A stretch of 62,999 nt of DNA from an uncultured Bacillales bacterium. Its GTDB lineage: Bacteria > Bacillota_I > Bacilli_A > RF39 > UBA660. The notes under the pieces were generated by a model that ran no database searches, was not told where the DNA came from, and worked only from the letters and a program-made list of their open reading frames with translations. Location of the stretch: assembly GCA_948433085.1 (NCBI GenBank), contig CAOJDP010000004.1:1-62999 (forward strand). Reading direction: 5' to 3'. The position numbers were made by a program, and so were the translations under genes. Positions 1 to 62,999 of this stretch are shown here, one piece after another. Every line of letters begins with the position of its first letter. Position 1 is the stretch's first letter.

Positions 1-160
1 GAAAAAAATTAGTGAACCTCTTATTATTCACTAATTTGAGGGCTGAGTAGTAACTTTGAATTAGAATTAATCTTTTTTTTATTTAAATTCCTTTAAAAAA
101 AATTATTTTTCATATATAATATTAATATGTCTAACTTTCTTAGACAGCTAGGAGGATTCT

Positions 161-430
161 ATGAATGAATTTAAATCATTAGAAGAACTGTATCTCAGAA
201 TCAAACCTGCATTGCATACAAAAAAAGAAGAAATGAGACGTGCAGGATATGAATATGTAAAAACAGAAGATATTTGGAATTATTTAAAAGAATCGATTTG
301 GCAAAAAGCAAGCAATTTATCATTGTATCAAATGGTAAGTGATATTTTAAATACAGAAGATGCGTTGATAGATGCTTATTTAAAAGAAAAGTTGAATTTG
401 CGAGATCGAACCGTATATTTTGAAGAATAG
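161..430 (+). CDS. comN: ComN/YrzD-like post-transcriptional regulator (small protein upstream of secDF)
   Basis: 89-aa ORF with a GGAGG RBS. It sits directly upstream of secDF, as in Bacillus. The pattern ..PAL..K..E....GY..V...DIW.YL....W matches my memory of the ComN family. Confidence 0.6.
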   Translation: MNEFKSLEELYLRIKPALHTKKEEMRRAGYEYVKTEDIWNYLKESIWQKASNLSLYQMVSDILNTEDALIDAYLKEKLNLRDRTVYFEE

Positions 431-441
431 TGGAGGTAATT

Positions 442-2676
442 ATGAAAAAACAAGGAATATTTAAATCATTTTTAATCATTGTTATTATACTAGGAATAAT
501 TGGTGTTTTAAGTCCAACCTTATTTCGAAACTTAAAATTTGGACTAGATTTAAAAGGTGGCTTTGAAGTCCTTTATGAAGTACAAGGATTAAATGGAGAA
601 GCTGTTAGCAGTGATATGGTTACAAATACTTACAAAACTATGTTGAAAAGAATTGATGTATTAGGCGTATCAGAACCTGTAATCACAATAGAAGGCGATA
701 ATAAAATTCGTGTACAATTAGCGGGAATTACAGATGCAGAAGAAGCACGTAAGATTTTAAGTCAAGCCGCAAACCTAACTTTCCGTGATACAAAAGATCA
801 ACTTTTGATGTCTAGTGATGTTTTACATAGTGGAGGCGCAAAAGTAGGGCAAGATAACAAAGGAAGACCTGCCGTTTCCTTAAGTGTCAAAGATAAAGAT
901 CAATTTTATCGTGTTACAAAAAATGTAAGTGAGATGAGTGACAATCGTATTGTTATTTGGTTAGATTTTGATGAAACAAGTGGCTTTGCTAAAGAAGAGG
1001 CTAAATGTGGAAGTCTTGGAAACTCTAAATGCTTATCTGTCGCAACCGTTGGAGAAGGTTTTGCAAGCGATGTTATTATTCAAGGCAATTTTACTCAAAA
1101 AGAAGTAAAAAATTTAGTAGACTTAATTAATTCAGGAAGCTTGCCAACGAAACTAGAAGAAATTTCATCCAAAACAGTAACTGCTAGTTTTGGAATGAAT
1201 TCCTTAGATAAAACAGTAAAAGCAGGCATAGTTGGAATTTCACTTATTATCCTACTTATGATTGTAATTTATCATTTTGCAGGTGTTATCGCTTCTCTTG
1301 GAATGATTATTTATACTTTTTTGACATTTGCTATTTTTTGGTTAATTGGCGGTGTTTTAACATTACCAGGGATTGCAGCAATGCTACTTGGAATTGGCAT
1401 GGCAGTCGATGCAAATGTAATTAACTTTTCAAGAATTAAAGATGAGTTAAAAAAAGGAAAAAACTTTCAAGCTGCTTATAAAGCAGGAAATAAAAACTCA
1501 TTGGTAACTATTATTGATTCTAACTTAACAACTTTATTGGTTGCTGTGATTCTATTTATTTTTGGAGAAAGTAGTATCAAAGGATTTGCAACTATGTTAA
1601 TGATTAGTATATTGGTTACAATGTTTGTAATGGTATTTATTGCAAGGTATTTATTAAATCTATTTGTTAAAACAGGATATTTTGACAAAAGGGAAAACCT
1701 CTTTTTAGGGATTCAAAACAAAAATCTAAAAAAAGAAGAATGGAGAAAGTTTAATTTTATTAAATCAAGCCGTGTATTCTTTGCAATTTCTATCCTTTTA
1801 GTTGTACTTGGATGTGTTTCTTTAGGATGGAAAGGCTTGAAATTAGGAATTGATTTCAAAGGTGGCTCTTCTATTACATTACATAGCGAAAAAGGATTGC
1901 AAAAAGAAACCATTGAACAAGATTTAAAAAAGATGGGCTATACTTTATCAACCATAGAAATAAGAGATCAACAAACGATTGATTTGTTAATCGAAGAAAG
2001 CTTGAGCAAAGAACAAGTCTTAGAAACAGAAAAACATTTTCAAGAACAATATCAAGCAGAAAGCGATATTGGCGTTGTTTCCAATGTAGTAAAAAAAGAA
2101 TTGATTAAAAATGCCTTTTTATCCTTGTTACTTGCAAGTATTGGAATTGTGATATATATTTCAATGCGCTATAAATTTAGTTATGCAATTGGTGCTATTG
2201 TATCCTTATTACATGATGCTTTCTTAATTGTGGCAGTGTTTAGTATTTTAAACCTTGAAGTTTCAAGTATATTTGTTGCTGCAATTCTTTCAATTATTGG
2301 ATATTCTATCAATGATACAATCGTTTTATTTGACCGTATTAAAGAGAATATAAAAGAGAAAGAAAAGAATACAATTAAAAAGAAGGAACAATTAGAAGAA
2401 TTTGTTAACATGAGTTTAAGACAAACATTTACAAGAAGTCTTATTACTACGCTTACTACATTAGTGCCTGTTGTTTGTTTAATTTTTATGGGTGCACATG
2501 AAATAATTAATTTTAATATTGCAATGTTAATTGGTTTAATTGCAGGCTCTTATTCCTCTATTTGTATTGCAAGCCAACTTTGGTATCAAATAGAGAAAAG
2601 AACAATAGGGAAACCTAAAAAGAAAAAATGGTACGATGAACCTGAAGAATTGAAAATTAAAGGGGTTAATTCTTAA
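442..2676 (+). CDS. secDF: Protein translocase subunit SecDF (fused SecD-SecF)
   Basis: 12-TM architecture with two periplasmic-type loops. SecD/SecF motifs are present (LDLKGG, GIDFKGG, AVDANVI, INDTIVLFDRI). The ATG at 442 follows a GGAGG; the ORF-track start at 430 is a GTG inside the RBS. Confidence 0.93.
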   Translation: MKKQGIFKSFLIIVIILGIIGVLSPTLFRNLKFGLDLKGGFEVLYEVQGLNGEAVSSDMVTNTYKTMLKRIDVLGVSEPVITIEGDNKIRVQLAGITDAEEARKILSQAANLTFRDTKDQLLMSSDVLHSGGAKVGQDNKGRPAVSLSVKDKDQFYRVTKNVSEMSDNRIVIWLDFDETSGFAKEEAKCGSLGNSKCLSVATVGEGFASDVIIQGNFTQKEVKNLVDLINSGSLPTKLEEISSKTVTASFGMNSLDKTVKAGIVGISLIILLMIVIYHFAGVIASLGMIIYTFLTFAIFWLIGGVLTLPGIAAMLLGIGMAVDANVINFSRIKDELKKGKNFQAAYKAGNKNSLVTIIDSNLTTLLVAVILFIFGESSIKGFATMLMISILVTMFVMVFIARYLLNLFVKTGYFDKRENLFLGIQNKNLKKEEWRKFNFIKSSRVFFAISILLVVLGCVSLGWKGLKLGIDFKGGSSITLHSEKGLQKETIEQDLKKMGYTLSTIEIRDQQTIDLLIEESLSKEQVLETEKHFQEQYQAESDIGVVSNVVKKELIKNAFLSLLLASIGIVIYISMRYKFSYAIGAIVSLLHDAFLIVAVFSILNLEVSSIFVAAILSIIGYSINDTIVLFDRIKENIKEKEKNTIKKKEQLEEFVNMSLRQTFTRSLITTLTTLVPVVCLIFMGAHEIINFNIAMLIGLIAGSYSSICIASQLWYQIEKRTIGKPKKKKWYDEPEELKIKGVNS

Positions 2677-2690
2677 AGGAGGAATCCAGT

Positions 2691-3254
2691 ATGGATATAC
2701 AAATTTATACAGATTTAGAAGATAAAAACTACGTTTTGATTGATTTACCATCATTAATAAATGCTTACAAATATGCAGTGAATGTAAATAATCATCAAAT
2801 GGCTAATTCATTTTTGACATTATTCCGAGAGGGAAAAGAAGAAAACAGAATTGAAAAAACAAGTTCAATCTATCATTTTTTGCAAACTTGCCCAACTTTA
2901 AAAGTAGATGAAATTAATTTTGAAAAAATAAAAGAAGCATATTTAATTGCCCGTTTACAAAATAATACAGCAATATTGCGTAGCCTAGGAAAAATACTAG
3001 GACATTGGGAACAATATGTACTAGATGAAAATGAATTGGAAGGACTTGCAAAAGAAATTATAGCATTACCAGAGCAAGTAAAATTCTATATTTTAAAATA
3101 TCATAATATTTCTATATATGAAAAAAAGAAAAGAGAAGAAGCCACTGAAGTTTATAAGACGAAGAAAGCCAAAAGTCCTGTAAAAATACCAATGAATAGT
3201 TTTGTAGAAATGGGAGATATTGAAAAAATATACATTAAAGATAAAGCTGCATAA
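2691..3254 (+). CDS. Hypothetical protein
   Basis: 187-aa ORF with a strong RBS (AAAGGAGG), in line with the secDF and rel genes. I recognise no motif. Confidence 0.55.
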   Translation: MDIQIYTDLEDKNYVLIDLPSLINAYKYAVNVNNHQMANSFLTLFREGKEENRIEKTSSIYHFLQTCPTLKVDEINFEKIKEAYLIARLQNNTAILRSLGKILGHWEQYVLDENELEGLAKEIIALPEQVKFYILKYHNISIYEKKKREEATEVYKTKKAKSPVKIPMNSFVEMGDIEKIYIKDKAA

Positions 3255-3273
3255 TTAAGAAAGAAGTGGGAGT

Positions 3274-5439
3274 ATGACTAAAAAAAATGCACATATTACA
3301 ATAGATGATCTTTTAAAGACAGTTTCAACTTATATGAATCGACCAAATGAGTTAAAGTTAATAGAAGATGCTTATCAGTATGCAGCAGAAAAACATTTTG
3401 GTATAAAAAGATTAACTGGAGAGGATTATATTGAACACCCTTTACAAGTTGCTTATATTTTAACAAAAATAAATGCGGATACTGAAACATTATGTGCGGC
3501 TTTATTACATGATATTTTAGAAGATTGTGATACTCCAAAAGCAGAATTAGAAGAGAAATTTGGAATGACAGTTGCAAATCTAGTAGATGGTGTTACAAAA
3601 ATTAATAAGCTTAACTTTGATAATGGTACCAATGCTACTAGCGCAACCCATAGAAAAATATTAGTAGGATTATGTGAAGATGTACGTGTAATTATTATTA
3701 AGTTGGCAGATCGTTTACATAATATGCGTACACTTTGGGTACATCCTGAAGAAAAACAAAAAGAAAAAGCGAAAGAAACATTGGATATTTTAACGCCAAT
3801 TGCGAGTCGTTTAGGTATGAATCATTTTAAAAGCGAATTAGAAGATTTGTCATTACGGTATTTAAAACCTGAGATTTATTTTGGGATTGCAGAAGAATTG
3901 AGTCAAACAAAAGTAGAAAGAGACAATGCTGTAAACGAAATGATGAAAAAAGTTTCAGAAATTTTAGCTAAAAATAGTATTCCTCATCAGATTAAAGGTC
4001 GTGCAAAAAGTATCTACAGCATTTATAAAAAATTAGACAAAGGAAAGAAATTTAACGAAATTTATGATTTACTTGCACTACGTGTTTTTGTTAATACAGA
4101 ACAAGAATGTTATCAAGCCTTAGGATTAATACATGCTATGTATCGTCCAATTCCAAAAAGATTTAAAGACTATATAGCAATGCCTAAAACCAACATGTAT
4201 CAATCCCTTCATACAACCGTATTTGGATTTGATGGGTATTTATTTGAAATTCAAATTCGGACTTATGAAATGGATGAAGTGGCTGAACGAGGCATCGCTT
4301 CTCATTGGTCATATAAAGAAAAAGGTAGTACCGTTGCTGTTATGCAAAATACAATGGAACAAAAATTGCAATTCTTTCGATCTATTATGGAATTAAATGA
4401 AGAACCAAATGATGAACAATTCATGAAATCAGTGACAGAGGATATTTTTAAAGATACCATCTATGTTTATACACCAGCAGGGGATGTCATAGAACTTCCA
4501 GCGGGCGCAACCCCAATTGATTTTGCTTATAAAGTACATAGTGGAGTTGGAGATAAAATGGTAGGCGCACTTGTAAATAATAATATAGTACCTTTAGATT
4601 ATGAATTACAAAATCAAGATATTGTAAAAATAAATACCAATAAAAATGCAATTGGACCTAGCCGCGAATGGATTCATATGGCAAAAACAACACAAGCAAA
4701 AAATAAAATTAGAACTTTTTATCGTAAAATGGATAAAGAAGAAAATTTAAAAAAAGGTGAGGAAATTCTTGCCAAAGAACTTAGAAAACGAAAAATCGCT
4801 TTCAATGATTTTTTATCAAATGAAAATAGCAATAAAATTGTTATGGAATCAAAATGCGAAGATTTAAATGAAGTATACAGAAATATTGGAAGTGGAAAAC
4901 TTGCAGTTGGCAGTGTAATTAATATGGTTACAGAAGAAAATAATACAAAAGAAGAAATTATTTTAAGGAAAACGCAAAATAAAGAAGTAGTATTACCAAC
5001 TGTTAAAAATGATATTGTCGTAGAGGGAATAGATGCAATTAAAGTGAATGTTGCTTCTTGCTGTAAACCAATACCTGGCGATAGAATTATGGGATACATT
5101 ACAAAAGGATATGGAATTACAGTGCATAGAATGGTTTGTCCAAATATTCAAGAATTAGAAGAGCGAATTATTGATGTAAAATGGAATACAAAAATTGCTA
5201 AACATTATCCAACGAACATCATAGTTAGGACGATGAAAAATGCCAATTTATTACTAGATATTATCGCCAAAACATCCAATAGTAATCTCTCAGTACAAAG
5301 TATTAATACATTACATAGTACCAATGATACTACATACGATATTACAGTACTAGTCGAGAGTAAAGAAACATTAATTAAATTTATAAATGAGATAGAACAA
5401 ATTCCAAATGTACTTGAAGTAAAGAGGTTGATTAAATGA
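3274..5439 (+). CDS. relA: Bifunctional (p)ppGpp synthetase/hydrolase, long RSH (Rel)
   Basis: HD hydrolase motif (HDILEDC), RelA_SpoT synthetase region (YRPIPKRFKDYIAMPK, LHTTV), then TGS and a C-terminal ACT-like domain. 721 aa. Confidence 0.93.
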   Translation: MTKKNAHITIDDLLKTVSTYMNRPNELKLIEDAYQYAAEKHFGIKRLTGEDYIEHPLQVAYILTKINADTETLCAALLHDILEDCDTPKAELEEKFGMTVANLVDGVTKINKLNFDNGTNATSATHRKILVGLCEDVRVIIIKLADRLHNMRTLWVHPEEKQKEKAKETLDILTPIASRLGMNHFKSELEDLSLRYLKPEIYFGIAEELSQTKVERDNAVNEMMKKVSEILAKNSIPHQIKGRAKSIYSIYKKLDKGKKFNEIYDLLALRVFVNTEQECYQALGLIHAMYRPIPKRFKDYIAMPKTNMYQSLHTTVFGFDGYLFEIQIRTYEMDEVAERGIASHWSYKEKGSTVAVMQNTMEQKLQFFRSIMELNEEPNDEQFMKSVTEDIFKDTIYVYTPAGDVIELPAGATPIDFAYKVHSGVGDKMVGALVNNNIVPLDYELQNQDIVKINTNKNAIGPSREWIHMAKTTQAKNKIRTFYRKMDKEENLKKGEEILAKELRKRKIAFNDFLSNENSNKIVMESKCEDLNEVYRNIGSGKLAVGSVINMVTEENNTKEEIILRKTQNKEVVLPTVKNDIVVEGIDAIKVNVASCCKPIPGDRIMGYITKGYGITVHRMVCPNIQELEERIIDVKWNTKIAKHYPTNIIVRTMKNANLLLDIIAKTSNSNLSVQSINTLHSTNDTTYDITVLVESKETLIKFINEIEQIPNVLEVKRLIK

Positions 5440-5885
5440 GAGTATTGGCCCAAAGAAGTTTAGCCTCTTCTGTTTTTGTAGAAGGAAAATGTATAGGAAA
5501 AATTGATAATGGAATGGTGGTATTTGTAGGATTTAAAGAAGGAGATACAATTGAAGATCTTCATTACTGTCTCCAAAAATTAATTCATTTAAGAATTTTT
5601 GAGGATGAAACAGGAAAAATGAATCAGTCGATATTAGATAAAAAAGGTAGTGTTTTAAGTATTTCACAATTTACATTATATGGAAATATAGAAAAAGGAA
5701 ATCGCCCTAGCTTTACAGAAGCACTCAATGCAGAAGCTGCCAATATGTTCTATAATCTTTGGAATAAAGAACTTGCAAAATATGTTTCCGTTGAAACAGG
5801 AATTTTTGGTGCTGATATGAAGGTAAATATTGTGAACGATGGACCTGTGACTATATTGATAGAAAGTAGGAAGAAAAATGATTAA
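5436..5885 (+). CDS. dtd: D-aminoacyl-tRNA deacylase
   Basis: 149 aa with the SQFTLYG motif. ATGA overlap with rel, the classical rel-dtd pairing. Confidence 0.9.
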   Translation: MRVLAQRSLASSVFVEGKCIGKIDNGMVVFVGFKEGDTIEDLHYCLQKLIHLRIFEDETGKMNQSILDKKGSVLSISQFTLYGNIEKGNRPSFTEALNAEAANMFYNLWNKELAKYVSVETGIFGADMKVNIVNDGPVTILIESRKKND

Positions 5886-6948
5886 AAATAAACCAGATTT
5901 TAAACTCATCAATTGTGCACTTATCGTATTTATTGTATTTCTAGTATACCGTACAGGAAATTTATGGTTGGGATGTATGACAACATTAAAAAAAATTATG
6001 ATTCCATTCTTTTTGGCATTTATTGTTGCCTATGCATTATATCCATTTTTGCAATATTTAATGAAAAGAAAAATTCCAAAAGCAATTGCAGTAATTATTA
6101 TTATCGCAATGATTATAGGAATTGTTGCCTTTTTGGGAATTACAGTTGTTCCACTCTTGTTTGGACAATTATCCAGTTTATTTAATGGGATTATTTCATT
6201 TATTAAAGAAATTTCTATGAAATATGACATTAATTTTGGTCCAATACAAGATACTTTATCGAATAGTTTCAATGAAATTATCATGTCATTGGGTAAATAT
6301 GTATCCAATGGCGCAATTAATATGATTGGAATTTCAATGGAGTACCTCTCAATTGCTTTCATTGCTTTTGCAGCTTCAATTTATTTCTTAATTGATATGG
6401 ATAAAATACGATCTTCTGTAAAAAAATATTTAAGAAGAAGAAATAAAAAAGCATTTAAATATGTATCTGCAGTAGATTATGAAATGAAACAATATTTAAC
6501 AGGCTTTTTAAGGATTATGATAATTACATTAATTGAATATTCCGTTGCCTATACAATTATTGGACATCCAGATGCACTATTACTTGGTTTTTTAGCAATG
6601 GTTGCCAATCTAATTCCATACTTTGGTGGAATGATTGCCAATATTGTCGCGGCTGTGACTTCATTTGTTATTAGTCCAGCAATGTTTATTAAAACATTAA
6701 TTGTGTTTATGGTATTATCATGGTTAGATGGCTATTTAATTAACCCACTTGTTTATGGAAAAACAAATAAAATTCATCCATTAATAGGAATATTTGCTGT
6801 TTTTGCAGGTGGAATATTGTTTGGAGTAGTAGGGGTTATTATTTCACTTCCACTTGCAATTATCTTGATTACTACATATAAATTTTATTGGGAAACAATT
6901 AGTGATAAAATTGAAGATATGAAGGAAAGGTCTGAGAAAGATTCGTGA
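5878..6948 (+). CDS. AI-2E family (PerM/UPF0118) transporter
   Basis: 356-aa polytopic membrane protein. The C-terminal pattern (IPYFGG...PL..G) is typical of UPF0118. Confidence 0.78.
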   Translation: MIKNKPDFKLINCALIVFIVFLVYRTGNLWLGCMTTLKKIMIPFFLAFIVAYALYPFLQYLMKRKIPKAIAVIIIIAMIIGIVAFLGITVVPLLFGQLSSLFNGIISFIKEISMKYDINFGPIQDTLSNSFNEIIMSLGKYVSNGAINMIGISMEYLSIAFIAFAASIYFLIDMDKIRSSVKKYLRRRNKKAFKYVSAVDYEMKQYLTGFLRIMIITLIEYSVAYTIIGHPDALLLGFLAMVANLIPYFGGMIANIVAAVTSFVISPAMFIKTLIVFMVLSWLDGYLINPLVYGKTNKIHPLIGIFAVFAGGILFGVVGVIISLPLAIILITTYKFYWETISDKIEDMKERSEKDS

Positions 6949-7543
6949 TAAGGATTCCTAATATTGGGATTAACAGGAATAATAATTTTGATATCCTAAA
7001 TGACATTTGAAGGTGTGTACAAAATCTAAAATGATTTTATACAACATAAAATAATCCTGAATCTTCACTTTATCATGACCACGAATCCTTTATACAATTT
7101 AAAAAGTTAGATTTAACTGACTATAAGTTTGGAATCGCTTGATTAAAAATAAATTTGAATAAAAATTAACTATTACATTGTAGTAGTTTTTTTAGTATAA
7201 GTATCTAAAAAATTTATTCAAAATAAGAAACTAGTGAAAAGCACAAATATTAATGAAATATTAGAAAAGAAATTTAATACAAAAAAGTTTAAAAACACTT
7301 GAAACACGAACAAATGTATGGTAAAATAAAAATAAGGAAAATTAAGTCATTAAAAGTTCTAATATGTTCTAGTTTTGTCGAATAGCTAAAATTGTTTTGA
7401 GCTTTATGGTAAAGTAAAGATAGGTGATAGTATGGAAAATTATAGACGCATGAATTTATTGTTTGACGAAATGTTTGAAGATGTGAAATATAGTAAAATA
7501 ATTGCATTTACAAGAACTTTATATGAAAAACAAAAAAAAGAAA

Positions 7544-9235
7544 CTATAGCGATATAGATTCTTTTTTTCTCTTTTGAATATCCATGATTACAGGTAATAT
7601 AATAGGTTTTCTTCCTGTTTTTTCATAAGAATAACTGGAAAGTTGTGTAATAATTTCTTGTTTTAAATCGCTATAATTAACAGGAACAGTTAATTTTGAT
7701 AGAATTGCATTTTTACAAATTTGTTCTAAATTATGCAACAATTCCTCATTTTCATTTACTAGAACAAAACCTCTAGTTGCAATATTAACCTTACCAAGTA
7801 ATTTTGTATTTTTTGTATCAATATTTGCAATAACAATAATAATTCCATCATTTGCCATAATCTTGCGATCTTTGATGACAGCAGCTCCAACATCTCCAAT
7901 ACGATTTCCATCTACATAAACATCTCCAGCAGGAATCATACCTGCTTTTTTTATATTGCCTTTATACATAGATAAAACTTCACCATTACTTAGGATAAAA
8001 GTATTTTCTTTTGGGATTCCACATAAAATACCTAAATCAGCGTGTTGTTTCAACATACGATATTCTCCATGAAATGGCATTAAATATTTTGGTTTCATAA
8101 GTCGGATCATAAGTTTTAATTCTTCCTGGTATGCATGACCAGATGTATGGATATCACTTAGCGAAGTATTTGTATAGACATCAACCCCCTGTAAATACAA
8201 CTTGTTAATTGTTCTAGAAATACTTAATGCATTTCCAGGAATCGCTGAAGATGAAAATATAACAGTATCATTGGGTTGTAGCTTAATAGAGCGATGTACA
8301 CCATTTGCGATGCGAGAAAGAGCAGCTAAGGGCTCTCCTTGACTACCAGTACATAATAGGCATACTTTATTCGGTGGTAAATGATTTGCTTCCTCAGGTG
8401 TAATAAAAATATCCTTGTGTTTGATATAGCCACCTTGAATAGAAATTTCAATATTATTTTCCATACTTCTTCCAAAAGTTGCAATTTTTCTCCCGTTTCT
8501 TTTACAGGTGTCAACAATGTGCTTTAAACGGTAAATGTTAGAAGCAAAAGTAGCGATAATAATTCTTCCATTTTTTCTTCTAAAAATTTCCTGTAATGCA
8601 TTGTCTACACGTGACTCACTTGCACTCATACCTTCATTCAAAGCATTTGTACTATCACTTAGTAATAATGTAACCCCTTTTTTCCCGATTGAAGCCATTT
8701 TATGAATATTAGTCATTGGACCAATAGGCGTCAAATCAAATTTAAAATCTCCAGTTGTTACAATTGTTCCATTAGGTGTCGTAATTGCAATTCCATGAGA
8801 ATCTGGAATAGAGTGAGTTGTACGAAAGAATTCCACCTCAATATTTTTAAACTTGATTTTCTTTCTTTCATCATATACCACGATATTTTTATATTGAATA
8901 TTTCTATCTTCTAATTTTTTCTTAATCAAACCAACTGCTTGATTTGGTGCATATATAATAGGAATCTGTACTGTTTGTAACAGAAATGGAATTGCACCTA
9001 TATGGTCTTCATGTCCATGTGTAATGAATAGAGCCTTGATTTTAGATTCATTTTTCTTTAAAAAAGAAAAATCTGGAATCACATAATCAACCCCCATCAA
9101 TTCATCTGGAAAAGTAATACCCGCATCCGTTATAATAAGTTCGTTGTTATGCATTACACAATACATATTTTTTCCGACTTCACCAAGGCCACCTAATGCA
9201 AAAATTTTAGTGTCCTCGTTGTTAAAAATTTTCAT
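7544..9235 (-). CDS. rnj: Ribonuclease J
   Basis: 563 aa. Metallo-beta-lactamase motif THGHEDHIG, beta-CASP region and an RNase J C-terminal domain. RBS AAAGGAG. Confidence 0.92.
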   Translation of the reverse strand: MKIFNNEDTKIFALGGLGEVGKNMYCVMHNNELIITDAGITFPDELMGVDYVIPDFSFLKKNESKIKALFITHGHEDHIGAIPFLLQTVQIPIIYAPNQAVGLIKKKLEDRNIQYKNIVVYDERKKIKFKNIEVEFFRTTHSIPDSHGIAITTPNGTIVTTGDFKFDLTPIGPMTNIHKMASIGKKGVTLLLSDSTNALNEGMSASESRVDNALQEIFRRKNGRIIIATFASNIYRLKHIVDTCKRNGRKIATFGRSMENNIEISIQGGYIKHKDIFITPEEANHLPPNKVCLLCTGSQGEPLAALSRIANGVHRSIKLQPNDTVIFSSSAIPGNALSISRTINKLYLQGVDVYTNTSLSDIHTSGHAYQEELKLMIRLMKPKYLMPFHGEYRMLKQHADLGILCGIPKENTFILSNGEVLSMYKGNIKKAGMIPAGDVYVDGNRIGDVGAAVIKDRKIMANDGIIIVIANIDTKNTKLLGKVNIATRGFVLVNENEELLHNLEQICKNAILSKLTVPVNYSDLKQEIITQLSSYSYEKTGRKPIILPVIMDIQKRKKESISL

Positions 9236-9631
9236 TCAATACTCCTTTCTTTTCAATTTGAAATCTAACTATAACATTATATCTTTTTTTTACCCTTTTG
9301 TAAATGGAAAATTTTACTTATTCGAGATAAAACAATGAAAAAAGAATAAGCAGACATCTATAAAGATAATCCATTCGTGAAGGAATAAATATTTTAAAAT
9401 AGCTAGAAAGATCACAATTAAAAAATGGATACTCTATATTTTTTCGTTTTAAAAATATGTGTACATTGACAATACATCATAAGAAATCTATTAAAAAAAC
9501 TTATTCTATAGTTTTCATTTGAAAAATTTCTATTGTAATTGTAGTAGTAAATTTCTTTCCATTTTTCAAATTAACTAGATTTTTTCTAGTCTTTTAGTGT
9601 ATAATGGAGAAGCAAAAGTAAGGTGACAAGT

Positions 9632-12580
9632 ATGTATCTAAAAAAGATGATTGCAAGTGGATTTAAGTCATTTGCAGATAAAATAACAATAGATTTTACA
9701 GAAGGGATTACTGGAATAGTAGGGCCTAATGGCTCAGGAAAAAGCAATGTAGTAGATGGTGTAAGATGGGTTTTGGGAGAACAATCTGTAAAATCTCTTC
9801 GTGGAGATGGGAATATGACAGATGTTATTTTCTCAGGGAGCAAATCTAGAAATGCTTTAAATGTAGCCTCCGTAACTTTGGTTTTTGATAATAGCGATCG
9901 TTATATTCCTGGTTATTATGATGAAATTTCTATTCAAAGAAGAGTCTATAAAGATGGTACCAATGAGTATTCTATCAATAATGAAAAATGTAGACTCAAA
10001 GATATCGTGGATTTATTATTGGATACAGGAATGGCCAAAGAAAGTTTTAATATCATATCCCAAGGAAAAATAGAAGAAATTATCAGTAGTAAACCAAGTG
10101 ATAGAAGAATCATCTTTGAAGAAGCAGCCAATGTACTTAAATATAGAAAAAGAAAAGAAGAAGCGTTACGAAAGTTAGAAAGAACACACGAAAATATGAC
10201 GCGTGTAGATGATATTGTAGATGAGCTTACAAAACAAATAGAGCCACTCAAAAAGCAACATGATGAAGCAATCATTTACCAAGAAAAAATGGAGCAACTA
10301 GAAAAAGTAGAAATCGCTTTAATTGTTAAGGATGTTACCAACTTAAATTATGAATATCAAAGAAATAAAGCAAGAATTACAGAATTAAACGAAGAAATTT
10401 TGAAAGTTACAACTGAGCATAGTGCTTCTGAAGCAAAAATAGAAGAATATAGAACAAAAATTCAAAAATTAGAGATGGAAAATGCAGAATGTCAAAAACG
10501 TTTATTAGAAGAAACAACAAAAGTAGAAAAAATCAATAGCGAAAAAACAATTTTATTAGAGCGAAAAAAATATGAAGTAGAAGACCAAAAATTACATGAC
10601 AATCTTTTGCATTTAAAAGAACAACAACTCAAATTAGAAAGTGATATTCATACATTGGAAACAGAAATTGTTTCCCTTCAAAATGAAGTTGAAACGCAAA
10701 AAGCAAATGTCAAAAAAATAGAGGAAAATTATCAAGCACATAAAACAAAAAGAGAACAAGTAGAAAAAAGATTAACAAATTGTTTACGTGAAAAAGCAAA
10801 CTTGGAGTATACCATTCGTCATTTACAAGAAAGTATAGAACGAGGATCTACTTTGCCTTATGCAATACGTTCTATTTTAGATAATCCAAAGCTAGTAGGC
10901 ATTCATAATGCGATTGGGAATTTAATCGAAGTAGAAGAAACCTATGCGACTGCAATTAATACTTCATTGGGTTATGCATCCACTTATTTAGTCGTAGATA
11001 CAGAAGCATCTGCAAAAAGTGCGATTACTTATTTGAAACAAAATAATATTGGAAGAGCAACTTTTTTCCCAATTTCTGTCATTTTGCCTAAAGCAATAGA
11101 GCCAACCATCTTACAGATAATAAAAAAAGAACCAGGTTTTATTGGAATTGCATCTGATTTAATTCAATGTAATCCAATCTATCTCAATATTATGAAAAAT
11201 CAACTTGGAAATGTCGTAGTAGCAAAAGATATGGATTCCGCAACAATCATCAGTAAAAAAATAGAACATCGGTATAAAATTGTTACCTTAGAAGGAGAAT
11301 TATTACATGTTGGAGGTTCACTAACAGGAGGAAATAGTAAGAGTAATAAAAGCATTCTAACTGAAAAATATGAATTAGAACACGCTTTGCTACAACAAAA
11401 AGATTTCATTCAACAAACAGAAACCCTAGAAGATACCATCAATACATTAGACGATGAATGCCGTTCATTAGAGGATAAATTATATGTAGAGAATAAATCC
11501 CTACTTTCAATTCAAGAAATCTGTACCCAAAAAGGAAATTTACTATCTGATTTTCAAAAACGTTTTCAAACAATTTGTCAAGAAATTAGTGGAACATCTC
11601 ATATATTAGATGGCAGTTTAAGCAAAGAAGAAGAGACTATACTATCCGAATATTATCAAGCTTTAGAACAGATGCAAAAAACAGAAATTCATTTAAAAGA
11701 ACTCCAAAATCAGAAAGAAAGCTTTACTAACGATTTACAGGATTTTGAATTTTCATTGAAACAAGAAAATAATGCATTTTACACAAAAAACAAAGAATTG
11801 AAAACATTAGAAATTGAAGTCAATCGTATGGATGTTAAGTTAGATCATTTACTCATAAAGTTAAATGAAACCTATAGTATTACGTATGAAAAAGCAGTCA
11901 CAATGTACGAATTAGACATGGATCTTGAAGAAGCAAGAGAACTTGTAAATGCGTTAAAAAGAACAATTCGAGATTTAGGAACTGTAAATTTAGGAGCAAT
12001 AGAGGAATATGAAAGAGTCAATGAAAGGTATTCTTTCTTGATGCATCAAAAAGAAGATTTAACCAATGCAGAAAATACGTTATTAGATATTATTGCAGAA
12101 ATGGATGCTGTCATGAAAAGTGAATTTGCAAAAACCTTTGAAATGATTAATCAAAATTTTGAAGAAACATTTCAAGAATTATTCAAAGGAGGAACTGCAA
12201 CTTTAAAATTGACAGACCCTGATCACCTCTTAGAAACAGGTATTGAAATTGTAGCATCACCTCCAGGTAAAAAATTGACGAGTATTTCTTTACTGTCTGG
12301 TGGAGAAAAAACATTTACAGCAATTAGTTTACTGTTTGCAATTTTAAAATCAAGACCAGTTCCTTTTTGTATTCTAGATGAAGTAGAAGCTGCTTTAGAT
12401 GAAGTAAATGTGGATAGTTTTGGAGAATATTTAATGCATTTAAAAGAAAAAACACAGTTTATTTTAATTACCCATAAAAAGAGAACAATGGAATATGCAG
12501 ATGTCTTATATGGGATTACAATGCAAGAATCTGGAGTTAGTAAATTAGTAAGTGTAAAATTAGAAGAAATTGGAAAATAG
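9632..12580 (+). CDS. smc: Chromosome partition protein Smc (short form, ~980 aa)
   Basis: N-terminal Walker A (GPNGSGKSN), long coiled coils, a hinge, and C-terminal LSGGEKTFTAISLLFA...LDEVEAALD. The ATG at 9632 follows AAGGTGA; the track start at 9623 is a GTG within the RBS. Confidence 0.92.
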   Translation: MYLKKMIASGFKSFADKITIDFTEGITGIVGPNGSGKSNVVDGVRWVLGEQSVKSLRGDGNMTDVIFSGSKSRNALNVASVTLVFDNSDRYIPGYYDEISIQRRVYKDGTNEYSINNEKCRLKDIVDLLLDTGMAKESFNIISQGKIEEIISSKPSDRRIIFEEAANVLKYRKRKEEALRKLERTHENMTRVDDIVDELTKQIEPLKKQHDEAIIYQEKMEQLEKVEIALIVKDVTNLNYEYQRNKARITELNEEILKVTTEHSASEAKIEEYRTKIQKLEMENAECQKRLLEETTKVEKINSEKTILLERKKYEVEDQKLHDNLLHLKEQQLKLESDIHTLETEIVSLQNEVETQKANVKKIEENYQAHKTKREQVEKRLTNCLREKANLEYTIRHLQESIERGSTLPYAIRSILDNPKLVGIHNAIGNLIEVEETYATAINTSLGYASTYLVVDTEASAKSAITYLKQNNIGRATFFPISVILPKAIEPTILQIIKKEPGFIGIASDLIQCNPIYLNIMKNQLGNVVVAKDMDSATIISKKIEHRYKIVTLEGELLHVGGSLTGGNSKSNKSILTEKYELEHALLQQKDFIQQTETLEDTINTLDDECRSLEDKLYVENKSLLSIQEICTQKGNLLSDFQKRFQTICQEISGTSHILDGSLSKEEETILSEYYQALEQMQKTEIHLKELQNQKESFTNDLQDFEFSLKQENNAFYTKNKELKTLEIEVNRMDVKLDHLLIKLNETYSITYEKAVTMYELDMDLEEARELVNALKRTIRDLGTVNLGAIEEYERVNERYSFLMHQKEDLTNAENTLLDIIAEMDAVMKSEFAKTFEMINQNFEETFQELFKGGTATLKLTDPDHLLETGIEIVASPPGKKLTSISLLSGGEKTFTAISLLFAILKSRPVPFCILDEVEAALDEVNVDSFGEYLMHLKEKTQFILITHKKRTMEYADVLYGITMQESGVSKLVSVKLEEIGK

Positions 12581-12736
12581 TTTTTTCATTTTAATAAAAA
12601 ATAATATAATCAAAATGTAAGGATGCTTATCATATCCAAATTTTTAAACTTACAATCTTTACATTTTTTGTACATATAATGTTATTTAACACAAAAGGTT
12701 ACATAAATAATTATTGATAGAAAGAAGTATTACAAG

Positions 12737-12838
12737 ATGGAAAAAATAAAAAAATGGTTTGAAAATAATAAAAAAACAATTGGACGGATAATAATTCTAA
12801 TTGGTATCGTTGTTGCTTGTGCAATAAATTTATTATAA
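12737..12838 (+). CDS. Possible 33-aa small membrane peptide
   Basis: MEKIKKWFENNKKTIGRIIILIGIVVACAINLL*: a basic N-terminus followed by one hydrophobic helix. Below the ORF-track cutoff, with a weak RBS. Confidence 0.2.
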   Translation: MEKIKKWFENNKKTIGRIIILIGIVVACAINLL

Positions 12839-13002
12839 AAACTTACAATTCAAAATTGTATTATGTTAAAAAAAAGACAAAGCAGATAAAAGCTTTGAAT
12901 AGCTTTAGTGCACTTCTTTTTTTAATACAGGAGATAAACAAATAATTTTAAAAGCGCTATAAATTTTTATGTTTAACATTATATATGTTATAATTTATTA
13001 AG

Positions 13003-13410
13003 GTGAGTTCAGTGAAAAAAACAATAAAAGTAGTTGCAGCTTTCATCATAAAAGATGAAAAAGTATTACTAGCAAAGCGATCAACAGGAGATAAAGAAAT
13101 ATTAGGTAAATGGGAATTTCCAGGCGGTAAAGTAGAACCAGGAGAATCTGAAACAAATGCTATTGAAAGAGAAATAAAAGAAGAGTTTGAATTAGAAATT
13201 AAAGCAGAAGAATTTATAACAAATAATGTATGTGAATATCCTATGAAAATAGTGGATTTAAAATTATATAGGTGTAAATATATTTCAGGTAAATTTCATT
13301 TACATGACCATTCAGAATATAAATACATAAATTTAAAAGATCTATTAAATTATGACTTAGCACCAGCAGATATACCTTTAGCGAAATATGTTAAGGAGAT
13401 GACACAATGA
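13003..13410 (+). CDS. Nudix hydrolase (MutT-type NTP pyrophosphohydrolase)
   Basis: Canonical Nudix box GKWEFPGGKVEPGESETNAIEREIKEEFELEI. Extended -10 promoter (TGTTATAAT) just upstream. A GTG at 13012 is an alternative start. Confidence 0.85.
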   Translation: MSSVKKTIKVVAAFIIKDEKVLLAKRSTGDKEILGKWEFPGGKVEPGESETNAIEREIKEEFELEIKAEEFITNNVCEYPMKIVDLKLYRCKYISGKFHLHDHSEYKYINLKDLLNYDLAPADIPLAKYVKEMTQ

Positions 13411-14384
13411 AGTTTTGGCTTGTTAATCAAGGAAGATCTTTTGAAAATGAGCTAAAAGGAGGCTTTATATATGCCCCCAAAAATAACAAGTATGGATCAA
13501 CTTTCGCTCATTGGCAAAATGTTAAAAATGTAAAAAAAGGTGATATAATATTTTGCAATAAAAAAGGAAATATTATGGCGATAGGAATAGCTATGAGTAA
13601 TGGTTATGAAGGTGTAATTCCTGATGCAATCAAAGGAATTTGGAATGATGAAGGTTTTATGGTGGATATAGATTATCATAAATTAACAAAACCCTTTCAA
13701 TTTAGCAATTATAAAAATGAATATATGTTAAACATAGAAACTAGTAAGAATCCTTTTACAGTAAAAGGTACAGCTAAAATGGGATACTTATTTCCTATGG
13801 AAAAATATATAGCTGAGTTTTTTTTGAAAAAAATTAAAGATAAAAATATTAATAAAATGATTCATGCATATACTTCTTCTACATCAAATGAAATGGAAGA
13901 AGTAGCAGAAGAATATGAACAATTTGAAAGAATTAGCCGTGGTCTTGTAAAAGGATACAGTGAATCAGAGATAAAAGCTTTAGAAAAAAAAACATATACT
14001 TATGAAAATAAACTGGATAAAGAAAAAGCAATTAGAGAAGAAACAGATCCCAAATTAAAAGTAACAAGAATGGAATTGGCTAATTATAATTGTGAAATGA
14101 ATTGTAATCATAAAACATTTACATGTGTATCAGGAAAACACCAATATTTAGAATGTCATCATATTATTCCCTTAAATGCACAAAAAGATTTTATTCATAT
14201 AAAACTAGATAGTATGTTCAATATGATTGCCATATGCCCATTATGCCATAGAAAAGTGCACTATGCAGTTAAAGAAGAAAAGGAAAAATTATTTATACAA
14301 ATGTATCAAAAAAGAAAAAATGAAATGTTAAAATATGGTTTTGATTTCAATCAGATAATCAAAATATTTAATAAATATTATTAA
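13407..14384 (+). CDS. HNH endonuclease with an N-terminal PUA-like (EVE/ASCH-like) domain; likely a modification-dependent nuclease
   Basis: C-terminal HNH motif (LECHHIIPL...NMIAICPLCHRKVHY) with Cys pairs. The N-terminal ~140 aa show the pattern FWL....(W.NV..VKKGDIIF....GNIMAIG) that I associate with PUA-like reader domains. 4-nt ATGA overlap with the Nudix gene. Confidence 0.72.
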   Translation: MKFWLVNQGRSFENELKGGFIYAPKNNKYGSTFAHWQNVKNVKKGDIIFCNKKGNIMAIGIAMSNGYEGVIPDAIKGIWNDEGFMVDIDYHKLTKPFQFSNYKNEYMLNIETSKNPFTVKGTAKMGYLFPMEKYIAEFFLKKIKDKNINKMIHAYTSSTSNEMEEVAEEYEQFERISRGLVKGYSESEIKALEKKTYTYENKLDKEKAIREETDPKLKVTRMELANYNCEMNCNHKTFTCVSGKHQYLECHHIIPLNAQKDFIHIKLDSMFNMIAICPLCHRKVHYAVKEEKEKLFIQMYQKRKNEMLKYGFDFNQIIKIFNKYY

Positions 14385-14428
14385 AAAAAGATGAAAAATG
14401 AATTAAAAAGAAAAAGGAGGCAAAATGT

Positions 14429-14662
14429 ATGAGAGAAGTAAAAATTAAAGGTGTTTACAAGCATTATAAGGGAGATTTATATATTGTTGAAGATATAATA
14501 TACCATAGTGAAACAGGAGAAAAAATGGTAGCATATAGAGCTTTATATGGTGATAATAAATTATGGTGTAGACCTTATGATATGTTTATGGATGAAGTAA
14601 ATAAAAATGGTCAAAAGTATAGATTCGAATTACAGGATATAAAAAGTTTAAATGAGGAATAA
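14429..14662 (+). CDS. DUF1653 domain protein
   Basis: 77 aa with the YKHYKGDLY...YRALYGD..LWCRPYDMF signature of DUF1653. Strong RBS AAAAGGAGG. Confidence 0.72.
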   Translation: MREVKIKGVYKHYKGDLYIVEDIIYHSETGEKMVAYRALYGDNKLWCRPYDMFMDEVNKNGQKYRFELQDIKSLNEE

Positions 14663-15427
14663 TTTAAGCCGAAAGCACCCACACAAAATGGATTCCTGTA
14701 ACCACTTCTGGTTTCTGCAAGACTTCTGAAACCTTAATAAGAGAGTATTATAATGCTTTACAATGTAATTCGTTACTCTTTTTATCTGGTTTATAACTCC
14801 GTAAAAAGCAAAAAAAGACTATCATTTTCATCAATATAGTTGAAAAATATAATAGCCTTTTATTCACAAATATCGTAATGAATAACCTTATAAAGAATAT
14901 GAAGGTTATCTTTCTTTTTGATAATTAAAGATTCAAATAAAATTGCTTTTTCATCCACTAAATAAATTTAAAGACAAGTCGTTATAACCTCGTATTTTTC
15001 TGTTATCGTATTTATATAGTTGTAAACTTATTGTAGTTTTAGAAAATATAACTTAGTAAATTGGGAAATTTTAATTATCTAGTTTTTTAGGTTAGCCATT
15101 TTGTCTATCCAATAATAATTATTTTCCAATTGATTCAAGGCATTTTGATTTATTTTTTTCTTTTTAATAACCAATGACCCATTAAGTGTAGAAATATGTT
15201 AGGTATATGTGATTGGTATTAAAAACGAAATATTTAGAATGGATTGCATAGAGAATCACAGTAGTATACCTATAAAAAGGTAGTCCATATTTTTTAGAAA
15301 TGGTGATTAAAAAACTGCTACATCAGATTCTTTCGTATGCAATAATAATACAAACAATAAGTATAATTCGTATAAAAATACTGGTAAAAAGAAAGAAAAT
15401 TTTGTATAATCAGATTAAGGTGAAAAT

Positions 15428-16357
15428 ATGAAAAATAGAATCGTATTAATTGGATGTGGAAATGTAGGGATGAGTTATGCTTATGCACTTCTCAATCAAC
15501 ATACATATGTAGATGAATTAATTTTGATTGACTTAAACAAAGAAAAAATTGAAGGAGAAGCTATGGATTTGAATCATTGTCTTGCTTATAGTCCTTCTAA
15601 GGTAAGAATATATGTAGGAGATTACCAAGACTGTAAAGAAGCTAGAATTGTAGTGATTGCGGCTGGTAGTAATCAAGAAGTAGGAGAAACAAGAATGGAT
15701 TTAATCCATAAAAATAGCCAAATTTTTCAATCAATTATAGAAAATGTGATGCAGTCAGGTTTTGATGGAATCTTTTTAATCGCTACCAATCCTTTAGATG
15801 TAATGACCTGCCTTACGCTTAAATATTCTAAATTACCCCCAAGTAGAGTAATTGGCTCTGGAACTACCTTGGATACTGCTAGGTTACGATATTTAATTAG
15901 TGAAAAAATAAATATATGCCCTAAAGATATTCAAGCTTATGTTATTGGCGAACATGGAGATAGTGAATTTGTAGCTTGGAGTAATGCCAATATTGCCTTA
16001 ACGAGTATTAATGCATTTTTAACCAAAGAAGACCAACAGCAGTTAGAAGAGGAAGTTAAAGACGCTGCCTATGAAATTATTCAAAAAAAAGGTGCAACTT
16101 ACTATGGAATTGGGATGTGTTTGGTAAGAATTACCTCTGCAATTTTAGAAGATAAAAATATTATACTACCAGTTTCTAGTTATGATAAAACCAATCAAGT
16201 TTGTATTTCTACACCCGCTATCGTAAATAAAAATGGTGTTCAAGAAAAAATATTTATACCATTAAATCCTGAAGAAACAGAAAAACTAACCCATTCGATT
16301 GCAATCATAAAAAAAGCATTAGATATAGTAGATGCGACAGGAATTAAAACCAAATAG
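15428..16357 (+). CDS. ldh: L-lactate dehydrogenase
   Basis: GCGNVGMSYAYAL dinucleotide fold, substrate/catalytic region IGEHGDSE, 309 aa. Confidence 0.92.
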   Translation: MKNRIVLIGCGNVGMSYAYALLNQHTYVDELILIDLNKEKIEGEAMDLNHCLAYSPSKVRIYVGDYQDCKEARIVVIAAGSNQEVGETRMDLIHKNSQIFQSIIENVMQSGFDGIFLIATNPLDVMTCLTLKYSKLPPSRVIGSGTTLDTARLRYLISEKINICPKDIQAYVIGEHGDSEFVAWSNANIALTSINAFLTKEDQQQLEEEVKDAAYEIIQKKGATYYGIGMCLVRITSAILEDKNIILPVSSYDKTNQVCISTPAIVNKNGVQEKIFIPLNPEETEKLTHSIAIIKKALDIVDATGIKTK

Positions 16358-16368
16358 GGGTGATAACA

Positions 16369-17265
16369 ATGAATCAAATGCAACATATGATAAAAGAAGT
16401 TTGTGAAAAGAAAAATATCAAATATTCAATTGTGTCTAAAGATTGGATTATGATTTTAGAAAAACAAAATCAAATACGTTATATAGTAGGCTATAAATTT
16501 GATTTAAATAACCATGGAGTAGGATTAATTTGTGACGATAAGTATGCCTTTTATGATGTTTTGAAACAATTTGAATTACCTTTAGTAGAACATAATATTG
16601 TATTTCAAAAATATAATTTTGATGAAATTTTAAACTATGCCAAAAAATATCACTATCACATCGTAGTCAAAAGTAATACAGGAACTTGTGGAAATGATAT
16701 GCATTATGTAAAAGATATCACTACATTAAAGTCAGCAATCAAACAATTGTTACAAAAACATTTTTCTATTAGTTTAAGTCCTTATTATGAAATTAAAACA
16801 GAATATCGATGTATTGTATTAAAGGATAAAGTAGAATTATTTTATGGAAAAAAAAGACCCATTGTGTATGGAGATGGAATCCGTTCCATTTATGAATTAT
16901 TATATGAATTTAATTCCAACTATTTTGAAAAAAAACGAGAAGTAGAGTGGAACAAAGTATTAAACAAAAATGAATTATATGAATACAATTGGCAATTTAA
17001 TTTATCTAAAGGTGCAGTTCCATATTTTGTAAAGGACGAGGTAATTCGTGAACATGTAGAGTCATTGGCTTTAAAGGCTGCAAAGTTACTAAATTTAAAA
17101 TTCGCAAGTATAGATATCATAGAATTGGAAACAGGAGAATTGTTAATTTTAGAGGCTAATAGTGGTGTAATGATGGAAAATTTTATACACTACTTTGAAA
17201 ATGGCCCTAAAATAGCATATTCCATATATGAGAAAGCAGTAGAGGCGATGTTTGAATGTACTTAG
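16369..17265 (+). CDS. ATP-grasp domain protein (RimK-like ligase fold), substrate unknown
   Basis: ~298 aa. Pattern HIVVKSNTGTCGNDM ... ASIDIIELETGELLILEANSGVMM is typical of ATP-grasp C-terminal lobes. The ATG at 16369 follows AGGGGTGA. Confidence 0.6.
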   Translation: MNQMQHMIKEVCEKKNIKYSIVSKDWIMILEKQNQIRYIVGYKFDLNNHGVGLICDDKYAFYDVLKQFELPLVEHNIVFQKYNFDEILNYAKKYHYHIVVKSNTGTCGNDMHYVKDITTLKSAIKQLLQKHFSISLSPYYEIKTEYRCIVLKDKVELFYGKKRPIVYGDGIRSIYELLYEFNSNYFEKKREVEWNKVLNKNELYEYNWQFNLSKGAVPYFVKDEVIREHVESLALKAAKLLNLKFASIDIIELETGELLILEANSGVMMENFIHYFENGPKIAYSIYEKAVEAMFECT

Positions 17266-18074
17266 ATGGTAAAAAAATAAGTGAGAAAATTTTAGAAAAA
17301 ATAAAAAAAGAAGTTGAACAATATAAAGAAAAACCGAAAGTGATTGATATTGTAATTGGTAACGCTTCTGTCAATCAGTTGTATATTAAAAATAAACGAA
17401 AAGCTTGTGAAAAAGTAGGGATCATATTTGAACTAAAATCGTTTGAAGCTAGTGTAAAAGAAGAGGAAATTGTGCAATTTATTCAAACGAAAAATCAAGA
17501 TCAAACAGTACATGCAATGATGATACAATTACCAGTCCCTGAAAGGTTTCAACATGTTATAAATACAATTACACCAAGTAAAGATGTCGATGGATTGACT
17601 TATGAAAGTCAAGTAAAACTCTACAATAATGAACCTACTTTAATTCCTTGTACTCCCAAAGGCATATTAAAAATATTAAAGTATTATAAAATACCAATAC
17701 AAGATAAAAATATTGTAATAATTGGTAGAAGTAATTTAATTGGAAAACCATTAATGCACTTACTATTAAATCAAAATGCGAACATAACAGTATGTCACTC
17801 CAAAACAACCAATTTGTCAAAATATACATTGAAAGCAGATATTATAATTTGTGCTACAAATGCTTCTAATAGCATTCATAAAAATATGGTTTCAAGTGAA
17901 TGTACTCTAATTGATGCAGGAACAAGTTATCAAAATGGGAAGTTAGAAGGCAACGTAGATTTGGATGTATATAACCATGTAAAAGCAATTACTCCAGTAC
18001 CAGGTGGAGTAGGACCAATGACAGTTGCAATGTTTGTAGAAAATATAATGGAGTGTTATTATAAAAACAAGTAA
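17256..18074 (+). CDS. folD: Bifunctional methylenetetrahydrofolate dehydrogenase/cyclohydrolase
   Basis: 272 aa with FolD motifs (DGLT, GRSNLIGKPL, PVPGGVGPMTVAM). Confidence 0.9.
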   Translation: MYLDGKKISEKILEKIKKEVEQYKEKPKVIDIVIGNASVNQLYIKNKRKACEKVGIIFELKSFEASVKEEEIVQFIQTKNQDQTVHAMMIQLPVPERFQHVINTITPSKDVDGLTYESQVKLYNNEPTLIPCTPKGILKILKYYKIPIQDKNIVIIGRSNLIGKPLMHLLLNQNANITVCHSKTTNLSKYTLKADIIICATNASNSIHKNMVSSECTLIDAGTSYQNGKLEGNVDLDVYNHVKAITPVPGGVGPMTVAMFVENIMECYYKNK

Positions 18075-18142
18075 CTTGTTTTTTTTAATGCAATCAAAGG
18101 ATTTTAGAAAAATATGTAGTATGTATTTCATAGAGGTGCTAT

Positions 18143-18874
18143 ATGAATGTTCAAGAACTATACATTAATATGGATGATTCAGGGGTATTACATCAGAATG
18201 AATATTGTTCTATTTATGGAGGACTAATTTTTTTCAGTAAACAGCAGCAAGATGATTTTGGACGTAAATATAAATCTATACTCAATAAAATCAAATGTTG
18301 CTATTGTAAAAGCAATAAACTAAAGTGTTGCCATATCTGTCCTGAAATCAAAGATACTAACATCCATTCCAATCATAAAAGATGGTTATTTAATATGATT
18401 CAAAAAGAAATTTGCTTTGCAGTCGTCATCCATAATCAAAAAATAAAAAAGAGTATAATGGAGAATAAAAATGCGAGAGGGAGATATCGTGATTATGCAC
18501 AAAGACTTCTCATTAAAAGAGTTCTTGAATATTGTATTCAAAATCAATATATCAATCCTTTTTTACCCATTAAATTGATTATTCGTATTGATCAACAAGC
18601 CACCTCTACAGATACACATAGAGAGTTTATTTTTGATATTCAAAAAGAACTTACACAAGGTATGACTAACTTTGAATATCGTATGGTGCATAAACCTATT
18701 TTATATGCAAAGCTAGAAATTGATTTAAAATATGTATTATCGCATAGACACATATCCATTCAAGCATCTGACTTGATAGCAGGGGAAACAAGACATGTTA
18801 TTTTATCGAACATGGATTCTATTACTATGTTAAAAAAATTAGATTACTTGAATATTAAACTCTTTTTACCATAA
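18143..18874 (+). CDS. DUF3800 domain protein
   Basis: N-terminal INMDDSG (the DUF3800 D-E/D-S-G motif) and C-terminal IQASDLIAGE (the Q.aDl.ag motif). RBS GAGGTG. Confidence 0.6.
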   Translation: MNVQELYINMDDSGVLHQNEYCSIYGGLIFFSKQQQDDFGRKYKSILNKIKCCYCKSNKLKCCHICPEIKDTNIHSNHKRWLFNMIQKEICFAVVIHNQKIKKSIMENKNARGRYRDYAQRLLIKRVLEYCIQNQYINPFLPIKLIIRIDQQATSTDTHREFIFDIQKELTQGMTNFEYRMVHKPILYAKLEIDLKYVLSHRHISIQASDLIAGETRHVILSNMDSITMLKKLDYLNIKLFLP

Positions 18875-18977
18875 AAAAGCACTTCTGTAGAAGTGCCCAA
18901 ATAGGGTGTCGTATTTATAATACGATTAAACTCTCGTTCTATCCCTAAATGTAGACCTGACAAGATTTCTCTCCGGT
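18873..18977 (-). ncRNA. Candidate ~105-nt small RNA (unknown family)
   Basis: On the minus strand: TTGACA (19012-19007), a 17-nt spacer, then TATGAT (18989-18984). The transcript would contain a long interrupted hairpin and a CGTAT/ATACG hairpin. It would end at a GC-rich hairpin (GCACTTC-TACA-GAAGTGC) followed by TTTTTT on the minus strand only. There is no ORF. Confidence 0.35.
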
Positions 18978-19074
18978 AACTTTATCATAACATACTGAAT
19001 GCACACTGTCAATTTCTTTTTTGATGTAACGTTAAAAAATATGGTATACTGTTAAAAGAATAGAGGTGCGTTTT

Positions 19075-21402
19075 ATGATAGAACAAGTGATTCAAACCAA
19101 GTTTCAACAAATGTTAGAAAGTAATCATTATATTACGTATAAAGAATATAATAATTTTTTAACCAATTATAAAGAACATTTTGAAAATAGTAGTAGCAAT
19201 GAAGAAATAAAAGAAATTGCAAGTAATGGCTATATGAAAATAGAACAGCATAATGCCCAATTTATTGCCCAAAAATTAATAGAAGAAAAAGATTACTTTG
19301 ATCATATGTTTCAAAAACTAGATGTAACTATAGAACTGGATGAAGCGCAAAGAAAAGCAATTTTGAATGAAGATGATTATTCTTTAATTATCGCAGGTGC
19401 TGGGGCAGGAAAGACTACAACGATGGCTGCCAAAGTAAAATATTTAATTGAAAGAAAACAAGTAGACCCTGCAAAAATTGCAGTAATTTCTTATACCAAT
19501 CAAGCAACTGAAGAATTAAAAGACCGTATTCACTATGGTTTTGAAATTCCTGTAGATATTATGACCTTTCATTCACTTGGAATGAAAATGATTCGTAAAC
19601 TTTTTCGTAGCCCATTAAGGCCTATATCTGAAAAAGAACAAAAAGAAATTGTAATTACATATATTAAAGAAGTTCTATTCCCAAATAAAGAATTATTTGA
19701 AAAGTATATTTCAATGTTTAATAAATATGATGAATATGGATATAAAATGTTTTCAAAAGGATTTGTAGAAAATTATCGAAAATTTGAAACCTTTGACGAT
19801 TACTTTAGAGATTACAAAAGGAGAAAACAAGAACAAAACAAGGATAATCTAAAGCAAATTATAGATAATTATATGGAAGGATATCTAAAACAGCAAACAC
19901 CAAAATCCCTTAAAAACGAGACCATGCGTTCTAAAAGCGAAGCCAGAATAGCGAATTTTCTTTTCATCAATGGAATTGAATATCAGTATGAAGAGCCATA
20001 TCCAGAAAAAGTAGATGAAGGAAAATCTTATGCACCAGACTTTACTATTTTTGTAAATGATATTCCTTTATATATTGAATACTATGGATTGTCTAGTTAT
20101 TATACAGGAAATGGAATCCAGAAACAAACTGCAAAAAAATACGAAGATATTCGCACAAAGAAAAGAAACTTTCATAAGATTCATGAAAATTACTTTATTG
20201 AACTGGACTATAGAATGTATGAAGATGGAAAGCCAATTCATTATTTAAAAGCACTAAGACAAAAATTAAATGCATATAATGTTGTTTTTCAACCACGTAC
20301 TTTAGAGGAAATTTATGATCAAATTCTAAATAATAATGTAGTTGCTGAATTTTTTCATTTTGTTGATTTTATTGTGGATATCATAAATCAAATTAGAAGT
20401 AGTTCTAGTAGAGAAAACTTTTGGACGATTATTACAGATTATATTATGAAATTAGATGTTGATTGGGATACAAAAAAACAAAGGAATGAAGAAGCAAAAT
20501 TAATTCAAGAAATTTATCAATATTATGAAAAAGAGTTACTTCCAAATAATCAAATTGATTTTTCAGATATGATTTTTTATGCCAATAAATTTATGAAAAA
20601 TTTACATGTATTAGATTATGAATATTTGATTATCGATGAGTATCAGGATATTTCTGTTGATCGATATGAATTTGCACATAATCTATCACAACTTACTAAC
20701 GCCAAAGTGATTTCAGTAGGAGATGATTGGCAAACCATATTTTCTTTTGCAGGCTCTCGGATTGATTTATTTTTAAAATATAATTCTTCTTTTCCAGGAG
20801 CAAGACAGCTTTTTATAAATAATACTTATAGAAGTAGTCAAGAATTAATTGATTGCGCAGGAAACTTTATTATGCAAAATCCTATGCAAATGAAAAAGAG
20901 TCTATTTTCTAATAAAAGAAGAGAAAACCCTTTTAAACTATATATTTATAACCAAAATCAATATGAAATAGTAAATGAAATTGTAAAGCAAATTTATGAA
21001 AAAAACAAAGACGATCATATTTTAATCCTTGCTAGAAAAAACAAACATATTGAGAAATTATTAGAAACTTCATACTTTAAAGAGGGAATCGGTACAAGAA
21101 TTATTTCAGAAGCTTGCCCAAATGCGATTATAGATGCAATGTCTGTACATAAAGCAAAAGGCTTAGGTGCAGATCAAGTAATTCTGCTCAATGTAACAAA
21201 CAAGGATTTTCCTTGTCCTGAAAAAGAAGGAATATGGCTTTCTAATTTATTTAAGGAGGACCATTATAAAGAAGATTTTCCATATGCAGAAGATAGACGT
21301 ATTTTTTATGTAGCACTTACAAGGACAAAAAACGATGTTTATTTACTTGTGCCAGAGAGTAAATTAGACAGGTCTCCTTTTATAGAAGAAATATTGGAAT
21401 AG
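19075..21402 (+). CDS. Helicase IV-like SF1 (UvrD-family) helicase with an embedded PD-(D/E)xK-like nuclease module
   Basis: HelD-type N-terminus leading to Walker A AGAGAGKTTT, with motif II IIDEYQD and C-terminal motifs VHKAKGL and YVALTRTK. Between motifs Ia and II lies SKSEARIANFL...YAPDFTIF...LYIEYYG, which resembles a restriction-endonuclease-fold core. The ATG at 19075 follows AGAGGTG. Confidence 0.8.
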   Translation: MIEQVIQTKFQQMLESNHYITYKEYNNFLTNYKEHFENSSSNEEIKEIASNGYMKIEQHNAQFIAQKLIEEKDYFDHMFQKLDVTIELDEAQRKAILNEDDYSLIIAGAGAGKTTTMAAKVKYLIERKQVDPAKIAVISYTNQATEELKDRIHYGFEIPVDIMTFHSLGMKMIRKLFRSPLRPISEKEQKEIVITYIKEVLFPNKELFEKYISMFNKYDEYGYKMFSKGFVENYRKFETFDDYFRDYKRRKQEQNKDNLKQIIDNYMEGYLKQQTPKSLKNETMRSKSEARIANFLFINGIEYQYEEPYPEKVDEGKSYAPDFTIFVNDIPLYIEYYGLSSYYTGNGIQKQTAKKYEDIRTKKRNFHKIHENYFIELDYRMYEDGKPIHYLKALRQKLNAYNVVFQPRTLEEIYDQILNNNVVAEFFHFVDFIVDIINQIRSSSSRENFWTIITDYIMKLDVDWDTKKQRNEEAKLIQEIYQYYEKELLPNNQIDFSDMIFYANKFMKNLHVLDYEYLIIDEYQDISVDRYEFAHNLSQLTNAKVISVGDDWQTIFSFAGSRIDLFLKYNSSFPGARQLFINNTYRSSQELIDCAGNFIMQNPMQMKKSLFSNKRRENPFKLYIYNQNQYEIVNEIVKQIYEKNKDDHILILARKNKHIEKLLETSYFKEGIGTRIISEACPNAIIDAMSVHKAKGLGADQVILLNVTNKDFPCPEKEGIWLSNLFKEDHYKEDFPYAEDRRIFYVALTRTKNDVYLLVPESKLDRSPFIEEILE

Positions 21403-21427
21403 TAGTATTAGAAAGAAGGAAAAGCTT

Positions 21428-22684
21428 ATGAGAAAAATTATTGGAATAATCTTGATTGCTTTCTGTTGCTTTGTATCTCCCATATATGCATATGACTTTG
21501 AGATTCGTTCAAAGAATGCTCTTCTTTATAATTTAGATGAAAACAAAATATTGTATGAAAAAGGTGCAGATGAGGAAATTGCGATTGCATCTTTGACAAA
21601 AATTATGACAGCCATTGTAGCAATTGAGAATATAAATTCTTTAAATGAACAAGTAATATTAGTGTCTAAAGATTTTGAGGGTTTAATAGAAGCCAATGCC
21701 TCAGTTGCAGGTTTTAGGGAAGGGCAAATTGTAACGTATAGAGATTTGTTGTATGGATTGTTACTTCCATCAGGAGCTGATGCAGCGCAAGCATTAACAA
21801 GAACAATAGCAGGCTCTAAAGAAACTTTCGTAAATAAGATGAATGAAAAAGCAAAAGAACTAGGTATGCAACATACTCATTTTGCAAACGAAACAGGTTT
21901 AGATGCTGAAAATCATTATTCCACATTAAAGGATGTCGCAAGATTGTTTCAATATGCATTAAAAAATGATGATTTAAAAACAATTTTACAAAGTGACCGT
22001 TATGTTATGAGTGACACTTCTTTCTTAGTATCTAGTACTATTTTCAAAAACATAAAACGATATCAAATACATATGGATTATATTTTAGGTGGGAAAACAG
22101 GAACAACGAATCATGCAGGATTGTGTTTGGCAAGTATTGCACATGAGAATGGAACGAACTATATGTTAATTACTGCAAGGGCTCCATATCCTGCAAAACA
22201 ACCTTATTCATTTTTAGATGCTAAAACAATTTATGATTATTTTATCAGTCATTTCGAAAATAAAGAAATCGTTGAAAAAAACGAATTTCTTTTATCACTC
22301 TCCACACAGTATGCCAAAGAAGATTCGGTACAATTTACATCAACGGAAACAATTCAAAAGTATCTACCTATGGAGTTTCACAAAGGGGAGATTGAGACAC
22401 AATATCAGGGGATAGATGTTGTGAAATATAATACCAGAAAAGGAACAAAATTAGGTATTTTAGAACTATCTTATCAAGGAGAAATAATTGCTACTATTGA
22501 TATTGTATTAAATAATCAATTACATTTTTCTATCTTAAAATACCTAAAAGCACATATGATATTCGTTATGATTATTTTAATGATCATCGTAGTCTTTATT
22601 TTAAAATACACAAAGTCAAAGGAATTTAAGAAAAGAAAATTTATATTAAAAAATTGGAAATTACACAAAAATACGAAACCTTAG
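21428..22684 (+). CDS. Serine-type D-Ala-D-Ala carboxypeptidase (PBP5/DacB-like) with a C-terminal membrane anchor
   Basis: Signal peptide, SxxK (ASLTKIMT), SGAD (an SxN-like motif) and KTGTT. There is a hydrophobic helix near the C-terminus. Confidence 0.85.
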   Translation: MRKIIGIILIAFCCFVSPIYAYDFEIRSKNALLYNLDENKILYEKGADEEIAIASLTKIMTAIVAIENINSLNEQVILVSKDFEGLIEANASVAGFREGQIVTYRDLLYGLLLPSGADAAQALTRTIAGSKETFVNKMNEKAKELGMQHTHFANETGLDAENHYSTLKDVARLFQYALKNDDLKTILQSDRYVMSDTSFLVSSTIFKNIKRYQIHMDYILGGKTGTTNHAGLCLASIAHENGTNYMLITARAPYPAKQPYSFLDAKTIYDYFISHFENKEIVEKNEFLLSLSTQYAKEDSVQFTSTETIQKYLPMEFHKGEIETQYQGIDVVKYNTRKGTKLGILELSYQGEIIATIDIVLNNQLHFSILKYLKAHMIFVMIILMIIVVFILKYTKSKEFKKRKFILKNWKLHKNTKP

Positions 22685-22845
22685 TTTTATAAGAAGTGAG
22701 TAAATGGAAATCCATTAAATTATCTTCTTAAATATTTTTAACAACTACAGTTTCACAAAAAAATCATTTTCCATTAATAATACTTTTGAAAATTTTCAAA
22801 AGTAGATGTATTTTTCTTATAAAAATGTTATAATGATATTGGAAT

Positions 22846-22921
22846 TGCCCCATAGCCAAGCGGTAAGGCACCTGACTCTGACTCAGGCATTGCGTTCGTT
22901 CGAATCGAACTGGGGCAGCCA
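22846..22921 (+). tRNA. tRNA-Gln (anticodon CUG), CCA encoded
   Basis: 7-bp acceptor stem TGCCCCA/TGGGGCA. The D-arm AGCCAAGCGGTAAGGCA is typical of tRNA-Gln. Anticodon stem CCTGA/TCAGG with loop CTCTGAC. T-arm GTTCG-TTCGAAT-CGAAC. Discriminator G followed by CCA. Confidence 0.9.
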
Positions 22922-22932
22922 AGTTGAAAAGT

Positions 22933-22955
22933 ACCATTGAATTTCAATGGTTTTT
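22933..22955 (+). terminator. Rho-independent terminator after tRNA-Gln
   Basis: ACCATTGA-ATT-TCAATGGT hairpin followed by TTTTT. Confidence 0.7.
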
Positions 22956-23209
22956 ATTTATTGTTGGAATCTCCATTATTGAAAATTTTATCTAGTGATA
23001 TAATGAGTTTCTAATTAATATTTGTATTAGATAACCTAATATCTTACGGATCACTTCAATTTTACATTGAAGTGACAAGTCTCCGCCCATATCGTTTGTT
23101 CCATTGTTCTTTATTATTCGTTTTTAGATGCAAATATTACCTATTGTAATCGTTTATTCTTGCAATTTTGTATATTTGGAATATAATAAGGGCCTGGAGA
23201 TGATGCATT

Positions 23210-24061
23210 ATGTTGTTTTTGAAAGAATTAGTGACAAATCAAACCCCAATTATGAATCTTTATAATGATATTCATATTTCAGAAGAACAAAAGTATGAGG
23301 TTTTAGGTATGGAATCTTCTGGTTTTTTAGCAAAGCAATATATTCAGAAGATGTTTTTGATGAATCATACATGGTATTATTTTCGAAAAGAAGAAGAAAA
23401 TTATGGATATCCATTTTATTTAATGAATGAATTATTAGGAAGTTATCTTGCGAAAATATTAAAATTGGATGCTGTTACTTTTCAAGTTGGATGTGTAGAA
23501 AACAAATTAGGCTTGGTATCTAAAAATTTTAGAAAATCGAATTGTACATACTATTTTGGTGATTATTTTGTTCCCTATAATAATTTAGTCAATGCCAATT
23601 CGAATGTAGAGCATATAAAGCAATTTTATAGAAATGAACAAGATAAGGAAATAGTAATTGACTCCCTTTTAAAATTATTGGCACTCGATATTTATATGCT
23701 ACAAAAGGATAGAATATCTACAAATATACAGTTTGAAGAAAATTTAGAAACAAAGCAATTTAGAGTAGCGCCAATTTACGATTTTGCTACCTGTATTGAT
23801 TCAATTGGATTAGAAGGCATTTATTTAAATAATGTGATCATTGTATTAGACGATTTCAACATACGTTTATTAAACAAAATTTATCCACAATTTTCTAACT
23901 ATTTAACAATATTATTAGAACAAAAAATGAGTACAATGTTTGAGACAATTTGTGAAGATTATCATTTCAATCAGGATTGTTTTGTCTATGAGCAAGTAAA
24001 ATCTTATTATCAGTTAAAAGAAGAAAAACAAAAGCAATATTTAAAACAATATATTAAGTAA
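23210..24061 (+). CDS. HipA-like kinase-fold protein (C-terminal kinase domain only)
   Basis: LQKDRISTNIQF (D-x4-N, aligned with the HipA DxHxKN catalytic loop) followed by VAPIYDFA (the HipA laPaYD Mg-binding motif). A possible P-loop-like ESSGFLAKQY lies near the N-terminus. Assignment is from motif memory only. Confidence 0.45.
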   Translation: MLFLKELVTNQTPIMNLYNDIHISEEQKYEVLGMESSGFLAKQYIQKMFLMNHTWYYFRKEEENYGYPFYLMNELLGSYLAKILKLDAVTFQVGCVENKLGLVSKNFRKSNCTYYFGDYFVPYNNLVNANSNVEHIKQFYRNEQDKEIVIDSLLKLLALDIYMLQKDRISTNIQFEENLETKQFRVAPIYDFATCIDSIGLEGIYLNNVIIVLDDFNIRLLNKIYPQFSNYLTILLEQKMSTMFETICEDYHFNQDCFVYEQVKSYYQLKEEKQKQYLKQYIK

Positions 24062-24377
24062 AGAAAGGGTTTGACTACGAATTTGAAAAGGATTAAAATA
24101 AACAATTAAGAAAAGGAAATTTATGACAAAAGATATATGAAAAATAGAGTATCCATGAAAAAATGCAACAACTATATTAGAATAAAACAATGTATATAAT
24201 AAAAATGCTATTTATTATCATTGGATGCAGTTTTGCTATCTAATCTCAAAAATATAGGAAGAATTAAATCGTAATATAATCAAATCTTTGTAATAAAGTT
24301 TGATCATATAAAAAATCTATCATTAAGGTAGTATGCTAGAAAAACTTGTTATAGATTTCTTTTTAGGGGGAATTAAA

Positions 24378-25781
24378 ATGGAAGAAAATATAGTAGCCAT
24401 TTACAAAAAAATTAAATTATTTAAAAATTTCTATATCTTTAAATTTGTAGAAGCAGTTGAAAATGTAGTGTACAATGCAGAAGAGGATAGTATCCAATAT
24501 TACAAAAAAGGAAAGGCAAAGAAATTGTACCATATGGAAAACATAGCATTTATAAATTCAGAAGAAAAATTATGTTTTGGTGAATTAACGTGTAAAAAAT
24601 GGTTAATAGAATTGTTTGAAAAAGAAGAAGAAAATCTTTATGAATTATTTCAAAAGGGTTGTTGCAGTTTTATCCAATATGGTATTTTAGAAAATGAAAA
24701 TTTAAAAATTATAAGTAGTAGAGTAGAAGACATTCAAAATGCAGAAGTAGCTGACAATTACTATAGCTATGTATTAAATTATCAAACAGACGAAGGAGAA
24801 CTTATTGAGATACCATTGTCAATTGTTCAAAAAATGTTGTCTGATATAGAAGAGAATAATATAGAAGATGTACATTTGTGTTTGGAAAGTATAGTAAATA
24901 AGGCGAATGAATTGCTAGAATTAGAATCTGAGTGTTTGGAAGAAAAAACAATAGAAATGAATGCAAACGAAATATTGGATTCTTTAATTGGTCTGGAAAA
25001 GATTAAAAAACAAGTACAAAAATTGAAAAACTATCTTATATTCATCAATAAGGTAAGAGAAGAAACAACACTAGAACAGGCAAATTTAAACATGGTCTTT
25101 TTAGGAAATCCTGGTACAGGACAAACAACAGTTGCCAAAATTTTAGCAAAATTATTCTACGAAATGGGATACATAAAACAAAATAAAGTAGGAGAATGTA
25201 TGGCATGGGATTTTATTGCAGAATATGTGGGACAAACAGATAAAAAGACACATGCCATAATAGAAAAATATAAACATGGTGTGATTTTTGTAGATGAGGC
25301 ATATAATTTCTGCACAGAAGGACAACTATACGCAGAAGAAGCATTGGTGGAAATTAGCAAAGAAATGGAAAGTAAAGAGACAATTTTTATTTTTGCAGGG
25401 TACAAAGAAGAAATGCAAAAGTTTCTAGAAATGAATCCAGGTTTCATTTCTAGAATTGGGTACCAATTCAAATTTATGGATTACACATTAGAAGAGCTTT
25501 ATGCTATTTTCTTAAGAAAAATAGAAAAGAGTAAGTTGCATATAGATGCTTATATAGGAGCAAAAGTGAAATTGCTTATTTCAGACTTTATGAAACAAAA
25601 AAATTTCGGAAATGGACGATTTATTGACAATTTGTTTGATAAAATTTTATTCAATCACGCAAGTAGATGTTATAATAGTAATAATCTAGAAGAATTAACG
25701 ACTTTAACAGAAGAAGACATTAATTTAGATATTTATGAAGAATTAAAATCTGGAGAAAAAACAAAGAAAATTGGCTTTTAA
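24378..25781 (+). CDS. AAA+ ATPase of the CbxX/SpoVK family with a Walker A Lys-to-Gln substitution
   Basis: The C-terminal ~250 aa are collinear with SpoVK/CbxX (MVFLGNPGTGQTTVAKILAKLF..., Walker B IFVDEAY, NPGFISRI). The ATG at 24378 follows GGGGGA; the track start at 24333 lacks an RBS. Confidence 0.8.
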   Translation: MEENIVAIYKKIKLFKNFYIFKFVEAVENVVYNAEEDSIQYYKKGKAKKLYHMENIAFINSEEKLCFGELTCKKWLIELFEKEEENLYELFQKGCCSFIQYGILENENLKIISSRVEDIQNAEVADNYYSYVLNYQTDEGELIEIPLSIVQKMLSDIEENNIEDVHLCLESIVNKANELLELESECLEEKTIEMNANEILDSLIGLEKIKKQVQKLKNYLIFINKVREETTLEQANLNMVFLGNPGTGQTTVAKILAKLFYEMGYIKQNKVGECMAWDFIAEYVGQTDKKTHAIIEKYKHGVIFVDEAYNFCTEGQLYAEEALVEISKEMESKETIFIFAGYKEEMQKFLEMNPGFISRIGYQFKFMDYTLEELYAIFLRKIEKSKLHIDAYIGAKVKLLISDFMKQKNFGNGRFIDNLFDKILFNHASRCYNSNNLEELTTLTEEDINLDIYEELKSGEKTKKIGF

Positions 25782-25792
25782 GGAGAGATAAT

Positions 25793-27073
25793 ATGTTACA
25801 AAAACCAAAAGGGACTTATGATGTATACGGAGAAAAAGGACGTCAAATTCTTGCAATAGAAAATATACTTCGTTCTATGATGGAAAAATATAATTATGAA
25901 TATGTAAGAACACCGATATTTGAATCAAGCGAATTATTCCATAGAGGTGTAGGAGAGACAACGGATATTGTTGCGAAAGAAACTTATGATTTTAAAGATC
26001 GTGGAGATCGTAATATGACCTTAAGACCAGAAGGAACAGCAGGAATTGTTCGAAGTTTTATAGAAAATAAACTTTATGGGGATCCTAATCAACCCATAAA
26101 AACATGGTATATAGGACCAATGTATCGTTATGAAAGACCACAATCAGGGAGATTTCGTGAATTTTATCAATTTGGCGTTGAAGTATTTGGAAGTGAAAAT
26201 CCTTATATAGATGCAGAAGTAATCAGTATACCTGTGAATTTCTACAAATTACTGGGATTAAAAGGAATCAAAGTAAAAATCAATAGTTTAGGAGATGCAG
26301 AATCTAGAAACGCATATCGAGAAGCACTTTTAAAACATTTTGAACCTTATTTAGACACTTTGTGCGACGATTGTAAAGTGAGATATCATAAAAATCCTTT
26401 ACGTATCTTAGACTGTAAAGTAGATAATGGCTTGGAATGCATGAAAAACGCACCAAGAATGCTTGATTATTTGAATGACGAAAGCAAGCAACATTTTGAA
26501 CAAGTAAAACATTATTTAGACATATTAGAAATTCCTTATGAAGTGAATCCAAATATTGTAAGAGGCTTAGATTATTATACCCATACAGTGTTTGAAGTAG
26601 AAGCAGACATCGAGGGTTTTGGAAGTCAAAATGTATTATGTGGTGGGGGAAGATATAATCACTTAATAGAACAGATAGGAGGACCTTCTACACCTAGTGT
26701 TGGGTTTGCCTTAGGAATGGAAAGACTTTTGAATGCATTAGAGAGCGAAGCGATTCACTTAGGAGAACAAAATATTGATTTATATATCATTCCTGTACAA
26801 GAAGAACAAATTGATTATGCAGTATCTCTTGCACAACAACTCCGTATGAATGGATTTTCCGTTGATATTGATTATATGAAACGTAATATAAAAGGAAATT
26901 TTAAACAAGCAGATCGACTTCATGCAAGTTATGTTTTAATACTTGGAGAAGAAGAAGTAGAAAAGGAAGTATTCACAATTAAAAATAATCAATCCAAAGA
27001 AGAATATAAAGTAGAAATGGATGAACTAATTCACTTTTTAGATCACCATATAGAGGAGAAATTTTATGAATAG
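25793..27073 (+). CDS. hisS: Histidine--tRNA ligase
   Basis: 426 aa. Class II motifs (MYRYERPQSGRFREFYQ, GGGRY), a HisRS-specific region and an anticodon-binding domain. Confidence 0.93.
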   Translation: MLQKPKGTYDVYGEKGRQILAIENILRSMMEKYNYEYVRTPIFESSELFHRGVGETTDIVAKETYDFKDRGDRNMTLRPEGTAGIVRSFIENKLYGDPNQPIKTWYIGPMYRYERPQSGRFREFYQFGVEVFGSENPYIDAEVISIPVNFYKLLGLKGIKVKINSLGDAESRNAYREALLKHFEPYLDTLCDDCKVRYHKNPLRILDCKVDNGLECMKNAPRMLDYLNDESKQHFEQVKHYLDILEIPYEVNPNIVRGLDYYTHTVFEVEADIEGFGSQNVLCGGGRYNHLIEQIGGPSTPSVGFALGMERLLNALESEAIHLGEQNIDLYIIPVQEEQIDYAVSLAQQLRMNGFSVDIDYMKRNIKGNFKQADRLHASYVLILGEEEVEKEVFTIKNNQSKEEYKVEMDELIHFLDHHIEEKFYE

Positions 27074-28379
27074 AATAGAAATCAAACATTTAAACAAACA
27101 TTATAATGAAATAGTGGAAATACAAGGATTTGTAGAAAGTTTAAGAGATTTACAATATGTACAATTTGTAGTGGTAACAGATGGAACAGGCAAAGTACAA
27201 ATGACAATCGAAAAAAATGAGGAAAATGAAAATTTAAACAACATTGTAAGCGGAATTACATTACAAAGTACAATCAAAGCAAAAGGAGTATTATTAGAAA
27301 GTCCTAAAGTAAAATTAAATGGAATGGAAATCATTCCTGAAAGAATAGAAATTACATCTGTATCAGAAGCAGAATTACCAATAAATATAAAGGATAAAGA
27401 TAGCGCTGAAATGGATACGAGATTGGATAATCGTTTCTTAGATTTGCGAAATGAATATAATATGAATATTTTTAAAATTCAAAGTAAAATGGTAGAATCC
27501 ATGCGTAAATTTTTATATGAAAAAAACTTTATAGAAATTCATACTCCTAAATTAATAGGTGCAGCAAGCGAATCGGGCTCTGAAGTGTTTGAAGTAAAAT
27601 ACTTTGATCGAAAAGCTTACTTAGCACAGTCTCCACAATTTTATAAACAAATGGCTATGGCATCAGGAATGGGTCGAATTTTTGAAGTAGGTCCTGTATT
27701 TCGTGCCGAAAATTCGAATACCAATCGACATACAACAGAATTTACAGGTTTTGATTTAGAATTTAGTTACATTGAAACATTCGAGGATGTTATGGAGATG
27801 GAAGAAAAATTACTCACCTATATGTTAAAAGAAGTAAAAGATAGCTATGGAGATTTAATTCAAGAAGTTTATGGAAAAGAGGTTATTGTGCCTGTATCAT
27901 CTTTCCCTAGAGTCAAACTGACAGATTTATATCAAATTCTAGAGGAAAAGTATAATTATCATGTCGAAGAAGGGGCAAAAGTAGATTTAACAACAGAAGC
28001 AGAAAAACTATCTTATCAATATGCGATGGATGAATTCCATTCAGAGTTTATTTTTATTACCGATTTTCCTAAGGATAAAAGGGCTTTTTATCATATGAGA
28101 AAAGATGGTATTCCTCAAGGATATGATTTGATATGGCGAGGTGTTGAAATTACAACAGGAGCCCAAAGAGAGCACCGTTATGAAATTTTAAAACAACAAG
28201 CGGAAGAAAAGGGATTAAAAGATGATGTTGCGTTCTATTTGGATTTCTTTAAATATGGATGCCCTCCACATGGCGGATTTGGAATTGGAATTGATCGCTT
28301 GACTATGTTATTATTAGGACTTCCTTCTTTAAAAGAAGCAATGTTCCTATTTAGAGGACCAAATCGTTTAAATCCATAG
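27066..28379 (+). CDS. aspS: Aspartate--tRNA ligase, short archaeal/eukaryotic-type form
   Basis: 437 aa with an OB-fold N-terminus and class IIb motifs (FRAENSNTNRHTTEFTGFDLE, GGFGIGIDRL). It lacks the ~130-aa bacterial insertion domain, hence the short type. Confidence 0.88.
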   Translation: MNRIEIKHLNKHYNEIVEIQGFVESLRDLQYVQFVVVTDGTGKVQMTIEKNEENENLNNIVSGITLQSTIKAKGVLLESPKVKLNGMEIIPERIEITSVSEAELPINIKDKDSAEMDTRLDNRFLDLRNEYNMNIFKIQSKMVESMRKFLYEKNFIEIHTPKLIGAASESGSEVFEVKYFDRKAYLAQSPQFYKQMAMASGMGRIFEVGPVFRAENSNTNRHTTEFTGFDLEFSYIETFEDVMEMEEKLLTYMLKEVKDSYGDLIQEVYGKEVIVPVSSFPRVKLTDLYQILEEKYNYHVEEGAKVDLTTEAEKLSYQYAMDEFHSEFIFITDFPKDKRAFYHMRKDGIPQGYDLIWRGVEITTGAQREHRYEILKQQAEEKGLKDDVAFYLDFFKYGCPPHGGFGIGIDRLTMLLLGLPSLKEAMFLFRGPNRLNP

Positions 28380-28800
28380 ATAATATAAACATTGAAATAT
28401 TTTATATAAAAAGGAAAAAGGCTAAAAATTTTATATGCTATTTTTGAAAGCTTTATATTATAGGAAAAATTGTATTTTTTATGAGATTGCATATACAATT
28501 GCAGGATAAAATTAGAAATCGAAGTTAAAAATTTGATAATGAATCGAAATATAAAGATAATTGGGTTTTAATTGGTAAAAAATGTACAAATCATAGAGAC
28601 ATAGTGAAATAAAATGAGTGGTTAAACCAAATAGATTAACTGCCATTCTTTTTAATAAACCCGATATTAAATACAGAAAACATATCAATATTTTAATTAA
28701 AATTAGTTATAAACATTTTTTTGTAACAGAAATTTGTATAATCAGTTGTAATATAATGATTAAAGACATATTTCAAATTGAAACTATATTTAAAAAAATA

Positions 28801-28828
28801 TTGACATAAAAATTATAGATGATAAAAT
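28801..28828 (+). promoter_or_regulatory. Sigma-A-type promoter upstream of leader copy A
   Basis: TTGACA, 16-nt spacer, TAAAT-type -10 (TAAAAT). Confidence 0.5.
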
Positions 28829-28877
28829 GAATATAGATAGAACTATCTGTATTCTAAAATAGCAGGAAAGTACAAAA

Positions 28878-28953
28878 AAATCATAAAATAGTTTGCAAAA
28901 AGAACAAATGAAATTTGCTAATTGCAAACGGGGGGGGGGTATACCCTCTTTTT
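28878..28953 (+). promoter_or_regulatory. Conserved leader element, copy A (25-nt box + GCAAA/TTTGC/GCAAA segments + G10 terminator-like hairpin)
   Basis: AAATCATAAAATAGTTTGCAAAAAG matches 57170-57194 at 24 of 25 positions. It ends with GCAAAC-G10-TATA-CCCTC-TTTTT, about 90 nt upstream of the pilin/RCC1 gene. Confidence 0.5.
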
Positions 28954-29045
28954 AGTGATTGGAAAGGAAGTGAAAAAGTGGTACACTGATAATATACTAA
29001 GAATAGAAAATAAAATTTAGTACAAACTAAAGTAGGAGGAGTTAT

Positions 29046-30521
29046 ATGAAAAGAAAAGGATTTACATTAATAGAATTGTTGGCAGTCATTGTGATACTAG
29101 CAATTATAGCATTAATTGCAACCCCAATGATATTAAATGTCGTAGAAAAAGCAAGAATAGGAGCAGTGAAAGAAAGTGGACACGGGTATGTAGAAGCGGT
29201 AGAAAAGTACCAACTAGAAGGGCAACTAGATAGTAGTATGTATCAAATACCTAAGAACACAGTTATAAAAATAAATGCATGTGAAACAACATGTTTAAGA
29301 GACTTAATAGAAGTCAAAGGAGAAAAACCAAATGGGAGTAATGACTATATTAAATTAGATACAAAGGGTATTATAGAAGAAGGAAAACTCACCTTCCAAG
29401 GATATGAAGTGACAATTAAAAATGGAAAAATAGAGAGCGTTACAAAAGTTAATCAAACACAAGAAGAAAGTCCAATAGAAGTGGTAGAGCCCTCTTTAGG
29501 AGTAGGTGTTTCCAATTTTGTAATTGATGAGGAGGGAAATCTTTGGTATATAGATGTATTAGTGGATAAAACAATTAGTAGAAAAAAAATAAAAACAGAT
29601 ACTAAGTTTAGATATTTAGATGTTAATTATCATTACCTTGGTACTGCCATTGATACAAAAGGAAATTTATTACTACTTGATAATATATATGATGCTGTTT
29701 ACGATTCTGCTCTTACAGAAATACAAGTTTTAGAGGGAGTTAAGTCTGTTACAAGTGATAGAAAGGGTAATATATATGCAATTGATAATAAGAACGATTT
29801 ATGGAAAATGAATATAAATGATAGTGAAATTGAAGAAAATGAGGGAAATATTATTAACTACAATTTCCTGAAAATGCCAATTAAGGAAGGAACAAAGTTT
29901 AAAAGTATCATAAGTGCTGATGAATCTAATTATGTAATGACTATTGATATGGATGGAAATTTGTGGGCTTGGGGAGACAATTCGTTTGGTCAATTAGGCG
30001 ATGGAACACAAGAGGATAAAACTGAACCAGTTCAGATTAAAGAAGGAACGAAATTTGTAAGTGTATCACTAGGGTTTGCGCATACAATGGCTATCGATGT
30101 GGAAGGAAATTTGTGGGCTTGGGGATACAATTCGTTTGGTCAATTAGGCGATGGAACACAAGAGGATAAAACTGAACCAGTTCAGATTAAAGAAGGAACA
30201 AAATTTAAAAGTATAGCTGCAGGAAATAATTATTCCGTTGCAATCGATGAAGAAGGGAATTTGTGGACATGGGGAAACAATTATAGAGGTCAATTAGGGG
30301 ATGGAACAGCAGAGAGAAAATTGATACCCATTCAAATTATAGAAGGAACAAAATTTCAAAGTGTATCAACAGATGGTTTGGAAGAACATGATATATATAC
30401 AACTGCTATAGATGAGGATTGGAATCTTTGGATATGGGGATATAGTAGAAAGTATGGTAGTGATTCAAGTATAATTCCAATTACACAAGAACCAGTTATT
30501 GCTATGCAGTTAAAAAAGTAA
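29046..30521 (+). CDS. Prepilin-type N-terminal cleavage/methylation domain protein fused to an RCC1-repeat beta-propeller
   Basis: N-terminus MKRKG|FTLIELLAVIVILAIIALIATP is a type IV pilin class III signal with Glu at +5. The C-terminal half has repeated GNLWAWG(D/Y)NSFGQLGDGT...P units (RCC1 signature). Confidence 0.8.
   Translation: MKRKGFTLIELLAVIVILAIIALIATPMILNVVEKARIGAVKESGHGYVEAVEKYQLEGQLDSSMYQIPKNTVIKINACETTCLRDLIEVKGEKPNGSNDYIKLDTKGIIEEGKLTFQGYEVTIKNGKIESVTKVNQTQEESPIEVVEPSLGVGVSNFVIDEEGNLWYIDVLVDKTISRKKIKTDTKFRYLDVNYHYLGTAIDTKGNLLLLDNIYDAVYDSALTEIQVLEGVKSVTSDRKGNIYAIDNKNDLWKMNINDSEIEENEGNIINYNFLKMPIKEGTKFKSIISADESNYVMTIDMDGNLWAWGDNSFGQLGDGTQEDKTEPVQIKEGTKFVSVSLGFAHTMAIDVEGNLWAWGYNSFGQLGDGTQEDKTEPVQIKEGTKFKSIAAGNNYSVAIDEEGNLWTWGNNYRGQLGDGTAERKLIPIQIIEGTKFQSVSTDGLEEHDIYTTAIDEDWNLWIWGYSRKYGSDSSIIPITQEPVIAMQLKK
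29955..30203 (+). repeat. Near-identical 150-bp-period direct repeat inside the RCC1 region
   Basis: 29955-30053 and 30105-30203 are almost identical at the nucleotide level (GGAAATTTGTGGGCTTGGGGA.ACAATTCGTTTGGTCAATTAGGCGATGGAACACAAGAGGATAAAACTGAACCAGTTCAGATTAAAGAAGGAAC). Confidence 0.85.
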
Positions 30522-30735
30522 TACATGTGAATATGCATAGTGAATTTATTCGTCACTCATTTTACCTATTATTAAATTTATCAATTCCATAAGTTCTCAG
30601 TCAAAATCAATCTTCTCATCCATTAGGGTTATCCTAATAGGAAAGATAATTATTCCTTATAGATTCTCATATACTATATTGCCTAAACGAAAAAACTATA
30701 GTATAATTTAGGAGTCTTAAGGAGGAGATTCTCAA

Positions 30736-31791
30736 GTGATAGAAAGATTACAAACCATAGAAAATAGATATAATGAATTAACCGAAGAACTCATAAAACC
30801 AGAGGTCATTTCCAATATTAAAGAAACCATGCGCTTGTCCAAAGAACAAGCAAGTTTAAGAGAAGCCTATGAAGCTTATCAAACCTATAAAAAAATAGAA
30901 ACTGGAATTCAAGATGCAAAAGATATGGTAAAAGATCCAGAATTAGGAGAATTTGCAAAAGAAGAATTGCTTCACTTAGAAACAGAAAAAACAAAATTAG
31001 AAAGTGAAATAGAAATTCTATTACTACCAAAAGATCCAAATGATGGCAAAAATGTAATTGTGGAAATTAGAGGAGCAGCAGGTGGAGATGAAGGAAATAT
31101 TTTCGCAGGTGATTTATTTGAAATGTACCGTAAATTGGCTGAAAAAGAAGACTGGAAAATTGAAATATTAGAAGAAGAACATTCCGAAGCAGGAGGCTAC
31201 GCTTTAATTAGTTTCATGGTAAGAGGCGAAAATGTATATTCGAAATTAAAATATGAAAGCGGTGCACATAGAGTACAAAGAGTACCAGTGACCGAAACCC
31301 AAGGAAGAGTACATACCTCAACTGCAACCGTTCTTGTCATGCCAGAAGCAGAAGATATCGATTTTACTCTAGATATGAGTGAAGTGAGAATTGATATCAC
31401 AAGAAGTAGTGGTTGTGGAGGGCAAGGTGTTAATACAACAGATTCAGCTGTACGTTTAACACATATTCCAACAGGACTTGTTGTCTATTCCCAAACAGAG
31501 CGTTCACAGATAAAAAATAAAGAAAAAGCAATTAAAATATTAGAAACCCGTCTTTATGATTTGAAAATGCAAGAACGTGATCAAGAATTAGGCGCAGAAC
31601 GTCGGAGTAAAATAGGAACAGGAGATCGTTCTGAAAAAATTAGAACATATAATTATCCACAGAATCGTGTAACAGACCATAGAATTGGCTTTACACTCAA
31701 TATTTTAGATCGCATCATGAATGGAGATATTGATAAAGTAATAGATGCCTTAATAACAGAAGATCAAGCACGTAAATTAAGAGGAGAATAG
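30736..31791 (+). CDS. prfA: Peptide chain release factor 1
   Basis: GGQ motif (SGCGGQGVNTT) and a PVT tripeptide (RF1-type PxT). GTG start after AAGGAGG. Confidence 0.92.
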   Translation: MIERLQTIENRYNELTEELIKPEVISNIKETMRLSKEQASLREAYEAYQTYKKIETGIQDAKDMVKDPELGEFAKEELLHLETEKTKLESEIEILLLPKDPNDGKNVIVEIRGAAGGDEGNIFAGDLFEMYRKLAEKEDWKIEILEEEHSEAGGYALISFMVRGENVYSKLKYESGAHRVQRVPVTETQGRVHTSTATVLVMPEAEDIDFTLDMSEVRIDITRSSGCGGQGVNTTDSAVRLTHIPTGLVVYSQTERSQIKNKEKAIKILETRLYDLKMQERDQELGAERRSKIGTGDRSEKIRTYNYPQNRVTDHRIGFTLNILDRIMNGDIDKVIDALITEDQARKLRGE

Positions 31792-31805
31792 TACTAGGAG
31801 TTTTT

Positions 31806-32528
31806 ATGAATTCAATACAATATTTAAAAAAATATGGAAATCCAAATACATATGAAAAAGATTATGCACGGTTACAAAACGGAGAACCTGTACAATATAT
31901 TGTGGGGAACGTTGACTTTTATGGCTATAATTTTATAGTCAATTCTAATGTATTGATTCCTAGATTTGAAACAGAGGGATTAGTAGAAAAAATAATTCAA
32001 AAAGCAAAAAGATTTCCCTCTCCAATTCAAATTGTAGATTTAGGCACAGGTAGTGGCTGTATTGCTATCACTTTAAAAAAACAATTAAATTGTACTATGG
32101 ATGCTGTAGATATATCCGAAAAAGCCTTAAAAATTGCAAAAAAAAACGCAGAAAAAAATCAAGCAGAAATTCAGTTTTATAAAGGTAATTTTTTAAAACC
32201 ATTAAAGGAGACCTATGATATTATTGTCAGTAACCCACCTTACATAGCGTATGATGAAGAGATTATGGAAATTGTGAAAAATAATGAGCCTGAAATTGCT
32301 CTATATGCAAAAGAAAATGGACTTAGTTGTTATTATGAAATCCTAAAAAATGCCAAACAATATTTAAAATCAAATGGAATGCTTGCATTTGAAATAGGCA
32401 AATACCAAGGAGATATCTTAAAAGAGTATGCGAAAAAATACTTTGCTACTGCTAAAATCTCTGTAGAAAAAGATTTACAAGGAAATGATAGATATTTGTT
32501 TATTGAAGATAGAGAAGATGATCTGTAA
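31806..32528 (+). CDS. prmC: Release-factor glutamine N5-methyltransferase (short PrmC/HemK)
   Basis: SAM-binding DLGTGSGCIA and catalytic NPPY. Immediately downstream of prfA. Confidence 0.85.
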   Translation: MNSIQYLKKYGNPNTYEKDYARLQNGEPVQYIVGNVDFYGYNFIVNSNVLIPRFETEGLVEKIIQKAKRFPSPIQIVDLGTGSGCIAITLKKQLNCTMDAVDISEKALKIAKKNAEKNQAEIQFYKGNFLKPLKETYDIIVSNPPYIAYDEEIMEIVKNNEPEIALYAKENGLSCYYEILKNAKQYLKSNGMLAFEIGKYQGDILKEYAKKYFATAKISVEKDLQGNDRYLFIEDREDDL

Positions 32529-32682
32529 CAATACACAATTTAATAAATTAAAGTATTTGGATGAAATCCAACAAACAATCCAAAAAATAAACGGAATCAT
32601 CTGGCATTCATTTCCATAGGAAATGAAAGAAAAGACTTTATTTACATGTCTTTTTTTGATACAATGAATCTAGGGTGATGGT

Positions 32683-35600
32683 ATGGAAAAAAATCTAGAA
32701 ATACTTTTAAAAAAAATGAATTTAGAAACCTCCTACTATGAAGAATTTTTAGATGGAAAAATCATTAAAATTATAGGTAATTCTATGAAAAATAGATACT
32801 GTTTTTTGATTGCAATAAAAAGTAATCTAACCTTAAACTGCTATCAAACATTTATAGAAAAATTGTCTTTAGCATTTCCAGAATTAGAAGAAGTTACCGT
32901 AGACTTTCAAACAGCAAATCAAAATCTAGAAATGTTTCCATATTACTATCGATACTTTATCTGTAACTATAGTAAAGAATCCCCTTTACTAGAAATGTTT
33001 GTAAATAGTGAACAACATATCCAAAATCATATCCTTACTATTATAATAGGAAATCGTGCCGAAAAAATTAAATTGGAAAGCATAATACCAAAATTAGAAA
33101 AAGATTTAAACAAGGTAGGATATCCTTATAAAATTGAATGTCAAATCGATTGGAATCAAGAAACTGCGATTCAAGAAGAAATTATGCAGGAATTAGAGGC
33201 ACCAATTCCAGAAGTTCTTTTGCACCAAGAATCCACAGAAATAAAAGAAGAAACAAAAAAAAGGTTTATCCCCAAAGATTATAAAAGGCCTCCTTTAATT
33301 GTAGAATCAGATAACGAGAAAGTAGTTATAGGAAAAACCATTGAAGAAGTAGCTACGCGTTTAGATACTGTAGTCACTCCAAAATCTAGTGTAACAATCG
33401 AATGTACCATATTTGGAAAAGATGTAAGAGAAACAAAAACAGGTTTAAAAATTATTTCATTGAAATTAACTGATTACACAGATAGTATTTATGGAACAAT
33501 CTTTGTAAATGATCAGGAAGAATTTGAACTGATTGATAAAAAATTAAAAGTAGGAAAATGGTATAAAATGAAAGCGGTAGTCAAAGAAGCAGATAAATAC
33601 AATCCAGACGTTTCTTTGAATATTAGAGATATCAATCTGCTAGATAAAGTCATTGAAGAAATTAAAGATGACGCAGAACATAAAAGAGTAGAATTGCATG
33701 CCCATACGATGATGAGCCAAATGGATGGTGTAACCAAATTAGATTTAGGAAAACATACTTGTGAATTAGTAGAACAGGCTATTCGCATGGGCTATAAAGG
33801 TGTAGCAATTACCGATCATAATGGTTGTCAAGCATTTCCAATTTCATTCGGAATTATTAAATCTCATAATAAGAATGTGAGAAAGGAAATCAAAGCTAAA
33901 GTTGAAGAATTAGAAAAACAATTAGCAGAAGAACAAGAAGAGACTATAAAAATAGAACTTCGAACACAATTAGAAAAAGCTCAGGAGCAAGAAAAAAATC
34001 CCCCAATTTTTAAAGGATTGTATGGAACAGAATTAACGCTTGTAGATGATACTGTCAATATTGTAGTAAGACCAGACGAACGTGATTTAATTCATAGTGA
34101 ATATGTTGTATTTGATACTGAAACAACAGGATTTAATGCAGGTGGCGGCGATCAAATGATTGAAATTGGTGCAGTGAAAATGAAAGACGGAGAAATCATA
34201 GATCGTTTTGATGAATTGATTGATCCTAAAAAGCATATTCCAGATAAAATTACAGAACTTACTTGTATTACTGATGAAATGGTAAAAGGAAAAGACAATG
34301 AAGAAGATGTTACCAAACGTTTCTTGGAATGGGCAGGGAATGATTTAATGGTAGCGCATAATGCAAAATTTGATATTTCTTTTATTGAAATGGCGATGAA
34401 AAAGTATAATTTAGGTAACTTCCAAAATACAGTTATCGATACACTAGAATTATCAAGAACATTAGATCAAGGACATGCGCGCCATAGTTTATCCGCTTTA
34501 GTGAAAAGATACAATGTTCCATGGGAAGAAGATGCCCACCATCGAGCAGATTATGATGCCGAAGGAACTGCTTATGTATTTGCGAAAATGTTAAAAAAAT
34601 TGGAGTCTCAGAAATTTGAAAAAGTATCAGATTTAGATAAATTAGTACCAGTAGAAGATCGTTATAAATTTGGTCGTACCTATCATTTTAATGCAATTGC
34701 ACAAAATCAAGTTGGACTTAAAAATTTATTTGAAATCATTTCTTTAGCAAACACAACATATTTATATAAAACACCAAGAATTCCAAGAAGTGTACTGTCA
34801 CAACATCGAGAAGGATTATTAATTAGTAGTGGTTGCTATGAATCTGAAGTGTTTCACCAAGCGAGAAGTAAAGATGGAGAAGAGCTAACCAATATTATTA
34901 ATTTTTATGATATCGTCGAAGTACAACCACCAGAAGTATACGACCATTTATTACAACTTGGAGATTTTAAAAGTAAACAAGAGTTAGAAAATCATATTCA
35001 AAAGATAATTCAAGCAACAAAAGAGACAGGTAAAATTATAGTCGCAACAGGAGATGTACATCATTTCAAAAGAGAAGATAAAATTTATAGAGAAATTATT
35101 ATAAATCAAAAAGTTCCTGGTGGAGGACGGCATCCTCTTGCCAAAAATGATATCAAAAAAATTCCTTCCCAACATTTTAGAACAACAAGAGAAATGCTTG
35201 AAGACTTTGCGTTTTTAAAAACCGATTTAGCATATGAAATTATTGTGACCAATCCAAATAAAGTCTTAGATATGGTAGAGGAAATTGAGGTAATTCCAGA
35301 TACTGGAGGAACACCGTTTTCTCCGAGAATCAAAAGTGATGACGAATTATCTTATCTAGACTGTCCACGAGTAGTAACAGACCTTGTTTATGAAAAGGCT
35401 GAAAATTGGTATGGAAATCCTCTTCCTTATGCCATTGAACAGAGAATTGCAACAGAGTTATATGGGGATATTGTGTTAAATACCATTCGTGAAAAATGGA
35501 AAGGAACGGAAGAAGAGAATGATGCAATGATCTATCAAAAATTGCATGATACAATTGTAGCAGGTATTGATTCTGTAAAAAAATTAGTTTTAGAACATAT

Positions 35601-37449
35601 AAAGGAGATGAATTCGGAAATAGCAGATTTAGATGCTGAAAAGAAGTTGAAGAAATCTTTGGGTGGAATTATAGGCGCAGGCTTTGATCCAATTTATTTA
35701 ATTGCGCAAAGACTTGTAAAACACTCAAATGACGAAGGATTTTTAGTTGGATCTCGTGGTTCTGTTGGGTCTAGTTTTGTCGCAACTTTGATGGGAATAA
35801 CAGAAGTCAATCCTTTAGCAGCACATTACCGTTGTAGTGAATGTAAAGTCAGTATTTTTGAAGACGAAGCTGGGAATCCTTTAGGTTCTACTTATTCATC
35901 AGGATTTGATTTGCCAGATTTGTTATGCCCAAATTGTCATATTCCGTTAGTGAAAGATGGACAGGATATGCCATTCGCAACTTTCTTGGGATTCAATGCA
36001 GATAAAGTACCTGATATTGACTTGAACTTTTCCGATTTAAATCAAGCAAGTACACATGCTTATACAAAAGTGTTATTTGGTAGTGATAATGTATATCGTG
36101 CAGGAACAATTGGTACAGTTGCAGATAAGACCGCTTTTGGTTATGTCAAAGGATATTGCGAAGATAAAAATATTATTATGCGCACCGCTGAAGTAGAAAG
36201 ACTTGCAATGGGATGTACAGGGGTAAAAAGAACAACAGGTCAACATCCTGGAGGAATCGTAGTTATTCCAGATTATATGAATTGCTTTGATTTTACGCCA
36301 TATCAATTTCCAGCGGAAGATCCTGAATCTGCTTGGAGAACAACTCATTTTGATTACCACTCAATTGAAGAATGTGTATTGAAATTAGATATTTTAGGAC
36401 ATTCAGACCCAACACAATTAAGACAAATTCAAGAGCAATCAGGTACCGATATTATGAAGGTCCCAATGGATGATAAAGAAACAATGAGTATTTTTACATC
36501 CACAAGAGCATTGGGTGTTACCAAAGAACAAATTATGTGTAATACAGGAACATTAGGAATTCCAGAGTTTGGAACTCCATTTACGATTAAATTAGTAGAA
36601 GATACTAAACCAACCACATTTGCAGAACTCGTTAAAATATCTGGATTATCTCATGGAACTGATGTATGGCTTGGGAATGCACAAGAATTGATTCAAAACA
36701 ACATAGTCCCTTTTAAAGAGACCATTGGTTGTCGTGATGATATTATGGTTTATTTAATGTACCGTGGTTTGGCACCAATCAAATCTTTTAAAATAATGGA
36801 ATTTGTACGTAAAGGAAAAGCGAGTAAAGATCCAGAAACTTGGAAAGAACATGCTGCAACTATGAAAGAGGCAGGAATTCCAGATTGGTTTATTGAATCT
36901 TGCCGAAAGATTAAGTACATGTTCCCAAAAGCCCATGCGGCTGCTTATGTAACAAGTGCTTTTCGCATTGCCTGGTATAAAGTGCATATGCCTGTATATT
37001 TCTATGCTTCATGGTTTACTTCAAAAGCAACAGATGTGGATATGGATGCGATGATAGGTGGGTATGATGCGATTAAAAATAAAATTATAGAAATCCAAAA
37101 TAAAGGATATGAAGCAAGTAATAAAGAATTAGGTCAATTAGAAAGTTTGAAAGTAGCATTAGAAGCCTCTGCACGTGGTATTCATTTTGTAAATTTGGAT
37201 TTATATGAAAGTGATTCTAGTGTGTGGAAAATTAAAAGTGAAACAGAAATTTATCCACCCTTTAGTGCGATTGAGGGTTTAGGGGAAGCAGTAGCACAAA
37301 ATATTGTGGAGGAACGCCAAAAACGAGAATTTTTAAGCGTTGAGGATTTCTGGAAACGTGGAAAAGTGTCTGCTTCTTTAACAGAAAAAATGCGTATGAT
37401 GGGTTTATTTGAAGGCATGGATGAATCAAGTCAGTTATCGTTGTTTTAA
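32683..37449 (+). CDS. polC: DNA polymerase III PolC-type
   Basis: OB domain, split PHP domain, DnaQ-like exonuclease (VVFDTETTG, VAHNAKFDISF, HRADYDA), Zn-finger region (CSECK...CPNCH) and polymerase core. 1588 aa. Confidence 0.95.
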   Translation: MEKNLEILLKKMNLETSYYEEFLDGKIIKIIGNSMKNRYCFLIAIKSNLTLNCYQTFIEKLSLAFPELEEVTVDFQTANQNLEMFPYYYRYFICNYSKESPLLEMFVNSEQHIQNHILTIIIGNRAEKIKLESIIPKLEKDLNKVGYPYKIECQIDWNQETAIQEEIMQELEAPIPEVLLHQESTEIKEETKKRFIPKDYKRPPLIVESDNEKVVIGKTIEEVATRLDTVVTPKSSVTIECTIFGKDVRETKTGLKIISLKLTDYTDSIYGTIFVNDQEEFELIDKKLKVGKWYKMKAVVKEADKYNPDVSLNIRDINLLDKVIEEIKDDAEHKRVELHAHTMMSQMDGVTKLDLGKHTCELVEQAIRMGYKGVAITDHNGCQAFPISFGIIKSHNKNVRKEIKAKVEELEKQLAEEQEETIKIELRTQLEKAQEQEKNPPIFKGLYGTELTLVDDTVNIVVRPDERDLIHSEYVVFDTETTGFNAGGGDQMIEIGAVKMKDGEIIDRFDELIDPKKHIPDKITELTCITDEMVKGKDNEEDVTKRFLEWAGNDLMVAHNAKFDISFIEMAMKKYNLGNFQNTVIDTLELSRTLDQGHARHSLSALVKRYNVPWEEDAHHRADYDAEGTAYVFAKMLKKLESQKFEKVSDLDKLVPVEDRYKFGRTYHFNAIAQNQVGLKNLFEIISLANTTYLYKTPRIPRSVLSQHREGLLISSGCYESEVFHQARSKDGEELTNIINFYDIVEVQPPEVYDHLLQLGDFKSKQELENHIQKIIQATKETGKIIVATGDVHHFKREDKIYREIIINQKVPGGGRHPLAKNDIKKIPSQHFRTTREMLEDFAFLKTDLAYEIIVTNPNKVLDMVEEIEVIPDTGGTPFSPRIKSDDELSYLDCPRVVTDLVYEKAENWYGNPLPYAIEQRIATELYGDIVLNTIREKWKGTEEENDAMIYQKLHDTIVAGIDSVKKLVLEHIKEMNSEIADLDAEKKLKKSLGGIIGAGFDPIYLIAQRLVKHSNDEGFLVGSRGSVGSSFVATLMGITEVNPLAAHYRCSECKVSIFEDEAGNPLGSTYSSGFDLPDLLCPNCHIPLVKDGQDMPFATFLGFNADKVPDIDLNFSDLNQASTHAYTKVLFGSDNVYRAGTIGTVADKTAFGYVKGYCEDKNIIMRTAEVERLAMGCTGVKRTTGQHPGGIVVIPDYMNCFDFTPYQFPAEDPESAWRTTHFDYHSIEECVLKLDILGHSDPTQLRQIQEQSGTDIMKVPMDDKETMSIFTSTRALGVTKEQIMCNTGTLGIPEFGTPFTIKLVEDTKPTTFAELVKISGLSHGTDVWLGNAQELIQNNIVPFKETIGCRDDIMVYLMYRGLAPIKSFKIMEFVRKGKASKDPETWKEHAATMKEAGIPDWFIESCRKIKYMFPKAHAAAYVTSAFRIAWYKVHMPVYFYASWFTSKATDVDMDAMIGGYDAIKNKIIEIQNKGYEASNKELGQLESLKVALEASARGIHFVNLDLYESDSSVWKIKSETEIYPPFSAIEGLGEAVAQNIVEERQKREFLSVEDFWKRGKVSASLTEKMRMMGLFEGMDESSQLSLF

Positions 37450-37470
37450 AGGGGAATGGGCCCCTTTTTT
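37448..37470. terminator. Terminator between polC and the convergent cotF-like operon
   Basis: AAAGGGG-AATGGG-CCCCTTTTTT: a GC stem flanked by an A-run and a T-run, so potentially bidirectional. Confidence 0.65.
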
Positions 37471-37493
37471 GATGAATAAAAAAAGCTTTTCAT

Positions 37494-37751
37494 TTAAGCT
37501 TCTTTATTTTGTAGTTGGGTTAACGTTTTATTGATTTCTTCTGTATTAATGTTGCTTACTTGATACCAACCACATGCAACCATTTTATTATAAACTTCAT
37601 ATTGCATTTTTAGTATTTTATCTAAGCCATTCAATAAGGTTTCATGAATCTTTTCATTACTTGCTTCCTGTGTACCATGAACATAAACTTCGCAAGTACC
37701 TTTTAAAAGAAGTAAAATGTTTTCCATGATAAGTTTATCCTTCATTTGCAA
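37494..37751 (-). CDS. Coat F domain (CotF-like) spore coat protein
   Basis: 85 aa. The pattern D..I..D.L...K.....Y.....E..N......L is typical of the Coat_F family. Confidence 0.65.
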   Translation of the reverse strand: MQMKDKLIMENILLLLKGTCEVYVHGTQEASNEKIHETLLNGLDKILKMQYEVYNKMVACGWYQVSNINTEEINKTLTQLQNKEA

Positions 37752-37929
37752 TATCCTCCATAACTTTTAATAATCTTTCTCCCTCATTTTTGCTTCTTTG
37801 GGCAAGCTCATATAAAAATGCTTGCAATTCAGAATTTTCCATAGCACTACTAGAATTTGTCAATATTGTTTCTAAATTTTGAGAGTGACCTATAGCGTCT
37901 TCCATATAAAGTAATTCTTTTTGTGTCAT
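37735..37929 (-). CDS. Small helical protein co-transcribed with the CotF-like gene
   Basis: 64-aa ORF with RBS AGGAGG. It overlaps the downstream CotF-like gene by 17 nt. This pairing is common for coat F loci. Confidence 0.45.
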   Translation of the reverse strand: MTQKELLYMEDAIGHSQNLETILTNSSSAMENSELQAFLYELAQRSKNEGERLLKVMEDIANEG

Positions 37930-38547
37930 TTTTCTTTCCTCCTAGTTTTAGTATTTCCAATAAAATGGAATTTAAACGATAAATTAGGAATAGGTTTTAA
38001 ATAGACATTCCATTTCATAGAAAAAATGAAACAAAGGCAATTAACTATTCATAGGTATATTTAGAATTACCAAATCCAATTATTTGCATTCTTATATAAG
38101 AAAATGATACATTGAAAAAGACAAAAAATAAACGCTTTCACATCTTAGAAAAATGTTTAATCGTTTATTTAAGAATATTACATAGAGGGAAACGCTCAAT
38201 ATACGAAAGTTATGCGTATCTCTTTTTTTATTATATAAAATTTCTCTCATATATATACAATACATATAACTATCATGAAAATCATTATACCTGCTGTTCT
38301 TAAATTTAAAACAACAATCTTTTATAAGAATTTGTATTTCCTTAAAAAATTTTTTAAATTCAATTTTTATGCATATTGTTTTCTACAAATATTCTTGTTT
38401 TATTTATATGAATTTAGAATATTTGACTTTACATAGACTCTAAATTTTGAAATCTATTATTTGTATTTTAATAAAAATAAGTGTATACTGAATACCAAGT
38501 GGAACATTTTATAGAATAAATTGCCATACACTTAATAGGAGGTTCAA

Positions 38548-39255
38548 ATGAAAGAATTATATAAATTGGAAAATGTTTATAAAACATACAAAAACTATGA
38601 TACCGATTATCATGCTTTAAAAGACATCGACTTGACATTGAATAAGGGTGAAATTATCGTTATTTTAGGTCCGAGTGGTAGTGGAAAATCAACTATGTTA
38701 AATCTACTTTCAGGAATCGATTCTCCAAGTAAAGGAAAAATCCTATTTGAAGATACCAGAATTGATAAAATGAAAGAATCAGAGTTAATTGATTATCGTG
38801 CAAATAATTTAGGATTTATTTTTCAAAGCTATAATTTAATTCCAAGTTTAACAGTAAAAGAAAATATCGAATTAGGAAAAGAATTATCTGTCAATCCATT
38901 GTCAATGAAAGAACTTGTAAATCAAGTAGGCTTGGAAGGGCATTTCCATAAATATCCATATCAATTATCTGGAGGACAAATGCAGAGAGTCGCAATCGCA
39001 AGAGCCTTAGTAAAAAATCCAAAAGTATTGTTCTGTGATGAGCCAACAGGTGCTTTAGACGAGGAAACAGGAAAAAAAGTATTAGAATTATTACAGGACA
39101 TGAATGAACGATATCATACAACTATGATTATTGTAACGCACAATCCGAGTATAGCAGATATGGCACATACAGTGATTCGTATGAATAGTGGAACATTGGT
39201 AGAAGTAACACATAACAAAACCGTTCAAAAAGCCAGTGAATTGAGGTGGGCTTAA
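38548..39255 (+). CDS. ABC transporter ATP-binding protein (MacB/FtsE-like)
   Basis: Walker A GPSGSGKST, signature LSGGQMQRVAIARAL, Walker B LFCDEPTGALD. Confidence 0.9.
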   Translation: MKELYKLENVYKTYKNYDTDYHALKDIDLTLNKGEIIVILGPSGSGKSTMLNLLSGIDSPSKGKILFEDTRIDKMKESELIDYRANNLGFIFQSYNLIPSLTVKENIELGKELSVNPLSMKELVNQVGLEGHFHKYPYQLSGGQMQRVAIARALVKNPKVLFCDEPTGALDEETGKKVLELLQDMNERYHTTMIIVTHNPSIADMAHTVIRMNSGTLVEVTHNKTVQKASELRWA

Positions 39256-41823
39256 ATGAAATTATTATTGTTAAATGCATTCAAAGGTTTGCGAAAAAAG
39301 AAAATTCAAATGACAGGAATCATTTTTATGGTGATGTTGTCAATGGCAGTCTATGTAGGAACAAATATTGCAATTGATCGCTTAGAAGAGCGTTACTATA
39401 CTTATTTAGAAGAACAAAATGTAGAAGATTTAAGTGTAGGAGTTGCGATTGATTATAGTCAAGATGTAAGTGAAGAAGATTTGAATTATTTATTAGAACA
39501 TCAGTTCAAAAATAGTACAGAAGAAGAACGTATGCTTTTAGAACAATATCGTATTTACTTAACAAATCCCATATATGATACAAAAATGCTTTATACAATT
39601 CAAAGCTTGTTTGAAAAGTATGAAGCAGATATCTATTTAAAAACGAGAATTTTGGATTCTTTAAAAGAAAAATACAATTTTGTATATGAATTTGAACGTT
39701 CTAAAACAGTTTCTGATGATAAAAAATTAATTAAAATATTACCTTATACAGAAAAGCAAATTAATAAACTATATTTAGTAGAAGGTAAATTTCCAAAAGA
39801 AGACAATGAAATTGTAATCCTGCCTAGTTATGCAAAAGCCAATACATTAAAAATAGGGGATACTTATACAATAGGAGAATCCTCTTATAAAATAGTAGGA
39901 CTTGCATACGCACCTGATTATATCTATCCACTCATTTCTTTCAGTATGCCTATATTTGATAGTAAAAATAACAATATTGCTATTATTACAGATAATGCAT
40001 ACCAAAATGTAGTAGGGATTCAGGATAATAGCATTGCATTAGACTATCAATTTCAAACCAACCGTAAATTTGAAATAACTGTATCCATGGAAGCAAATGA
40101 GGAAACAGAAAAATCTATGTTTGCAGATGACCCTGTTATGCGTATTTTAGATGAAGATAAAATTATAATGGATATGAACACAGTAACACGTTTGGGAAGA
40201 ATTGCAGCATTACAAATGGAATTTGCATCCAATCGCTTATTTGCAGAATGTTTCTTATACTTATTACTTGCAATTTCTGTTTTAATTATAGTAATTATTA
40301 CCAAAAAAAGAATTGATGATGAACGTTTACAAATTGGTGTCCTAAAATCTTTAGGATATAATCGTTTTGGAATTGCAGCAAGTTATTTGGTATACCCTGT
40401 GGTGGGATCAATCATAGGTGGAATTTTGGGATATATTGTAGGTGTAGTCGTACACTATCCAATTTCTAATATATTGCTAAGTTATTACACAGTACCATTG
40501 GAAAATTATCAATTAAATTTCAGTTATTTAGCCAAAGCCGTATTCACACCAATGATTAGTTTATCTATTTTAAGTTATCTTATTGCTTTATTTATGTTAC
40601 GCAAAAAGCCTTTAGCTTTATTAAAAGAAGGAAGTAATTTAAAGGTAAATTTCTTTAGTCGTGTTGTAAACAAAATTAATTCCTTCTTTCCATTCCATTA
40701 TCGATTTAAATATTCACTTGCATTCCGTAGCCTGGGAAAACTCTTTATTGTTACAATTACTTCTTTTTGTACAGGACTATTGATTGTCTTAGTATTAATT
40801 GGCTCTAATTTATTTAATCATATGATAGAAGAAAGCTTTAGTGGAATACAGTATCAATATTTAGTTATGCTAGGACAATTTGATTATAAAGACGGAAGTG
40901 AATATCAAGAAGCAGATTATGTGTTAACTGTAAGTGTTCCGTTGCAAAAGATTACAGATCAGAATGGTAATGAAAAAACACTAGAGACAAAAGAAGGAGA
41001 CGAAATCAATTTCTCTTTGACAGGACTAGATACCAGTGCAAAATATATTCAAATTTTAAATAAAGAGAAAAAAAATATCATTAACCTATTAGAGGATGAA
41101 GAAGCGATTGTTGTCAATGAAAACGTAAAAGAATTATATGGATTGGAAGTAGGAGACCAATTACATTTTCAGCATGAAACAATTGATATGACTTATAGAA
41201 TATCTGGATTTAATAACGAATTTATGGGAAAAAGTGGATATATCAATCGTGAAAGTTTAAGTTCTAATTTAGGACTGGGAACAAATGCCTATACTTCGAT
41301 TTATTCCAATGAAAAAAAATATGAATCATTCCGAAATTTATCCACAGAAGAAGTTTCTAAAATCGCTTATATTTTAAATATGAATGATTTGAAAGCAAAT
41401 ATTGAAAAACAGATGGATCGTTTCAATGGAAGTATTTATATTATCATTGCCTTTGCCTCTATTATGGTGCTTGTAATTATTTCTGTCATTGCAAATATCG
41501 TAGTAGAAGAAAATAAAAAAACAATTTCTTTATTGAAAGTTATGGGATATAAAAACCAGAAAATTAGCAGTATGGTACTCAATATTTATACACCATTTAT
41601 TATCATTGCTTATTTACTTTCTATCCCTGTGATGATTTCTATTTTAAAAGCAATTGTAGTTGCATTAGTAGGAGATATTGAAGTGACAATTCCAATTACC
41701 ATCTCACCATTCCTTGCGACAGTAGGATTAATGGGGTTATTAATCGCTTACTATATCGCAATTGGATTATCCAAACGAGTATTGAATAAAGTTCCACTTG
41801 CGGTGGCACTCAAGAGGGAGTAG
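39256..41823 (+). CDS. ABC transporter permease with two FtsX domains and a large extracytoplasmic region
   Basis: 855 aa. Two FtsX-type 4-TM bundles (around aa 330-460 and 730-850) are separated by soluble domains. Confidence 0.87.
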   Translation: MKLLLLNAFKGLRKKKIQMTGIIFMVMLSMAVYVGTNIAIDRLEERYYTYLEEQNVEDLSVGVAIDYSQDVSEEDLNYLLEHQFKNSTEEERMLLEQYRIYLTNPIYDTKMLYTIQSLFEKYEADIYLKTRILDSLKEKYNFVYEFERSKTVSDDKKLIKILPYTEKQINKLYLVEGKFPKEDNEIVILPSYAKANTLKIGDTYTIGESSYKIVGLAYAPDYIYPLISFSMPIFDSKNNNIAIITDNAYQNVVGIQDNSIALDYQFQTNRKFEITVSMEANEETEKSMFADDPVMRILDEDKIIMDMNTVTRLGRIAALQMEFASNRLFAECFLYLLLAISVLIIVIITKKRIDDERLQIGVLKSLGYNRFGIAASYLVYPVVGSIIGGILGYIVGVVVHYPISNILLSYYTVPLENYQLNFSYLAKAVFTPMISLSILSYLIALFMLRKKPLALLKEGSNLKVNFFSRVVNKINSFFPFHYRFKYSLAFRSLGKLFIVTITSFCTGLLIVLVLIGSNLFNHMIEESFSGIQYQYLVMLGQFDYKDGSEYQEADYVLTVSVPLQKITDQNGNEKTLETKEGDEINFSLTGLDTSAKYIQILNKEKKNIINLLEDEEAIVVNENVKELYGLEVGDQLHFQHETIDMTYRISGFNNEFMGKSGYINRESLSSNLGLGTNAYTSIYSNEKKYESFRNLSTEEVSKIAYILNMNDLKANIEKQMDRFNGSIYIIIAFASIMVLVIISVIANIVVEENKKTISLLKVMGYKNQKISSMVLNIYTPFIIIAYLLSIPVMISILKAIVVALVGDIEVTIPITISPFLATVGLMGLLIAYYIAIGLSKRVLNKVPLAVALKRE

Positions 41824-41827
41824 ATTT

Positions 41828-42535
41828 ATGGAAAATTTAATTGAAATTCAAAATGTATATAAAACATATCAATTGGGAAAAGTAGACAGCCAAGCTTTAA
41901 ATGATGTTTCTTTAAAAGTAGGGAAAGGTGAAATACTAATCATATTAGGACCAAGTGGAAGTGGGAAAACAACATTGTTAAATGTAATATCAGGTTTAGA
42001 TAAGATTAGCAAAGGTAAAATCTTATATGAAGGCAAAAATATAGCTAAATATAGAGACTATAAAATGACTCGTTTTCGCAAAAAAAATTTAGGGTTTATT
42101 TTTCAAACTTATAATTTGCTTGAACATTTAAACGTATATGAAAATGTTTTAGTGGGCTCTTCTTTAGGAAACGTATCAACGGATGTTGACACGATTATTG
42201 ATACCGTTGGATTAACAAAACATAAGAAAAAATATATGTACCAGTTATCAGGTGGAGAACAACAACGTGTATCCATCGCAAGAGCCCTTGCTAAAAAACC
42301 ATCCGTCATGTTTTGTGATGAGCCAACAGGCGCTTTAGATGAAAAAACAGGCAAAGTGGTTTTAGAATCATTAGTGGAAGCGAATGAAAAATTAGGAACA
42401 ACTATGATTATTGTCACACACAACCCTGGAATTGCCTTAATTGGAGATCGCGTAGTTCGTATGAACAGTGGGAAAATTGTAGAAATTAAAGAAAACAAAA
42501 AACGCATGGCTCCAAAAGAGATCCCATGGGGTTAG
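41828..42535 (+). CDS. Second ABC transporter ATP-binding protein (MacB/FtsE-like)
   Basis: GPSGSGKTT, LSGGEQQRVSIARAL, MFCDEPTGALD. The ATG at 41828 follows GGGAG; the track start at 41798 overlaps the permease. Confidence 0.9.
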   Translation: MENLIEIQNVYKTYQLGKVDSQALNDVSLKVGKGEILIILGPSGSGKTTLLNVISGLDKISKGKILYEGKNIAKYRDYKMTRFRKKNLGFIFQTYNLLEHLNVYENVLVGSSLGNVSTDVDTIIDTVGLTKHKKKYMYQLSGGEQQRVSIARALAKKPSVMFCDEPTGALDEKTGKVVLESLVEANEKLGTTMIIVTHNPGIALIGDRVVRMNSGKIVEIKENKKRMAPKEIPWG

Positions 42536-42699
42536 AATATTAACTGTTTGCGCTTAGAAATAGAAGAATCTATTCCGATTGGTTTGATTTTTCAGTATAT
42601 ATTATGATATGATGTATATGGGTGGAGGAAATTCATACAATAAAAAAGGAACACTTAACTTTTGCAATAGTTGAGTGCTTACCTATAATACATGGTATG

Positions 42700-42741
42700 G
42701 CACCTGAATTCATTTGTTGAATTAGGTGCTTATTATTTTTT
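42700..42741 (+). terminator. Terminator-like hairpin downstream of the ABC operon
   Basis: GCACCTGAATTCA...TGAATTAGGTGC stem (one bulge) followed by TTATTATTTTTT on the plus strand. Confidence 0.55.
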
Positions 42742-42831
42742 GAGTTCTGTTAGAATCAGGAGAAGTAAAAATAAAATGATGATTATGTGTTTGAGAAAAT
42801 ATAAAGTAAAAGCTCTTTTTTTCATAATCAT
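42733..42831 (-). CDS. 32-aa hydrophobic peptide (small membrane protein or type I toxin-like)
   Basis: Minus strand: RBS GGAAGGAGGAAT, then ATGATTATGAAAAAAAGAGCT... = MIMKKRAFTLYFLKHIIIILFLLLLILTELKK*. An upstream TTGTAT-17-TATAAT promoter lies around 42905-42935. Confidence 0.4.
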   Translation of the reverse strand: MIMKKRAFTLYFLKHIIIILFLLLLILTELKK

Positions 42832-43169
42832 ATTCCTCCTTCCAATAATTAAAGTAGAAAGAGGCAAGCACCAACTAAGTTACATGTTCCAAATATATTA
42901 TACTATTTATCTATGATATATACAATACTAAATTGCACTTTTAATCTATAAATGTAAATAATAAGGTTGAACTACATAAGATAAAAAAGAAATTTTATAT
43001 AGTAAAAAGAATATATTTTAGATGTAAACTTTATTAATAAATGGTAAAACACTGTTTTATAAAAAATGCAGTGTTTTTTCATCAATCATATCTAATATTT
43101 ATTCTCACTGAAATAAACTAGAATTTTATTACCAATATATGGTACAATAGTAAAAATGAGGTATGAAAA

Positions 43170-45776
43170 ATGGAAAAAATAATATTAGTAGATGGAAATA
43201 ACTTGTTATTTCGTAGTTATTACGCGACTGCATATAATGGGACAATGATGATGAATAGTAAAGGGTTTCCAACGAATGCATTATTTGGTTTTGCAAACAT
43301 GATGAATAAAATAATATTAGAAGAAAAACCAACTTATATGATTGTTGCCTTTGATAAAGGGAAAACCTTTCGTCACGCAGAATATGAAGATTATAAAGGA
43401 GGAAGAGCAACTACCCCTGACGAACTCAAAATGCAATTCCCAAAAGCCAAAGAAATGTTAACCTATATGGGAATTCAGTATTATGAATGTGATAATTATG
43501 AAGCAGATGATATCTTAGGCACATTTGCAGCATATTGTGATAAAGATCCTAATTTTATTGGAACCATTGTAAGTAGCGATAAAGATTTATTGCAACTCAT
43601 TAGTGATGACATAGATATAAAATTACTAAAACAGAAAGATTATATCAGATATAATAAGCAGACTTTTCATGAAGCATATGGAATTGATCCAATTCATGTC
43701 ATTGATTTAAAAGCCCTTATGGGTGATTCTTCCGATAATATACCTGGAGTACGTGGAGTTGGAGAAAAAACGGCTTTAAAGATGCTGCAAGATTATAAAA
43801 CATTAGATGGTGTTTATGAGAACTTAGATCAATTTACCCCAAAAATGAGGGAGAAATTAGAAAGTAGTAAAGCAGATGCTTATTTAAGTTATCATTTAGC
43901 AACAATTGTACGTGATGTTCCAATGGAAATTCGTATAGAGGATGTCAAATGTAAAGCAAAAGATCACGCAGCTTTAAATAAATTATATGAAGAATTAGAA
44001 TTTTATTCATTTTTAAGAAAAGAAGATAAAGAATTACCTCATCAAGCACATACCAATCGGGAATTTAAAACCATTCATGATATGAATGAAGTAAATATTA
44101 CCAAACCTTGTGCAGGTTATTTAGAAATACTAGGAGTCAATTATCATACTGCCCCTATTTTAGGACTTGCAATTTATAATGATGAAGATGCCTTTTATAT
44201 TCCAATCGATATTTTAAAACAAAATCCAGAAAAAATATGTAATTTCATAGAGTATACATATGATTATAAAAAAATTTATACAGCTTTAAAATGGCATCAA
44301 ATTGTTTTAAAAAATATCCATTTTGATACCATGATTGCAGCTTATTTATTAGATTACAATATCAAAGATGATATCGCATATCTTGCCAATCAGTTTGATT
44401 ATGAAATACCATTTTATGAAAATGTATTTAAAAAATTGAAAACAAAAGAAATTTATGAAGAGGATAATGCAGACATCACTGCATATCATGCAATTTTAAA
44501 AGCAGAGTTCATTTATAAAACAAAAGATTTATTTGCTAAAAAGTTAAAAGAGGAAGAGTTGAATACACTTTATGAAGAAATAGAAGTTCCACTCGCAAGA
44601 GTTTTAGCAGATATGGAATATAATGGAGTGCATATCGATCAAGAAGAATTGAAAAAAATGGGAGAAGAAATCCAAATCAAAATAGAATTGATAGAAAAAG
44701 ATATTTATAATGATGCAGGCTGTGAATTTAATATCTCCTCTCCAAAACAATTAGGGGAAATTTTATTTGAAAAATTAAATTTACCACATGGAAAGAAAAA
44801 TAAAAGTGGATATGCAACTTCTGCAGATATTTTAGAAAAAATCAAAAATGATCATCCAATCGTAAATAAAATATTAGAATATCGAATGTTAACAAAGTTA
44901 TATACAACCTATATAGAAGGATTGATGAATACTATCTTAAAAGATGGAAAAATCCATACTATTTTTACACAGACCTTAACGAGAACAGGAAGACTTTCTT
45001 CCATAGATCCTAATCTACAAAATATACCTATTCGTTACGAATATGGAAGACTGATTCGAAAAGCTTTTGTTCCAAGTGCAAATTCCATTATAATTAGTGG
45101 AGATTATTCACAAGTAGAACTTCGTATATTGGCCCATATGGCACATGTAGATACTTTAATTGATACATTTAAAAAAGGAGTTGATGTGCATACAAAGACT
45201 GCTGCAGATATCTTTAAAGTAGAAGAAAACCAAGTGACAAATGATATGCGACGTATTGCGAAAGCAGTTAATTTTGGTATCATTTATGGAATTAGTAGTT
45301 ATGGTCTTTCGGAAAATGTAGGCATTACACCTGGGGAAGCCAAAGTATTCATTGATAATTACTTTGAAAGTTATCCAGGAATTAAAGAATATATGGATAC
45401 GATTGTCATGAAAGCATATTTAGACGGATATGTGCGAACATTGATGAATCGGAAGCGCATTATACCTGAATTAAATAATAAAAATAGATTCATTCGTTCT
45501 AGTGGAGAACGTATTGCTTTAAATACACCAATTCAAGGAACAAGTGCGGATATGATCAAAAAAGCTATGGTAGATATTGATAAAAGATTCAAAGAAGAAA
45601 ATATCAAATCTAAAATGATTTTACAAGTACATGATGAACTTGTCTTTGATACATTAGAATCAGAAAAAGAAAAAGTGATAGAAATTGTAACAGAATGTAT
45701 GGAACATGTAGTAGAGCTAGACGTACCCCTTCATGTGGATATTGAATATGGTGCGAATTGGTATCAAGCAAAATAG
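43170..45776 (+). CDS. polA: DNA polymerase I
   Basis: 5'-nuclease domain (LVDGNNLLFRSYYA, GDSSDNIPGV) and family A polymerase motifs (DYSQVELRILAH, RRIAKAVNFGIIYG, QVHDELVF). 868 aa. Confidence 0.95.
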   Translation: MEKIILVDGNNLLFRSYYATAYNGTMMMNSKGFPTNALFGFANMMNKIILEEKPTYMIVAFDKGKTFRHAEYEDYKGGRATTPDELKMQFPKAKEMLTYMGIQYYECDNYEADDILGTFAAYCDKDPNFIGTIVSSDKDLLQLISDDIDIKLLKQKDYIRYNKQTFHEAYGIDPIHVIDLKALMGDSSDNIPGVRGVGEKTALKMLQDYKTLDGVYENLDQFTPKMREKLESSKADAYLSYHLATIVRDVPMEIRIEDVKCKAKDHAALNKLYEELEFYSFLRKEDKELPHQAHTNREFKTIHDMNEVNITKPCAGYLEILGVNYHTAPILGLAIYNDEDAFYIPIDILKQNPEKICNFIEYTYDYKKIYTALKWHQIVLKNIHFDTMIAAYLLDYNIKDDIAYLANQFDYEIPFYENVFKKLKTKEIYEEDNADITAYHAILKAEFIYKTKDLFAKKLKEEELNTLYEEIEVPLARVLADMEYNGVHIDQEELKKMGEEIQIKIELIEKDIYNDAGCEFNISSPKQLGEILFEKLNLPHGKKNKSGYATSADILEKIKNDHPIVNKILEYRMLTKLYTTYIEGLMNTILKDGKIHTIFTQTLTRTGRLSSIDPNLQNIPIRYEYGRLIRKAFVPSANSIIISGDYSQVELRILAHMAHVDTLIDTFKKGVDVHTKTAADIFKVEENQVTNDMRRIAKAVNFGIIYGISSYGLSENVGITPGEAKVFIDNYFESYPGIKEYMDTIVMKAYLDGYVRTLMNRKRIIPELNNKNRFIRSSGERIALNTPIQGTSADMIKKAMVDIDKRFKEENIKSKMILQVHDELVFDTLESEKEKVIEIVTECMEHVVELDVPLHVDIEYGANWYQAK

Positions 45777-45814
45777 CATTGACAGTATGTTTCATCTTGT
45801 GTTAGAATAATCCT

Positions 45815-46017
45815 ATAAATTGAGGATGAGAGACCAGTAGTTTTTAGTATTTATGTCAAGAAAGTTCGTGGTTGATGTAAACGAAACATAAATTAAAAAT
45901 GAATCTACTCTCTAGAAAAATGGAAACATTTTCGGATAAAACCGTTAGCTGTAATAAAGTTATTAGTAGGATGGTACCGCATCATTATGCTCCTATGCTA
46001 ATAACTTTTTCTCTTTT
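45815..46017 (+). promoter_or_regulatory. T-box leader (Ser specifier) controlling the resident serS
   Basis: Promoter TTGACA(45779)-N17/18-TAGAAT. Stem I elements GGATGAGAGA..CCAGTAG. Candidate specifier TCT followed by A at 45904-45907. T-box sequence AGGATGGTACCGC at 45968-45980. Terminator arms TTATTAGTAGGA / TCCTATGCTAATAA followed by CTTTTT. Confidence 0.8.
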
Positions 46018-46194
46018 AGTGCTATATGGAGTAAATTACACAACAAAAAGTGATGAATGGGGAAGAGCATTTCTTAGATATTGAAAGGATAGAAGGTAGA
46101 TTGCTTGTATAATTGCATTCTATGAGAAAATGGATAACATGAAATAAGAATGATGACGAATATCATAATCGAAAGTAGAAAAGAGGAAATAATA

Positions 46195-47433
46195 ATGATA
46201 GATATTAAATTTTTAAAAGAAAACAAGGAAGTAGTAAAGGAAAATATTAAGAAGAAATTTCAAGATAGTAAATTACCATTTGTAGATGAAGTGGCTAATC
46301 TTTATGATCAAAAAAGAGAATTATTATCTGAGGTAGAAGGAATCAGTGCTGAAAGAAATCGTCAAAGTAAAGAAATTGGAACTTTGATGCGGGAAGGAAA
46401 AAAAGAAGAAGCAGAACAAATCAAAAAAGAAATAGCGGATTATGGAGATAAAATAAATATTTTAAATAAAGAAATTGATTTATTAGAACAAAAAATTACC
46501 GAAATTATGCTGGTAATACCAAATATCATTGATGATTCTGTTTCCATTGGAAAAGATGATAGTGAGAATGTAGAAATCGAAAAATTTGGAGAACCAGTAG
46601 TCCCAGATTATGAAATCCCTTATCATGCTGATATTTGTGAAGCTTTAAGTGGATTAGATAAAGAATCAGCTGGAAGAACAAGTGGAAATGGTTTTTATTA
46701 TTTAATGGGAGATATTGCAAGATTACACTCTTCTATGATTAGTTATGCAAGAGACTTTATGATTGATAAAGGATTTACTTATTGTGTACCACCATTTATG
46801 GTTCGTAGTGATGTAGTAAATGGTGTCATGTCATTTGCAGAGATGGATGCTATGATGTATAAGATTGAAAATGAGGATTTGTTCTTAATTGGAACATCAG
46901 AGCATTCTATGATTGGTAAGTTCAAAGGACAATTAATTAAAGAAAGTAAATTACCAATTGCTATGACATCTTATTCTCCATGTTTCCGAAAAGAAGTAGG
47001 TGCACATGGTTTAGAAGAAAGAGGTCTATATAGAGTGCACCAATTTGAAAAACAAGAAATGGTTGTATTATGTAAGCCTGAAGAGTCAATGGAATGGTAT
47101 AACAAAATGTGGCAGTTTACAGTAGAATTTTTTAGAAGCTTAGATATTCCTGTTAGAACACTAGAATGTTGTTCTGGTGATTTAGCGGATTTAAAAGTAA
47201 AATCATGTGACGTAGAAGCGTGGAGTCCAAGACAGCAGAAATATTTTGAAGTAGGGTCATGTTCTACCTTAGGGGATGCACAAGCAAGAAGATTAAGCAT
47301 TCGTGCGAAAGGGGAAAATGGAAATTATCTAGTTTCTACATTAAATAATCCTGTAGTAGCCATATGCACTCAAATAGGAAATTGGTTGAAATCCTTGAAT
47401 TTTCAAGCAAAATTGACTCCCACAAGTGCTTAA
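46195..47433 (+). pseudogene. serS: Resident serS, 5' 90% only; reading frame leaves SerS homology at ~47349 (disrupted by insertion)
   Basis: Collinear with the SerS at 47586-48875 up to ...YLVSTLNN. It then continues as the unrelated PVVAICTQIGNWLKSLNFQAKLTPTSA*. The real start is the ATG at 46195, after AGAGGAAA. Confidence 0.85.
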
Positions 47434-47585
47434 CGATTAATGAAAATAATGTTAAATTTTATCTTGAGAGTGTGAAAGTTATTGTTGCCGTTTGTGTTTA
47501 AAGGTAATTACTAAATCTTCTCACAAATATATTTGAAATGAAATTGGTAAAGTTATAATACCTAGTAAGAAAGGATTGATTGGAA

Positions 47586-48875
47586 ATGTTAGATATAAAA
47601 TTCGTACGAGAAAATAAAGACAAAGTAAAAGAAAATATTAAAAAGAAATTTCAAGATGAAAAACTGCCACTTGTAGATGAAGTAGTAGAATTAGATCAAA
47701 GAATAAGAGAATTAAAATTAAAAGGCGATTCTTTAAGACAAGAAAGAAATAGTACAAGTGATGAAATTGGTGCTTTATTTAGAGAAAAGAAAGTTGATGA
47801 AGCAAATGCCAAGAAACAAAAAGTTGTAGAAATTAATGAACAATTAGTAGAAATAGAAAAAGAAGAAAATGAATTATCAGAACAATTAAAAAGTAAAATG
47901 ATGGTTATTCCAAATATTATTGATGATAGTGTTCCTGTTGGAAAAGATGATAGTGAGAATGTAGAAATAGAAAAATTTGGAGATCCAATTGTACCAGATT
48001 ATGAAATTCCATACCATGCTGATATTATTGAATCATTAGGTGGGATTGATAAAGACAGTGCAGGAAGAACAAGTGGAAATGGTTTTTACTATTTGATAGG
48101 GGATATAGCAAGACTTCATGAAGCAACTATTGCCTATGCAAGAGATTTTATGATTAGTAAAGGTTTCACTTATGCAATACCACCTTTTATGATAAGAAGT
48201 GATGTAGTAACAGGAGTTATGTCATTTGCTGAAATGGATGCGATGATGTATAAAATTGAAGGCGAAGATTTATACTTAATTGGAACTTCTGAACATAGTA
48301 TGATAGGTAAATTTAAAGGTCAACTAATTGATGAAAAAGAATTACCTATTGCAATGACTTCTTATTCTCCATGTTTTAGAAAAGAAGTAGGAGCTCATGG
48401 ATTAGAAGAGAGAGGATTATATAGAGTACATCAATTTGAAAAGCAAGAAATGGTAGTTCTATGTAAACCTGAAGATGCAATGGAATGGTATAACAAGATG
48501 TGGAATTATACAGTAGAGTTCTTTAGAAGTATGGGAATAGCAGTTAGAACTTTAGAATGTTGTAGTGGAGATTTAGCAGATCTTAAAGTTAAATCTTGTG
48601 ATGTAGAAGCATGGAGTCCTAGACAACAAAAGTATTTTGAAGTAGGATCTTGTTCTACTTTAGGAGATGCTCAAGCAAGAAGATTAGGTATTAGAATGAA
48701 AACTGAAAATGGAAATCAATTTTTGGCGACACTTAACAACACAGTGATTGCCAGCCCACGCTCACTTATCGCAATTCTAGAACAGTCTTATCAAAGGGAT
48801 GGCAGTGTAAAAATACCAAAAGTATTACAACCTTATATGGGTGGATTAGAAGTAATCAAACCAAAACAAAAATAA
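47586..48875 (+). CDS. serS: Serine--tRNA ligase (complete, element-borne copy)
   Basis: Full-length SerS: coiled-coil N-terminal arm, class II motifs (SYSPCFRKEVGAHG, RVHQFEKQEMV) and motif 3 ATLNNTVIASPRSLIAILE. Short promoter-like leader with no T-box. ATG at 47586. Confidence 0.92.
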   Translation: MLDIKFVRENKDKVKENIKKKFQDEKLPLVDEVVELDQRIRELKLKGDSLRQERNSTSDEIGALFREKKVDEANAKKQKVVEINEQLVEIEKEENELSEQLKSKMMVIPNIIDDSVPVGKDDSENVEIEKFGDPIVPDYEIPYHADIIESLGGIDKDSAGRTSGNGFYYLIGDIARLHEATIAYARDFMISKGFTYAIPPFMIRSDVVTGVMSFAEMDAMMYKIEGEDLYLIGTSEHSMIGKFKGQLIDEKELPIAMTSYSPCFRKEVGAHGLEERGLYRVHQFEKQEMVVLCKPEDAMEWYNKMWNYTVEFFRSMGIAVRTLECCSGDLADLKVKSCDVEAWSPRQQKYFEVGSCSTLGDAQARRLGIRMKTENGNQFLATLNNTVIASPRSLIAILEQSYQRDGSVKIPKVLQPYMGGLEVIKPKQK

Positions 48876-48886
48876 TAGATTTTTAG

Positions 48887-48909
48887 CAGACTTAAATGTC
48901 TGTTTTTTT
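48887..48909 (+). terminator. Terminator after the element serS
   Basis: CAGAC-TTAAAT-GTCTG followed by TTTTTTT. Confidence 0.6.
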
Positions 48910-48935
48910 ATGCAATAAATAAAGGAGGTGTTAAA

Positions 48936-49517
48936 ATGTCAGTATTTAAAATAGAAAAAACTAAAGATTTTACTATAATGAGTAATTATCATTTAAGAGA
49001 TAGAAATATAAGTTTAAAAGCTAAAAGATTGTTATCATTTATGTTAAGTTTGCCTGAAGATTGGGATTATTCTCTAAAAGGTTTATGTGCTATTAGTAAA
49101 GAAAATAGAGATGTTATAAGATCAACATTAAAAGAATTACAAGATAATCATTATTTAGAAATTGAAAAGATAAGGGGAGATAAGGGATATTTTGAATACA
49201 ATTATTTGATATACGAAAAACCACATTTTGTTGAACAAGAAAATGAGAATAATGATCCAGATATGGAAAATCCACACCTGGATAATCCAAATGTGGAAAA
49301 CCAACTACAAATAAATATTAATAAACAAAATACGAATAAACAAATAGATAAAGATGATAAAACAATTTCATCTTTTTTTGTTGCTGAAAAACATAATATA
49401 TTAACATTAGAATTAATTGAGAGGGGATATATAAATGAAACTGATACACAAATATTTTACTATGACAAACTATTTGAAGATTTATTACAAAATGATATGA
49501 GAAAGTTTCTAGGGTAG
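48936..49517 (+). CDS. Winged-helix replication-initiator/organizer-like protein (Firmicute plasmid/ICE Rep-type N-terminal HTH); possibly frameshifted
   Basis: FTIMSNYHLRDRNISLKAKRLLSFMLSLPEDWDYSLKGL...LKELQDNHYLE, followed by ENPHLDNPNVENQLQININKQNTNK, both typical of this Rep family. A second frame is open at 49496-49774 without a start codon and continues to just before the iterons. Confidence 0.55.
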   Translation: MSVFKIEKTKDFTIMSNYHLRDRNISLKAKRLLSFMLSLPEDWDYSLKGLCAISKENRDVIRSTLKELQDNHYLEIEKIRGDKGYFEYNYLIYEKPHFVEQENENNDPDMENPHLDNPNVENQLQININKQNTNKQIDKDDKTISSFFVAEKHNILTLELIERGYINETDTQIFYYDKLFEDLLQNDMRKFLG

Positions 49518-49775
49518 TAAAAAGTAAAACTAAATGTGATAAGATTACTATTGAAGATTTAATTCAGGAGATAGCATATCAGAATAGTTTAAAAGAATTT
49601 AAACTAAATGATCAGCAGAGAAGAAAAAAAGTATTAGATAATTATTTTAAAAATGGTAATACTATAAATATGTTTCCAAACAAATATAAGATGGAAAAAG
49701 CTATTAAAAATATAAATTATGAAATGGAAAAAGCATCTCAAGAATTTAGTAAGTTATTTGATTATGAAAAATAAT

Positions 49776-49910
49776 TTTATTGTAATGTTTATTGTAGTCT
49801 TTATTGTAGCATTTATTGTAGTGTTAAAATTTTATAATATTGAATATTTTAAATAAAATAAGGAATTTTTCAAAAATATTGTAATCTTTATTGTAGTCTT
49901 TTATTGTAGC
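49776..49910. repeat. Iteron array (putative replication origin)
   Basis: TTTATTGTAG(Y/C)N is repeated at ~12-nt spacing. There are four copies at 49776-49823 and three at 49877-49910, flanking a ~50-nt extremely AT-rich spacer. Confidence 0.7.
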
Positions 49911-49944
49911 TTTAGTATTCTAATTTTGTGAAAAATATAGTATA

Positions 49945-51282
49945 ATGATATATATGATTAAGGAGATGATAAATGTGTTTTCAATTATGGAAGATTCAAG
50001 AAATGAATTTAAAGAAATCTTGAATGATGCTTTAGAAAAAGAAGTTATAGCATTTTTAACAAAAAATGGTGGAAATATTTATATCGGTGTTAATAATGGT
50101 GGTAAAGTAGTTGGCATAAATGAAGATATTGATGCTTTACAGTTAAAAATAAAAGATAGAATAAAAAATAACATACTACCAAGCACTTTAGGATTATTTG
50201 ATATAGATGTTGAAAATTATGATGGTAAAAATATTATCCATATTACTGTTGCTAATGGAAAAGAAAAACCATATTTTTTAAAAAAAGAAGGTATGACATC
50301 TAAAGGTTGTTTCATAAGAGTGGGAAGTTCGGTTGAATCTTTAACAGAAAATCAAATTATGGAATATTATTCTAAAAGAACAAAAAACTCTTTAAGTAAT
50401 ATTGTTTCTCCAACACAAAAGTTATCTTTTTCTCAATTAAAAATATATTATGAAGAAAAAGGATTTCAAATTAATGATAATTTTTTACAACAATTAAATT
50501 TAATGATGGATGATGGCAAATATAATTATGTTGCATATTTATTATCTGATAATAATGGAATATCAATGAAAGTTGCTACTTATTCTGGTAGTGATTCTTA
50601 TGATTTAATAGAAAATGAAGAATATGGGTATTGTTCGTTGATTAAAGCAACTAAAAGTATAATAGATAAATTTAATCGTGTAAATCGTACTTTTACAAAA
50701 ATAACAAGTGCTGAACGAAAAGAATTAGAAATGGTTGATAAGATAGCTGTAAGAGAAGCAGTTGTCAATGCTATTGTCCATAATCGTTGGGAAAGAGAAG
50801 TACCACCTAGATTTGAAATATTTAAAGATCATATATCAGTTACATCAAGTGGTGGAATTCCAGAAAACTTCACAAAGGAGGAATTTTTAAAAGGATATTC
50901 TTCTCCTGTTAATCCTGAACTTATGCGAGTATTTAAAGATTTAGATTTAGTAGAACAATTAGGAACAGGTATTAAAAGAATTTTAAAAACTTACGATGAA
51001 GATATTTATGAGTTTACTCCTAATTTTATTAAAGTAGATTTTATGTTTAATGAAAATACCTTATCTAATAAAGATTCTAGTAGTACAGAAAAACTTAATA
51101 ATACCCAACAAGAAATATTATCTTTAATTAAAAAGGATACTTCTATTACTCAAGAACAAATAGCAGATAAGATGAAAATAAATAGAGTTAACATTGCGAA
51201 AAATATAAAGATATTAAAGGATAAAGGATTTATAGAGCGAGTTGGTAGTAACAAAAAAGGAAATTGGAAAATATTAAAATAA
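49945..51282 (+). CDS. AlbA_2 (Schlafen-like) domain protein with HATPase_c_4-like region and C-terminal wHTH
   Basis: N-terminus EDSRNEFKE...GGNIYIGV.NGGKVVGI (AlbA_2), central REAVVNAIVHNRW and a C-terminal MarR-like wHTH (QEQIADKMKINRVNIAKNIKILKDKGFIERVG). The start is ambiguous (49945, 49975 or 49987). Confidence 0.68.
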   Translation: MIYMIKEMINVFSIMEDSRNEFKEILNDALEKEVIAFLTKNGGNIYIGVNNGGKVVGINEDIDALQLKIKDRIKNNILPSTLGLFDIDVENYDGKNIIHITVANGKEKPYFLKKEGMTSKGCFIRVGSSVESLTENQIMEYYSKRTKNSLSNIVSPTQKLSFSQLKIYYEEKGFQINDNFLQQLNLMMDDGKYNYVAYLLSDNNGISMKVATYSGSDSYDLIENEEYGYCSLIKATKSIIDKFNRVNRTFTKITSAERKELEMVDKIAVREAVVNAIVHNRWEREVPPRFEIFKDHISVTSSGGIPENFTKEEFLKGYSSPVNPELMRVFKDLDLVEQLGTGIKRILKTYDEDIYEFTPNFIKVDFMFNENTLSNKDSSSTEKLNNTQQEILSLIKKDTSITQEQIADKMKINRVNIAKNIKILKDKGFIERVGSNKKGNWKILK

Positions 51283-51290
51283 AACATTTG

Positions 51291-51313
51291 GATCACTATA
51301 TAGTGGTCTTTTT
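51291..51313 (+). terminator. Terminator after the AlbA_2 gene
   Basis: GATCACTAT-ATAGTGGTC hairpin followed by TTTTT. Confidence 0.6.
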
Positions 51314-51323
51314 GGTACTATAA

Positions 51324-52026
51324 AAGTGTAATAAAGAGGGAGATCCTCGTAGAGTTGCTTGGGCTTGTAAAACATATAATACAGATCATCTATCTTGCCA
51401 AAGTTATGGGAATATAAAAGAATCCTATATTGAAGAATTGTTTGTTAATATGTTTTCAGTATTATGTCAGTATAATAAGGAAGTAATTGAAAAACTTTTA
51501 ATCACAATAGAAGAAACTTTTGAAAATGATGATTACTCTAATGAATTAAGAAAGTTAGAGCAAGATATTAAAGCATATCGAGAACAAGTAATGGAACTAT
51601 TAGATATTAGACTTGCTAAAGTAATAGATAATGAAGTGTTTGAAGAAAAAAGTACAAGAATAAATAAAAAAATAGAACTACTTGAAATTGAGGCAAGAAA
51701 AATAAGAGATTATATATCACACCGAGATAAAGTAAAGGATAGAGTAGAAAAATTTAAAACTATTTTTCAAAAAAATGCTACATTAAAAGAATTTGATGCC
51801 GATGTATTTGAAAGTCTTATTGATAAGATTATTATAGGTAGAAGAAATGATGATGGATCTATTGATCCTTATGAAGTAAGATTTGTCCTTAAAACAGGAG
51901 ATGAATTAACCGACACATTACCAATCAAAAAAATACCTTCACAAATGAAGAAAACCGAAAGGGATGATTCCAATGAAAGAATGGAAGAATTACAATCTCA
52001 ATTGGGTGCTTATGCCCACAACGGGG
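51324..52026 (+). pseudogene. Large serine recombinase, C-terminal fragment only (zinc-ribbon tail + coiled coil)
   Basis: The frame opens at 51324 directly after a stop and a terminator. ..WACKTYNTDHLSCQSYGNIKESYIEELF.. (second half of the zinc ribbon) is followed by a coiled coil and ..VFESLIDKIIIGRRNDDGSIDPYEVRFVLKTG.. (the typical C-terminus). No resolvase catalytic domain is present anywhere nearby. Confidence 0.7.
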
Positions 52027-52028
52027 AA

Positions 52029-52158
52029 CACAGTACTAGCAACTCCTCGTGGACTTATCGCTGTCATCGAAAACAATTACCAAAAAGATGGCTCTATTCT
52101 AATACCAAAGGCACTTCAACCTTATATGGGTGGAAAGACAAAAATATCTGTAAAATAA
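52029..52158 (+). pseudogene. serS: Detached 3' end of the resident serS (motif 3 and C-terminus)
   Basis: ..NTVLATPRGLIAVIENNYQKDGSILIPKALQPYMGGKTKISVK* aligns with the tail of the element SerS. It joins in frame to 47348. Confidence 0.85.
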
Positions 52159-52601
52159 ATAATAATGATAATTTATTATATTATTCTATGAAGTTAGCCT
52201 TAATAAATAAATCGTTAAAATTAAATAAAATTACAAATGAAGAATATTTTAAAAGAAAAGATAAAGCAAGAATATCAAATTTGATAATATATTAACTAGT
52301 AGATTTTTTAAATAATTGATAGCAATCAAAAGAATTTATTCTATTATAATATAAAGATTACTTGCTTTTTATTTGTTCAAATAATTATTTTTCCAATTTG
52401 AAAAAAACAAATTAAAAATAAAGTTTTTCCATTTAACAAAAAACTTTTCCACTAATAAGGAAGATTACTCTCGAAGTGGATTAAAATACATCAATGATTT
52501 TAATTTTCTGATGGATGATAATTTTTAATCTTTATTGGTGTTTTTTTATACTTTTTTTGCACTCTCCCAATTTTTTTGTTATAATGAGTCAAGGTGATAG
52601 T

Positions 52602-55106
52602 ATGCAAGAGATTTTAAAAAGAATATATGACTATTCCTTAGAAGAAGTGATGGAAACGCGATTTGCAAGTTATGCGAAAAGTATTATCCAAGATCGTGCA
52701 TTACCTGATGTAAGAGATGGATTAAAACCAGTTCAACGAAGAATTTTATATTCTATGTACAAAGAAAAACATACCTATGATAAACCAACTGTCAAATCTG
52801 CTAGATGTGTTGGAGATATTATGGGTAAATTTCACCCACACGGAGATAGTTCAATTTATGAAGCCATGGTCCGTATGAGTCAATGGTGGAAACAAAATAC
52901 CCTCTATATCGATATGCAAGGGAATAATGGTTCTATGGATGGGGATTCCGCTGCTGCTATGCGTTATACAGAAGCTAGATTATCTAAAGTGAGCAATGAA
53001 TTATTAAAAGACATTGATAAAGATACAGTAACTATGACTTGGAATTTTGATGATACTTTATTAGAGCCAACTGTTTTACCAGCTAAATTTCCAAATTTGC
53101 TTGTCAATGGCGCAAATGGAATTAGTGCAGGATATGCAACTAATATTCCTCCACATAATTTAGGAGAAGTAATTGACGCAACCATAAAACGAATTGATAG
53201 TCCAAATTGTCGATTAGATACAATTTTAGAAATTGTAAAAGGTCCAGATTTTCCAACAGGAGGAATTGTTGAAGGAAAAAACGGAATCATTGATGCTTTT
53301 ACAACAGGTAGAGGAAAAGTAATTATCAGATCAAAAATTGAATTCTTAAAAGAAAAAGGAAAGGTCCAGATTTTAATAACAGAAATTCCTTTTGATGTAA
53401 ATAAAGCCTTATTATGTAAAAAAATAGATGAAATTCGAATTGATAAAAAAGTAGATGGAATCTCAGAAATTAGAGATGAATCAGACGGAGAATGTCCTGT
53501 TCGAATTGTCATCGATTTAAAAAAAGACGCTGATAAAGAATTGGTATTAAATTATTTACTCAAAAATACAGATTTGCAAATTTCTTATAACTATAATATG
53601 GTTGCGATTGTAAACGAAAGACCCATGACCTTAGGAATTCTATCTATAATAGATGCTTATATTGCACATCAAAAAGAGGTGATCACAAAAAGAACTAAAT
53701 TTGATTTGGATCACGCTTTAAAAAGAATGCATATTGTAGAAGGATTAATTCGTTGTTTCTCAATTTTAGACGATGTAATTAAAACCATTCGCGCAAGTAA
53801 AAATAAAGCTGATGCCAAGGTAAATTTAGTAAAAGAATTTGCATTTTCAGAAGAACAAGCAATTGCTATTTTAGATTTACAATTATATCGCTTAACCAAC
53901 CTGGATGTAAATGCTTTAGAAGAAGAACAAAAAAACTTAGCTTTAATTATTCAAGGCTTAGAATCTATTTTAAACTCAGAGGAAAAATTAAAAATTGTGA
54001 TGAAAGAAGAATTAAGAAAAATCAAAAATGAATATGCAATCCCTAGAAAAACGGAGATTCGTGATGAAATAACCGAAATCAAAATTGATACCACGAAGAT
54101 GATTAGCAAAGAAGATTGTATGGTCGTTGTAACCAATGAAGGGTATACGAAACGTGTGTCTTTAAGGAGCTATGACGATAATTCAGAAACTATGTTAAAA
54201 GAAGGGGATTTTGTAACTGGTAAATATAAAATGTCTACAATGGATACACTACTTTTATTTACTGATTTTGGAAATTATTTGTATGTCCCTATACATGAAC
54301 TTCCTGATTTAAAATGGAAAGAACTTGGAAAGCATATTAGTAATTTAATTGCAATTTCCTCAGAAGAACATATCATTGGTTGTATTCCTGTTTACAATTT
54401 TGAAACCAAAGATATTGTAACAATATTTACCCAAGATGGAATGATAAAAAGAAGTTTATTAGCTGATTTCAAAGTACAGAGATATTCTAGACCATTAACA
54501 GCAATTAAGTTAAAACCAGAAGACCGCGTTGTGTCTGTAACGATTGCAAATGAAGACTGCATTTTTGTTACAACCGCAAATGGATATGGGTTATGGTATG
54601 ATACAAGTGAAGTACCTGTTACAGGCGTCAAATCAAGTGGAGTAAAATCCATTACATTAAAAAATGATAAAGTAGTATCAGGTCATATTTTCCATTCAGA
54701 TATGGAATATTTGACAGTTATTACAGATAAAGGTACAGGAAAACGAATCAAATTAACAGAATTTGAAAAAACATCAAGAGCAAGAAAAGGAATACAAATC
54801 ATTCGAGAAGTCAAAACCAATCCTTATCATATTGTAAAAAGTTTTATTATTGGTTATAAAGAATCAATTGTGGTTGCAACAAAAGATGAATTTTTAACTA
54901 TAAAATTGACAGAATTACCAATAGGAGATAGATATGCGACAGGATCAACTTTGGTAAAACAAGATATTTTAGCAGTCTTTAAAGTCGCGAAAGTAATAGA
55001 AGCGAATGTCAAAGAAGAAGTAGTAGAAAAAGAAAATATTTCTTTAGAAACTATTGATGATAAGATGATGACAATTGATGATTTTCTAAAAGATATGGAA
55101 AAGTAA
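52602..55106 (+). CDS. parC: DNA topoisomerase IV subunit A
   Basis: RALPDVRDGLKPVQRRILYSM...HPHGDSSIYEAMVRMSQ..AAMRYTEARL closely follows GrlA/ParC. I saw no GyrA-box in the CTD. The ATG at 52602 follows TATAAT and AAGGTGA; the track start at 52515 lies inside the promoter. Confidence 0.87.
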   Translation: MQEILKRIYDYSLEEVMETRFASYAKSIIQDRALPDVRDGLKPVQRRILYSMYKEKHTYDKPTVKSARCVGDIMGKFHPHGDSSIYEAMVRMSQWWKQNTLYIDMQGNNGSMDGDSAAAMRYTEARLSKVSNELLKDIDKDTVTMTWNFDDTLLEPTVLPAKFPNLLVNGANGISAGYATNIPPHNLGEVIDATIKRIDSPNCRLDTILEIVKGPDFPTGGIVEGKNGIIDAFTTGRGKVIIRSKIEFLKEKGKVQILITEIPFDVNKALLCKKIDEIRIDKKVDGISEIRDESDGECPVRIVIDLKKDADKELVLNYLLKNTDLQISYNYNMVAIVNERPMTLGILSIIDAYIAHQKEVITKRTKFDLDHALKRMHIVEGLIRCFSILDDVIKTIRASKNKADAKVNLVKEFAFSEEQAIAILDLQLYRLTNLDVNALEEEQKNLALIIQGLESILNSEEKLKIVMKEELRKIKNEYAIPRKTEIRDEITEIKIDTTKMISKEDCMVVVTNEGYTKRVSLRSYDDNSETMLKEGDFVTGKYKMSTMDTLLLFTDFGNYLYVPIHELPDLKWKELGKHISNLIAISSEEHIIGCIPVYNFETKDIVTIFTQDGMIKRSLLADFKVQRYSRPLTAIKLKPEDRVVSVTIANEDCIFVTTANGYGLWYDTSEVPVTGVKSSGVKSITLKNDKVVSGHIFHSDMEYLTVITDKGTGKRIKLTEFEKTSRARKGIQIIREVKTNPYHIVKSFIIGYKESIVVATKDEFLTIKLTELPIGDRYATGSTLVKQDILAVFKVAKVIEANVKEEVVEKENISLETIDDKMMTIDDFLKDMEK

Positions 55107-55166
55107 GCAATATCAGTTGTAAGGATACATATTATTTAGTACAATAGAAATAGAGAGGAAGATTAT

Positions 55167-55385
55167 ATGGAACTATTTTTGGATATATTAAAAGTATTGA
55201 TTGGATTTGTAATAGGTGGTATTGCAGGTTTCTTTATTGCACGTAATTATATGAAAAAATTTATGAAAAAGAATCCACCAATTAATGAACAAATGATCAA
55301 AGCAATGATGACACAAATGGGAAGAACCCCTAGTCAAAAGCAAGTCAACCAAATGATGAAACAAATGAATAAATATATGGATTAA
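55167..55385 (+). CDS. yneF: UPF0154 family membrane protein YneF
   Basis: 72 aa. One N-terminal TM, then NPPINEQMIKAMMTQMGR.PSQKQVNQMM, which is typical of YneF. Confidence 0.8.
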   Translation: MELFLDILKVLIGFVIGGIAGFFIARNYMKKFMKKNPPINEQMIKAMMTQMGRTPSQKQVNQMMKQMNKYMD

Positions 55386-55406
55386 GAAGGAAACTTCTTT
55401 TTTTTT
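55385..55406 (+). terminator. Terminator after yneF
   Basis: AGAAG-GAAA-CTTCT followed by a T9 run. Confidence 0.7.
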
Positions 55407-55641
55407 GAAAAAAAAGAATAGTGCAAAACTAGAAGGGAAAAAAACTATTTTAAAATTATTGAAAAAAGATGGTAATGTAAATAATATGTTGTATGTACAA
55501 ACATTATTAGAGCAAGTTACATTAATGGCTGAAATTAGAAAATATGAATATTGCAAGAATAAAAGTGATGTTCAAACGAATGTAAAATACAAAATTTCAC
55601 TTTTAGAAATGGATTTAGAATGTCATAATAAAAAATTATAA
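55405..55641 (+). CDS. Hypothetical protein (doubtful)
   Basis: 78-aa ORF with a TTG start inside the preceding terminator and no RBS. Confidence 0.25.
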   Translation: MKKKNSAKLEGKKTILKLLKKDGNVNNMLYVQTLLEQVTLMAEIRKYEYCKNKSDVQTNVKYKISLLEMDLECHNKKL

Positions 55642-55688
55642 AGGAACAATTAGCACTCCATCCTAATCTTTGTATTGGACGTACACAA

Positions 55689-56300
55689 TTGTATCAATTA
55701 AAGAAAGAAGAACAGCTGCAAATAAATTATGTTTTGGAACAAATGAATAGATTGCCTATACCACAAAAATATAAGTTGGAAATGGATAAAGAAGAAAAAA
55801 TCATGTATGAGTTATCTACTCGTATGTATGATTATTTTGAGAATTGTGATATGAGTACTTTAGAGGAAATATTAGAGTATAAAAAAGCAGAAAAAGAAAG
55901 AAATTTAGAGTTTATGAAAAAGGTTGCAACCAATTTTTGTGCATATAAAAGCAGTTGGTCGTGGACTAACATATATAATTGCAATATTGATTATGATATA
56001 GGTTATTTTACTTATTGTATCCAACATGCAAAGGAATTTGCAAATAATGAGGAAAACCAAGCAATGTATATTCAAGCAGAATTAGCAGGGTATGAAATGA
56101 GGAAAAAATCACTACTTGAGTTAATACCATTATATGAACAACTTTATTTAATGCAAGCTAGTACAATGTTGTTTATAGCAACTAGTCCTGGAGATTTTCT
56201 GAAATATTGCAAGCAGTTATTAGAAGAACAGGAGTTTTTGATTGAATCTAAAAATTCTCAATTAAACCAACAAAAACAAAAAACATTTGCTTCCTTTTAA
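55689..56300 (+). CDS. Hypothetical protein
   Basis: 203-aa ORF with a TTG start and a weak RBS. No recognised motifs. Confidence 0.4.
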   Translation: MYQLKKEEQLQINYVLEQMNRLPIPQKYKLEMDKEEKIMYELSTRMYDYFENCDMSTLEEILEYKKAEKERNLEFMKKVATNFCAYKSSWSWTNIYNCNIDYDIGYFTYCIQHAKEFANNEENQAMYIQAELAGYEMRKKSLLELIPLYEQLYLMQASTMLFIATSPGDFLKYCKQLLEEQEFLIESKNSQLNQQKQKTFASF

Positions 56301-56325
56301 TTATTCAATAAAAAAATCACACCTA

Positions 56326-57051
56326 TTAAAAGGTATGATTTTTATTTTTAATAAACTCTCTTAACATTTTGGTCAAAGCTCTTTTTTCAATTCGTGATAC
56401 ATAGCTTCTTGATATATCCATTTCTTCTGCAATTTCTTTTTGCGTTACTTCTTTTGTATTATTTAAACCATATCGTTTTGTAATGATTTCTTTTTCTCTT
56501 TCCGTTAAAACATTGAAATATTCTTTTAATAGACCAATATTATTTTGATTGTGAATATCTAATGCGAAATCAGGTTTTGGTGTTTTTAGAATGTCTAAAA
56601 ATGAAATTTCATTTCCATCTTTGTCAAAACCAACAGGTTCATTTAAACTGATATTCTTGCTGTTTTTTTTGTCACTTCTAAAATACATTAAAATTTCATT
56701 TTCAATACAACGAGCACAGTAAGTAGTAATACGGGTTCCATGCTTATAAGAAAAACTATCAACTCCTTTAATTAAACCAATGGTCCCAATACTAATCAAA
56801 TCATCAGCATCCTCTTTTCTGTGTTCATACTTTTTGACAATATGAGCAACTAGTCTCAAATTATGTTCAATTAACATATTTCTCGCATATTCATCGCCGT
56901 TTTGTGCAAGTTCTACATATTTTTCCTCTTCTTCTTTGGAAAGAGGTTCTGGAAATAATTGATTGGAATAAGCGGCTGTAAAGATGGTAAGATCTTTAAA
57001 CAAATAACGAATTAAACGCAACAACACATAACTCACATCCTTCATAATCAA
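56326..57051 (-). CDS. sigK: Sporulation sigma factor SigK (pro-sigma-K), uninterrupted
   Basis: FPEPLSKEEEEKYVELAQNGDEYARNMLIEHNLRLVAHIVKKYE...ISIGTIGLIKG...CIENEILM...ISRSYVSRIEKRAL is nearly collinear with B. subtilis SigK. A ~20-aa hydrophobic pro-sequence precedes AAYSNQ. The true start may be the GTG at 57027. Confidence 0.85.
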   Translation of the reverse strand: MIMKDVSYVLLRLIRYLFKDLTIFTAAYSNQLFPEPLSKEEEEKYVELAQNGDEYARNMLIEHNLRLVAHIVKKYEHRKEDADDLISIGTIGLIKGVDSFSYKHGTRITTYCARCIENEILMYFRSDKKNSKNISLNEPVGFDKDGNEISFLDILKTPKPDFALDIHNQNNIGLLKEYFNVLTEREKEIITKRYGLNNTKEVTQKEIAEEMDISRSYVSRIEKRALTKMLREFIKNKNHTF

Positions 57052-57113
57052 TATAAGCTAAAATGGGAAAAATTATGATAATATGGCTGACTTCTTTTGC
57101 AGATAACCAAAAT

Positions 57114-57141
57114 TTGACAAATCCAAAAAACATGATATACT
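57114..57141 (+). promoter_or_regulatory. Sigma-A-type promoter upstream of leader copy B
   Basis: TTGACA, 16-nt spacer, TATACT. Confidence 0.5.
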
Positions 57142-57169
57142 AAGACGCATTCAAGCAAATAAAAAGGGA

Positions 57170-57253
57170 AAATCATAAAATGGTTTGCAAAAAGCTAACG
57201 GAAACATAAATCAAACATTTAGCATATAGCAAAAGGGGGGATCCCCTTTTTTT
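57170..57253 (+). promoter_or_regulatory. Conserved leader element, copy B (25-nt box + hairpin + terminator-like AAAAGGGG..CCCCTTTT)
   Basis: AAATCATAAAATGGTTTGCAAAAAG (24 of 25 identical to copy A), a GCTAA...TTAGC hairpin, then GCAAAAGGGGGGATCCCCTTTTTTT immediately before the downstream gene. Confidence 0.5.
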
Positions 57254-57277
57254 ATAATCATGAAAGGATATGTGAAT

Positions 57278-58444
57278 ATGTCAATTAATACCAAAGCAGA
57301 CTTCGATGCAATTATCGAAAGAATCAAAAAACTAGTCGAAAATTATGAAAATAATGTAAATCATTATAACCAATATCAATTTTATATAGCAAATGGGGAC
57401 CGAATTTCTTTTGAAATTACACCACAATCAATCGCCCATTTACTTGGAATACGTTTAGATTTTCTTCGTGCAACAGGACTATTTAAAAATCAAAATAGTT
57501 ATAATTTACTAAAGGAATTTTTGGATAATTCTTATTCTGTCTATAGACAAGTGCAAGAAGGTCATTTAGCATATTCTACTATGTTTTCGGAATACTTAGA
57601 AGAAAAATTAGAAGCATTTGAGAAAATTATCTATTATTTCAATCCAATTGATATTGAATTTGTTTATAAATATGATAAAAGCAAAAGTTATCAATCAGGA
57701 GAGGAAGAAAATTATCCATGTGACTATTTCTTAGCTAGAAAATCAAAAAATGGTGATATGTATTTACTAGGATTAGTAAAACAAGGAAATCAATACAATC
57801 CAATGACTAACATTACCCTTGTAAAAGATGAAACACAAATATCAAAATTAAAACATTTACTTGTCAATCAAACATTAACATATGTAAATTCTATGCTAAT
57901 AGAAAATCCAATGACAAATTATAGGAACAATCCTCATATGATGATTACATTAAAATTAGAACAAACAAAAAAATTGAAAAGATATGCTGGATATACAAGT
58001 GGAGTTTCCATTGATACTTCAGCGGATTTTCAATATGCATTGAATGGATATCTATTAAAAGATAATAGAATAAATACTTACAAAGTCATGTGTCAACAAT
58101 TATTAAAGGCAATCAAAGAACATGAAATATTTGATATTGAACAAGTAGAAGAATCCATTAGAGAACAATTTGATGATAAAATGATTCATTTAATCCAAAC
58201 CTACAATGATACATTATACAAAGATAGTACCAATCTATCTGCACAAACTTCTTATACCAATTTATTAGAACAGTATAAGATACTTGCAATTCAAGTAGAG
58301 CAATTAAAAGAAAAGCTACACCAGTCAGAACAAGAAGTAATCGGTTATCAAGCACATATACAAACTTTACAAGCACAAGATGAATCCTATCAGTTATTTC
58401 AACAACAAATATTTGAAGTTGTCGAGAAACAAAAACAAAAGTAA
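57278..58444 (+). CDS. Hypothetical protein with a C-terminal Gln-rich coiled coil
   Basis: ~388 aa. The ATG at 57278 follows AAAGGA; the track start at 57260 lies inside the leader's T-run. No recognised domain. Confidence 0.6.
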   Translation: MSINTKADFDAIIERIKKLVENYENNVNHYNQYQFYIANGDRISFEITPQSIAHLLGIRLDFLRATGLFKNQNSYNLLKEFLDNSYSVYRQVQEGHLAYSTMFSEYLEEKLEAFEKIIYYFNPIDIEFVYKYDKSKSYQSGEEENYPCDYFLARKSKNGDMYLLGLVKQGNQYNPMTNITLVKDETQISKLKHLLVNQTLTYVNSMLIENPMTNYRNNPHMMITLKLEQTKKLKRYAGYTSGVSIDTSADFQYALNGYLLKDNRINTYKVMCQQLLKAIKEHEIFDIEQVEESIREQFDDKMIHLIQTYNDTLYKDSTNLSAQTSYTNLLEQYKILAIQVEQLKEKLHQSEQEVIGYQAHIQTLQAQDESYQLFQQQIFEVVEKQKQK

Positions 58445-58478
58445 TAGTAAAAAATTACTATTATTTTTAAATTAGTAC

Positions 58479-58850
58479 TTGACAATGCATAGTAGTATGT
58501 ATAAAATGGTAACGAGAGGTGATACTATCAACACACAATTTAAAAAGGGAGTTTTAGAATTGATCGTACTTTTATGTGTCAGTAAAAAAGACATGTATGG
58601 TTATGAATTAATCGAAGAAGTTTCTAAGGTAGTAGATGTCAATGATGGAACGATTTATCCCTTATTAAAAAGATTAACCAACGAAAAATATGCAGATACC
58701 TATTTAGAAGAATCGAAAGAAGGACCTCCTAGAAAGTACTATAAAATTACAGTACTTGGAAAAGAGAGGTTGAAAGAATTAATTGAAAGTTGGAGTGCTT
58801 TTGCAACCTCAGTCAATAAATTTATAAAGGAGAGTGGAACAAATGAATAA
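58479..58850 (+). CDS. PadR family transcriptional regulator
   Basis: KGVLELIVLLCVSKKDMYGYELIEEV......GTIYPLLKRLTNEKY......PPRKYYKIT..G is the PadR wHTH signature. The 5' end of the ORF overlaps a TTGACA-17-TAAAAT promoter, so the true start is probably downstream (GAGAGG RBS around 58512) and may be non-canonical. Confidence 0.82.
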   Translation: MTMHSSMYKMVTRGDTINTQFKKGVLELIVLLCVSKKDMYGYELIEEVSKVVDVNDGTIYPLLKRLTNEKYADTYLEESKEGPPRKYYKITVLGKERLKELIESWSAFATSVNKFIKESGTNE

Positions 58851-59502
58851 ACGTAAATTTTTACGTGAATTGGAAAAAAAGTTAGTGATTTTGAGTGATA
58901 CAGAAAAGGAAGATATTTTAAATGAATATCGTGATATCATTGAAGAGAAAATAAAACATGGAAAAACAGAAGAGGAAGCTGTGAAAGAATTTGGTAGCAT
59001 AGAAGAATTATCCAAAGAAATATTATCTGCATATAAAATCAATCCAGAGTATCAAGAACAAAAGAAAGATTCAAAAGACAAAACCAAAGATTTTGTAGAA
59101 AATACAGAAGATTTCATTAAAAAAAGTGCCAAAAAATTATCAGAAGTAACAGAAGATGTTGTAGAAAATTTGAAAGAATCTGATATCGAATTAACCACAG
59201 AAAAGATATTTGAAATTATTATCAAAGTACTTCTTGTATTATTAGGATTAGCCATTTTAAAATTACCATTTTATTTAGTAGGAGAATTAGGTGCTAGCAT
59301 TTTCAATATTGGTTTTGCACCATTTAATTGGATTGGTGAAGTATTGTGGAAAATAATTGTAGAAATAATTTACTTACTTGCTTGTGGTTTAGTACTATTT
59401 ACAATCGTTTCTAAGTATATAAAACCTGTAACACAAAAAAAGAAGTTCACAAAAGAAGAAACCAAAAAAAGTGCGACAGAATCTATAAGTAAAAAAAAAT
59501 AG
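58843..59502 (+). CDS. DUF1700-type membrane protein (PadR-associated)
   Basis: MNKRKFLRELEKKL..LSDTEKEDILNEYRDIIEEKIKHGKTEEEAVKEFGS.EELSKEIL is the DUF1700 N-terminus, followed by two TMs. The gene ends in an A9 run. ATG at 58843 after AAAGGAGAG. Confidence 0.75.
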   Translation: MNKRKFLRELEKKLVILSDTEKEDILNEYRDIIEEKIKHGKTEEEAVKEFGSIEELSKEILSAYKINPEYQEQKKDSKDKTKDFVENTEDFIKKSAKKLSEVTEDVVENLKESDIELTTEKIFEIIIKVLLVLLGLAILKLPFYLVGELGASIFNIGFAPFNWIGEVLWKIIVEIIYLLACGLVLFTIVSKYIKPVTQKKKFTKEETKKSATESISKKK

Positions 59503-59624
59503 AAAATGATGAATCTGGAAATATTTTAATTGTTCTTTTAAAAATTTGTATATGTATTTTATTCTTATTCCCACTATGGTGTATTAATTTTGGTTTACTA
59601 ATTGCAATTGCTTGTGTTTCATAT

Positions 59625-60200
59625 TTGTTATGGCAGGGAATTAACATTGTTGGTGTTTTGATTTTGCTTTTAGGAATGGTATTTATTGGCTTTGAATTCT
59701 GCAGTATGATTTATAGCTTCTTGTTTACCAAAAAAAATTATCATTTCAGTTCTATTGTAATTGGCTTTCTTATGATGTTATTGGGAGCTTCATTGACATT
59801 GGATTATATGAGTGATTTTACATATTATAATAATTTACCAACGCATTTGTTTCATCAAGGGACAATTCTATATGAAAAAGTTGTGGATTCTAAAATATAC
59901 GTAGCCGCTGATCAAACCGAAATCATCATAGATAATAGTTTAGAAGATTCTAAAATAAAAATAGAGGCAAGTTATTATAAAGATTACGTGACGATTGATC
60001 AAGAACAATACGAAGAAGAGGGCGTTACGTATATTTATTTTCATGTAGACTATGTGAAAAATTCATTTAATTGGAAACGTGATGTCCGAGATCTGCTAGT
60101 AAAACAATTAGAGAAAAAAGAAATATATAATTATAGTTTATTAAATGATGTAATGGTTAAAATTTATGTAAACGAAAATACTAGGAAATGGATTCAATAA
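59625..60200 (+). CDS. Membrane protein; the frame is open upstream to 59502 without a canonical start (see frameshift finding)
   Basis: TM-rich N-terminus followed by a soluble beta-rich C-terminal part. The TTG at 59625 has no RBS. The upstream 41 in-frame codons are also TM-like. Confidence 0.45.
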   Translation: MLWQGINIVGVLILLLGMVFIGFEFCSMIYSFLFTKKNYHFSSIVIGFLMMLLGASLTLDYMSDFTYYNNLPTHLFHQGTILYEKVVDSKIYVAADQTEIIIDNSLEDSKIKIEASYYKDYVTIDQEQYEEEGVTYIYFHVDYVKNSFNWKRDVRDLLVKQLEKKEIYNYSLLNDVMVKIYVNENTRKWIQ

Positions 60201-60413
60201 TAGATTGGGGATTGTAAGAATTCCTTTTTATGTTTCATAAAGTATTGTTTTGTGGATTATTTAAATAATTGATTAAGAATACTTGAAACAATAAAATTGA
60301 AATTACTGTAATAATATGTATAGTCTTAACGAATCAAGTTTGTAAAAAATAACATAATCATGTGAATTTGACAAATTTTCTATTTAATTTATAATGAATA
60401 CAGGGGGCGTTGA

Positions 60414-61055
60414 ATGAAAAAAAGTATAACAAAGTATGACATTCAAGAAATAGAAGGATATTATAAAATGAATCAAGATAATATTGAACAATTTGCAGAA
60501 TGTTCCGCACTTGCATATAAAGAGTATCCTTTATTTCAATACCTTACTAATGGAACTTATGATTATGCAGTAATCAAAACGATAATGTATGCTTCGATTT
60601 ATGCAATAAAGAATCAAGTAATTGGTTTTGCAAATGATAAAGAAGCAAATGCAATTGCTATTTTTGCACCACCATATTATACAGGATCTAAGACAATACC
60701 TTTCCTTTTGGGCGGAGGGATTAGACTTGGTTATATTGCACCACCATCCACCTTTTTAAGGTTATTAAATTATGAGAATTATGCCATGAAATTAAAAAAA
60801 CATTATACAAATCATAAATGTTGGTATTTATATAACATAACAGTTAAACCACAATTTCAAAATAATGGAAATTGCTCTAAAATATTGAATCCTATGTTTG
60901 AATATTTAGATAGAGTTGGACAAGATTGCTATCTTGAAACACATAAAGAAAGCAATGTGGAATTATATAAACATTTTAATTTTGAATTATTAGAAACAAG
61001 TAATATACCAAAAACAGATATAAAACATTATGCAATGATTAGAAAAGCAAAATAG
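60414..61055 (+). CDS. GNAT family N-acetyltransferase
   Basis: YLYNITVKPQFQNNGNCSKILNPMFEYLD..CYLET....N..LYKHFNFE resembles the acetyl-CoA binding motif A region. RBS AGGGGG. Confidence 0.65.
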   Translation: MKKSITKYDIQEIEGYYKMNQDNIEQFAECSALAYKEYPLFQYLTNGTYDYAVIKTIMYASIYAIKNQVIGFANDKEANAIAIFAPPYYTGSKTIPFLLGGGIRLGYIAPPSTFLRLLNYENYAMKLKKHYTNHKCWYLYNITVKPQFQNNGNCSKILNPMFEYLDRVGQDCYLETHKESNVELYKHFNFELLETSNIPKTDIKHYAMIRKAK

Positions 61056-61149
61056 AATAAAAAATCAAACATCATTTGTTTGACTTTGACGATCAAAAAC
61101 TATACAATATAAACAATTAAGCAAGTTGCTTAGAGAAGGGGGAAGAAAT

Positions 61150-62298
61150 ATGACAAAGGAAGATAGAGAGGAAATAAGACTAGCAGAAGCAGAAATCGCT
61201 TTTGAAAATTATAAAATTCAAAAAAGAGATATTATAGACCAAGGATTAAAATTACCAGGTATAAATAAGGCTAAGGTCTATTATCCGCTGACACAAACAT
61301 TATTAGGGGTCTTGACATTAGCAGATGGAGAACATCTACATTATTTAAATCAAAAAAAAGTTAAGACACCAAAAAGGAGACCAATTATATTTGCAAATAC
61401 ACATAAGTTTAAACCTGATATTGAAAAAATAACACTTTCATTAAATAAATCATCAGTTATGGTAGCTAGTGACTTTAAAAATGCGTATAAAACAAAAAAT
61501 GGTTGGTATTTGAATACTAGGCCAACAGTATATGTTGATCCATATTCTAAGACGGATAAAGCGTATACATATAAAATGATAGTGAGAACTTTAAAAGAAA
61601 GAAACAACTGCATGATCTTTCCTGAGGCAGTATGGAATTTCTCAGAAAATAAAATTATTTTAGATATTTATACTGGAACTGTTAGGGCTGCATTAGAAAG
61701 TAATGGTGTAATTGTAGGCACAGCAATAGAGAGATATGGGAAAGATTATGTAATTAATAGAAAGGGCTATTATGATCCCCAAATAACATTGAGAAAATAT
61801 ACGAATAAAAGTTTTGAAGAAATTAATTCAAATCCAAAGTATAAGGATTTAAGAAAACAAATAATTAAAGAATGTAATACTATATTGAGAGACGATTTAG
61901 CAACCTTAACTTATGAAATTTGGGAAGCACATGCACAAGAATTTGGATACACAGCAAGGGAAAGTATTCCTGAAGACTATTGGGAACAATTTATAAATGG
62001 GTTGATGGAGGAATGGCCTGGATATAAATTAAGTGATAACGTAGAACAGAGAGTACAAAATAAAGAGGATTTAAAACAGCAACAAGTACAGAATGAAATG
62101 AAACATATTAGAGAGAATTTAAATATGAAGAATTTGTTTTTATTCACAGAGCAAAATAGATATGAACGAGCAAAACAACTATTTCAAAATTATGAAAACG
62201 AAGAAGTATCTAGAATCAAGAGTCAAGGATATGAAGAAGTATCTAAGACTGGGAGTCAAGAATATGAAGAAGTATCTAAAATTAAAGTTTTAAAATAA
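61150..62298 (+). CDS. Lysophospholipid (PlsC-like) acyltransferase family protein with a C-terminal tandem-repeat tail
   Basis: HxxxxD motif (ANTHKFKPD) and a later FPEAVWN (FPEG-like) motif. The tail is ..EEVSRIKSQGYEEVSKTGSQEYEEVSKIK. ATG at 61150 after GGGGGAAG. Confidence 0.65.
   Translation: MTKEDREEIRLAEAEIAFENYKIQKRDIIDQGLKLPGINKAKVYYPLTQTLLGVLTLADGEHLHYLNQKKVKTPKRRPIIFANTHKFKPDIEKITLSLNKSSVMVASDFKNAYKTKNGWYLNTRPTVYVDPYSKTDKAYTYKMIVRTLKERNNCMIFPEAVWNFSENKIILDIYTGTVRAALESNGVIVGTAIERYGKDYVINRKGYYDPQITLRKYTNKSFEEINSNPKYKDLRKQIIKECNTILRDDLATLTYEIWEAHAQEFGYTARESIPEDYWEQFINGLMEEWPGYKLSDNVEQRVQNKEDLKQQQVQNEMKHIRENLNMKNLFLFTEQNRYERAKQLFQNYENEEVSRIKSQGYEEVSKTGSQEYEEVSKIKVLK
62199..62286 (+). 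repeat. 33-nt tandem repeat (2.7 copies) at the 3' end of the acyltransferase gene
   Basis: GAAGAAGTATCTARAMYHRRGAGTCAAGRATAT units begin at 62199, 62232 and 62265. Confidence 0.8.
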
Positions 62299-62326
62299 AC
62301 ATATGTAGTAAAAGGAGAGGTTGCAA

Positions 62327-62999
62327 TTGCCTAATTTATATTTGCCAGGAGTATCTATTTTATTAAGTTTCTTTTTAGTAATATTGTTTTTTTCGAGGAA
62401 AAGACAGAGTAATTTAGATACAAAAATTTTCCAAATTATGATTATTATACAATTATTAGAGTGTATAATAGAGACAGTTATCTATGTCATATGTTATACA
62501 CATAGTGATAGTATAGAACTTATAAAGTTTTTAAATAATTTTGTTTGCACGTTTTATATATTATGGGTATGGTTATTTTACCGCTATTTATTTCATATTT
62601 CCAATGGAATAAAAAATGAAAATAAAATTAAAATTTTGAAAAAAATTGAATATATTTTTAACGTCATTGTCATATTTATAGTATTTTTAAGTCCCGCTAG
62701 TATAATGAATGAAAATGGAATTATGTACTGCTATGGTATGAAACCAAGCATAACATATGTAGTATGTGCAATATGGGTTATATGTTCTATTATTGTAACT
62801 TTAACAAATATTAAAAATTTAAATAATAAAAAATATATACCATTGTGGACTTTATTTTTTTTAGCAGGCTTCATTTTTATTATCAGAATGTTAGATCCGA
62901 GTATAATCATAATTCCCTTTGCATTAACATTTATTAATTTAATCATGTACCACACAATTGAAAATCCGGATTTAAAAATGCTTGGACAATTAGAATTTG
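62327..62999 (+). CDS. Polytopic membrane protein, 5' partial (runs off the window); possibly the sensor N-terminus of a signalling protein
   Basis: The frame is open from the TTG at 62327 (after AAAGGAGAGG) to the window end and encodes about 6 hydrophobic helices. It is absent from the ORF track because no stop is reached. Confidence 0.5.
   Translation, partial: MPNLYLPGVSILLSFFLVILFFSRKRQSNLDTKIFQIMIIIQLLECIIETVIYVICYTHSDSIELIKFLNNFVCTFYILWVWLFYRYLFHISNGIKNENKIKILKKIEYIFNVIVIFIVFLSPASIMNENGIMYCYGMKPSITYVVCAIWVICSIIVTLTNIKNLNNKKYIPLWTLFFLAGFIFIIRMLDPSIIIIPFALTFINLIMYHTIENPDLKMLGQLEF

Follow-up and report, generated by a model that had tools for sequence, protein, structure and literature searches.

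A question raised by this locus is whether two leader RNAs that share a sequence box form a sensor of some ligand, as a sequence-only reading had supposed, or whether they regulate their genes in another way. Both lie within the window, by which we mean the whole stretch of 62,999 nucleotides that was analysed. There are exactly two occurrences of the 25-nt box, AAATCATAAAAT(A/G)GTTTGCAAAAAG, in the window (28878–28902 and 57170–57194), on the + strand each time; no third copy was found in the window at up to three mismatches, and none in 100 shuffles. The distance from promoter to box is ~50 nt in both copies, and each promoter matches 11 of 12 positions of a sigma-70-type consensus with a TG extension. 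A terminator-like site follows 30–40 nt 3′ of the box and, according to a terminator scan, is the sole one in each neighbourhood, against 0.1 expected. Chance is ruled out as the source of both leader copies (Table 1). The promoters, hairpins and G-run/C-run/T-run terminators that had been reported around the two boxes are all present as described, including the GCTAA/TTAGC hairpin of copy B, and so are the + strand genes downstream: one for a protein with a prepilin signal and RCC1 repeats, the other (57278–58444) for a protein that profile searches left without an annotation.

Table 1. Features of the two leader copies, in window coordinates
Copy	Feature	Position	Strand	Description
A	Promoter	28801–28828	+	TTGACA-16-TG-extended TAAAAT; 11/12 consensus; predicted transcription start near 28835
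A	Conserved box AAAUCAUAAAAUA	28878–28890	+	Unpaired in all lowest-energy folds; core AAUCAUAAWAUR invariant between species
A	Hairpin P1	28891–28929	+	Base GUUUGCAA (28891–28898) : UUGCAAAC (28922–28929), 8 nt, 100% complementary; inner stem CAAAU/AUUUG
A	G10 homopolymer	28930–28939	+	Terminator 5′ arm; putative hypermutable tract; only G/C run of at least 7 in the window
A	Rest of terminator	28940–28953	+	Loop UAUA, 3′ arm CCCUC, U5 tract; from terminator scan (28930–28949 plus T run) and folds
A	Post-terminator segment	28954–28972	+	AGUGAUU (complementary to box core), then GGAAAGGAAGUG
A	Downstream gene	29046–30521	+	Prepilin-type N-terminal methylation signal and RCC1 repeats; PF07963, PF00415/PF13540, TIGR02532
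B	Promoter	57114–57141	+	TTGACA-16-TG-extended TATACT; 11/12; predicted start near 57148; layout conserved in orthologues
B	Purine tract AAAAAGGG	57161–57168	+	5′ of box; complementary to CCCUUUUU in terminator 3′ arm
B	Conserved box AAAUCAUAAAAUG	57170–57182	+	Single-stranded
B	Hairpin P1	57183–57233	+	Base GUUUGC (57183–57188) : GCAAA (57229–57233); inner GCUAA (57194–57198) : UUAGC (57219–57223)
B	Terminator	57231–57253	+	AAAAGGGGGG, AU, CCCC, U7; scan hit 57231–57250 plus T run
B	Downstream gene	57278–58444	+	388-aa orphan protein

We assembled 26 homologues of the 388-aa protein encoded downstream of copy B (45–69% identity) and examined the DNA around nine of them. The whole arrangement recurs upstream of orthologues with 55–69% protein identity (L017/18, L019, L021/22 and L028–32) and in part in L033 and L034. 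Its parts keep a fixed order, in which a promoter (AAAATTTGACAA-N-TGATATAAT), a purine tract, AATCATAATATAGTTTG, 15–25 variable bases and TTTGCTATNTGYAAAC are followed by the G run, a loop of 3–5 nt, CCC(C)TC, T6–8, ATGGTT and a ribosome-binding site. The purine tract reads AAAAAGGG, AAAGAGG or AAAAAGG in the orthologues. At this level of protein divergence neutral intergenic DNA would be scrambled, so the conservation of the leader is meaningful. The anatomy and its conservation were observed directly, and the leader is a real RNA element, conserved between species. The earlier reading had staked its proposal on conservation in related genomes, and it stands in that respect; as for the conserved unit, AATCATAAWATRGTTTG is kept in other species and the 3′ part of the 25-nt box, CAAAAAG, is not.

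We built a covariance model from six leaders and searched it against 188 kb comprising the window and related loci. Orthologous leaders scored 96–103 bits and the two window copies 90 and 65, whereas the next-best match reached 20. A covariance search of this kind had been suggested as a check; it retrieved the orthologous leaders and no further copies in the window and related loci. A dispersed repeat is ruled out by the same search. The element is therefore the leader of one gene family, with one extra copy in this genome. Scans for the exact box in genome and metagenome collections returned chance matches only, in coding regions or an unrelated promoter. A scan of viral contigs for the core of the box gave 74 matches, none with a downstream G run, and a protein-based viral scan found no relatives. 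The supposition that the leaders belong to no known RNA class held up: neither copy matches Rfam 15 at the gathering score, and permissive scans with both copies and two orthologous leaders gave only far sub-threshold similarity to small RNAs (sRNAs) that consist of a hairpin plus a terminator. The Rfam 15 matches in the window are one DUF3800-I RNA and one tRNA, both away from the leaders. A scan of copy A found no tandem repeats within the leader of the kind sought for a type III toxin–antitoxin system.

Copy A is closer to the orthologous leaders (73–78% identity) than to copy B (69%), and it keeps the GGAAAGGAAGTG ribosome-binding stretch of the family 3′ of its terminator. This likeness suggests that copy A is the canonical version of the leader, transplanted to a second gene. 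In L017, the ribosome-binding region of the 388-aa gene has a stretch that matches the GGAAAGGAAGUG segment of copy A, and this segment would thus be a relic of the origin of the element.

In every species the lowest-energy fold leaves the box unpaired and forms a single extended hairpin with the terminator immediately next to it (z-scores, −2 to −4). The base of the hairpin, GUUUGCA:UGCAAAC, comprises 34 Watson–Crick, 6 G-U and 0 A-C pairs across the leaders, and the presence of G-U but not A-C pairs points to selection on the sense RNA and not on the DNA or the antisense strand. The top of the hairpin is species-specific in sequence and keeps its pairing. Overall, 94% of cells are paired, compared with 59–72% when the partners are slid. 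Compensatory covariation was not significant and did not exceed that of shuffles, since there is almost no variation in the paired columns; the predicted structure is plausible, and compensatory change does not prove it. The terminator is recognizable by the usual features, a G+C-rich stem-loop on the sense strand directly 5′ of a U tract, and is conserved in the orthologues. We also noted a variant of the leader in front of the pilin protein of the window in another sample (L007, 1789–1863), in which GTTTGAAAAAAC replaces GTTTGCAAAAAG. Both of its substitutions are uncompensated and weaken the hairpin, which counts against the structural model; the contig has low coverage, and the change is either a real strain variant or an error.

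These features make it very improbable that the leader is a metabolite- or second-messenger riboswitch. A conserved leader with a terminator as its expression platform and no match to a known family is what such an RNA would look like from a distance. However, the leader consists of only one hairpin, variable at its top, and a short box that stays unpaired, in place of the conserved junction or pocket of an aptamer; it has no multi-helix core and no significant covariation. The alternative pairing of the central TTTGC on which the sequence-only reading had built its switching logic does exist in copy A, as GTTTGCAA/TTGCAAAC, but is not conserved elsewhere. The genes downstream of the leaders, those of an orphan family and one for a pilin-like protein, show no connection with metabolism, transport or c-di-GMP. 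The ligand-sensing part of the earlier proposal is thus not borne out.

What had been taken for an ordinary stem in the terminator is a homopolymer. The terminator itself is present as claimed, but its 5′ arm is a run of 9–12 G residues in most species; in the orthologues it measures 9–11 nt, with G8 and G12 variants implied by gene calls. No G/C run of 6 nt or more exists in the 63-kb window (29% GC) outside the two leader tracts, and copy A has a G10 where 0.001 runs of at least 10 would be expected. The tract is also polymorphic: its lengths are G10/9/10/9/9 in L028–L032, G9/G10 in L017/L018 and G10/10/10/9 in L035–L038. In three of the six strain groups, independent assemblies are one G apart, with 0–1 mismatches over 500 nt of flanking sequence; these length differences could partly be homopolymer sequencing or assembly error. 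Also counting against variability, the species of the window has G10 in all three available assemblies. The tract has both marks of a simple-sequence repeat, being a homopolymer beyond the expectation from composition and varying in length among near-identical strains. L020, L026, L033 and L034 begin at or just after the G run; such breaks suggest that assemblers fail at the tract, as would fit length heterogeneity or difficult sequencing. In L026 the sequence at the tract is garbled and G/C-rich.

Copy B departs from this pattern. Its arm, AAAAGGGGGG, is still 10 nt long, with six G residues remaining and four replaced by A, so that A-U pairs take the place of G-U pairs. That these swaps occur at equal arm length is evidence that the entire purine run pairs with the U tract. 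On this sequence, the tract of copy B should be far less mutable, a ‘locked’ form. A separate G10 run was seen in L023 and L024 (18401–18410), ~87 codons into a 1,979-aa open reading frame (ORF) that adjoins a WXG100-like gene; this ORF of a related genome is probably a phase-variable gene of the frameshift type.

More distant orthologues of the 388-aa protein (47–54% identity) have no leader. Instead, the G tract lies in the promoter, as TTGACA-N5–8-G9–10-N0–1-TATAAT, directly 5′ of the ribosome-binding site, and tract polymorphism was seen in these promoters too. Homopolymeric tracts in promoter spacers are a classic form of slipped-strand phase variation (reviewed in PMC1891110 and PMC5084427), and the polymorphic spacers of these orthologues are of that form. 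By its layout, theirs is a textbook phase-variable promoter, and it is clear for these orthologues that placement of the tract would affect expression. In the window and nearer relatives, by contrast, the tract lies in the transcribed leader, 3′ of an intact TTGACA-17-TATAAT promoter. The flanks of the tract are alike in both architectures (leader, TTGCAAAC-G10-TATAC; promoter, TTGACAAAC-G10-TAT or ...G10-TATAATAC), which suggests that one evolved from the other. Every relative examined has either this leader or a poly-G promoter, and the family is, to judge from these upstream regions, a genuine orphan family under poly-G control.

We considered whether the leader tract might itself be the spacer of an internal promoter. 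No sigma-A-type −10 element lies at a usable distance from it, as TAATAC and TATACC lack the T at −7, and so do the other candidate hexamers, AAATAC, GATACC and ATATCC. The conserved TATGGT after the T run would have only G residues at its −35 position. Matches to the consensus sequences of sigma-B, sigma-E and sigma-K promoters are poor, and an internal promoter was rejected.

The homopolymer in the leader, together with the poly-G promoter spacers in the same gene family, shifts the likely logic of the element from ligand sensing to phase variation, and the element most likely works at random and heritably, as a dimmer or an on/off switch, and not by sensing a metabolite. Our best explanation, to which we give about even weight, is a transcription attenuator with a hypermutable repeat as the arm of its terminator, producing random heritable variation of downstream expression and taking the box as a second input. 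A strong constitutive sigma-A-type promoter would make a 5′ leader RNA of ~105–125 nt, in which the single-stranded box AAUCAUAAWAUR precedes the hairpin and the abutting terminator. As the 5′ arm of the terminator, the 9–12-nt G run would be matched by CCCUC and also by the U tract, the latter in G-U pairs. Since the downstream gene is without a promoter of its own, the majority of transcripts should end at this predicted terminator. The G run would gain or lose units through replication slippage, and the terminators passed on would thus differ slightly between lineages. The contingency gene downstream would then vary in expression, stochastically and reversibly, either on/off or in graded steps. 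The canonical G10 version would have been copied in front of the pilin-like RCC1 surface protein, with a non-mutable version kept at the original site. The polymorphic tracts were observed directly, as were the poly-G promoters in distant orthologues; termination itself and any dependence of expression on tract length are inferred. In RNAfold, each added G contributes ~0.5 kcal/mol and leaves one free U fewer, a smooth change with no switch. A change of one G may do little to termination, the arm being already longer than the C run.

More tentatively, we consider a broader form of this explanation, a ‘slippery terminator’, which seems to us possible but short of probable. It holds that an intrinsic terminator in a conserved leader RNA has the mutable homopolymer itself as one arm, that slippage directly retunes attenuation, and that the gene family has swapped between this leader device and a poly-G promoter spacer. 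The module would be transplantable to other genes, here to the pilin-like RCC1 gene, and the box would form a second, factor-dependent layer.

The slippage model leaves the role of the invariant box unaccounted for. Box and hairpin probably provide a second, physiological input through a candidate RNA or protein partner, and this input is probably separate and factor-dependent because copy B keeps both although its G run has decayed to AAAAGGGGGG. The same observation can be taken further: the leader could be a factor-dependent attenuator only, in which an antiterminator protein or an sRNA acts in trans by binding box and hairpin, the G run is a mere stem and its variability is incidental. The factor might even be the 388-aa protein acting on its own leader, as BglG-type antiterminators do on theirs. 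An invariant single-stranded sequence of 12 nt suits a sequence-specific binder; the leader always accompanies the 388-aa gene and its sole other copy precedes a second gene in the same genome, which has the look of a small regulon; and the box of copy B has outlasted its G run. The box is, moreover, complementary over 8–11 bp to UUAUGGUU just 3′ of the terminator, and the helix between them appears in the lowest-energy fold of the read-through RNA of four species. This duplex is marginal: its stability was equalled or exceeded by 1–16% of shuffles for five leaders and by 51% for copy B. Nor can it form before transcription has moved beyond the terminator, so it comes too late to influence termination. 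No conserved competitor (antiterminator) for the G arm was found in the folds of the leaders; the purine tract is complementary to the 3′ arm of the terminator and was judged kinetically unable to compete. A purely factor-dependent attenuator also gives no account of a 9–12-nt homopolymer that is kept in divergent species and recurs in the promoter spacers of distant ones, and the 388-aa protein has no recognizable RNA-binding or other domain. We therefore regard this alternative as unlikely.

Another arrangement to be weighed is that of a stand-alone gene for an sRNA, or of two sibling sRNAs, in which the 5′ box would be a seed for trans targets and read-through secondary. A strong consensus promoter, a length of ~105–125 nt, a single-stranded 5′ segment, a hairpin and a terminator are typical sRNA anatomy, and the box is nearly identical in the two copies of one genome. 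The element is, however, always on the same strand as, and directly 5′ of, the same gene family. The terminator lies 10–25 nt from the ribosome-binding site in copy B and all orthologues, with no + strand promoter-like site between them; the 90-nt gap between terminator and gene in copy A holds a weak 9/12 promoter-like site. As no promoter intervenes, the gene must be expressed by read-through, and the element must at least also act in cis. Complementarity to a target was not identified for the box. An independent sRNA is accordingly a quite improbable reading, and the original description of a cis-acting 5′ leader with a terminator is supported by its position and its conservation in front of orthologues.

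Gene callers extend several homologues in frame through the leader, which bears on an attenuator that works through ribosomes. The extended forms of the 388-aa protein (P0148, P0153, P0018, P0025, P0027 and P0161; for example, MLFVNGGGGKYPLFYGWDKGVTSM-) read through the hairpin, the G run (as poly-Gly), the C arm and the T run, and they reveal leader-type elements in the most distant homologues (45–51% identity), with tract lengths of G12 and of G8 with T6. A short upstream ORF could thus run from the hairpin through the G run, and the length of the tract would set its frame; the frame would in turn decide whether translation proceeds through the terminator and melts it, or how ribosomes interfere at the main start codon. 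There is a precedent in a pilus operon, pil1 (PMC3894217). In L028 an AUG is preceded by an AGTAGG Shine–Dalgarno-like sequence, and G9 would lead to a stop right after the tract whereas G10 would carry the ribosome past the terminator; L019, L021 and L028 have a common frame, (A/U)UG CUA UUU GYA AAC GGG. Yet no start codon or Shine–Dalgarno sequence is conserved, L017 has a UAG at the equivalent position, no ORF of copy B crosses the tract, and in most species no stop codon is met before the end of the terminator in any of the three frames. Substitutions fall at the first and second positions of the putative codons and not at the third, which fits the hairpin better than coding. When we varied the tract over G(n±2) in six leaders, only L028 behaved as expected, and leader-peptide frameshifting was rejected as a general mechanism; overall, we consider this reading improbable.

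The preferred explanation, a mutable terminator arm, has partial precedents. In pil1 of Streptococcus gallolyticus, slippage of a GCAGA pentanucleotide repeat in a leader-peptide ORF 5′ of a terminator leads to heterogeneous expression through terminator read-through, an effect mediated by ribosomes (PMC3894217). That system, from a Gram-positive gut bacterium, likewise combines a constitutive promoter, a repeat-bearing leader and a premature stem-loop terminator before a gene for a surface appendage (PMC3894217); in our element the repeat is a mononucleotide G run that forms the 5′ arm of the terminator, and no leader ORF is conserved. In cwpV of Clostridioides difficile, a recombinase inverts a 195-bp segment by site-specific recombination, and phase variation depends on whether the leader between promoter and ORF forms an intrinsic terminator (PMC2784873); the present element would share that logic with a slippage-prone repeat in place of segment inversion. 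The uspA1 gene of Moraxella catarrhalis resembles it in having a length-variable G tract upstream of the ORF: a G8–12 tract outside the coding region grades the level of mRNA, with a 21-fold difference between G10 and G12 in one strain by a mechanism not resolved there, and even a single G can make a difference (PMC7302503). Unlike our element, uspA1 is in a Gram-negative host and was described with neither a terminator nor a conserved leader RNA.

A variable G repeat in an mRNA leader is also paired with a C/U-rich RNA segment in tlpB of Helicobacter pylori, where the partner is reportedly the loop of a trans-acting sRNA and control is said to be post-transcriptional, at translation. Here, the C/U-rich partner lies in cis, in the terminator hairpin with its U tract. 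The variable leader G-repeat of tlpB pairs with such a segment of the RepG sRNA, and repeat length tunes expression gradually (PMC8295292). Phase variation through a leader terminator is thus already known, and the element would be a variant of phase-variable attenuation. Our literature search found no case of a mutable homopolymer as the arm of a terminator within a conserved leader RNA, and this feature sets the element apart from pil1, cwpV, RepG/tlpB, uspA1 and poly-G promoter spacers.

Searches for phase variation usually turn to promoter spacers and coding frames. A mutable terminator stem, if real, would give them a further kind of site, one that couples attenuation at the RNA level directly to heritable, stochastic switching. 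The results also suggest that uncultured AT-rich gut Bacilli (Mycoplasmatota-like lineages of metagenome-assembled genomes) use poly-G contingency loci. Relatives of the HisS protein encoded in the window that have names, at ~71% identity, carry the labels Tenericutes/Mycoplasmatota or Bacilli and come from metagenome-assembled genomes. The 388-aa family and the pilin-like RCC1 protein would be marked as functions that need switching, plausibly in surface, phage or host interaction. The leader offers a compact, well-delimited RNA motif that is new to Rfam, with an invariant 12-nt box that is experimentally tractable.

The 388-aa protein has no sequence-profile match in Pfam, NCBIfam, PADLOC, PHROG or the PDB, and a Foldseek search of the PDB with its confident AlphaFold2 model (pLDDT 84) returned only coiled-coil noise. 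Many residues are invariant in the family, among them HLLGI, YxVY and a C..Y.F patch, and the C terminus forms a long coiled coil. The genes of the family have conserved downstream neighbours, for PadR and a HAAS-domain protein. Divergent from copy B is a gene for a SigK-type sporulation sigma factor (56326–57051, − strand; TIGR02846, 305 bits), a neighbour found also in L017 and replaced by a LytTR response regulator in L021. The only tandem array that we found lies outside the element, at 29037–29075, where two copies of a 20-nt unit, AGGAGTTACATGAAAAGAAA (78% matches), cover the ribosome-binding site and the start of the pilin/RCC1 gene. A full-length DUF3800-I RNA (RF02969; 60.7 bits, gathering score 44.2) lies on the − strand at 18868–18984, between the + strand ORFs at 18143–18874 and 19066–21402 and with no − strand ORF of at least 80 aa nearby. 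In relatives, genes for DUF3800 proteins occur near the 388-aa gene, from 20690 in L021 and at 6718–7395 in L029.
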